NCBI GenBank assembly: GCA_007571275.1 | Contig: RKRS01000050.1 | Location: forward strand, 1-35,731 | DNA length: 35,731 nucleotides | Direction: 5' to 3' | DNA from: Dehalococcoidia bacterium | GTDB taxonomy: Bacteria; Chloroflexota; Dehalococcoidia; Bin125 | In this document: positions 1 to 35,731 of the stretch, piece by piece | Position numbering within the stretch: position 1 is the stretch's first letter | Layout of the letters: each line of letters opens with the position of its first letter | Program-made: the position numbers and the translations under genes | The notes under the pieces: generated by a model | Told to the model about the DNA's origin: nothing | Database searches by the model: none | What the model saw: only the letters and a program-made list of their open reading frames with translations

Positions 1-2
1 GG

Positions 3-839
3 TTGCTCGTGCCGGTGGCGATTCTGGCGATGGGTTGGTTCTGGTCGCATCGGATGCGCAAGCCAACCCTGTTGATTCCGGCGATCATGATCGCCGGCTG
101 GATCGTCTACCTCTTCATCGATCCCTGGTTCCTCTCCTCCTTCCCCTCGCGCAAGCCGGCGGAGGCGGGAATATTCTCCGCGGTCACCGGCACCCTCTAC
201 ATGATGGTGATTACAGCCGCCGTGGCGTTCCCGCTCGGAGTCGGCGCGGCCATCTACCTCGAGGAATACGCGAGACGCAACTGGTTCTCACGGATGATCC
301 AGGTCAATATCTCGAACCTCGCCGGCGTGCCTTCGATCATCTACGGCCTGCTCGGCCTGCAGGTCTTCGTTCGCGTACTGGAGTTTGAACGCTCGGTGCT
401 GGCCGGCGCCTGCACAATGGCGTTGCTGGTCATGCCGATCATCATCGTCTCGGCCCAGGAGGCGCTGCGTACCGTGCCGCCGTCGATGCGCGAGGCGGCC
501 TACGCGGTCGGCGCGACCCGCTGGCAGGTGATCCGTTATCACGTATTGCCCTACGCCTTCGGCGGAATGCTGACCGGCAACATCCTGGCGATGTCCCGCG
601 CGATCGGTGAGACGGCGCCGCTCATCGCGATCGGCGCGCTCACCTTCATCGCCTTCCTGGCCGACTCACCGACGGACGATTTCACCGTACTGCCGATTCA
701 AATATTCAATTGGGTTGCTCGTCCGCAGAGCGGCTTCCATGAGATCGCGGCGTCGGGAATCATCGTGCTGATGGTCATCCTGTTACTGATGAACGCGGCA
801 GCGATCATCATGCGCCAACGCACCCGCACGGACTGGTAG
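3..839 (+). CDS. pstA: Phosphate ABC transporter permease PstA (5'-truncated by window edge)
   Basis: [38 protein letters not shown] loop, [10 protein letters not shown]; directly upstream of pstB and phoU. Confidence 0.95.
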
Positions 840-882
840 ATTCACACTCCACAGGTGGAGGGACACTGAGGGGGAGACCGAG

Positions 883-1821
883 ATGGCACGCAACTTCTTC
901 ACCGTGATGCGATCGAGCGCGCCGAGCAGTACTGCAGAGCGAGGCACGGTCACCGCGCCGCCGCCACCGTCGAACATGAAAGAGGAGGCCGCGGCCGGCG
1001 TCGGCGTACATCTCGACCCCAGTCTGGGCGCGGTGCGGCACGAGATCACCGAAGCAGTCGAGATGGCGCTCGAACTGCGGGACGTCTCGGCGTACTACGG
1101 CACGTTTCAGGCAGTGGACCGGATCACTCTGCCGATTCCCAGGAATCGTGTCACGGCGTTGATCGGCCCGTCCGGCTGCGGTAAGTCCACGCTGCTGCGC
1201 TGTCTCAATCGGCTGAACGACCTCATCCCGGGCGCGCGGATTGAAGGCAACATCGAGTTTGAAGGACGCAACCTGCTGGACCCGAACGTCGACGCCGTCG
1301 ACGTCCGCCGCCGAATCGGGATGGTCTTCCAGAAGCCCAACCCGTTCCCCAAGTCGATCTATGAAAACGTCGCGTTCGGCGCTCGAATCAACGGGTATTC
1401 GGGCGACATGGATCGACTGGTCGAAGATTCCCTGCGTCGGGCTGCGCTCTGGAGTGAAGTCAAGGACGAGTTGAACAAGTCCGGGCTGGCGCTGTCCGGC
1501 GGTCAGCAGCAACGACTGTGTATCGCCCGCGCCATCGCGGTGCAGCCCGAGATCATCCTGATGGATGAGCCGGCCTCGGCGCTTGACCCCGTCGCCACGC
1601 TGAAAATCGAAGACCTGATGCGCGAACTGGCCGAGCACTACACGATCGTCGTGGTGACCCACAACATGCAGCAGGCTGGTCGCGTGTCCGACTACACGGC
1701 GTTCCTGCTGGCCGGTGAGGAGCGGGTCGGGCGACTGGTCGAATTCGGCCCGACACAGGAAATTTTCACGAACCCGCTGGATCAGCGGACGGAAGACTAC
1801 ATTACTGGCAGGTATGGCTAA
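883..1821 (+). CDS. pstB: Phosphate ABC transporter ATP-binding protein PstB with N-terminal extension
   Basis: Walker [51 protein letters not shown]-terminal [10 protein letters not shown]; GGGGGAG SD upstream. Confidence 0.96.
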
Positions 1822-1863
1822 CCTGCTCAGTGATGGGAACAACGAATCCGCCCGGACAGCGAG

Positions 1864-2562
1864 GTGCGTATGTCAACCGTTCGGCTGACGTATTCCGCTG
1901 ATCGGGCAGATGTCCTGGACCGTCTTCGCCTTCAGCAGGCACGGGCTGACCGTTCGATCGTTGACGCGATGCAAGCGCTGCTCCGTCGCGACCTTGTGCT
2001 TGCTCGGCAGGTGTGCGAGGCCGATCACGACGCGAAACAGGTGCGCTACGCGATCGAGGAAGCAGTGACCAGCATCATCGCGCTGCAACAGCCGGTTGCT
2101 GGAGATCTGCGCGAATTGATGTCGATCATCGCGATCACGCTCAACCTCGAGCGGATCGCTGGCCATGCTGAGGGCATCGCTCGCAACGCCATCTTCCTCG
2201 AGGATGACCCGGTCGCTGCGACCGAGCCTGACCTGTGGCGCATGGCTGACGTCGTGCGCGAGATGTTGCAGTCAGCGACACGCTCCTTCCTGGAACGCGA
2301 TCAGCGCCTGGCGCGCTTCACGGCGAAGCGGGACGATGAAGTCGACGAACTGTACGGCGACATTCACGAACGCCTGATCGCCAGGCTGGCCGGCGTCGAG
2401 CGCGGCGCGGAGGAGTTCGACGCCATCACGCATGTACTCTGGTGCTCGCACAATCTCGAGCGCATCGGTGACCGCGCCCTGAACATCTGCGAGCGCACGA
2501 TCTTCCAGGTCACCGGTCGATTTGAGCGCCTGACCGGTCCCGACGACGAGGCGGCGTCTTAA
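1864..2562 (+). CDS. phoU: Phosphate signalling protein PhoU (GTG 1864 or ATG 1870 start)
   Basis: IALQQPVAGDLR, LERIAGHA, DDEVDELY, LERIGDRALNICE repeats; follows pstB. Confidence 0.93.
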   Translation: MRMSTVRLTYSADRADVLDRLRLQQARADRSIVDAMQALLRRDLVLARQVCEADHDAKQVRYAIEEAVTSIIALQQPVAGDLRELMSIIAITLNLERIAGHAEGIARNAIFLEDDPVAATEPDLWRMADVVREMLQSATRSFLERDQRLARFTAKRDDEVDELYGDIHERLIARLAGVERGAEEFDAITHVLWCSHNLERIGDRALNICERTIFQVTGRFERLTGPDDEAAS

Positions 2563-2589
2563 CGCACCCCGAAGCCGACGCATTCGCTC

Positions 2590-2601
2590 TAGCCTTCGCT
2601 C
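2590..2601 (+). promoter_or_regulatory. Candidate -10 element (TAGCCT) 6 nt before ATG; probable leaderless transcript
   Basis: TAGCCT 2590-2595, spacer TCGCTC, ATG 2602; no SD. Confidence 0.55.
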
Positions 2602-3177
2602 ATGGAAGCATTGGTGATCGCCCTGATCCGAGTGGCCGGCTCACTGCCGGTGCTGCGCTGGGCGTTCGTCGGCGGGTTGATCGCCGTCTTCGTCGATCTC
2701 TCTGACCTGTTCCTACGCCAGGCAATCGATCTGGGCGGTCTGCCGAACTACCAGGAGTGGGACAAGTGGGTCGACCAGGTGTATATCTGGTTGTTCTTGG
2801 TGGTCGCGCTGCGCTGGTCGGGCTGGGAGCGGCGGGTTGCACTGGGACTCTTCGGCTGGCGTCTGATCGGCTTCGTCGCGTTCGTGGCTGGGGCCGGACG
2901 CGACATCCTGATCTACTTCCCGCACGTCTTCGAGTTCTGGTTCCTCTTCGTCGCGGCCAGACCGCACTGGCCGTCACGACTACGTCCAGGCTGGGCGCAG
3001 GCCGCGGATGGTACCCCGGCGCCGCTCACGCGGGCTGAGGCGGCGCGTTGGTTACTGTTCCTCGCGGCGCTCAAGATCTTTCATGAGTACACGCTGCATA
3101 CGGGCAAGTGGTTCGACAACTTCTCTGCCTTCGAGGCGGCGGAGGCGATCTGGGACTTCGTCAGCGGGCCGTTCTAG
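2602..3177 (+). CDS. Hypothetical integral membrane protein with a DxxD...DxxxD acidic motif
   Basis: Several hydrophobic helices; DLSD and DKWVD; fills the gap between phoU and the ABC ATPases. Confidence 0.8.
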   Translation: MEALVIALIRVAGSLPVLRWAFVGGLIAVFVDLSDLFLRQAIDLGGLPNYQEWDKWVDQVYIWLFLVVALRWSGWERRVALGLFGWRLIGFVAFVAGAGRDILIYFPHVFEFWFLFVAARPHWPSRLRPGWAQAADGTPAPLTRAEAARWLLFLAALKIFHEYTLHTGKWFDNFSAFEAAEAIWDFVSGPF

Positions 3178-3290
3178 CCTGTTCTGGCGATGTGGCAGGT
3201 TTCGATCAGGAATACCGCATCGACAGGCTCGATCTCGGGGTATCCTGCCCATATTGCGCGTTTGATCTGAGCAGGTTCCTGGAGTAGACA

Positions 3291-4238
3291 ATGACGACTA
3301 GTGCGGCGGTTCCGCCGATTCGTCCCGACGAGATGTTGGCGGAGCAGCATGTGACCTGCCGCGACCTGTTCAAGATCTACAAGATCGCCGACCTCGAAGT
3401 CGTCGCCTTGCGCGGGCTCGACCTGACCGTTGGCCGCGGAGAGGTGCTGGCCATTGTCGGCGCGTCCGGTTCGGGTAAGTCGACCCTGCTCAACGTCCTG
3501 GCCGGCCTCGATGTCCCGTCAGCTGGTCAGGCCTACGTCAATAAAGCGGACCTGCTCGCCCTGACCGAGCAGGAACTGGTTGACTACCGACGCGAGGAAG
3601 TCGGCTTCGTCTGGCAGCAGACCGGTCGCAACCTGATTCCCTATCTCAATGCCCAGCAGAACATTGAGGTGCCAATGATCCTCGCTGGTCGCCCGCGCAA
3701 ACATGCCCGAGAGCGAGCGCTCGAATTGCTCGAAGCTGTCGGATTGATGAACAAACGACGACAGCGTCCCGACCAGCTCTCGGGCGGTGAGCAGCAACGC
3801 GTATCAATCGGCGTGGCGCTGGCCAACGACCCACCCTTGCTCCTGGCCGATGAGCCCACCGGTGAGCTGGACACGCATACCTCCGAAGAGATTTTCCAAC
3901 TGTTCCGCAACCTCTCAAATCAATTCGGACTGACGATCATCATCGTCACGCACGACCCGGCGATCGCATCGCGGGTTGACCGTGTCGTCGCCATTCGCGA
4001 CGGTACGATCGCGACGGAGACGGTGCGTCGCGTCGAAAATGCCGGGACCGAGATCGCTGAAGTGGTCCATGAAGAGTTCGCCGTGGTCGACGGCGCCGGG
4101 CGGCTACAGATTCCCAAGCCGTTGCTCGAACAGGTCGCGCTCGGCCGCAGGGCATACGTCGATTCACGCGACGGGCGGATCGTGATCACGCCGGCGCACG
4201 AGGCCGACGCCGGCGATGAAGAGGCTGAACAACGATGA
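3291..4238 (+). CDS. LolD/MacB-type ABC ATP-binding protein with a C-terminal AbrB-like domain
   Basis: GASGSGKS, LSGGEQQRV, ADEPTGELD, VTHD; tail AVVDGAGRLQIPKPLLEQV...DGRIVITP; GGAG SD. Confidence 0.9.
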   Translation: MTTSAAVPPIRPDEMLAEQHVTCRDLFKIYKIADLEVVALRGLDLTVGRGEVLAIVGASGSGKSTLLNVLAGLDVPSAGQAYVNKADLLALTEQELVDYRREEVGFVWQQTGRNLIPYLNAQQNIEVPMILAGRPRKHARERALELLEAVGLMNKRRQRPDQLSGGEQQRVSIGVALANDPPLLLADEPTGELDTHTSEEIFQLFRNLSNQFGLTIIIVTHDPAIASRVDRVVAIRDGTIATETVRRVENAGTEIAEVVHEEFAVVDGAGRLQIPKPLLEQVALGRRAYVDSRDGRIVITPAHEADAGDEEAEQR

Positions 4239-5332
4239 CATCTCCTCAGGCAACCAACGGCATGACCGCTCTCCGCAATCAGGACCTGGTCGTCGATGTC
4301 CAGGGCGTCTCGCGCAAGTTCGTGGTCGGCGGCGAGGATATCTGGGCCGTCCGTGATGTCTCGCTACAGGTTGCGCGAGGCGAGTTTGTCGCGTTGATTG
4401 GACGCTCTGGTTCGGGCAAAACGACGCTGCTCAATCTGATCGCCGGATTGGATTCCCCGACCTCAGGGCATGTCACGATCGACGGGGAGAACATCACCGA
4501 TTACACCGAGCGTCAGCTGACCCAACTGCGTCGTCACCGTGTCGGATTTGTCTTCCAGTCCTTCGGACTGCTGCCGCTGCTCTCGGCGTACGAGAACGTT
4601 GAGCTGTCGTTGCGAATTGCAGGTGCCGGCATCCGCGAGCGTCGCCGTCGCGCTGAGGAATTGCTTGAGGCGGTCGGACTCGCCGGGCGCGCTCGCCACC
4701 GACCGTACGAACTGTCTGGTGGCGAGCAACAGCGGGTCGCCATCGCTCGGGCGTTGGCCAACTCACCGGCCCTGATTCTGGCCGACGAGCCAACCGGGGA
4801 GTTGGACTCCACGACCGCCGTTTCGATTTTCCGACTGCTACACGACCTGGTCGTCGAGCAGGGCGTCACGATCATCACGACCACACATGACCGCACCGTG
4901 ATGGAACTGGTGCCGCGGGTCGAAGAGATGAGGGATGGTCGGTTGTTGCAGCCCGAAGAGCAGGAATTGTTCCGCTACACGGTCCGCGACGAGCGTTCGC
5001 GCTTCGCTGCCGATCTACCCACCGACATCCAGGATGAGGTCTCGGCCGTGCGATCGCACGCCGCCGATTTCGCGCCGACGGTGGAAGAACGCGTCGCGGC
5101 GGAACGCGCCGCTCATCCGGAGCTAACCGAAGCCCAGGCGCGCCACGTGTTCGGCGCTGATCGCGAAGAGCCTGAGCCGTCTGCGATCGGGTCTGCTGCG
5201 GCAGCGGACGCGACCGACGAAACCTGGCAGCCGCAGATTCCCGATCCGGAGCCGCCCAGCGAAGAAGAAGCGTCGTTTGCTCCTCCCGCTGGTGTTGAGC
5301 GACCGGTCTGGGCGCGACCACGCGACGAGTAA
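4235..5332 (+). CDS. LolD/MacB-type ABC ATP-binding protein with a long acidic C-terminal tail
   Basis: GRSGSGKT, LSGGEQQRVAIARA, ADEPTGELD; ATGA overlap with the previous gene. Confidence 0.9.
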   Translation: MTSPQATNGMTALRNQDLVVDVQGVSRKFVVGGEDIWAVRDVSLQVARGEFVALIGRSGSGKTTLLNLIAGLDSPTSGHVTIDGENITDYTERQLTQLRRHRVGFVFQSFGLLPLLSAYENVELSLRIAGAGIRERRRRAEELLEAVGLAGRARHRPYELSGGEQQRVAIARALANSPALILADEPTGELDSTTAVSIFRLLHDLVVEQGVTIITTTHDRTVMELVPRVEEMRDGRLLQPEEQELFRYTVRDERSRFAADLPTDIQDEVSAVRSHAADFAPTVEERVAAERAAHPELTEAQARHVFGADREEPEPSAIGSAAAADATDETWQPQIPDPEPPSEEEASFAPPAGVERPVWARPRDE

Positions 5333-5335
5333 CGA

Positions 5336-6085
5336 CTAAGGCTCGGTCTCGACCTTGGTCAGAATGAAGCGACGCGGCTGCTGATCCCAGCGAATCAGGC
5401 GGTGTGGCGGATCGATCGCGTACCAGGCGCGGGAGATTTCCACGCCCGGCGTCGCCACGACCTGCCAGACGACCACGTCGCCGTCGGGGCTGCGCAGCGT
5501 GTCCTGCCCGCGCACCGCAACCTGAACGACCTGGCTGCGGCGCTGGACGACGTTCACCGAGCGATAGGTCAGCTCCAGGTCCTGCTCGAACGCCAGCGTG
5601 CGCCAGAGCCAGGCCGACGAGTCATTGTCGAAGGCAAACGCGCCGGCCTCGACGGTTTCTTCAGTGACTTCGCCGTCTTCATCGAGGATCACCTCGGCCG
5701 AAATTTCCGCGTCGGCATTGATGCGGTACGTCGCCTCCGCGGTGAGCGTCTCCTCCGACGACTCCGCGTGTCGCTGGTAGCGAAGCGGTTGCAGCGTGTC
5801 GGCGTCAACCCAGACGCTCACTCGATCCGTTACCGTGCCATCTTCGCTGTCAAGAGTGAACTGCAGCGACAGCAGGTACTCGTCGTCCTGGCGAATGGTT
5901 TCCAGCACGAGCGTCCCCAGCCTGGTGTCGGTCTGGTCGAGCATGTCGTAGTGCAGCCGCTCAAAGTCCGGCCACGAGATCTGCGAGACAGGATTTTCAG
6001 GATCGTTGAAACCAGCCTCGGAGCCACAGGCGACGAAGATTCCGACCATCCCGGCCAGGAACACAGCGAACAACGACCGCGTCAC
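5336..6085 (-). CDS. Lipoprotein, beta-rich, possibly DUF3108-like
   Basis: GTG at 6085 overlaps the upstream TGA; signal peptide MTRSLFAVFLAGMVGIFVA-C lipobox; VWVDADTLQPLRY and AWYAIDPPHRLIRW segments. Confidence 0.75.
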   Translation of the reverse strand: MTRSLFAVFLAGMVGIFVACGSEAGFNDPENPVSQISWPDFERLHYDMLDQTDTRLGTLVLETIRQDDEYLLSLQFTLDSEDGTVTDRVSVWVDADTLQPLRYQRHAESSEETLTAEATYRINADAEISAEVILDEDGEVTEETVEAGAFAFDNDSSAWLWRTLAFEQDLELTYRSVNVVQRRSQVVQVAVRGQDTLRSPDGDVVVWQVVATPGVEISRAWYAIDPPHRLIRWDQQPRRFILTKVETEP

Positions 6086-7458
6086 TGCAGAGTCCCAATG
6101 ACGCCCTGCGCCCGAAGACGCGGCTTCAGGTCGGCCTGCGAACCATTGCCTTTGGTCGAATTGCATGCCCCACAAAGCAGCTGCAGGTTATCGAGATGAT
6201 CGGAACCACCTCTCGATCGTGGAACGATGTGGTCGACTGTGAAATTGCGAAAGGGAAACGCGGAGTTGCAACCGGCGCAGATGCCTTCCTGTTTGCCGAA
6301 GAGGGTGTGCTTGTGCGTGCGGTAGTTCGGCAATGTCCCGAAGTCAGTTCGCTGAGGCACGTCATCGCGGACGATGATGTCCCCGAACATGCCAAGCTCA
6401 TTTCGCATTCGTTGCTGCACGAGTTGAGCGGCGCGTGGAGCGATATCAATGCCAATCCACTGGCGCGGTTCTTCGACTTCCTGGTTGCCTGCTCGGCGTC
6501 TCATTCCCTCAGCGGCAACACAGGCGGTTGCGCAACCTGCATAGGGATCGAGCACCATATCCCCTGGCCTGGAAGAAGCCCGGATGATGCGGTCAAGCAA
6601 TTTCAACGGCTTTTGCGTGGGATATCCGGTTCGTTCCTTCTTGGGAGTGTGCATCATATCCGGAATGTCGTTCCAGACACTGCCAACCAATCGATCCTCG
6701 ACGAGATATCCACCTCGTTCCTCCACGAAGTACTTGATTCGGATATTCCCGGTACGCGTGACATGGATGCGCCCTGCTGCGCTCAACCGCTCGATGCTCT
6801 CGTCCGTGTAGTCGCCACGCGGCGCCGTGCGGAACCAGCGTCCGTCAGCACCCCGTTGATAGCCGTTTGCAGATGCTTCCTGTATCGGGATGAGGCGCTC
6901 TCCGTACACACTGTGATAGGTGTGGCCTCCGCCGTTGCTGTAGAAAAGAATGTCGTCATGGTTGCGGGGAAACTGGTTTGCAACTGCCTTGGCGCCACGT
7001 CCACCGTAATGCCAGATGATCTCGTTGCGATGACGATCTGTGCCGAACACCGCGTCCATTGCGAGTTTGAGATAGTGGCCGGCATTCGGATCGCAATGAA
7101 GGTAGATGCTACCTGCAGGCTTGAGTAACCGCTTCATCTCGATGAGACGTACACTCATGTATATCAGGTAAGCCTGCATGGACTTACTGTGGGTCAGCCC
7201 CGCAGTCTTGATCACCGAGTACAGAGCAGGTTCCCGTTCATCGATTTCTCCATGCCATTCCAGGTCAACATCTTTGAGGGTCCATGTGTCCTGAAATTCG
7301 GCGCCAGCTGCGTCGGAGCCAATTGGAGCTGCATAGTTGTGGTTGGAATTAAAAGGCGGATCGAGATAGATCAGATCAACGCTATCGGAATTCAACCCCC
7401 GCATAATCGGGAGATTGTCACCGGTAAAGAACGTGCGATTTTTCCAGTTGGGATGCAT
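6082..7458 (-). CDS. Beta-class N6A/N4C DNA methyltransferase fused to a C-terminal zinc-binding HNH endonuclease (458 aa)
   Basis: Motif IV YLDPPF precedes motif I LDPYAGCAT; GSIYLHCD, RTGYPTQKP; C-terminal CAGC...VDHIVPRSRGGSDHLDNLQLLCGACNSTKG. ATG 7458 chosen because the ORF-track start lies inside ltaE. Confidence 0.92.
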   Translation of the reverse strand: MHPNWKNRTFFTGDNLPIMRGLNSDSVDLIYLDPPFNSNHNYAAPIGSDAAGAEFQDTWTLKDVDLEWHGEIDEREPALYSVIKTAGLTHSKSMQAYLIYMSVRLIEMKRLLKPAGSIYLHCDPNAGHYLKLAMDAVFGTDRHRNEIIWHYGGRGAKAVANQFPRNHDDILFYSNGGGHTYHSVYGERLIPIQEASANGYQRGADGRWFRTAPRGDYTDESIERLSAAGRIHVTRTGNIRIKYFVEERGGYLVEDRLVGSVWNDIPDMMHTPKKERTGYPTQKPLKLLDRIIRASSRPGDMVLDPYAGCATACVAAEGMRRRAGNQEVEEPRQWIGIDIAPRAAQLVQQRMRNELGMFGDIIVRDDVPQRTDFGTLPNYRTHKHTLFGKQEGICAGCNSAFPFRNFTVDHIVPRSRGGSDHLDNLQLLCGACNSTKGNGSQADLKPRLRAQGVIGTLQ

Positions 7459-7462
7459 GGTG

Positions 7463-8530
7463 TCATCCAGGGCCGATTTCTGCTTCGGCCATGCGACGCA
7501 GGGCTTCGGCGCAGTCCTCACTGGTGACATCAGCATGGGTGACCAGACGGATTTTGGTCCGGTCTGGAGTGGTCACGAGCACGCCGATCCGCTTCAGCTC
7601 AGCCTGTAGCTTCGGCGACGGCGCCGGGTCACTGGATGTGTCGAGCTGCGCGATGATGATGTTCGTCTCCACGCGCTCGGGGTTGACGTCGAAACCGAGC
7701 TCGGCCAGTCCACGTGTGAGCTGTCGCGCGTTGGCGTGATCGTCGTGCAGACGATCTACCATCTGATCGAGGGCGACCAGTCCCGCCGCCGCCAGAATCC
7801 CGGCCTGCCGCATACCGCCGCCGACCAGTTTGCGAGTGCGGCGAGCCTGGGCGATGAACGCCTCGTCGCCACAGATCAGCGAGCCGACCGGCGCTCCGAG
7901 TCCTTTGGAGAGGCAGAAGGTCACGCTGTCAGCCGGCGCGGCGAGTTCGGCCACGCTGTGTCCCGAGGCGACGGCTGCGTTGAAGATGCGCGCCCCATCG
8001 AGGTGCACGCGCAGTCCCAGATCATGCGCGACGCCGGCGATCTCCTGCATCCGCTCAAGCGAAATGACCGTTCCGCCACAGAAGTTGTGGGTGTTCTCGA
8101 GCGCCAGCAGCGTCGTCCGCGGCTGATGCATGTCGTCTGGACGGACGGCGCCCGGGATCAGCTCGGGATCGAACCCGCCGTCCGGCTGGTTCGGCAGTGT
8201 CGTCGCGAGCACGCCGCCCAGTCTCGACACGCCGCCTGCTTCTGAGCGCACGATGTGCGCGCGATCGCCGACCAGTAATTCGTCACCGGCTCTGGTCTGA
8301 GATAGCAGCGACACTAGGTTGGCCATCGTCCCGCTGGATACGTACAACGCCGCCTCTTTGCCAGTGACGGCCGCGGCCTGCTGCTCCAGTTTGATGATCG
8401 TCGGATCTTCGCCGAATACGTCGTCGCCGACCTCTGCTTCGTACATGGCCTGGCGCATTGCCGGCGTCGGCTTGGTCACGGTGTCGGAGCGCAGATCGAT
8501 CAATGGCCGTTCGCTCTGGTTGAGGGTCAC
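7463..8530 (-). CDS. ltaE: Low-specificity L-threonine aldolase (PLP)
   Basis: IDLRSDTVTKPT, GDDVFGEDPT, SGTMANL, LENTHN, HLDGARIFNA, CLSKGLGAPVGS, GGGMRQAG; GTG 8530 overlaps the upstream TGA. Confidence 0.95.
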   Translation of the reverse strand: MTLNQSERPLIDLRSDTVTKPTPAMRQAMYEAEVGDDVFGEDPTIIKLEQQAAAVTGKEAALYVSSGTMANLVSLLSQTRAGDELLVGDRAHIVRSEAGGVSRLGGVLATTLPNQPDGGFDPELIPGAVRPDDMHQPRTTLLALENTHNFCGGTVISLERMQEIAGVAHDLGLRVHLDGARIFNAAVASGHSVAELAAPADSVTFCLSKGLGAPVGSLICGDEAFIAQARRTRKLVGGGMRQAGILAAAGLVALDQMVDRLHDDHANARQLTRGLAELGFDVNPERVETNIIIAQLDTSSDPAPSPKLQAELKRIGVLVTTPDRTKIRLVTHADVTSEDCAEALRRMAEAEIGPG

Positions 8531-8970
8531 GCGGTTGGTCCTTGCCGTTCCCAAATCGTGCGGAATCCCTCGCCGCCGGTAATGGCGGCGAGGGTGACGG
8601 CGCGTTCGCCATCGAGGAGTTGTCGTTGAATGTCCTGGACGTGGTCCGGATCGGCGCCCAGGCTGATCAGTCGCGCCTCGATCTTCTGCCAAATGCCGGA
8701 CTCCTCGAACGCCCTGATCGCGCGTGGCCAAGGGAACGACATAATTCGCTCGGGCAATGGCAATCGTGGGCGGAGCGACTTCAGATGGCGAAAACGCTCT
8801 TCAGCTGAGTTGACGCGGTCAACGAGCTGGATGATCGGCATATCCGGCGGATCGGCGCGGAAGTCCACCAGGAGACGCGGTTCCAGCACTTCGAAGCGCA
8901 CGATCAGCACCGACGCACGGTCGATGACACGTAGAATTTCATCGAGGTCGACGCCGTAGTCGTCGCTCAT
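8527..8970 (-). CDS. Hypothetical protein (147 aa)
   Basis: Globular-looking composition; stop coupled to the ltaE start through GTGA. Confidence 0.78.
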   Translation of the reverse strand: MSDDYGVDLDEILRVIDRASVLIVRFEVLEPRLLVDFRADPPDMPIIQLVDRVNSAEERFRHLKSLRPRLPLPERIMSFPWPRAIRAFEESGIWQKIEARLISLGADPDHVQDIQRQLLDGERAVTLAAITGGEGFRTIWERQGPTA

Positions 8971-9003
8971 CGCGCTATGCAGTCCTGCCCAGCCCAATGC
9001 TGA

Positions 9004-9288
9004 TTAATCAGATTGAGGGCTCGATATCCCTGAGTGTATGGACGCTGAGGGAGAGCGTCCAATGTGGCCAACAGGCGCGGCGGGGAGCGCGCCGATGCCG
9101 AGCAATGCCTCGCGGGCTGCGTCGTAGCGCTGCTTGGCGCGCGCCTCGCGGTTGAGTAAGCCTTTCAGCTTGGGCGGCTCGAGCGGTTTGCCGTCGAGAA
9201 AGATCTCGTGCAGCCGAGACAGCTGCTTCTGCCACGCCTGCCACGCTTCTTGATACTCGGCTTGTCGTTCAGGATCGACACGAACCAT
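9004..9288 (-). CDS. Small helical hypothetical protein
   Basis: Amphipathic helical sequence, AGGA SD, co-oriented with neighbours. Confidence 0.72.
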   Translation of the reverse strand: MVRVDPERQAEYQEAWQAWQKQLSRLHEIFLDGKPLEPPKLKGLLNREARAKQRYDAAREALLGIGALPAAPVGHIGRSPSASIHSGISSPQSD

Positions 9289-9306
9289 GATTGTCCTGTG
9301 GGTCTC

Positions 9307-9618
9307 TCAGATCAGATTGCGGTAAATGTTGATTTCGGCGGAATCGAAGACCATTGCCTCGCGGACGGCGCGGCGCAGCTGGGCGAAGCGCTGATCCTGC
9401 GCGGCCAGCTCCTCGTACTGCTCGAGTTCCTTGAGGTCTTCGAACTCAGCGATGATCTCCACGTTGGAGGTTGGACCAGTGATGGCGTCCCAGACCGAGA
9501 ATCTCGCTTCGATTCCGCGCGCGGACTGATAGTCGAGCGCCTCTTCGACCGCGCGGAGAAACTCGCTGTGCTTGCCCGGCGCGACTCGGCCGGTCAGCAC
9601 CCGTCGAAACATCGGCAT
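9307..9618 (-). CDS. Small dimeric alpha+beta barrel (NIPSNAP/ABM-like) protein
   Basis: About 100 aa with VAPGKHSEF and AEFEDLKELEQY, the pattern typical of this fold. Confidence 0.7.
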   Translation of the reverse strand: MPMFRRVLTGRVAPGKHSEFLRAVEEALDYQSARGIEARFSVWDAITGPTSNVEIIAEFEDLKELEQYEELAAQDQRFAQLRRAVREAMVFDSAEINIYRNLI

Positions 9619-9630
9619 CGGATCGTCCCT

Positions 9631-10281
9631 TCAGCTATTCGTTCGCGTTCGGACCAGTTCACTCGTGGACGCGCTGCTCAGGAGTCGGTCAACGCGGGCG
9701 AGGTCGTCTGGTCGGTTGACATTGGTGAATGACCGCAACTCGGGATCGTGCGTGCGCAGTGCGTCGATTTCCAGCAACCGATGCTCGACCAGTGGTAAGA
9801 GCGCTCGGATGCGGCCGTCGCCTTCATCCAGCAACTGTGTCATATGCGGCAGGACCGAAGAGCGATAGGCGGCGAACAGCGGTTGCGCGACGCCATCAAT
9901 GCGCGGCATCGCGATCTCGACATCCGCACAGGCGTCCGCAACCGCGCGTAGCAGCTTCGGCTGGATGAAGGGCATGTCACAGGCGACTGCGACGGCGATG
10001 TCGTGTTCGATCAGCGGCAGCGCTGCTTCAAGCCCAGCCAGTGGGCCGCGGTCGTGTCGATGATCGATCGCCTCTCGCCAGCTGACGCCTGCGAGCGGAG
10101 GGAATTGCTGGTCGGGGCGGCGGGCGACCACGATGTCATCGCTCACTGAGTGAGCGGCGAGCGCGCTCCAGTGCAGCAGCGGACGTCCGCCGGCCTGGGT
10201 GGTCGCTTTGTCGCGGCCCAGCCGACGACCGAATCCGCCCGCCAGGATGACGACAGAGAACGCGTAGGTCGTGGGTTCCAT
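9631..10281 (-). CDS. mobA: Molybdenum cofactor guanylyltransferase
   Basis: ILAGGFGRRLGRDKA, GPLAGLEAAL, VACDMPF, QPLFAAY, SFTNVNRPDDL. Confidence 0.92.
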   Translation of the reverse strand: MEPTTYAFSVVILAGGFGRRLGRDKATTQAGGRPLLHWSALAAHSVSDDIVVARRPDQQFPPLAGVSWREAIDHRHDRGPLAGLEAALPLIEHDIAVAVACDMPFIQPKLLRAVADACADVEIAMPRIDGVAQPLFAAYRSSVLPHMTQLLDEGDGRIRALLPLVEHRLLEIDALRTHDPELRSFTNVNRPDDLARVDRLLSSASTSELVRTRTNS

Positions 10282-10303
10282 GGCTTGAGTTTAGGCTGAA
10301 GAT
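10282..10303. promoter_or_regulatory. Symmetric bidirectional promoter for probably leaderless mobA and yqeC mRNAs
   Basis: TAGGCT (+, 10292-10297) and TAAACT (-, 10293-10288) share one TA step; each is exactly 6 nt from its ATG; no SD. Confidence 0.7.
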
Positions 10304-11059
10304 ATGAGTACCGAACTGCCGTTGCCGTTGCATGAGGCGTTGGGCATCGTGCGGCCGAGTGTGTTCGCCACGGTCGGCGGCGGCGGGAAAACGACGGTGC
10401 TGTTCGCGCTCGCCGCCGAGTGGGCAGCAGCGGGTGGCGCCGGTCTCACAGTGTTGACCACGACAGCCAGGATGACCATCCCTCGTGAGGGTCGGACACT
10501 GCCACTCGCCATCGGTCGCGACGATGCGTTCCGCGCCGGCGCGCTGGACGACATTCGTCTGCGCGGTCTCTCCACTGCGGTGGTCGGATCAGGCAGAGGC
10601 GACCGCGAGCGTGTCCTGGCCGTCAGTCCCGGTTGGCCGCGTCAGGCAGTCAACGCCGGGCTTGCCAGCCTGGTTGGGGTTGAGGCCGATGGCTCCAGAG
10701 GTCGTCCCTTCAAGGCGCCCGCCGTCCACGAACCGGTGCTGCCAGAGGGAGTCGATGTTGTGGCGGCGGTCATCGGCGCGGGGGTATTTGGTCGCCCGTT
10801 GGACGAACGATCGGTGCACCGACCTGAGCTGGTCGCGCAGATCGCAGGAGCTGAAATCGGCGATCGCATCACCCCCGAGCTGGCGGCCAACGTCCTGATG
10901 TCTCCAGACGGCGGCCGAAAGGCGGTCCCGGAGTCAGCAGCGTTCGTGGTGCTGGTCTCAAACGTGTCCCGGAATCTGGATGCATCGAGAGCGTTAGCGT
11001 CGCAGATCGAGGGACGGGTCGTCCTCTGGGACGCAGGCTCGGGGCTGTTGGCAGTCTGA
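10304..11059 (+). CDS. yqeC: Selenium-dependent molybdenum hydroxylase accessory protein YqeC
   Basis: VGGGGKTT, LTTTARM, VEADGSRGRPFKAPAVHEPVLP, VHRPE; adjacent to mobA. Confidence 0.88.
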   Translation: MSTELPLPLHEALGIVRPSVFATVGGGGKTTVLFALAAEWAAAGGAGLTVLTTTARMTIPREGRTLPLAIGRDDAFRAGALDDIRLRGLSTAVVGSGRGDRERVLAVSPGWPRQAVNAGLASLVGVEADGSRGRPFKAPAVHEPVLPEGVDVVAAVIGAGVFGRPLDERSVHRPELVAQIAGAEIGDRITPELAANVLMSPDGGRKAVPESAAFVVLVSNVSRNLDASRALASQIEGRVVLWDAGSGLLAV

Positions 11060-11110
11060 AATCCCGCTGGCGCTCTCAGCCGCCCTCAGCTGCCAAGCCG
11101 ATGTTGTGAA

Positions 11111-11157
11111 TGTCATCGCGCGTACTGACAGTCCGCGTAGCGATTTTTCAGACTGCC
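11111..11157 (+). promoter_or_regulatory. Conserved promoter/operator element copy 1 (TGTCA-N10-TGACA)
   Basis: Hand alignment gives 35/47 identity to the reverse complement of 20147-20192; lies upstream of the LLM operon. Confidence 0.7.
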
Positions 11158-11318
11158 GCTACACGAGTGGACCGAGCGTGCCGAAGTTACTGACTACCCG
11201 GTCTGCCCTCTCCTGATTGCTCACCGATCAGGCGAAGGGAGTCGCTCTCAGCCACGCGAACCGTCCGCCGCGACGGCGGACCAGATCCTCGCCGACGGCG
11301 GCGAACGAAAGGAACACC

Positions 11319-12704
11319 ATGCTTGAGCTCGCGATCTTTCACAACGGAGCGGTCGACCTCGGCAGCGATGTCGTTAATGGCACTCGAGTCAATTCGGGGA
11401 CACTTGAGGAAACCAGCGAAAGTTTCCAGCGGATCCTGATCAATCAGATCCGACAGGGCGTGCTGGCCGAGGAGCTTGGCTTCAACTATTGGTTCATGAC
11501 CGAACACCACATGCAACCCGAAGGGGTGGAGTTCAGTCCCAACCCGATCGTCGCCGAGACAGCCATCGCCGCGCGGACGAGCCGCATTCGGCTCGGACAG
11601 ATGGCCAACATCCTGCCCTGGCACCACCCGGTGCGCTTGGCCGAGCAAGGCGCCATGCTCGATGTGATCAGCGGCGGCCGACTCGAATTCGGCGTCGGAC
11701 GCGGCTACCAGTCCCGTGAAACTGAAGTGCTGGGCGGCGCGATGGGCGCGACGATCCAGGATCAGGAACGCAACCGCTCGTTCTTCGAGGAGTGTTTCGA
11801 GATCATCACCAAGGCCTGGACCCAGCACTCGTTCAGCCATCACGGTGAGTTCTTCAACCTCCCGCCGAGCTACACCAAGTGGGGCAACCCCTCCACGATC
11901 GCCTACTTCAGCCAAGAGCACGTCGATCGCGATCTGGACAGCGTGCTCGATATTGGCGCGCCGGACATGTACGCCTCCGGCCCGCCCGTCTATGCAACCG
12001 GCACGACGCTGAAGGAGATCAGCGTCTACCCGCACCCGATCCAGAAGCCGCGGCCGCCGATGTGGATGCCCGTCACCAGCCCGCGCTCGATCGAGTGGGC
12101 AGCCTCGCACGGGGTCAACTGCTACACGATTCCCGAGCCCAACTCCCGACTCAAGGCCAACGTCGAGCGGTACTACGAGACCCTGGAACGGACCAAGTGG
12201 CCGGACCGCCTCGATCGGGAAGGGCCCTGGAAGTTTGGCTACGACGCCGACGTCAAGCGCGGATTCACCCCGGCCCGATACGTGCACATCCTCAAGCCGG
12301 GCGATGAAGCGAACGACCTCGAGCGCTACAAGCTGGGCATGGAAGCGGCTTGGCCGTACCTCGGCGCATTCGGCTTTGGCGGCGTGATCACCGACATCGA
12401 CGAGCCGCCGCCGCCGCCCGACCGACCGGTGACTGCCGATCTCTGCATCGACAAGGGTCTCGCCTTCGTTGGTACGGCCGACCAAATCGTCGAGCAGATC
12501 ATGGAGATCAAGGAAACGGTCGGCTACGAGGACTTCATGTTTACGGCCTGGTTCGAAATGGGCGGCTACCTCGGCGAAGAGGTTGAGGAGCAGATGCACA
12601 TGTTTGCCGACCAGTGCATGCCGGCACTCGCCGACGCCTGTGGCGGGCTCGTCATCAACCCCGACGTCGGACCGGCCCTGACCGGACCGACGAACGGCGT
12701 CTGA
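11319..12704 (+). CDS. Luciferase-like (LLM class) flavin-dependent oxidoreductase, 461 aa
   Basis: AEELGFNYWFMTEHH, LPWHHPVRLAEQGAMLDVISGGRLEFGVGRG, PHPIQKPRPPMW; AAAGGA SD before ATG 11319. Confidence 0.93.
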   Translation: MLELAIFHNGAVDLGSDVVNGTRVNSGTLEETSESFQRILINQIRQGVLAEELGFNYWFMTEHHMQPEGVEFSPNPIVAETAIAARTSRIRLGQMANILPWHHPVRLAEQGAMLDVISGGRLEFGVGRGYQSRETEVLGGAMGATIQDQERNRSFFEECFEIITKAWTQHSFSHHGEFFNLPPSYTKWGNPSTIAYFSQEHVDRDLDSVLDIGAPDMYASGPPVYATGTTLKEISVYPHPIQKPRPPMWMPVTSPRSIEWAASHGVNCYTIPEPNSRLKANVERYYETLERTKWPDRLDREGPWKFGYDADVKRGFTPARYVHILKPGDEANDLERYKLGMEAAWPYLGAFGFGGVITDIDEPPPPPDRPVTADLCIDKGLAFVGTADQIVEQIMEIKETVGYEDFMFTAWFEMGGYLGEEVEEQMHMFADQCMPALADACGGLVINPDVGPALTGPTNGV

Positions 12705-12767
12705 CGCGGTCGGTTGGTCTCGTTGTTGGTTGCGCCAAGTTGGGACACCGTTGAAGGAGTTCACCTC

Positions 12768-13604
12768 ATGAGCATCACCCTGCAGGGACTCAAGCTCGGC
12801 CATATGGGCATGGATTACGGATTGCTCGGTTATCCGAACCCGAATGACATGCTCCTGCCGAGCCGTCGCGAAGCGCCGCGGACCTGGTACCGCTGCCCGT
12901 CGTTGGCGTACATCATCAATCACCCAGCCGGACGGATCCTGTTCGATACCGGTATCTCGACGAAGTTTGCGGAAGAGTGGCTGCCCGAATGGCAAGGCAC
13001 GCTTGATCTGACCGAACTCACGGCCGACGACCTGCTCGAGAACGCGCTCAAACGGGTCGGCCTGGGGCCGGATGACTTCAGCCATGTCATCCTCAGTCAC
13101 TGTCACGCCGACCACGCCGGCGGGCTGCGGATATTCGAGGAAGCTGGAGCGCAAATCATCCTGCATGAGGATGAACATCGCTACGCGACCAGCATCTGGT
13201 CAGCCGCGAATTTCTTCATCCGTCAGGACTGGCACTTCCTCTCGCGGCGCAACCCGATCTTGATGTATGGCGATCAGGAGATCATGGAGGATCTGTGGAC
13301 GATCAGTCTGCCTGGTCACACGCCTGGCTCGATGGGAGTGCTGGTGCGTCTGGAGACCACCGGCTGGGCGCTGCTCGCCGGCGACGCCGTCAGTACCCAC
13401 GAGGCGTTCGGGCCGCCAGGCTTGCCGAACTTCGTCAACATCAGCAACGAGGCGTTCATCCAGTCGTGCGCGAAGGTCGAAGCCATCGCCTCGGAGCGCG
13501 ACGCATTCATCTTCCCCGGCCACGACGAGTCGGGTTTGCAGTACTCACAAGGCGACCTGGCGATCAAACCGATCGAATTTCTCCCAGGTCATACATATGA
13601 GTAA
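12768..13604 (+). CDS. Metallo-beta-lactamase-fold hydrolase, N-acyl-homoserine lactonase (AiiA/AttM-like) family
   Basis: ILFDTG, SHCHADHAGG, PGHTPGS, LAGDA, FPGHD; GAAGGAG SD before ATG 12768. Confidence 0.88.
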   Translation: MSITLQGLKLGHMGMDYGLLGYPNPNDMLLPSRREAPRTWYRCPSLAYIINHPAGRILFDTGISTKFAEEWLPEWQGTLDLTELTADDLLENALKRVGLGPDDFSHVILSHCHADHAGGLRIFEEAGAQIILHEDEHRYATSIWSAANFFIRQDWHFLSRRNPILMYGDQEIMEDLWTISLPGHTPGSMGVLVRLETTGWALLAGDAVSTHEAFGPPGLPNFVNISNEAFIQSCAKVEAIASERDAFIFPGHDESGLQYSQGDLAIKPIEFLPGHTYE

Positions 13605-13654
13605 GGTGCGCTGACCGAAACCATCGGTGCAGCGCAGCAGCAGGAGGCACCGAT

Positions 13655-15110
13655 ATGACCGACCACATGGCAGACAGTCGCCTGACACGTTGGCGCTGGA
13701 TGAGATTGGTCGGTGCCGCACTCGCTGCACTGGTGCTCGGCTTCGTTGTCGCCGCGTGCGGCGACGACGACGCCGAGCAACAAACCGCCGCCCAACCCCA
13801 ACCGCAGGCGCAGCAACAGGCGCAACCCCAACCTCAACCACAGCAACAGGCGCAGCCGCAACAGGCAGCAGCCGCAACAGGCAGCAGCCGAGACAGGCAT
13901 TGTGCGGATCGGTTCGGTCCAGCCGCTCTCCGGTGGCGGGCTCGCCTTCTACGGCAAGTCGGAGGAGGTCGGCCTGATGCTCGCCGTCCAGCAGATCAAC
14001 GAGTCTGGCGGCTTTGTCGTCGGTGATACGACGTACACGATCGAGGTCGTCGCGCGCGACACGCGTTCCGATGACGCGGTCGGCATCGCCGCGGTGCAAG
14101 AGTTGATCCGCGACGAGGGCATCAAGATCATCTTCGGCCCGATCCCGCACGGTGTTGGTCTGGCGGCCTCCGAGCTCACACAACCGGAGCAGGTGCTGCA
14201 CCTGATGTCGCTGAGCATTCTCACCTCGGAAGGCGGCGTGCTGAATCCGGAGACCTCCCAGACCAGCCACAAGTGGCTCTTCCAGATCGAGCCGTCGGAG
14301 CTGACCCGCAGCACGATCACCGCAGCGGGCGTGCTCGAACTGCTCGGCGCACAGCCCGGTGACACCTCGGTGATCATCGCCACCGACGACCCCTCAGGAC
14401 AGTTCCTGGGCAGGTTCTACAACGGCGTCCTGACCGCGCTCGGACAGAAAACCCACCCGGTCGTCTTCTATCCGCCCGGCACCACTGACTTCACTCCGTT
14501 CCTGACTCGGCTGAAGGGTCTGAACCCAGATTGGGTACACAACTGGTACATCGCCGCCGACTCGGTCTTGATCGCCGAGCAGGCGCTCGAGCTTGAAGTC
14601 GCCCGCGGCTACATGGTCTTCGGCGTCGACCCGGGCTGGTGGCAAGAGAACTTCCCCGACGGTATCGAGAACGAGTCGCCGATCGTGCTGGCCTGCATCA
14701 ACCTCTGTCGAGCGATCAACAGCAGTGAACGGTCGCGCGAACACTACCGAGCCGTCAACGAGTTCGAGTGTGGCGACCCCGACGGCTGTTCACCGGCGCC
14801 GCTGACCGACATCACCCTCTGGCAGTACGACTACGTCTACATGCTAGTTGCGGCGATGCAGAAGGCCGGCACGGTTGACGACACCACGGCGATCGCCGAA
14901 GCGCTGGAGGGAATCACCATCGACGGAGTGCTCAGTTCCACGCTGACGATGGACCCCGAGTGGCACCGCGTCGCGCACGGGTACGACACCTGCCGCGTCC
15001 AGCTCGGGGAGATCGCCTGCACCAACTTCTCGCTTGAGGAGTACGGACCCGAGGCCCTTGGCGTCACCGAGGAGTTCGTGTTGGCCAATCAGGAGGGGAG
15101 CGAGCAGTAG
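13655..15110 (+). pseudogene. Liv-type ABC substrate-binding lipoprotein (SBP1), frameshifted by a 16-bp duplication
   Basis: AGGAGG SD, signal peptide and VAAC lipobox lie in one frame; the binding domain (IVRIGSVQPLSG, INESGG, TTDFTPFLTRLK) is in the +1 frame. Removing one 16-mer gives an intact 479-aa ORF. Confidence 0.85.
13853..13899 (+). repeat. Tandem 16-bp repeat CAGCCGCAACAGGCAG x2 plus a degenerate third copy, ending a Gln/Pro/Ala-coding low-complexity tract
   Basis: Exact copies at 13853-13868 and 13869-13884, followed by CAGCCGAGACAGGCA. Confidence 0.95.
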
Positions 15111-15120
15111 GCCACTCCAG

Positions 15121-15196
15121 GCTGTTCCGTTGCTCGTCGGCACGGGACAGCGGGCGACCTGAGCCCTCGCACGCCGTTCGGCGCCGCGAGGGCTCA
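15121..15196 (+). other. Two intercistronic stem-loops after SBP1
   Basis: GCTGTTCCGT/ACGGGACAGC (15121-15151) and perfect 11-bp TGAGCCCTCGC/GCGAGGGCTCA (15160-15196). Confidence 0.7.
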
Positions 15197-15270
15197 TTCT
15201 GGCAGGCCACCGATGGTGGTTGCTGCGAAACCGCCGACGGCTTTGGAGAGTTGGGAAGGTTGAGACGGCG

Positions 15271-16149
15271 ATGGAGATCTTCCTCCAGCAGGTAATCAAT
15301 GGACTCTCCATCGGCGCCGTCATCGCCTTGATGGCGCTCGGCGTCACCCTCATCTTCGGCCTGACCGGACTGGTGATGTTCGCACACGGCGAACTGCTGG
15401 TGATCGGCGGGTTCCTCGCCTGGTTCGTCACCATTCAGCTCAGCAGTAGTTTCTGGCTGGGCATGGTGTTCGCCATCGTCGCCGTCGGATTGATCGGTCT
15501 GGCCCTGGAGCGCGGCGTCTTCCGCTTCACCTTTGATTCGCCGATTAACGGGTTCATCGTCTCCTTGGGTCTGATCATCGTCTTACAACATCTGTTGGTC
15601 GAACTGTCTCCGGCTGGCGCCAGCATCGTCGACATACCGGCGCCAATCGGGAAGGTCTTCGACCTCGGCGGCGCGCGGATACCAGGCACACGGGTGCTGG
15701 TCGTCGGCGCGACGCTGGCGGTCGTCGCCGTCATGCTCTGGGTGATCTACCGCAGCAGCCACGGACGCGCGCTGCGCGCCAGCGCCATCGACCGCGACAC
15801 GGCGGCGCTGATGGGTATCCCGGTGCGCCGCTACATCATGGTCGTGTTCCTGGTTGGCTCGCTGCTCGCCGGCCTCGGCGGCGCCTTGATGATTGGGCTC
15901 TTCCCGATCGACCCGTTCATCGGAGGACGGTTCGTGATTAAGGCATTCGCCGTCGCCTTGGCCGGCGGTCTCGGCAATCCACTCGGGGCGATCCTTGCGG
16001 CGTTCGGACTCGGACTCGCCGAAGCCATGGGTACCCAGTACTTCCAACCTGAGTGGTCCGAGTCCTACGCCTTCATCGTCATGATCATCATCCTGCTGGT
16101 GCGGCCGCGAGGCTTGCTGACCGGCCTCCAGGGGCCGGCGGCGCGTTAG
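15271..16149 (+). CDS. livH: Liv-type ABC permease, LivH family (copy 1)
   Basis: QQVINGLSIG, LGVTLIFG...FAHGE, GRALRA..DRDTAALMGI, LLVRPRGL. Confidence 0.9.
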   Translation: MEIFLQQVINGLSIGAVIALMALGVTLIFGLTGLVMFAHGELLVIGGFLAWFVTIQLSSSFWLGMVFAIVAVGLIGLALERGVFRFTFDSPINGFIVSLGLIIVLQHLLVELSPAGASIVDIPAPIGKVFDLGGARIPGTRVLVVGATLAVVAVMLWVIYRSSHGRALRASAIDRDTAALMGIPVRRYIMVVFLVGSLLAGLGGALMIGLFPIDPFIGGRFVIKAFAVALAGGLGNPLGAILAAFGLGLAEAMGTQYFQPEWSESYAFIVMIIILLVRPRGLLTGLQGPAAR

Positions 16150-16175
16150 CGGCCGCCGCGAGATTGCGCGTGCAG

Positions 16176-17246
16176 ATGCGAATGACGACCAGTGCCAGGA
16201 ATCAGATCGCCGAGGCGATCAGCAACCCGCGGCGGATGGCCACGGTCGAGCGGGTCGTCGTCATCGTCGCTGTCGGCATCTTCATTCTGCTCATTCCTGA
16301 GTTCACCACTTCGCGCCATCTTTTCCTGGCGACGGTCACCGGTACCACGGCCATCGCCGTCTACGGACTGGCGGTGATCTTCGGGCAGGCGGGCATTCTC
16401 TCCCTGGCGCATGCCGGCCTGTGGGCGATCGGCGCGTACACGGGAGCGATCTTCTTCCGCGAGTTCGGCTGGTCCTATTGGGCGGTGCTCCCGCTGGGCA
16501 TCATCTTCTCCTCGATTGCGGCCGCGATGCTGGCCTATCCGGCGCTGCGCATTCGCGGGCACTTCTTCCTGATCGCGACGTTTGGCTTTGGCGAGCTGGT
16601 GCGGATCGTGCTCGAAAATGGCGGAGGGTTTGAGAGCGGGCGTCGGCTGGGCCTGATCGTCCAAGGCGGCATGCCCGATTTCTTCGGCATCGGGCTGCAG
16701 TCGGCGAACTCGATCTACTACGTCACCGTGGCCTATCTAGCCATCGCGATTGTCACTGTCTACCTGATTCGCCGCTCAGGGTTCGGGGCGACCATGCGCG
16801 CGGTGCGCGAGAACGAGGACCTGTCCGAATCGATCGGCATCCACATTGCGCGCACGAAGATCCTGGCCTTCACCATGAGCGGCGCGTTCACCGGAGCCGC
16901 CGGTGTGCACTACGCCTTCCTGCTCAAGCACATCGAACCGAGCTTGTTCGGCGCCCAGGACGGAATCGAACTTGCCCTGATGGTGCTGCTCGGCGGCGCG
17001 GTTCCCTTGCTGGGGCCGTTGCTGGGCGCCTCGGTCGTGCTGTTTGTGCCCGAGCTGCCCTTCGCCGACAATCCCAACTTCGTGCAGATCGCCTACGGTC
17101 TGGCTCTGATCCTGCTGATTCTGCTCCTGCCGCGCGGGCTGGTCAGCGGGTTGAAGGCGCTCTACATCGAGGCGCGCGATCTGCTGATGCGTACGTTTAG
17201 ATCGGTTCGCGAGCCACCGCAGACGCCCACGTCCGAACACACCTGA
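16176..17246 (+). CDS. livM: Liv-type ABC permease, LivM family (copy 1; start approximate)
   Basis: GQAGILSLAHAG, PALRIRGHFFLIATFGFGE, AVRENEDL, LMVLLGG, LPRGL. Confidence 0.88.
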   Translation: MRMTTSARNQIAEAISNPRRMATVERVVVIVAVGIFILLIPEFTTSRHLFLATVTGTTAIAVYGLAVIFGQAGILSLAHAGLWAIGAYTGAIFFREFGWSYWAVLPLGIIFSSIAAAMLAYPALRIRGHFFLIATFGFGELVRIVLENGGGFESGRRLGLIVQGGMPDFFGIGLQSANSIYYVTVAYLAIAIVTVYLIRRSGFGATMRAVRENEDLSESIGIHIARTKILAFTMSGAFTGAAGVHYAFLLKHIEPSLFGAQDGIELALMVLLGGAVPLLGPLLGASVVLFVPELPFADNPNFVQIAYGLALILLILLLPRGLVSGLKALYIEARDLLMRTFRSVREPPQTPTSEHT

Positions 17247-17263
17247 CCTGACTGATTGGTGAG

Positions 17264-18496
17264 TCAGGAACCGCCAACCCGTTCGGCTGCCTGATCGGCC
17301 TCGGTGGCCTCTTCATCTGCCTCAAGCATTTCAGCCGGTTGCTCTGCCGACTCGTCGGATGCCTCGTCTGGTGGTTCTGGAGGATTGGCCGAGGCCGCAT
17401 CTCCATCTCCGGGTCTTGGCGGGCGCAGGTATGCGGCCAGATATCGCTTGGCGTAGCCGTAAAGGTCGGCGACGCCCTGCACTAGACCGTGAGGCAGCAG
17501 GATGATCACTGCAACCAGCATCGCGCCGAAGACGATCTGACGCTGGAACGGGGTCAACCCCAGTCCGATGACGTCCAGAACTTCCGGTAGGAAGCCAACG
17601 ATGATCGCGCCGACCAGCGGGCCCATCAACCGACGCGATCCGCCGAGCAGCACCATCAGCGCCAATTCCACGCCCTCGAATGAGTTGAAGAGGTCGGGTG
17701 CGATGTGTCGCAGCTTGTAGGCGTAGAGCGCTCCAGCCACGCCGGCGAACAAACCGCTGATTCCGAAGGCGAAAATTTTGTACCAGTTGGCGCGGATGCC
17801 AACCGAGCGTGCCAACGGCTCATTTTCACGGATCGCTCGGAATGTCTTGCCCAACGGCGACCTGACCAGGATCTGGGTCACCACGATGGTGATGAACAGA
17901 AACGCGATCACGAGATAGTAGAAGGGCTCGAGTTCGAGGTTGATGTCGAAGCTCTGGCCGAAGATGGCGCCCACCGGTTCGGTGATGTCAAGACCCTGCG
18001 CGCCGCCGGTCAGGCCCTTGCGAGCTTCGGCGCCGCCCAGGTTGCGGGTCGCCAGCACGAAGAGCTCGCAGGCGGCGAAGGTGACGATCACGAAGTGATA
18101 GCCGCTCACCCGCAGGGCGGGGTAGCCCAGCAACAGCGCCGCTGCCATGGCGAAGATCGCCGCCAGTGGCAGCACAGCCCAGAACCCGAATCCGGCCTGA
18201 ATAAACAGGATCGCCGCGGTGTAGGAGCCCACCCCCATCAGGGCCGAATGCGCGATCGAGAGGTAGTTGGTTTGCCCGTAGAGCAATCCCAACCCGTACA
18301 GGGCGATGGCAAAGATGCCGTAGGTGATCGCGGTGTCGATGAAGCGTGAGCTGTTGACGATGCTGGGGAACAGGATCATCACGACTACCAGCGCGGTCCA
18401 GAGCATGCTCTGCGCTGGTGTGAGTTCCCGTGTGAGCTGCCTGGCGAGGCGCCTGGTGACGGGACGACCGCGTGAATCCCAAAACTCAGCAATCAC
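17264..18496 (-). CDS. livM: Liv-type ABC permease, LivM family (copy 2; start approximate)
   Basis: GQTNYLSIAHSA, PALRVSGYHF, AIRENEPLARSVGI, LMVLLGG, LPHGL. Confidence 0.88.
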   Translation of the reverse strand: MIAEFWDSRGRPVTRRLARQLTRELTPAQSMLWTALVVVMILFPSIVNSSRFIDTAITYGIFAIALYGLGLLYGQTNYLSIAHSALMGVGSYTAAILFIQAGFGFWAVLPLAAIFAMAAALLLGYPALRVSGYHFVIVTFAACELFVLATRNLGGAEARKGLTGGAQGLDITEPVGAIFGQSFDINLELEPFYYLVIAFLFITIVVTQILVRSPLGKTFRAIRENEPLARSVGIRANWYKIFAFGISGLFAGVAGALYAYKLRHIAPDLFNSFEGVELALMVLLGGSRRLMGPLVGAIIVGFLPEVLDVIGLGLTPFQRQIVFGAMLVAVIILLPHGLVQGVADLYGYAKRYLAAYLRPPRPGDGDAASANPPEPPDEASDESAEQPAEMLEADEEATEADQAAERVGGS

Positions 18497-18601
18497 AGCT
18501 TGGTTCCAGACCTTCCTCGATCACAGGTAGAACGCGGCGGGGGCAAGTTCCATTCACTCTCTGACTCGATGGACGACAGCTCAATCGGCGCAGCCGCCGC
18601 G

Positions 18602-18642
18602 TCACGCTGTTGGCCGCCGTCGAGGGGCGACCAACAGCGTGA
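18602..18642 (-). other. Intercistronic stem-loop after SBP2
   Basis: Perfect 12-bp stem TCACGCTGTTGG/CCAACAGCGTGA. Confidence 0.7.
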
Positions 18643-18700
18643 TGATGACACTCGCGCCTGAGCTGATGACCAGTCGAGTCTCGTTTCGATTCGGCGCCGA

Positions 18701-20065
18701 TCAGAATCCTGGCGTGCCGGGCGGCGGCTCAGACGGCGGCGGTGTGAACTGGCACTCGAACTCGAGCTGTCGCGATACGCAGACTTCGGTTCCATGCGCC
18801 ACGATGTGCCGATCGTCGAAGAAGAATCCATCCGCGATCACGCCGTCGTGCCGCACCTCCAGCAGCGCGTCGACCACGGCGTCGGGGTCCTCGAACGTGC
18901 CGGCGGCTTGATACGCCTTGATCAGCATGTAGTAGTCGTCATAGGTCAGCAGGCTGACCGACGAGAAGGAGCGCAGCTCGTTGCCGAACTCTTCGTAACG
19001 GATCCAGTATTCAGCCGCTTGCTCACGGTCGGTCGCGCCCCAACAGATCGGCACGCAGGCCATGCCGACGGGTAGGTCTGACTGGAGTTCTCGCTTCTTG
19101 TACTCGCCGGGGTCGATCCCGAACATGAAGTAGCCGCTCTTCGCTGCGCCGATCTCCAATGCCTGAGGGATGGCCTGGATGGCGCGGTCGGGGTCGTAGA
19201 GGAACAGCACGATGTCGGGGTCGTGCGCCTTCGCGCGGGAGAACAGCGGCGAGAAGTCCGTCGTATCCGGGTCCCAGTAAATGATGTCGGGGACGGTCTG
19301 CCCGTTCGCTTCCAGCGCCCGCTTGAAGTACGGCCCCAGGAACTGCCCGGTCGCGTCGTTCAACATCAAAATCACCGAGACTTCGGAGTCCGGGTCAATC
19401 AGGTCAACCGCGCCCTTCATAACGCTGCCGCTGCGCTGCCACTCGCGCGTTTCTGTCTGGAACAGATAGCGGTTTTCACCGCCCGGCGCGGTCGCCTCCT
19501 CCGTCAGGATCTCTTCCAGCGTGCTCGAACCGGAGAAGTGCAGCACCTTGGCTGGCTGGGTGACCTTCGAACTGGCGATGGCGAAGTCGTGCGGAGTACC
19601 GCACATGCAGGCGACGATACCGACGTCACGGACGAGCTCCTGCACCAACGCCACGTGCGCATTGATGTCGCTGCGGTCGTCACGGAAATGGATGCGCAGC
19701 TTGTGCAGCTTGCCGTCGATCAGGAAGCCACCGCCCTCTTCGCAGACGCCTTGATCGATGCAGTACTGCGCTCCGGTGTTGATCTCGTGCTCGATCAGCT
19801 TGCCCGATGCTTCATAGGTGTGCCCGAAGACTTCGTAACTGCCGGAACTCGGCGCGACCACGCCGATATCGATCCAGATCACGTCCTCATCGTCCGAGGC
19901 TGCCTGTTGTGGTTCGTCTTGCTGTTGTTCGGCTGGCGCCGCGGCAGCTGGCTGCTCCTCGTCGTCGCCGCAGGCAGCGAAGATCAGCGCGACCATGACG
20001 ACGACGCTCAACAGGGCAGGCAGGACGAGCCCGCTAGGCAATACCTTCCATCTCGTTGTCGTCAT
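18701..20065 (-). CDS. Liv-type ABC substrate-binding lipoprotein (SBP2)
   Basis: AAGGAG SD; FAAC lipobox; IGVVAPSSG, RDDRSD, TTDFSPLFSRAK, AGTFEDPDAV. Confidence 0.9.
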   Translation of the reverse strand: MTTTRWKVLPSGLVLPALLSVVVMVALIFAACGDDEEQPAAAAPAEQQQDEPQQAASDDEDVIWIDIGVVAPSSGSYEVFGHTYEASGKLIEHEINTGAQYCIDQGVCEEGGGFLIDGKLHKLRIHFRDDRSDINAHVALVQELVRDVGIVACMCGTPHDFAIASSKVTQPAKVLHFSGSSTLEEILTEEATAPGGENRYLFQTETREWQRSGSVMKGAVDLIDPDSEVSVILMLNDATGQFLGPYFKRALEANGQTVPDIIYWDPDTTDFSPLFSRAKAHDPDIVLFLYDPDRAIQAIPQALEIGAAKSGYFMFGIDPGEYKKRELQSDLPVGMACVPICWGATDREQAAEYWIRYEEFGNELRSFSSVSLLTYDDYYMLIKAYQAAGTFEDPDAVVDALLEVRHDGVIADGFFFDDRHIVAHGTEVCVSRQLEFECQFTPPPSEPPPGTPGF

Positions 20066-20146
20066 GGAGTTCGCTCCTTCCGTTCACCGGAGGCGCTACC
20101 AGTCGCGTCGTTCCGGCGATCAGCGGCCTGACATCGGCAGCTCTCA

Positions 20147-20192
20147 GGCAAGATGAAAATTCCCGCACGGGATGTCAGTAAGCGCGATGACG
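20147..20192 (-). promoter_or_regulatory. Conserved promoter/operator element copy 2 (TGTCA-N10-TGACG on the + strand)
   Basis: Reverse complement CGTCATCGCGCTTACTGACATCCCGTGCGGGAATTTTCATCTTGCC matches 11111-11157; points toward SBP2. Confidence 0.7.
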
Positions 20193-20290
20193 AAACACGC
20201 TGTGCCTCTGCGCTAGCTTGACCCGCACCCTCAGAGGGCCGATCGGAGCACCGGTTGGTCCGCGCACGATGGCGAGAGGACGACAGCCAG

Positions 20291-21166
20291 ATGGATATCT
20301 TCCTCCAGCAGCTGGTACTCGGCCTGTCGATTGCCAGCGTGATTGCGCTCATCGCGATTGGCATCACGCTGATCTTTGGTCTCACCGGGATCGTCAACTT
20401 CGCCCAGGGCGAGATGTTGATGATCGGCGGCTATGCCGTCTGGGGGCTGATCGTCCAGGTCGGCTTGGGCGCTGGATTCGGCTGGTACTTCCTCGGCCTG
20501 ATGCTGGCGATCGCCGTCGTCGGCCTACTGGGCCTGGTGCTGGAGCGCGGCCTCTTCCGCTTTACGCTTCAGGAGCCAATAAACGGTTTCATCGTGTCGA
20601 TCGGACTGATCTTTATCCTCCAGCACGTCGTCGCCGGCATCTGGAACGCCGACGCGGTGGATATTCCCCGCCCGCTCAATGTCGTCTGGGATGTCGGAGA
20701 CGTGCGAGTCCTCGCCACGCGCGTGTTTGTGATCGGCACGACCATCGCCCTGTTTGCGACCACCTTCTACGGGATTCAACGCACTCGTTGGGGCCGCGCC
20801 TTGCGCGCGATCGCCACAGATCGCGACACGGCGGCCTTGATGGGCATTCCCGTCCAACGCTATGTGATGGGCATCTTCATCGTCGGCAGCGCGATCGCCG
20901 GACTGGGCGGCGGGCTCCTGATCTCCTTCTTCCCGGTCTCGCCATTTGTCGGCGCGAACTTCGTGATCAAGGGTTTCGCCGTGGCGATCATCGGCGGACT
21001 GGGCAACGTGACCGGCGCGGTGATCGCCGCCCTCTTCCTGGGGCTGCTGGAGGCGATGAGCCAGGGCTACTTCGCGCCCGCCTGGACCAATGCCTACGCG
21101 TTCGGGCTGATGATCCTGATCCTGCTCGTGCGGCCGCAGGGACTGCTGCGCGGTTCGGCTGCCTAG
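20291..21166 (+). CDS. livH: Liv-type ABC permease, LivH family (copy 2)
   Basis: GITLIFGLTGIVNFAQGE, GRALRA..DRDTAALMGI, LLVRPQGL; GAGGA SD. Confidence 0.9.
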   Translation: MDIFLQQLVLGLSIASVIALIAIGITLIFGLTGIVNFAQGEMLMIGGYAVWGLIVQVGLGAGFGWYFLGLMLAIAVVGLLGLVLERGLFRFTLQEPINGFIVSIGLIFILQHVVAGIWNADAVDIPRPLNVVWDVGDVRVLATRVFVIGTTIALFATTFYGIQRTRWGRALRAIATDRDTAALMGIPVQRYVMGIFIVGSAIAGLGGGLLISFFPVSPFVGANFVIKGFAVAIIGGLGNVTGAVIAALFLGLLEAMSQGYFAPAWTNAYAFGLMILILLVRPQGLLRGSAA

Positions 21167-21240
21167 CAGCTGTCTGCGATTGTCTGGCGCAGGCACGGCA
21201 GGTCGGGGATACATCCGAACACGCGAAAAGGAGACACCGC

Positions 21241-21660
21241 ATGGCCGCGACAATGAGCAAACAAACGATCAGTGCGGAAGGGGCTCAGCAGGTGATGTCT
21301 GCCGCCATCGCCAAGGCCAACGAGCTGGGTGTGCCCATGTCAATCGCCGTGGTCGACGACTCGGGACAGCTCAAGGCATTTCTGCGCATGGACGGCGCGA
21401 TCTTTCCGAGCGTGACGGTCGCACAGGACAAGGCCTACACCGCATCGGGATTTGGTCTGCCGACGATTCAGTGGTACGACGCGATCAAGGACGACCCTCG
21501 ACTGTTGCACGGGATCGGCTCGATATCGCGATTCACGATGCTCGGTGGAGGTCACCCGATTGTCAGCGACGGCGCGGTGATCGGCGCCATCGGAGTCAGC
21601 GGCGGTAGCTATCAGCAGGACGCGGAAGTGGCGCAAGCCGGCGCCGACGCTCTCGAGTAG
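21241..21660 (+). CDS. GlcG/HbpS family heme-binding protein
   Basis: IAVVDDSGQL, RMDGA, AQDKAYTA, GAIGVSGG..QQD; AAAGGAG SD before ATG 21241. Confidence 0.9.
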   Translation: MAATMSKQTISAEGAQQVMSAAIAKANELGVPMSIAVVDDSGQLKAFLRMDGAIFPSVTVAQDKAYTASGFGLPTIQWYDAIKDDPRLLHGIGSISRFTMLGGGHPIVSDGAVIGAIGVSGGSYQQDAEVAQAGADALE

Positions 21661-21675
21661 CGGTTTGAGGCAAAC

Positions 21676-22410
21676 TTAATCGCCGCCTGCGGCGTCCGCG
21701 GCACCCAGGTAGAGCTCACGCATCAGACCTGTTTCTCGCATCTCGTCGAGCAATCCCTGCGCGGCGATTGCACCGGTCTGCATCAGGTAGCCGCGCGCGG
21801 CGACGGCCAAGGCCAAACTCGCATTCTGCTCGACCAGCAGCACCGACGCGCCGAACTGTTCCCGCAGACCGAGGATGATCTCCTGCAGGTCGCGGACGAG
21901 GACCGGTGACAGCCCGAGTGACGGTTCATCCAGCAGCATCAGTGTGGGGCGCGCCATCAGGCCGCGCGCGATCGCAAGCATCTGTTGCTGTCCGCCGCTC
22001 AGGTCGCTGCCTTGTGAATCAAGCCGCTCGCGCAAGATCGGAAAGTAGTCCAGCACCCGCTCTAGGTCCGCCGCGACGGAGCTGCGGTCCGTCTGCACGT
22101 ACGCGCCCAGCTCGAGGTTGTCGCGCACGGTCATCCCCTGGAAAATGCGCCGACCCTCGGGTACCAGACTGATACCCGCCTTGGCCGCGCGATCGGCGGT
22201 CCAGCCAACCAGATTCGTGCCCTGATAGACGATCTCACCACTGGTCGGACGGATCAGGCCGGCAATCGCACCGAGCAATGTCGACTTGCCCGCTCCGTTG
22301 GGCCCGAGAATCGCCACGATTTCTCCGGCGTCGATGCTCAGCTCGATGCCTCGGTGCACGCGCGTGCGTCCGTATGCGGTGTGGAGGTCGTTAATCTGCA
22401 GCAGCGGCAA
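21676..22410 (-). CDS. livF: Liv-type ABC ATP-binding protein LivF
   Basis: TTG start with GGAG SD; GPNGAGKS, VPEGRRIF, LSGGQQQMLAIARGLM, DEPSLGL, VEQN. Confidence 0.93.
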   Translation of the reverse strand: MPLLQINDLHTAYGRTRVHRGIELSIDAGEIVAILGPNGAGKSTLLGAIAGLIRPTSGEIVYQGTNLVGWTADRAAKAGISLVPEGRRIFQGMTVRDNLELGAYVQTDRSSVAADLERVLDYFPILRERLDSQGSDLSGGQQQMLAIARGLMARPTLMLLDEPSLGLSPVLVRDLQEIILGLREQFGASVLLVEQNASLALAVAARGYLMQTGAIAAQGLLDEMRETGLMRELYLGAADAAGGD

Positions 22411-23161
22411 GGTCTTCTCCCAAATACACTTCCAGCACCTTGGGATCGCTACGAATCTCGTCAGGACGGCCCTCAGCGATTTTCTGACCGAAGTCCAGCA
22501 CGACCAAGCGGTCACAGATGTTCATCATCATGTTCATGTCGTGGTCGATCACCGTGATGGTCACGCCGCGCTCACGGATGGATTCGATCAGCTGACTCAG
22601 ATCGGCCGTCTCGTTGTCGTTCAGCCCGGCGGCGGGCTCGTCCGCCATCAACAGCTGCGGATGTCCGCCAATAGCGATACCGATACCGAGACGGCGCAGG
22701 TTGCCGAAGCCCAGGTTGGTCGCCTGTTCATGAGCGAACTCGCTCAGCCCAACGAATTCGATGATCTCTTCCGCGCCGTGCAGCCCATCGTATGCCTGAT
22801 CGACCCGAGCTGAGCGTGGCCGGTGCTGGCAAGCGATGCCCACGTTGTCCAGCACTGTGAGGTCCTCGAACGCCATCGCCTGCTGGAAGGTGCGGATGAT
22901 CCCGCGCCCGGCCATTGATTCCGCCGCCTGGCCGGTGATGTCCTCACCCATCCAGGTGACGGAGCCGCCGGTTGGACGATGCACCCCGGCGACGACATTG
23001 AACAGCGTCGTCTTGCCGGAGCCATTGGGTCCGATGATGCCCAAGATTTCGCCGTCGTAGATTTCCAGGTCCACGCCATCGAGCGCATGCACGCCGCCGA
23101 ACCATTTGCGCAGGCCGCGGATCTCGAGAATCGGCTCTCGTTCTTCCATCCGAATGTCCAC
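22391..23161 (-). CDS. livG: Liv-type ABC ATP-binding protein LivG
   Basis: FGGVHAL, GPNGSGKTT, RTFQ, DEPAAGL, DHDM, KVLEVYLG. Confidence 0.93.
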   Translation of the reverse strand: MDIRMEEREPILEIRGLRKWFGGVHALDGVDLEIYDGEILGIIGPNGSGKTTLFNVVAGVHRPTGGSVTWMGEDITGQAAESMAGRGIIRTFQQAMAFEDLTVLDNVGIACQHRPRSARVDQAYDGLHGAEEIIEFVGLSEFAHEQATNLGFGNLRRLGIGIAIGGHPQLLMADEPAAGLNDNETADLSQLIESIRERGVTITVIDHDMNMMMNICDRLVVLDFGQKIAEGRPDEIRSDPKVLEVYLGEDLAAAAD

Positions 23162-23218
23162 TCACGCCCCTCCGACGGCACCCGGCCAACCGCCTCAAAG
23201 TCGAGGCAAGGGTAGGAG

Positions 23219-23269
23219 TTGCGAACGTAATTCTCAAGCGTGATAATCCTGCTAGGTAATCGATTGCCT
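23219..23269 (+). promoter_or_regulatory. Sigma70-like promoter (TTGCGA-17-GATAAT) followed by a 16-bp near-palindrome AGGTAATCGATTGCCT
   Basis: -35 at 23219-23224, -10 at 23242-23247, palindrome at 23254-23269, in the livG/Crp divergent region. Confidence 0.55.
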
Positions 23270-23363
23270 CGTTTGGATCAACCCCAAAGGCCCGAGACCC
23301 ACTCAGCGGCAAGCGAGACCGAGTAGCCGTGCGCACGGGAGCGGCTCTGGGCAGGCATCGACG

Positions 23364-24111
23364 ATGGCGGAGCGACGCAGAATAGTTTGGAACGGCACGT
23401 ACATCAAGCAGGGACTGGATGTGCAGAATCAGGTCCGCGCGAACCTGATTCTGCGTGGGATGCCCTCCGAGACGCTGGCTGAGTTGCTCGACAACGCCGA
23501 ACTGGTCTACTTCGATCGCGGCGACCGGCTCGATCATTGGGTGAGTCGTGGCTACGTGATCTTCCCACTGAGCGGCATCCACGGCGGCCTGCTCGAGACC
23601 GAAGACGGCGAGTGCATTCAACCGGTCTTCGTGGGCTCCGAAGGTGTGATCGGCGGGATGCGCGCCCTGCACCGGATGCCGTTTTTCTTCAGCTTCAAAG
23701 TCCGCTTGCCAGGCGAAGCGGTCGTGCTGCCGGCGGCGATCTTTCGCCAGATCGCTGAGCGAGAGCCGGCCCTGAGAGTGGCGCTCACATATGCCTACGA
23801 CAGCAAGTTTCACCTGTCGGCCATGCACGCCGTGTGCGCTCGTTTCCACCCGCTCAGCGTGCGCTGTTGCGCTTGGCTGTCGTTGATCTACAACGAAACC
23901 GAAGACGATATCGTGCCGATCACGCACGAAGAGTTGGCTGAAGTCGTCGGCGCGACCCGGCCCGCCGTCAGCGCGGCACTTTCCCTGTTTGACCAGGCAA
24001 GGATTGGTCTCCTCGATTCGGCGAGGCGCGCTCCGCCTGCTCGATCCGGAACGGGTCGCGCAACTCGCCTGCTCATGTTGGACGACCGCGGAACCAGTCC
24101 CGGTCGAGTGA
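23364..24111 (+). pseudogene. Crp/Fnr family transcriptional regulator with a +1 frameshift near 23988-24000
   Basis: VGSEGVIG cNMP-type domain, HTH ITHEELAEVVGATRPAVS; the family-like end GLVSSIRRGALRLLDPERVAQLACSCW is in the +1 frame and stops at 24111. Start may be GTG 23421. Confidence 0.85.
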
Positions 24112-24148
24112 GACGCATAGTCGGCGCAGTTACGCCGCCAAATCTCCC

Positions 24149-24187
24149 TCTCCCCTCTGGGGGGAGAAGCCCCCTGCCTACGAGGGG
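24149..24187. repeat. REP-like double hairpin
   Basis: TCTCCCC-TCTGG-GGGGAGA then CCCCT...AGGGG; intergenic once the Crp frame is corrected. Confidence 0.5.
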
Positions 24188-24254
24188 TGGCGCCGGCAGA
24201 GGAGGGCCAGCGACAACCTTTAGCCTCTAACCAGCTGATCGTTCCTGGAGGGAG

Positions 24255-25052
24255 ATGGCGATGCCCAAGACGCTTGAAGTGAGCGGCGCGACCCTGGTCT
24301 ACGACGAGTTTGGCGAAGGTCCCGAGACAATCGTCTTCGTCCATGGGGCGGGCGGGAATCATCTCAGTTGGTGGAATCAGATTCCGCGCTTCAGCGACCG
24401 CTTCCGCTGCGTGACCTATGAGGTGCGTGGTTGGGGGCAGAGTCAGGACATCTCCGGCGAGGGTCGCACAGCGTTTGCCCGCGATCTCGGCGAGTTGATG
24501 GATCAGTTGGACATTGCCCGCGCAGCGCTGGTCGGGCAGTCGATGGGTGGGTTTTCCATCCTGCCCTACGCCGCTCGCCATCCCGAGCGGGTGACCGCGC
24601 TGCTCATGGCCGACACGATGCTGGGCATCGGCGATCAGGAGCTGCTGGACGCGATGCGAGTTGCGACTGCGGCGGCGGCCGAGAACGCGCGGCTCGGCGG
24701 GATGACTCGCATGGTGGGGTCGGCGTACCTGGAGCGATCGCCGGCCGGAGTCTTCCTCTACAACCAGATTCGCGCGCTCAACCCGCCACTCGATCTTGAC
24801 CGCCCACTTTCATTCGGCGTCGAGGATGGAGCGATTCCGCTGGATGAGCTCTCGGCGCTGACCATGCCGATCGTCTTCCTGGCTGGCGCGGAAGATGCGA
24901 TCATTCCCGCCGACGTGATTCGTCGAGCTGCGGAGATGGCGCCAGGCGCGCGCTACGTCGAGATTCCGACCGGCGGACACTCCGTCTATTGGGAATTGCC
25001 GGACGAATTCAACGCCGTCCTGGAAGAGCTGCTGGCCGAGGCGTATGGCTAG
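24255..25052 (+). CDS. Alpha/beta fold hydrolase
   Basis: FVHGAGG, RGWGQS, GQSMGG nucleophile elbow, GAED, GHSVYWE. Confidence 0.92.
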   Translation: MAMPKTLEVSGATLVYDEFGEGPETIVFVHGAGGNHLSWWNQIPRFSDRFRCVTYEVRGWGQSQDISGEGRTAFARDLGELMDQLDIARAALVGQSMGGFSILPYAARHPERVTALLMADTMLGIGDQELLDAMRVATAAAAENARLGGMTRMVGSAYLERSPAGVFLYNQIRALNPPLDLDRPLSFGVEDGAIPLDELSALTMPIVFLAGAEDAIIPADVIRRAAEMAPGARYVEIPTGGHSVYWELPDEFNAVLEELLAEAYG

Positions 25053-25084
25053 CATTGAGGGCCACAGCGATTGAGGAATGACCG

Positions 25085-26113
25085 ATGAGCCAAATCACCG
25101 ATGATCCCCGCATTGACCCGCGGATCAAGGAAATGTTCGGCGATCTGCCCAACTTCCCCTTGCCCAACTTCGATTCGCGCGACGCGCTTCTCGCCGCCAT
25201 GAATGCGCCCGAGACGCTGGCTGCCGTGGAGAACATGACCCTCTTCAGCGAGGCGGAAGCAGAAGCGGTCGCGCCCTCGGACGAGTTGACGATCACCACC
25301 GAGACCTTTGTCTCGCAACCCGATGGCAACACGATCAACGTGTTGCTGATCCGACCTGAGGCCGACGCGCCACTGCCCTGCGTCTACTACATACACGGCG
25401 GCGGGATGGCGCTGATGTCCTGCTTCGACTTCACCTACCAGTCCTGGGGGCGGATGATCGCCAACCAGGGCGTGGCCGTAGCCATGGTCGACTTCCGCAA
25501 CTGCGTGGTACCTTCCTCAGCGCCTGAGGTTGCGCCCTACCCCGCCGGTCTCAATGACTGCGTCTCGGGCCTCAAGTGGCTGATCTCGAACGCGAGCGAG
25601 TTCGGCATCGACGCGAATCGGATCGTCGTCGCCGGCGAGAGCGGCGGCGGCAACCTGACGCTTGCCGTCGGTCTGCGACTCACGCGTGAGGGCGATGCCG
25701 GACTGATCGCGGGCTTGTATTCAATGTGCCCCTACATCGCCGGCAGTTGGCCGCGCGATGATCTGCCCTCATCGATTGAGAACAACGGCCTGGTACTCGA
25801 TCTGCACAGTAACTTCGGCGCTCTGGGTTACGGGATGGACGCCTTCGACGCGCAGGACCCGGAAGCCTGGCCGCTCTTCGCCAACGAGGAGCACGTGCAG
25901 GGCTTCCCGAACACGGTGATCAGCGTCAACGAGTGCGACCCACTGCGTGACGAAGGTCTTGAGTTCTATCGATTGCTGCTGCGGGCAGGACAGTCCGCGC
26001 GTTGTCGGCAGGTGATGGGCACTACCCACGGTGGCGATAACATGGTGCTGCCCTGCACCGACTTGGCATTGTCGACCGCCCGCGATATGGCCGCGTTCTG
26101 TCGGGGGGACTAG
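25085..26113 (+). CDS. HSL/family IV esterase-lipase
   Basis: HGGG, GESGGG, ECDPLRDEG, THG catalytic His. Confidence 0.92.
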   Translation: MSQITDDPRIDPRIKEMFGDLPNFPLPNFDSRDALLAAMNAPETLAAVENMTLFSEAEAEAVAPSDELTITTETFVSQPDGNTINVLLIRPEADAPLPCVYYIHGGGMALMSCFDFTYQSWGRMIANQGVAVAMVDFRNCVVPSSAPEVAPYPAGLNDCVSGLKWLISNASEFGIDANRIVVAGESGGGNLTLAVGLRLTREGDAGLIAGLYSMCPYIAGSWPRDDLPSSIENNGLVLDLHSNFGALGYGMDAFDAQDPEAWPLFANEEHVQGFPNTVISVNECDPLRDEGLEFYRLLLRAGQSARCRQVMGTTHGGDNMVLPCTDLALSTARDMAAFCRGD

Positions 26114-26163
26114 CGCTCTCCCTCCGTTTCATGTGTATTGGCGTGTAGGTTTCTGGAACGATC

Positions 26164-27084
26164 ATGGCGCTCGGTTTGCATACCCCGCGGACGCGGGCGA
26201 TTACCCGATTGAATGCAGTCTCGGATGTTGTTGAGACTGAGTGCGGGCCGGTTGAGTTTGCCCGACGCGGAAATCCTCCCTACGTGTTGATCATGCACGG
26301 CACGCCGCAGGGTCACCATGCGAGTTTCATCGGTGAGCCGTTCGAGGAGGCCGGCTTCGGCACGATTACCCCATCCCGACCCGGATACATACGGACGCCG
26401 CTGACGACTGGCCGGACACCGGCGGAACAGGCCGACGCCGCGGCGGCGCTGTTGGACGCACTCGAGATCGACCAGGTGGCTGTCTATGGAATCTCGGGCG
26501 GCGGACCCAGCAGTATCGAATTCGCCGCCCGACATCCCGAGCGGGCGCAGGCCCTGATTCTCGAGGTAGCGATTTCACATGCGTTTCAGCCAGATGTCTC
26601 CGAGCGCGTCATCAAGCTGTCGGTACATCCACTGGTGCTCTGGATCGCGAAGCGGACGCTGCAGTGGTTGCCGCGCGTCGGAGTCGGGCAGTTTGTCAAG
26701 ACAGAGAGCACCCTGGACGACGCAGAACGGGCCCGGGTGACGAACGACATTCTGGCGACGCCGTCGAAGCTCGCACTGCTCCGTCGCCTGATCAACAGCC
26801 AACCGCCGCCCAACCTGTTGCTGGACGGGTTTGACAACGATCTCAGGCAATTCCGCGAGATTGAGCGTCTGCCACTGAGCGAGGTTCGTTGTCCGACGCT
26901 TGTGGTTCATGGCACGCACGACCGCGACGTGCCATTCAGCCACGCCGAGCACTCGGCGAACGAGATACCGGGCGCTGAACTGTTTCGAGTGGAGAAGGGT
27001 TGGCATTTGCTCGCGCTGAGTGACAACGCGGACGCCTACATCCAGGCCGAGATCGATTTCCTCCACCGACATCTGGGTCCGTAG
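26164..27084 (+). CDS. Alpha/beta fold hydrolase
   Basis: MHGTP, PSRPGY, GISGGG, HGTHD, GWH. Confidence 0.9.
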   Translation: MALGLHTPRTRAITRLNAVSDVVETECGPVEFARRGNPPYVLIMHGTPQGHHASFIGEPFEEAGFGTITPSRPGYIRTPLTTGRTPAEQADAAAALLDALEIDQVAVYGISGGGPSSIEFAARHPERAQALILEVAISHAFQPDVSERVIKLSVHPLVLWIAKRTLQWLPRVGVGQFVKTESTLDDAERARVTNDILATPSKLALLRRLINSQPPPNLLLDGFDNDLRQFREIERLPLSEVRCPTLVVHGTHDRDVPFSHAEHSANEIPGAELFRVEKGWHLLALSDNADAYIQAEIDFLHRHLGP

Positions 27085-27178
27085 CGCGCCCGTGAAACGG
27101 CCTGAGCTCGTTAGCTACATTGCAGTGACCGACAGCAACGGGACGACAACCAACTGACTGCAAGTGAGGCCTGCCCCG

Positions 27179-28072
27179 ATGACTCAACGCATCAACGCAT
27201 TCCCCGAACTCGAGCGCGACCTGCGGTTCTTTCCACTGGGCGTGGATCAGCCCCGTCACCTCTCCGCTGAGCAGATTCAGCAGTACAACGAGCGGGGCTA
27301 CGTCTTCCCGATCGATATCTTCTCACCCTCAGAGATCGAACAGATCCGCAGCTACTTTGACGAACTCTTGCCCAAGGCGCTGGAGGCAGGCTGGAACAGC
27401 TATGAGCTGACCAACTGGCATAAACACTGTCAGGGCGTCTGGGACATCGTCACCGACAGTCGGATCATCGACGTGATGGAAGACATGCTGGGCGAGACGG
27501 TGATCCTGCGTCACAGCCACTTCTTCGCCAAGTTGCCGGGCGACGGGATGCGGGTCAGCTGGCACCAGGATGCGTCCTACTGGCCGTTGACGCCGAGCAA
27601 AGTCGTCTCCGCCTGGTTGGCGATTGATGACGTCGACCTCGGCAACGGAGCGATGCAAGTGATTCCCGGCTCACACCTCAAGGCCCAGGTCGAGTTCCGT
27701 GACAGTACGACCGGTGAGCGCAACGTGCTCAATCAGACGGTCGAGAACCCCGAAGCGCATGGCGATCCGCCCGTCGCGCTGGAACTGCAGGCGGGACAGA
27801 TATCCCTGCATAGCGACTGGGTGCTGCACGGCTCAGAACCCAATGAGTCGAACCGTCGGCGCTGCGGTCTGGCAATGCGCTATCTGTCCAGGGATGTTCG
27901 CGCTTACAACGGCTGGAACGACAACTCGATCGTGTGCCGTGGTCAGGAACCCACCGGCCACTGGGCCAATCATCCCCGTCCGAGCGGGGAGCTGATCCCG
28001 ATCAAGGACGCCATCGAAGATCCGACCTCGGTCAGTATGGAGCAACGCAGCGGCGAGACCGAGAGCGACTAG
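27179..28072 (+). CDS. PhyH-family Fe(II)/2-oxoglutarate dioxygenase
   Basis: WHQDASYW, AWLAIDD...NGAMQVIPGSH, LHGSEPN, RRCG. Confidence 0.92.
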   Translation: MTQRINAFPELERDLRFFPLGVDQPRHLSAEQIQQYNERGYVFPIDIFSPSEIEQIRSYFDELLPKALEAGWNSYELTNWHKHCQGVWDIVTDSRIIDVMEDMLGETVILRHSHFFAKLPGDGMRVSWHQDASYWPLTPSKVVSAWLAIDDVDLGNGAMQVIPGSHLKAQVEFRDSTTGERNVLNQTVENPEAHGDPPVALELQAGQISLHSDWVLHGSEPNESNRRRCGLAMRYLSRDVRAYNGWNDNSIVCRGQEPTGHWANHPRPSGELIPIKDAIEDPTSVSMEQRSGETESD

Positions 28073-29850
28073 CCAGAGCCATTCCGGGCCGACCACGAGC
28101 GTTGTGGCCGCGCCTGCGCCACCCAAACCATCGCAGCATTGCCATTCGCCGAGCGCGTTTCGTTACCGCTGCCATTGGTCGCACGGCCAACTGTTGACAC
28201 AACTGGAGTCACGGTTGCCGGTTCGGGGCGCTGCACGACCGTCCCATGAGCTATCTCGGGCTCGTCGTGTTCACCGGTGCGGAGCCGCTTCTCACGCAAG
28301 GTGAGTACGGTGACCAGCGCCGCCACCCCGACGCCGACGGAGATCCAGAAGTTGCTGGTGATCGCTACGGCGAGCGCCTCGGGCAACGCTGCGATGACTT
28401 GCTGGAATTGTTCTACACCGAGTTCGGCCTGCAGGCTGGTTCTGGCCTCTTCGTTCAGTAGCTGGTCTGGATCGGCACGCGCAGCGAGATCGGCGGGCAG
28501 CCGCGCGACGAGCTCACTCGTCAATCGCCCGGTTACCAACGCGCCGACCAGTGTGACGCCGATAATCCCACCGATCTCCTGGAAGAACTGGGTAGCTCCC
28601 GAGATCGTGCCGAGCATGCTCTGCGGCAGCGCGTTCTGAGCCGCCACCATCAGGGAGGGAAAGAGCAACCCTAACCCGCTGCCGAATAGCACCAGGCGCC
28701 AGATCACATCGATGGGCGCGGTTTCGGTGCTGAGCTGTGTCATCAGCCAACCGCTCACCACGATGATGACGCCAGCGCAGATCGAAAGCATTTTGTAGCG
28801 ACCGGTGCGCGCGATGACCTGACCGGCGATCGTCGCTGTCACTACCAGCGAGATGATCTCGCTGCTCAGCAACAATCCGGAGGCGGTCGGTGAGTAACCC
28901 AGCACGCCCTGCATGAAGTAAGCGAGGAAGAACGTGACGCCGAACAGTCCAGCGCCGATCACGGCCATCACGAAGGCAGCCACGCGGAACGTATGGTTGC
29001 GGAACAGCTGACCGGGCAAGATCGGCTCAGCCGCAGCGCGCTCGGCGCGGATAAAGCCGAGCACGCCGATGGCTGACACGCCAAACAGCGCCAGCGTTTT
29101 CACGTCTAGCCAGGCGGTACCGGTCGTGACCAGTCCCAGGGCGAGCATCGCCGGCATCAGGGCCAGCAGCATCGCGCCGATACCCCACCAGTCGATCACG
29201 ACTCGGCGCGGCGGCGGCCGCAACCACGGCATGATCACCGCAATCGAGGTGAATGCCAGCGCCGCCAGCGGCAGCACCGCCCAGAACACCCAGCGCCAGT
29301 TCAGCGCATCGACGATCAGCCCACCCAACAGTGGGCCAACCAGCCCGCCGATCCCGAAGACGGCAGCGAAGACGCCCATGTACTTCGCGCGCTCCGCGGG
29401 CGGAAAGAGGTCGCCCGAGATCGAGAAGGTGTTCGCCATCAGGATGCCGCCACCGATGCCTTGCAGCGCGCGGAAGCCGATCAGCATCTCCATCGACGTC
29501 GCAAACCCGGCCAACGCCGTCGCGCCGGCGAAGATCACCAGGCCAACCAGCAGGAACGGCTTGCGGCCATAGACATCGGACATGCGCCCGGCGATCGCCA
29601 CCGCTGGCACCGAGGTCGCCATGAAGGCGGACTCCATGAAGGCGATCAGATCGACGCGACCGAGATCGGCGGCCAGAACGGGGGTCGCGGTGGCGACGAT
29701 TGAGTGCTGCACGGCCGAGAGGAACATCGCCACCACGGCGCTGCCCAGGATCAGCATCTTGGTGCGATGCGGCAAGCGGAAACCGACCGTGGCGGCGGTC
29801 GGCGTCGTGCCTGGCGTGCCTGAAGCTGTGTCTGCTGGCGCGTGGCTCAT
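28069..29850 (-). CDS. MFS transporter, DHA2 (EmrB/QacA-like) 14-TM family
   Basis: GRMSDVYGRK, RALQGIGGG, GPLLGG, WRWVFW, EPILP. Confidence 0.92.
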   Translation of the reverse strand: MSHAPADTASGTPGTTPTAATVGFRLPHRTKMLILGSAVVAMFLSAVQHSIVATATPVLAADLGRVDLIAFMESAFMATSVPAVAIAGRMSDVYGRKPFLLVGLVIFAGATALAGFATSMEMLIGFRALQGIGGGILMANTFSISGDLFPPAERAKYMGVFAAVFGIGGLVGPLLGGLIVDALNWRWVFWAVLPLAALAFTSIAVIMPWLRPPPRRVVIDWWGIGAMLLALMPAMLALGLVTTGTAWLDVKTLALFGVSAIGVLGFIRAERAAAEPILPGQLFRNHTFRVAAFVMAVIGAGLFGVTFFLAYFMQGVLGYSPTASGLLLSSEIISLVVTATIAGQVIARTGRYKMLSICAGVIIVVSGWLMTQLSTETAPIDVIWRLVLFGSGLGLLFPSLMVAAQNALPQSMLGTISGATQFFQEIGGIIGVTLVGALVTGRLTSELVARLPADLAARADPDQLLNEEARTSLQAELGVEQFQQVIAALPEALAVAITSNFWISVGVGVAALVTVLTLREKRLRTGEHDEPEIAHGTVVQRPEPATVTPVVSTVGRATNGSGNETRSANGNAAMVWVAQARPQRSWSARNGSG

Positions 29851-29986
29851 GGACGGCTCGGTGTGTTCATGGTTCAGGCTAACGGCGCCAGTTGCGAGGC
29901 TCGTGATCCAGACGCATCTCCCTCCTCGAAATCGCTAGCCTCAGGGTCGATGTGACATGTGGTTGGCGCATCAGGAAGGAATCAAG

Positions 29987-31603
29987 ATGGAACTGCTCTT
30001 TACCGGCGGACGCGTGTTGACGATTGATCCGCTCGATCGCATTGCGAGCGGTGTCGCCGTACGGGATGGTCGGATCATCGCCGTCGGGGACAGCGATGAG
30101 GTGCGGTCGGCCGTTGGACCCGACGCTATGACCGTTGACCTGCAGGGGCGGGCGCTGATTCCCGGCTTCTGCGATCCACACAACCACTTCTCGATGACCA
30201 CCTTCGAGCCGCGCTCGGTCGATTGTCATACACCGCCATTGGCTGGCAAGTCGTCCGTGCTCGACGCACTGGCCGCCGCCGCCGATGGCAGCCCCGACGG
30301 CCAATGGATCTGGGGTCTCGGATATAGCACTCGAGATATCGGCGGCACCGGCGAAGAGATGCTGCTGCGCCACGAGCTCGACGACGTCGCGCCCAACAAC
30401 CCCGTCTGCGTGATGGATTCCTCGTATCACGCCTGCTATGCCAACTCGGCGGCGATGGCGTTGGTCGGAATCAACCGCGACATGCCCAATCCTCGCGGTG
30501 GCGAAATCCTCAAGGACGGCAGCGGCGAGCCGAACGGCGTGCTCTGGGAACGGGCGATGGACCCGGTCCATCACGCCTCGATGCGTTCCTATATCGACAC
30601 CTTCGGCTCCGACGTGGTGGCCGGCCTGGTCGAGCAGAATGCGCTGCGTCACCTCTCGCACGGCATCACCAGCGTCGGTGACGCCCTGGTCATGCCCGAG
30701 AGCGCAGAGATCTACCGACTGACCGACGAGCGCGGCAAGTTGCCGATCGTGATTCACCAAATGCGGGGCGGGCCAGGATTCTTCGCGGCGCCCGAGGAAG
30801 CGGCTGGCGGCGCGTTCATGGAAGACGACGTCTCCGATCGCCTGCGCGGCGGGATCGTCAAGATCTTCATGGATCCGGTCTGGCCCAGTCCGGCCATGAC
30901 GATCTGTCACGAGGACGGCACGACAGAGCCCGTCGGAGAGCCGTACTACGGACAGGAAGAGGTCGATCACCTCGTCCTTGACGCCGCTTCGCACGGATTA
31001 CAGGTCGCGATTCATTGCATTGGCAACCGCGCGGTCGAGCAGGGACTGAACGCCTTCGAGCGCGCCCAGCGCGAGATTCCCCGCTCCGATCCGCGCTACC
31101 GGATTGAACACTTCGCTTTCGCCACGCCCGAGCAGATCGCGCGGGCGAGCTCGCTCGGAGTGATCATTTCTCACCAACCACCGTTCCTCAATGCGATCGG
31201 TGAATACTTCGAGACCCGCATCGCTGAGGCCGGTCTCGACGCCGTGCCGATCCCGTATCGCTCGATGCTGGACGAGGGTGTCTTTGTCGCGTCCGGTTCC
31301 GACTTTCCCTGCGCACCGGTCGAGCCGTTGCTTGGCCTGTACGGTCTGGTCGCCCGAACTGCTCGCGATGGCCGTCCGGTCGCGGCCGACCAGGCAATCA
31401 CGCCGCTCAAGGCGCTGCGGACGTACACGCTCAACTCAGCCACTGCGATGTTCCGTGAGCACGAAGTGGGCTCAATCGAAGTCGGAAAACGAGCCGATCT
31501 GGTTGTCCTCAGCCACGATCCAACGCTGGTCGCTCCGACCTACATCAGCGAGATCGTGGTGCAGCAAACCTACGTCGATGGCCAGTTGGAATACATGGTC
31601 TGA
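29987..31603 (+). CDS. Amidohydrolase family 3 (YtcJ-like) metallohydrolase
   Basis: PGFCDPHNH, IHCIGNRA, RIEH, GSDFP, GSIEVGKRADLVVL. Confidence 0.92.
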   Translation: MELLFTGGRVLTIDPLDRIASGVAVRDGRIIAVGDSDEVRSAVGPDAMTVDLQGRALIPGFCDPHNHFSMTTFEPRSVDCHTPPLAGKSSVLDALAAAADGSPDGQWIWGLGYSTRDIGGTGEEMLLRHELDDVAPNNPVCVMDSSYHACYANSAAMALVGINRDMPNPRGGEILKDGSGEPNGVLWERAMDPVHHASMRSYIDTFGSDVVAGLVEQNALRHLSHGITSVGDALVMPESAEIYRLTDERGKLPIVIHQMRGGPGFFAAPEEAAGGAFMEDDVSDRLRGGIVKIFMDPVWPSPAMTICHEDGTTEPVGEPYYGQEEVDHLVLDAASHGLQVAIHCIGNRAVEQGLNAFERAQREIPRSDPRYRIEHFAFATPEQIARASSLGVIISHQPPFLNAIGEYFETRIAEAGLDAVPIPYRSMLDEGVFVASGSDFPCAPVEPLLGLYGLVARTARDGRPVAADQAITPLKALRTYTLNSATAMFREHEVGSIEVGKRADLVVLSHDPTLVAPTYISEIVVQQTYVDGQLEYMV

Positions 31604-31666
31604 GATCCAAGCCTGACTCTGATACAACGGTTAGCCTCGGGAAGCCTGCCGGCGTCCGATGATGGA

Positions 31667-32890
31667 GTGCGCGTGACCAACCAACAATCGCAGCCGGAAC
31701 CGTTGTTCAAGGGACTCAAGGTGGTTGAAATGGCCACCTGGCTCTTTGGCCCGATGTGCGCCTGTGTCTTGGGCGAACTCGGCGCCGACGTCGTCAAGAT
31801 CGAGCCGCATGAAGGCGATCCGATGCGCGGGCTCATCCATCGCGTCCGTGACCACGTTGACTGGGTCTTTGAGCTGGCCAATCGGAACAAGCGCAGTGTG
31901 GCGCTCAACGTGCGCAGCTCCGAGGGTCAGGAGGCGCTGCGCAGGCTGTTGGCCGATGCGGACGTGTTCATCGTCAACCTGCGTCGGGGCGCGCTTGAGC
32001 GATTGGGGATCGACTACGCGTCGCTCAAGCCTGATCACCCCAGGCTGATCTACGCGCACGCCACGGGCTACGGCACGGAAGGTCCTGATATCGACCGACC
32101 GGCGTTCGACGAGCTGGCCTACTGGGCGCGCGGCGGCTTCATGTCGACTCTGGGGCCGCCCGACAGCGAACCGGTTCGGCTCGTCGGCGCGATGGGGGAT
32201 CTGCCCAGCGCGATGAACATCTCGGCGGCGATCTTCGCCGCGCTGTACCAGCGTGAGCTGACTGGCAACGGTCAATTCGTCACCTGTTCGCTCTACGGCG
32301 GCGGGATTTGGGCGAACGGGTTCGCCATCCAGGGAGCGCTGTCGACCGGTCAGAATTTCCCGCGTACTGATCGCTACACGGCGTTCAACCCGCTCTATAA
32401 CTCCTACCAGGCCGCCGATGGCAGATGGATGCAGCTAGCGATGATCCAGGAAGAACGATTCTGGGGGCCGTTCGCTGAGGTGATCGAGCTACCCATCCTG
32501 ACCGAGGACGCCCGCTTCGCCGTTGCCGCCGATCGACGCGACCACATTCGTGAGGCGGTGGCGCTGATCGAGCAGCGGATCGGTGAAGAGCCACGCGATC
32601 ACTGGGCGACGCTATTCGACGCCAACGATTTCCCCTGGGCGCCGGCTGCTGATGGGCTGGAGATCTCTGAGGACCCGCAGGCCTCGGCCAATGGCTATGT
32701 GCGGTTGATGGAGCACAAGATTGCGGGGGAGTTCAAGATTCTCGGCGTACCATTCCAGCTTGAGCAAGCGCCAACGACCAACTACTCAAGCGCTCCTGAG
32801 CTGGGTGAGCATACGGAACTGGTCCTGGAAGAGCTGGGCTACGACTGGGACGCAATTACGCGGATGAAGCAGGCCGGGGCAATCCCCTGA
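31667..32890 (+). CDS. Class III CoA-transferase (CaiB/BaiF family)
   Basis: LGADVVKIEP..GDPMR, NRNKRS, PAFD, MGD catalytic Asp region, APELGEHT. Confidence 0.93.
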   Translation: MRVTNQQSQPEPLFKGLKVVEMATWLFGPMCACVLGELGADVVKIEPHEGDPMRGLIHRVRDHVDWVFELANRNKRSVALNVRSSEGQEALRRLLADADVFIVNLRRGALERLGIDYASLKPDHPRLIYAHATGYGTEGPDIDRPAFDELAYWARGGFMSTLGPPDSEPVRLVGAMGDLPSAMNISAAIFAALYQRELTGNGQFVTCSLYGGGIWANGFAIQGALSTGQNFPRTDRYTAFNPLYNSYQAADGRWMQLAMIQEERFWGPFAEVIELPILTEDARFAVAADRRDHIREAVALIEQRIGEEPRDHWATLFDANDFPWAPAADGLEISEDPQASANGYVRLMEHKIAGEFKILGVPFQLEQAPTTNYSSAPELGEHTELVLEELGYDWDAITRMKQAGAIP

Positions 32891-32920
32891 CCTGACCGTC
32901 GCGAGCGAAAGGTAGATGCC

Positions 32921-33808
32921 ATGCCCGAGATCATCGATTTCAGGGTCACGCTACCACCGCGTGAGTACACCGACCCCGCCGGCGCTGGCGACGAGCGCTT
33001 TAGCGACTCCAGCTACCTGGCCAACTACAACCGTATCTACACGCGCGAACGTGGTGGCGGGCGCGACGCCGCGGCGATGGTCGCTGCAATTGGCGAGGCC
33101 GGCATCGACCGCGCCGTCCTCCAGGCTGAGTGGGCGGCGGGCGACTATCGGGCGATGAATGACGCGGTGCATCGGATCGTCGCCGACTATCCCGACGTGC
33201 TGACCGGCTATGTCACGGTCAACCCGGACGCTGGCGACGACATGGCTGCGGTCGTTGAGCGCGAGGTCCGTGAGCGCGACGCCAAAGGCGTCAACCTGCA
33301 ACCGTTCTCCTATCGCGTCCTGGCCAACGACAAACGCTTCTATCCGCTCTATGCGAAGTGCCAGGAGCTTGGCGTTCCGGTCACGATTCACTCGTCGATC
33401 AACTTCTCCAACGACCGCTCCATCGAGTTCGGCCGTCCACTCTATCTCTGCGAGATCGCCTGCGACTTCCCCGATCTGGTGATCGTGGCCAACCATGGTG
33501 GCTGGCCCTGGGTCAATGAGCTGGTCGCGATCGCCTGGAAGCACGCCAATGTCTACATCGAGATCGGCGCGGTCGCACCCAAGTACATCGGTACGCCGAG
33601 CACGGGCTGGGAGACGCTGATGCAGTATGGCAACTCGTCACTGCTCAGCGACCGCGTCCTCTTCGCAACCGACAACATGATCCCATTCCAGCGCGCGGTG
33701 CAGGAGTTGCAGGCATTGCCGCTCAAGGATCGGGTCAGGGAAGGCTGGCTGGGCGGGAACGCCGCGCGCCTGCTCGCTCAGGTGGAAGATCGCCTGTCAG
33801 TGCTGTGA
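32921..33808 (+). CDS. Amidohydrolase family 2 (LigI/ACMSD-like TIM barrel) protein
   Basis: YPLYAKCQELGVPVTIH, FPDLVIVANHGG, NVYIE, RVLFATD, GGNAARL. Confidence 0.9.
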   Translation: MPEIIDFRVTLPPREYTDPAGAGDERFSDSSYLANYNRIYTRERGGGRDAAAMVAAIGEAGIDRAVLQAEWAAGDYRAMNDAVHRIVADYPDVLTGYVTVNPDAGDDMAAVVEREVRERDAKGVNLQPFSYRVLANDKRFYPLYAKCQELGVPVTIHSSINFSNDRSIEFGRPLYLCEIACDFPDLVIVANHGGWPWVNELVAIAWKHANVYIEIGAVAPKYIGTPSTGWETLMQYGNSSLLSDRVLFATDNMIPFQRAVQELQALPLKDRVREGWLGGNAARLLAQVEDRLSVL

Positions 33809-33857
33809 TGCGTCCAGCGACCGTCTGGCTGGAGAGTTCGCTCAGGGTTGATCTCGA

Positions 33858-34343
33858 ATGACTCATTACAACTACCGCGCTACCAGACTCTTTGCGCTTG
33901 CGGCGCTTTCAGTCTGTCTCATGCTGCTCGCCGCGGCATGTAGTGGCGAGGACGCCAGTAGCGATGACACAGGCGCATACGAAGCGACACAGTCCAGTGA
34001 TACGACAGTGGCGTCGGTGACTGAGGGTGAGCTGTCACAGGCTGGCCTGGCCGGCGAGCGGCTGTTTATCGCCAACTGCTCGAGCTGTCATGGTCTGCAG
34101 GCTTCAGGGACAGCGCAGGGGCCGCCGCTGGTGCACGAGATCTACGAATCCGGACACCATTCCAATGCCAGCTTCGTCATCGCCGTCGCGCGCGGCGTGC
34201 GTCAACATCACTGGCAGTTTGGCAACATGCCAGCCGTGCCCGATCTGTCAATCGACGAGATTCACCAAGTCATCTGCTACGTGCGCGAGCTACAACTGGC
34301 CAACGACATCATCGATCAGATACCGACGTCAACTCCCTGTTGA
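33858..34343 (+). CDS. Monoheme c-type cytochrome lipoprotein
   Basis: LAAAC lipobox, CSSCH heme motif, GPPL, GNMPA axial Met. Confidence 0.9.
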   Translation: MTHYNYRATRLFALAALSVCLMLLAAACSGEDASSDDTGAYEATQSSDTTVASVTEGELSQAGLAGERLFIANCSSCHGLQASGTAQGPPLVHEIYESGHHSNASFVIAVARGVRQHHWQFGNMPAVPDLSIDEIHQVICYVRELQLANDIIDQIPTSTPC

Positions 34344-34368
34344 TCGGACGCCCGGTTCTCAATGCTGT

Positions 34369-35559
34369 TTAGCCGACGACGCCGTCCGCTTTCAGTCTGG
34401 CAATCGCTTCTGCAGCGCAACCGATTTCTTCGAGCAGCGCGTCGGTGTCCTGTCCCAGCTCGGGGCCCAGCGACTTGACCCGGCCCTGTGCGCCGTTGGC
34501 GCGGATCGGCGAGCCGACGGTGGTCAGCGAACCGAAGCGCTTGTCCTCATACTGGACGATGTATTCGTTGGCCGCCGCCTGCTCATCCCGGGCGATCATC
34601 GGATAATCCTGGATCAGGGTGCTGGGCACCTCTTCCGCGTCGAAGCGGATTGGCCACTCTGCAGCGGGACGGGTGCAGATCGTCGACGCGACTTCGCGGC
34701 GTAGCTCGTCCATATTGGCGTTGCGATCAGCTAGCGTGGCGAAACGCGCATCGCTGAGCAGGTCTTCGCGCTCGAGCGCTCGGCACATTGGCGCCCAGCG
34801 GTCGGTGATGTAGCCGACGAAGAGCCAGTCGCCGTCGGAGCCTTGGGCTTGCAGGGTGAACATGTTGGAGATCGGCATGTTCCTCGCGGACGGCACGATG
34901 TTGCCGTTGGCGATTGCGTTGATCGCCGGCGCCCGACCCCAGATCTGGCTGCCGTACAGCGACGTCTGCACCAGCTGTCCCTCGCCAGTCCGCTCGCGCG
35001 CGACCAACGCGCTGGCGATGGCAAAGGCAAAGATCATGCCGCCGGTTTGGTCAGGATCAGGGGCCGCCACGTTCGCGTAGGGCTTGTCTCCACGGACGCC
35101 GTTGGCCCACATCCCGCCGCCAGCGGCGCCGGCGACTGAGGCCCAGGAGGTCGCGGTCGCGCGCGGTCCTTCCGGACCGAAGCCGCTGGCGCTTGCGTAG
35201 ACCAGACGCGGGTTGCGGACGCGCAGCTCGTCCCAACCGAGCCCGAGTCGCTCCATCACGCCGGGCTTGAAGTTCTCGGTGACGACGTCGACCCGCGTAA
35301 TCAGCTCATAGATCAAATTGCGACCTTCGGGCGCGCGGAGGGCGATGGCGATGCTGCGCTTGCCTCGGTGGTGGGTGTGGAAATACTGCGAGAACCCATC
35401 GGCGCGCTTGCCGACGTGCCGCGACGGGTCGCCGGTCTGCAGCCGCTCAACCTTAATCACCTCAGCGCCGAGATCGGACATCAGCACCGTCGCGGACGGT
35501 CCCTGTTGGAACTGGGTGAAGTCGAGCACGCGAATGCCGTCAAGTAGTTGGCTGGTCAT
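34369..35559 (-). CDS. Class III CoA-transferase (CaiB/BaiF family)
   Basis: LDGIRVLDFTQFQQGP, DLGAEVIKVE, RGKRSI, ENFKPG, PDQTGG, PELGQDT; GAGGGG SD. Confidence 0.93.
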   Translation of the reverse strand: MTSQLLDGIRVLDFTQFQQGPSATVLMSDLGAEVIKVERLQTGDPSRHVGKRADGFSQYFHTHHRGKRSIAIALRAPEGRNLIYELITRVDVVTENFKPGVMERLGLGWDELRVRNPRLVYASASGFGPEGPRATATSWASVAGAAGGGMWANGVRGDKPYANVAAPDPDQTGGMIFAFAIASALVARERTGEGQLVQTSLYGSQIWGRAPAINAIANGNIVPSARNMPISNMFTLQAQGSDGDWLFVGYITDRWAPMCRALEREDLLSDARFATLADRNANMDELRREVASTICTRPAAEWPIRFDAEEVPSTLIQDYPMIARDEQAAANEYIVQYEDKRFGSLTTVGSPIRANGAQGRVKSLGPELGQDTDALLEEIGCAAEAIARLKADGVVG

Positions 35560-35585
35560 GGTTCATCCCCTCAGTCAGTGAGATG

Positions 35586-35591
35586 ACTATA
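35586..35591 (-). promoter_or_regulatory. Candidate -10 element TATAGT for the last CoA-transferase
   Basis: ACTATA on the + strand, 26 nt upstream of the ATG at 35559. Confidence 0.45.
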
Positions 35592-35684
35592 GGCCAGAAC
35601 AGCAAGTCGCTTCGCCCACCATCAGGCTATGGGCGGCCTCATTCCCTCGCTCCTTGCTCAGGCTGCGAGTGACCTATTCCCATC

Positions 35685-35725
35685 GCTCCCCCTTTGGGGG
35701 AGCTGTCACGGAGTGACTGAGGGGG
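35685..35725. repeat. REP-like double hairpin at the window end
   Basis: GCTCCCCC-TTT-GGGGGAGC, then GTCAC-GGA-GTGAC, then TGAGGGGG. Confidence 0.65.
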
Positions 35726-35731
35726 CTTCGG

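Follow-up and report, generated by a model that had tools for sequence, protein, structure and literature searches.

An in-frame fusion of a beta-class DNA methyltransferase with an HNH nuclease in a Dehalococcoidia genome: a candidate single-chain restriction-modification enzyme of unusual build

The stretch of Dehalococcoidia DNA analysed here, hereafter the window, comprises 35,731 nucleotides (35.7 kb). It contains three co-oriented genes in succession, namely a threonine-aldolase-like gene, a gene in which a predicted beta-class N6/N4 DNA methyltransferase (MTase) continues in frame into an HNH nuclease, and a DUF3108 gene (Table 1). The open reading frame of the fusion gene occupies 6082..7536 (-) and counts 484 aa from its first ATG, but homologue N-termini (MxPNWxNRT) align at the ATG at 7458, and the start was therefore set there, giving 458 aa. 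In the 484-aa numbering, the Pfam scan placed N6_N4_Mtase (PF01555, 1.6e-34) at residues 53-374 and both HNH (PF01844, 3.6e-14) and HNH_5 (PF14279, 6.9e-14) at residues 420-464; the gathering scores of PF01555 (120.3 bits versus a cut-off of 26.7) and PF01844 (53.1 versus 21.4) were exceeded. The original prediction of a beta-class MTase with an in-frame C-terminal HNH was thus confirmed, its coordinates 6082..7458 being exact.

Table 1. Features of the MTase-HNH locus in the window (residues in 458-aa numbering).
Feature	Position (nt)	Strand	Description
MTase-HNH fusion gene	6082..7458	-	458 aa + stop; TGA at 6082-6084, ATG at 7456-7458
MTase N-lobe	6949..7458	-	residues 1-170; catalytic motif IV DPPF and the bulk of the predicted dimer interface
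DPPF (catalytic motif IV)	7351-7362	-	residues 33-36 of 458
Variable central segment, presumed target-recognition domain (TRD)	6664..6948	-	residues ~171-265
MTase C-lobe	6379..6663	-	residues 266-360; TQKP motif, SAM loop DPYAGCAT
Conserved linker	6289..6378	-	residues 361-390
HNH nuclease domain	6139..6288	-	residues 391-440: C394xxC397, D409-H410, N424, C429xxC432-N433, K436
Insertion (DNA missing from the empty sites of 34 genomes of the genus)	6036..7469		without terminal inverted or direct repeats
Threonine-aldolase-like gene (PF01212)	7463..8731	-	upstream, co-oriented; true start probably internal
DUF3108 gene	5336..6175	-	downstream, co-oriented; listed ORF overlaps the MTase-HNH 3' end by 94 nt

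Motif IV precedes the SAM-binding motif I, found as VLDPYAGCAT at residues 302-311 (DPYAGCAT at 304-311), which gives the circularly permuted order of the beta class. Intact HNH motifs and a DPPF ahead of DPYAGCA had been described from the letters alone, and the motif order proved to be as described, with both catalytic sites intact. The C-lobe carries an insert specific to the window protein (residues 321-331), and in the homologue alignment the linker residues R364, D366, P368, R370, D372 and L386 are invariant or nearly so. Among the Pfam-scanned ORFs no R, S or helicase gene was found within +/-5 kb or elsewhere in the 35.7-kb window, in keeping with the earlier remark that no restriction or specificity gene lies nearby. 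Apart from the fusion, no defence genes were seen across the window; the neighbours are transport and metabolic genes and not a defence island.

The AF2 model of the window protein (pLDDT 90.5, pTM 0.87) has the fold of solved beta-class members. Nearest is M.BceJIV, with Z 26.1 and an rmsd of 2.9 A over 243 aligned residues, then CcrM (Z 25.5) and EcoP15I Mod (Z 24.0); the last gives the longest alignment, at 303 residues, and is also the top Foldseek match (E 3.5e-17, TMq 0.52). From DPPF, N6-adenine is the probable modified base, an assignment that is tentative because N4-cytosine MTases score nearly as high as N6-adenine enzymes (8s9m Z 23.6, M.PvuII Z 21.2). Homodimer prediction scored 0.76, a mark that 20 of 30 solved one-chain pairs attain, as against 1 of 23 solved single-chain proteins, and the best of three controls scored 0.00. 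At least 92% of contacts agreed between runs, with a partner pLDDT of at least 78. The predicted interface involves residues 77-194, 257-263 and 294, with no named interface residue in the HNH domain. This result may reflect only likeness to solved beta-class MTase dimers.

PF01555 and PF01844 occur together in all 120 best homologues. H410, N424, N433 and the four zinc cysteines (C394, C397, C429, C432) are kept in every one of them and D409 in 119; within DPPF, the D and both P are kept in 120/120 and the F in 119/120. The loss of HNH catalytic residues among these homologues, which the original prediction had named as counting against it, was therefore not seen. A query restricted to the junction (residues 266-458) retrieved 303 clusters at 50% identity (E<=1e-30), and by a hand count the match runs without a break through the C-lobe of the MTase and on to the HNH in 130 of the 150 clusters listed. 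The family is very large and not peculiar to the window. A syntenic orthologue in another genome of the genus is also 458 aa long, gap-free and 86-87% identical. Compared with it, dN/dS is 0.048 overall, 0.042 in the HNH, 0.034 in the linker and about 0.05 in every domain, a rough ratio given that dS is saturated at 1.66. Both the MTase and the HNH domain are under strong purifying selection. The junction and both gene ends are spanned by contigs from public sequencing runs, for example by pieces 5847-7180 and 7154-8023 of one run (X1) and 5944-6155 and 7269-7928 of another (X2); the four runs compared all belong to one study, and the best-matching one may be the source sample of the window. 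Runs containing this stretch are labelled sponge metagenome, and no RNA run was among those listed.

Conservation is uneven along the protein, the nuclease being its most conserved part and the central TRD its most variable. Mean identity to the window residue is 0.12-0.42 across the central segment versus 0.64-0.82 in most of the conserved blocks. Among homologues, core identity (0.56-0.90) and TRD identity (0.02-0.80) are uncorrelated (r=-0.06), and in 46 of 119 the TRD is less than 20% identical despite a core identity of about 65%. Central TRDs are swapped among family members. This decoupling fits a single swappable specificity module serving a generic nuclease, and a conserved nuclease beside a variable TRD is the pattern expected if one such recognition module steers both activities. 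A count of paralogues and of their TRD diversity had been proposed as a check, and it gave up to 24 matching places per genus genome, with swapped TRDs; the window's own genome holds several of these genes. The genomes of the genus measure 2.5-3.7 Mb.

The nuclease is exchanged as well. A sister gene in the window's genome (C3) encodes the same type of MTase fused to Mrr_cat (PF04471), a nuclease with a different fold, and another (C128), cut by a contig end and judged from its C-terminal sequence only, is probably an Mrr_cat fusion too; the HNH/Mrr_cat exchange is nuclease-module swapping of the kind known from restriction enzymes. HNH-less derivatives also occur, namely a 311-aa protein in the window's genome (C20) and loci L019-L021, which match only to residue ~351-362, so methylation alone can be kept. 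The family is mobile. Members travel as IS1595 cargo in 3 of 10 distant loci (L014, L017, L024), where the transposase adjoins, and the element in G002 is a 3.26-kb unit with 35-nt inverted repeats (IRs), a PF12762 transposase, a P63C gene and an MTase-HNH gene, present in three copies that are 99.9-100% identical. In a further cluster (L051) a GmrSD gene stands between two MTase-HNH genes.

At the window locus the insertion measures about 1.4 kb. In 34 of 36 other genus genomes the aldolase-like and DUF3108 genes are separated by a gap of only 61-506 bp, the empty site, and one of the 36 shares the same insertion; such sporadic presence at one conserved site, with empty sites intact in relatives, is a feature of free-standing homing endonuclease genes. 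A second wedge of this kind is an MTase-HNH gene behind purB, at a distance of 6-26 nt, in 4 genomes of the genus; in about 30 others purB stands by itself. In the window the TGA stop of the aldolase-like gene lies 4 nt before the MTase-HNH ATG, and in the orthologue the gene overlaps its upstream neighbour by 1 nt. Because of this 4-nt spacing the gene is probably transcribed with the upstream housekeeping operon. Promoter-like and terminator-like hits at the gene were at chance-level counts, with no evident promoter of its own, and a terminator-like hairpin over the stop codon (6104-6079) was not above expectation. GC content is 55.5% and GC3 62%, versus 64-65% and 77-81% in the flanking genes, and it is on these lower values that the gene is judged to be of foreign origin. 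The Pfam scan of the window's ORFs showed no transposase, the locus has neither bracketing repeats nor an IR match with <=3 mismatches, and the G002 transposase and P63C protein had no match in the window's 88%-complete genome (tblastn, E<=1e-5). The gene was thus acquired as a single-gene insertion into a housekeeping operon. The lineages of its two carriers are now 78-79% identical in DNA.

No published description of a beta-MTase–HNH fusion, and no report of activity of any family member, was found in a search of the open full-text literature. Passages of PMC12707154, PMC6471742, PMC11754643, PMC10305163 and PMC7641849 do not describe it. The fused form was absent from the matches listed for phages (15 of 121 records) and plasmids (20 of 2,019), which cover the MTase part only, to residue ~351-411, at 27.6-43% identity. 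By sequence, no fused structure is present in the PDB, where MTases and HNH proteins match separately; PHROGs likewise assigns the two parts to separate families and has no fused one, and NCBIfam holds no family-level model for the fusion. A PADLOC search, also proposed with the original prediction, did match MTase models, but only the generic MTase_II and MTase_III among the best 25 of 83 families.

We lean, with confidence slightly above even, towards the view that the window gene encodes a single-chain restriction-modification (RM) enzyme of unusual build that is described in no paper found. With the same narrow preference we picture it as a beta-class MTase resembling Type III Mod, with an exchangeable internal TRD and a C-terminal HNH of the Cas9/IscB/McrA type. 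The protein would form a symmetric dimer through its MTase lobes, as solved beta-class MTases do, and the TRD would read a short DNA motif. The MTase would keep this motif methylated on resident DNA, and the two tethered HNH domains would nick or cut near unmethylated motifs of incoming DNA. We infer each of these enzymatic steps as well as the defence role. The link to defence is circumstantial, consisting of the GmrSD cluster and the transposon-cargo relatives, whereas the window copy lies among metabolic genes.

The RM reading is favoured by the intactness of both domains, the retention of the HNH and DPPF residues and the purifying selection on both domains, together with the decoupling of TRD from core identity, the predicted fold, the dimer prediction, the Mrr_cat sister fusions, the GmrSD and IS1595 neighbours and the foreign GC. 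Against it count the merely generic PADLOC models and the missing NCBIfam family model, the position of the window copy outside a defence island and the retention of HNH-less derivatives. Furthermore, HNH domains on their own often do no more than nick, which also weighs against this reading, and a protein that relies on a single TRD for both reactions must somehow favour methylation on self DNA. Finally, a selfish role in addiction or homing would lead one to expect selection on the HNH just as much.

That the gene is primarily selfish, a one-gene addiction or homing cassette whose defence benefit is secondary, we hold to be unlikely; the original prediction had also allowed that the HNH might help the gene to spread. 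Here the HNH would cut unmethylated chromosomes that lack the gene, and either segregant death or a repair event copying the gene in would follow; the likelihood we give to this mechanism is similarly low. The insertion is a clean single ORF with neither repeats nor transposase, starting 4 nt past a stop in the window and with a 1-nt overlap in the orthologue, and the purB wedge, the carriage by active IS1595 elements (with the near-identical G002 copies) and the many matching places per genome point in the same direction. Insertion of RM units at start or stop sites and into operon-like structures is also reported by Furuta et al. (2010; PMC2853133), which supports this reading. However, the window copy has been kept in place under purifying selection across two diverged lineages, beyond what a purely parasitic gene would need, the four runs compared contained no empty allele joint (a weak test, on contigs only), and the short spacing may be ordinary for a compact genome. 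The selfish reading is moreover compatible with the RM reading.

Rather improbable, in our opinion, is a resident, orphan-like methyltransferase whose HNH serves in a non-restriction role, such as strand nicking during repair or recombination, or that of a simple zinc-bound clamp on DNA. The operonic position among housekeeping genes without an evident promoter, the vertical retention and the existence of MTase-only relatives would suit it, but a mere clamp would not need H410, N424 and N433, which are invariant in 120/120, and conflict genes are marked by just the patchy distribution, TRD swapping, nuclease-fold swap (HNH/Mrr_cat) and transposon carriage seen here. A more far-reaching proposal, which we consider quite doubtful, is that beta-MTase-HNH genes are a new kind of autonomous, promoterless, ORF-only homing RM cassette. 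Such a cassette would settle a few bases behind an expressed host gene's stop codon, and methylation would protect the carrier chromosome; the tethered HNH would break unmethylated cassette-free alleles, recombinational repair would copy the cassette in, and TRD swaps would yield new homing and defence specificities. If true, this could account for the numerous copies that a 2.5-3.7 Mb genome of the genus carries. As for an artefact, the chance that the fusion is a misassembly, which the original prediction had itself named as a danger, or a frameshift-joined pseudogene of two genes is negligible: its only support is the prior possibility given by a metagenome-type assembly with 287 contigs, and as far as sequence data go it is refuted by the identical architecture in 120/120 homologues, the 303 junction-spanning clusters, the gap-free orthologue and the contigs of several runs that bridge the junction.

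If the RM reading is correct and the enzyme is active as proposed, a complete RM system would be contained in one gene of about 410-480 aa, and we know of no smaller kind. Its build differs from that of the classical single-chain enzymes. With swappable recognition and a generic nuclease, a few characterised members could give compact sequence-specific methylase-nickases or cutters, and the large number of DNA methyltransferase genes that burdens the genus could be due in part to this family. The window itself offers a clean natural experiment, in which a single ORF was dropped into a housekeeping operon and then kept under purifying selection in two diverged lineages.

Single-chain RM enzymes are known as Types IIC, IIG and IIL, including MmeI, BpuSI, Eco57I and TstI, and the classical IIG/IIL build consists of an N-terminal PD-(D/E)xK nuclease, a gamma-class MTase and a C-terminal TRD in about 900-1100 aa. 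Like Type IIC/IIG enzymes, the window protein has nuclease and methyltransferase domains in one polypeptide, and as in Types IIC/IIG/IIL one recognition module would serve both activities, with specificity changing by module swap. In contrast to the classical IIG/IIL build, it has 458 aa, with a beta-class order, internal TRD and C-terminal HNH; the departure from Type IIG pointed out in the original prediction therefore stands. With Type III Mod proteins (EcoP15I 4zcf, H. pylori 6k0w, Mbo45V 7dsu) it shares the beta-class fold and a TRD between two lobes, the PADLOC MTase_III models reach 5.3e-27, and a dimer is predicted. However, unlike in Type III RM, no adjacent res gene (SF2 helicase plus nuclease) is present among the scanned ORFs of the window and a small HNH is fused instead, which leaves the protein without ATP-driven communication between sites.

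Among dimeric beta-class N6-adenine MTases, M.BceJIV (8urk/9c3s), CcrM (6pbd), M.MboIIA (1g60) and M.RsrI (1eg2) resemble it at Z 24.6-26.1 and 24-28% identity, and the DPP[YF] and TQKP/DPF-G-G-type motifs align, but these four have no nuclease domain. IS1595-family transporter IS reportedly carry passenger genes; only relatives of the window gene (G002, L014, L017, L024) are such passengers, whereas the window copy has neither a transposase nor a matching IR. Finally, the HNH shares the motif CxxC...DH...N...CxxCN with those of Cas9, IscB, McrA and group II intron maturases, matching IscB (1.4e-11) and Cas9d (2.5e-10) in NCBIfam and a Cas9 (8d2k), a maturase (6me0) and Gmet_0936 (4h9d) among PDB sequences. 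Unlike in Cas9, IscB and McrA, it is a C-terminal appendage of about 50 residues on a methyltransferase, with no RNA guide and no modification-reading domain.

The window gene encodes a single protein in which a methyltransferase (MTase) is fused to an HNH nuclease. The respective ORF (6082..7536, minus strand) comprises 484 open codons, and since homologues begin at the ATG at 7458 the start was set there, giving a product of 458 aa and exactly the span of the original prediction. Pfam analysis revealed PF01555 (N6_N4_Mtase, 1.6e-34) followed by PF01844 (HNH, 3.6e-14) and PF14279 (6.9e-14), and by its sequence the protein genuinely belongs to both PF01555 and PF01844. DPPF (residues 33-36) lies N-terminal of the SAM loop DPYAGCAT (304-311), the order typical of the beta class, and the HNH domain has CxxC, DH, N and CxxCN. 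The beta-class MTase continuing in frame into an intact HNH domain, as originally predicted together with its Pfam pair, was thus recovered. Regarding NCBIfam, the MTase part matched generic adenine-MTase models only, and the C-terminus matched the HNH of IscB (1.4e-11) and of Cas9d (2.5e-10). The best 25 of 83 PADLOC matches included only the generic MTase_II and MTase_III models.

An AlphaFold2 model from an 84-row alignment (pLDDT 90.5, pTM 0.87) was found by Foldseek to be closest to EcoP15I Mod (E 3.5e-17, TMq 0.52), with CcrM second and an H. pylori Mod third. VIA-align Z scores were 26.1 for M.BceJIV, 25.5 for CcrM, 24.8 for M.MboIIA, 24.7 for M.RsrI and 24.0 for EcoP15I Mod, the last giving the longest alignment (303 residues). 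The predicted fold is Mod-like and its scores are compatible with both N6-adenine and N4-cytosine, as N4-cytosine enzymes score close behind (8s9m, 23.6; M.PvuII, 21.2). DPPF would favour adenine. A homodimer was also predicted (0.76; best control 0.00). Among proteins solved as one-chain pairs, 20 of 30 attain this score, as does one of 23 solved as single chains. At least 92% of contacts agreed between runs, partner pLDDT was at least 78, and the predicted interface maps to the MTase lobes and to the margins of the presumed target-recognition domain (TRD), with 0 named interface residues in HNH. As beta-class MTase dimers have been solved, this pass may reflect likeness to them only.

The fusion is widely conserved. 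Both Pfam domains were present in all 120 best matches from a search of 5.8 billion proteins (50-87% identity, 400-497 aa), named 'DNA methyltransferase' or 'hypothetical' where the source supplies a name. In the alignment of 120 homologues, C394, C397, H410, N424, C429, C432, N433 and K436 were invariant, D409 was found in 119 and DPPF in 119-120, and the HNH block was among the most conserved parts. A loss or decay of HNH residues in homologues, named in the original prediction as counter-evidence, is contradicted by the invariant catalytic and zinc residues of these best 120. A query spanning the MTase/HNH boundary (residues 266-458; clusters at 50% identity, E<=1e-30) returned 303 clusters, and of the 150 listed, 130 by manual count align unbroken from the MTase C-lobe through HNH. 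ESM Atlas includes four or more clusters, of 56-87 members each, with the same two families, from Pseudomonadota, Poribacteria and Chloroflexota. The window gene is therefore one member of a very large family, and the window itself is not special. No description of this family was found in the open full-text literature searched, and REBASE curators may well have such genes on record as putative. The domain junction and both gene ends are also spanned by contigs from four public DNA runs of a single study, labelled sponge metagenome, the best-matching of which may be the source sample. Depth in the aligned runs rises to 23-62 in bin 6554-6667, and loose-ended foreign contigs align at 6607-6639 and 7343-7374, the DNA of the conserved TQKP and DPPF motifs; therefore many other genes of the same MTase type occur in the same samples.

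Concerning the window locus, positions 5336-8600 (3,265 bases) were compared as DNA with 36 other genomes of the genus. In 34 of these, only 61-506 bp (<=255 bp in 33) separate the DUF3108 piece (query 1-~700) from the aldolase piece (query 2135-3265), leaving no space for a 1.37-kb gene. One genome (G016) had no match to the flanks, and only G048 had a filled site, with all 3,265 bases matched at 78% identity (L039, identical to genome_contigs locus L009 and counted once). The window gene is a single-gene insertion and is foreign by composition (GC 55.5%, GC3 62%; flanks 64-65% and 77-81%). When filled and empty sites were aligned, the foreign DNA mapped to about 6036-7469. Homology on the aldolase side stops within the final two or three codons, and the C-terminus before the stop reads EIGPG (window), EIGPEAR (orthologue) or is EIGPRxS-like (empty sites). 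The MTase ATG lies 4 nt after the aldolase TGA in the window and overlaps the stop (TAATG) in the orthologue; CGCG directly follows the MTase TGA, and likewise the aldolase TGA in empty sites. No transposase, IS1595 repeat of the G002 unit described below, or bracketing direct or inverted repeats were found at the insert. Since the ATG follows the aldolase stop and promoter-like and terminator-like matches around the gene are no more than chance level, the gene is probably transcribed by read-through from the aldolase operon. As listed, the DUF3108 ORF overlaps the MTase-HNH 3' end by 94 nt, so the insertion must have replaced its original start region. Its signal-peptide-like segment (..SLFAVFLAGMVGIFVAC..) begins directly after the MTase stop. 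RM (restriction-modification) genes are reported to insert at stop codons and into operon-like structures (Furuta et al., 2010; PMC2853133), a pattern that the window insertion fits.

The window's particular value is a cleanly dated single-ORF insertion, long retained. Window protein and orthologue share 86% (gapless count) to 87% (searches) of amino acids with no gaps. By Nei-Gojobori, dN/dS was 0.048 for the whole gene, 0.027 for the MTase N-lobe, 0.071 for the TRD, 0.068 for the C-lobe, 0.034 for the linker and 0.042 for HNH, rough values given saturated dS (1.2-2.2). Both predicted activities have plainly been maintained since the two lineages split.

The neighbours encode two ABC ATPases, a DUF3108 protein, a threonine-aldolase-like PLP enzyme, a NIPSNAP protein, and MobA-like and YqeC proteins, and genes in the remainder of the window are for transporters, hydrolases, CoA-transferases and the like. 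The 35.7 kb otherwise contained no gene for restriction, specificity, a helicase or known defence, in agreement with the earlier claim that no partner restriction or specificity gene lies nearby. Two long ORFs without a Pfam match at E<=1e-5 (see table) may encode proteins of unknown family, or may lie on the wrong strand of real genes.

Coordinates of the window features, paralogues in the same genome (G000) and relatives
Feature	Contig or locus	Position	Strand
MTase-HNH gene	window	6082..7458	-
DUF3108 ORF	window	5336-6175	-
ORF, 663 aa	window	11190-13178	-
ORF, 545 aa	window	22947-24581	-
Full MTase-HNH gene	G000 C241 (among L002-L006)	405-1814	
Full MTase-HNH gene	G000 C248 (among L002-L006)	182-1528	
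MTase gene, tail cut	G000 C128 (L004)	3-1403 (3-1340 as L004)	-
MTase-Mrr_cat gene	G000 C3 (L005)	57-1505 (57-1496 as L005)	-
N-terminal fragment	G000 C261 (among L002-L006)	3-251	
3.26-kb unit	G002:C3 (L048)	1138-4400	
Split recombinase region	L014	4993-9875	
Split CoA-transferase region	L012	5237-10372	
Tandem copies after purB	G047:C1 (L052)	1480-4250	

The window's own assembly (2.47 Mb, 287 contigs, 88% complete) carries two further full MTase-HNH genes, a contig-edge fragment 74% identical, and one MTase-only gene (C20). In the C3 gene the same MTase type has Mrr_cat (PF04471, 1.3e-07), a different fold, replacing HNH; the C128 gene, whose tail (..GADSGVDG..IVQVK) is cut by the contig end, probably carries Mrr_cat as well, judging by that tail. 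Each of these two begins 34-46 nt past a co-oriented metabolic gene. For five of the six paralogues, a contig end cuts the gene or is no more than about 410 nt away. In each, the 5' flank runs into housekeeping genes and the 3' end faces the break, which suggests repeats, tandem copies or strain variation downstream. Of 24 genus genomes sampled, 21 gave matches at E<=1e-20, one 3.3-Mb genome having as many as 24 matching places, and many copies share 55-68% identity over ~1-185 and ~217-455 with no match between. In the 120-protein alignment, identity to the window protein was 0.56-0.90 in the core and 0.02-0.80 in the TRD (below 20% in 46 of 119 homologues, at least 40% in 32). The two are uncorrelated (r=-0.06), indicating that the recognition segment is exchanged between otherwise similar genes; paralogue number and TRD diversity, put forward earlier as a check, are both evident.

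Relatives are found in mobile settings. G002 contains a unit in three copies 99.9-100% identical (L048, L049, L050), with 35-nt terminal inverted repeats, an IS1595 transposase (PF12762, 4.8e-41), a P63C-domain gene (product matching phrog_2384, 1.6e-100) and an MTase-HNH gene. Among ten loci from other phyla, an IS1595 transposase adjoins the gene in three (L014, L017, L024) and TnpB in one (L013). At L014, MTase-HNH and transposase lie between an N-terminal Resolvase part and the remaining Resolvase/Recombinase part, which look like one split serine-recombinase gene. At L012 and L016 the gene is directly downstream of a co-oriented housekeeping gene; at L012, MTase-HNH and two ORFs without informative Pfam matches split CoA-transferase A/B subunit genes, which looks like insertion into an operon. 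L051 is a cluster of MTase-HNH, GmrSD and MTase-HNH, and L022 and L023 are apparently frameshifted. Another wedge is situated 6-26 nt past purB, with two copies in tandem in G047 and a single copy in each of G045, G048 and G050; purB stands without it in about 30 genus genomes. In G047 the 16-nt spacer and first ~30 nt of the second gene recur past its stop with the ATG altered, which resembles a trace left by unequal crossing-over or by a decayed third copy.

The most economical account, to which we give somewhat better than even credence, is that the window protein may be a single-chain RM enzyme. At the motif read by the TRD, resident DNA would be methylated by a Mod-like dimer, and DNA bearing this motif in unmethylated form would be nicked or cut by the pair of tethered, generic HNH domains. 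This account is favoured because the two active sites are intact and both are under selection, the TRD is exchanged as a module, sister genes swap nuclease fold (HNH or Mrr_cat), distribution is patchy and composition foreign, relatives are transposon cargo, and one clusters with GmrSD, a Type IV enzyme. Counted against it are a setting that is not a defence island and the existence of derivatives without HNH. Also counting against it, all comparative evidence fits a selfish addiction or homing role equally well; a primarily selfish element we consider rather unlikely. A non-restriction role for the HNH domain appears less probable still. An artefactual fusion, raised earlier as misassembly, is excluded as far as sequence can tell by its conservation in 120/120 homologues and by the contigs bridging the junction. 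The little probability remaining goes to some other explanation.

Classical Type IIG enzymes join a gamma-class MTase to an N-terminal PD-(D/E)xK nuclease. With Type IIC/IIG the window protein shares the single-chain RM plan proposed from its sequence; however, as was originally pointed out, its architecture departs from the classical build, being beta-class, with an internal TRD and a C-terminal HNH in place of the N-terminal PD-(D/E)xK. Compared with Type III systems it resembles Mod, but without Res. The family probably represents a single-chain RM of variant build.
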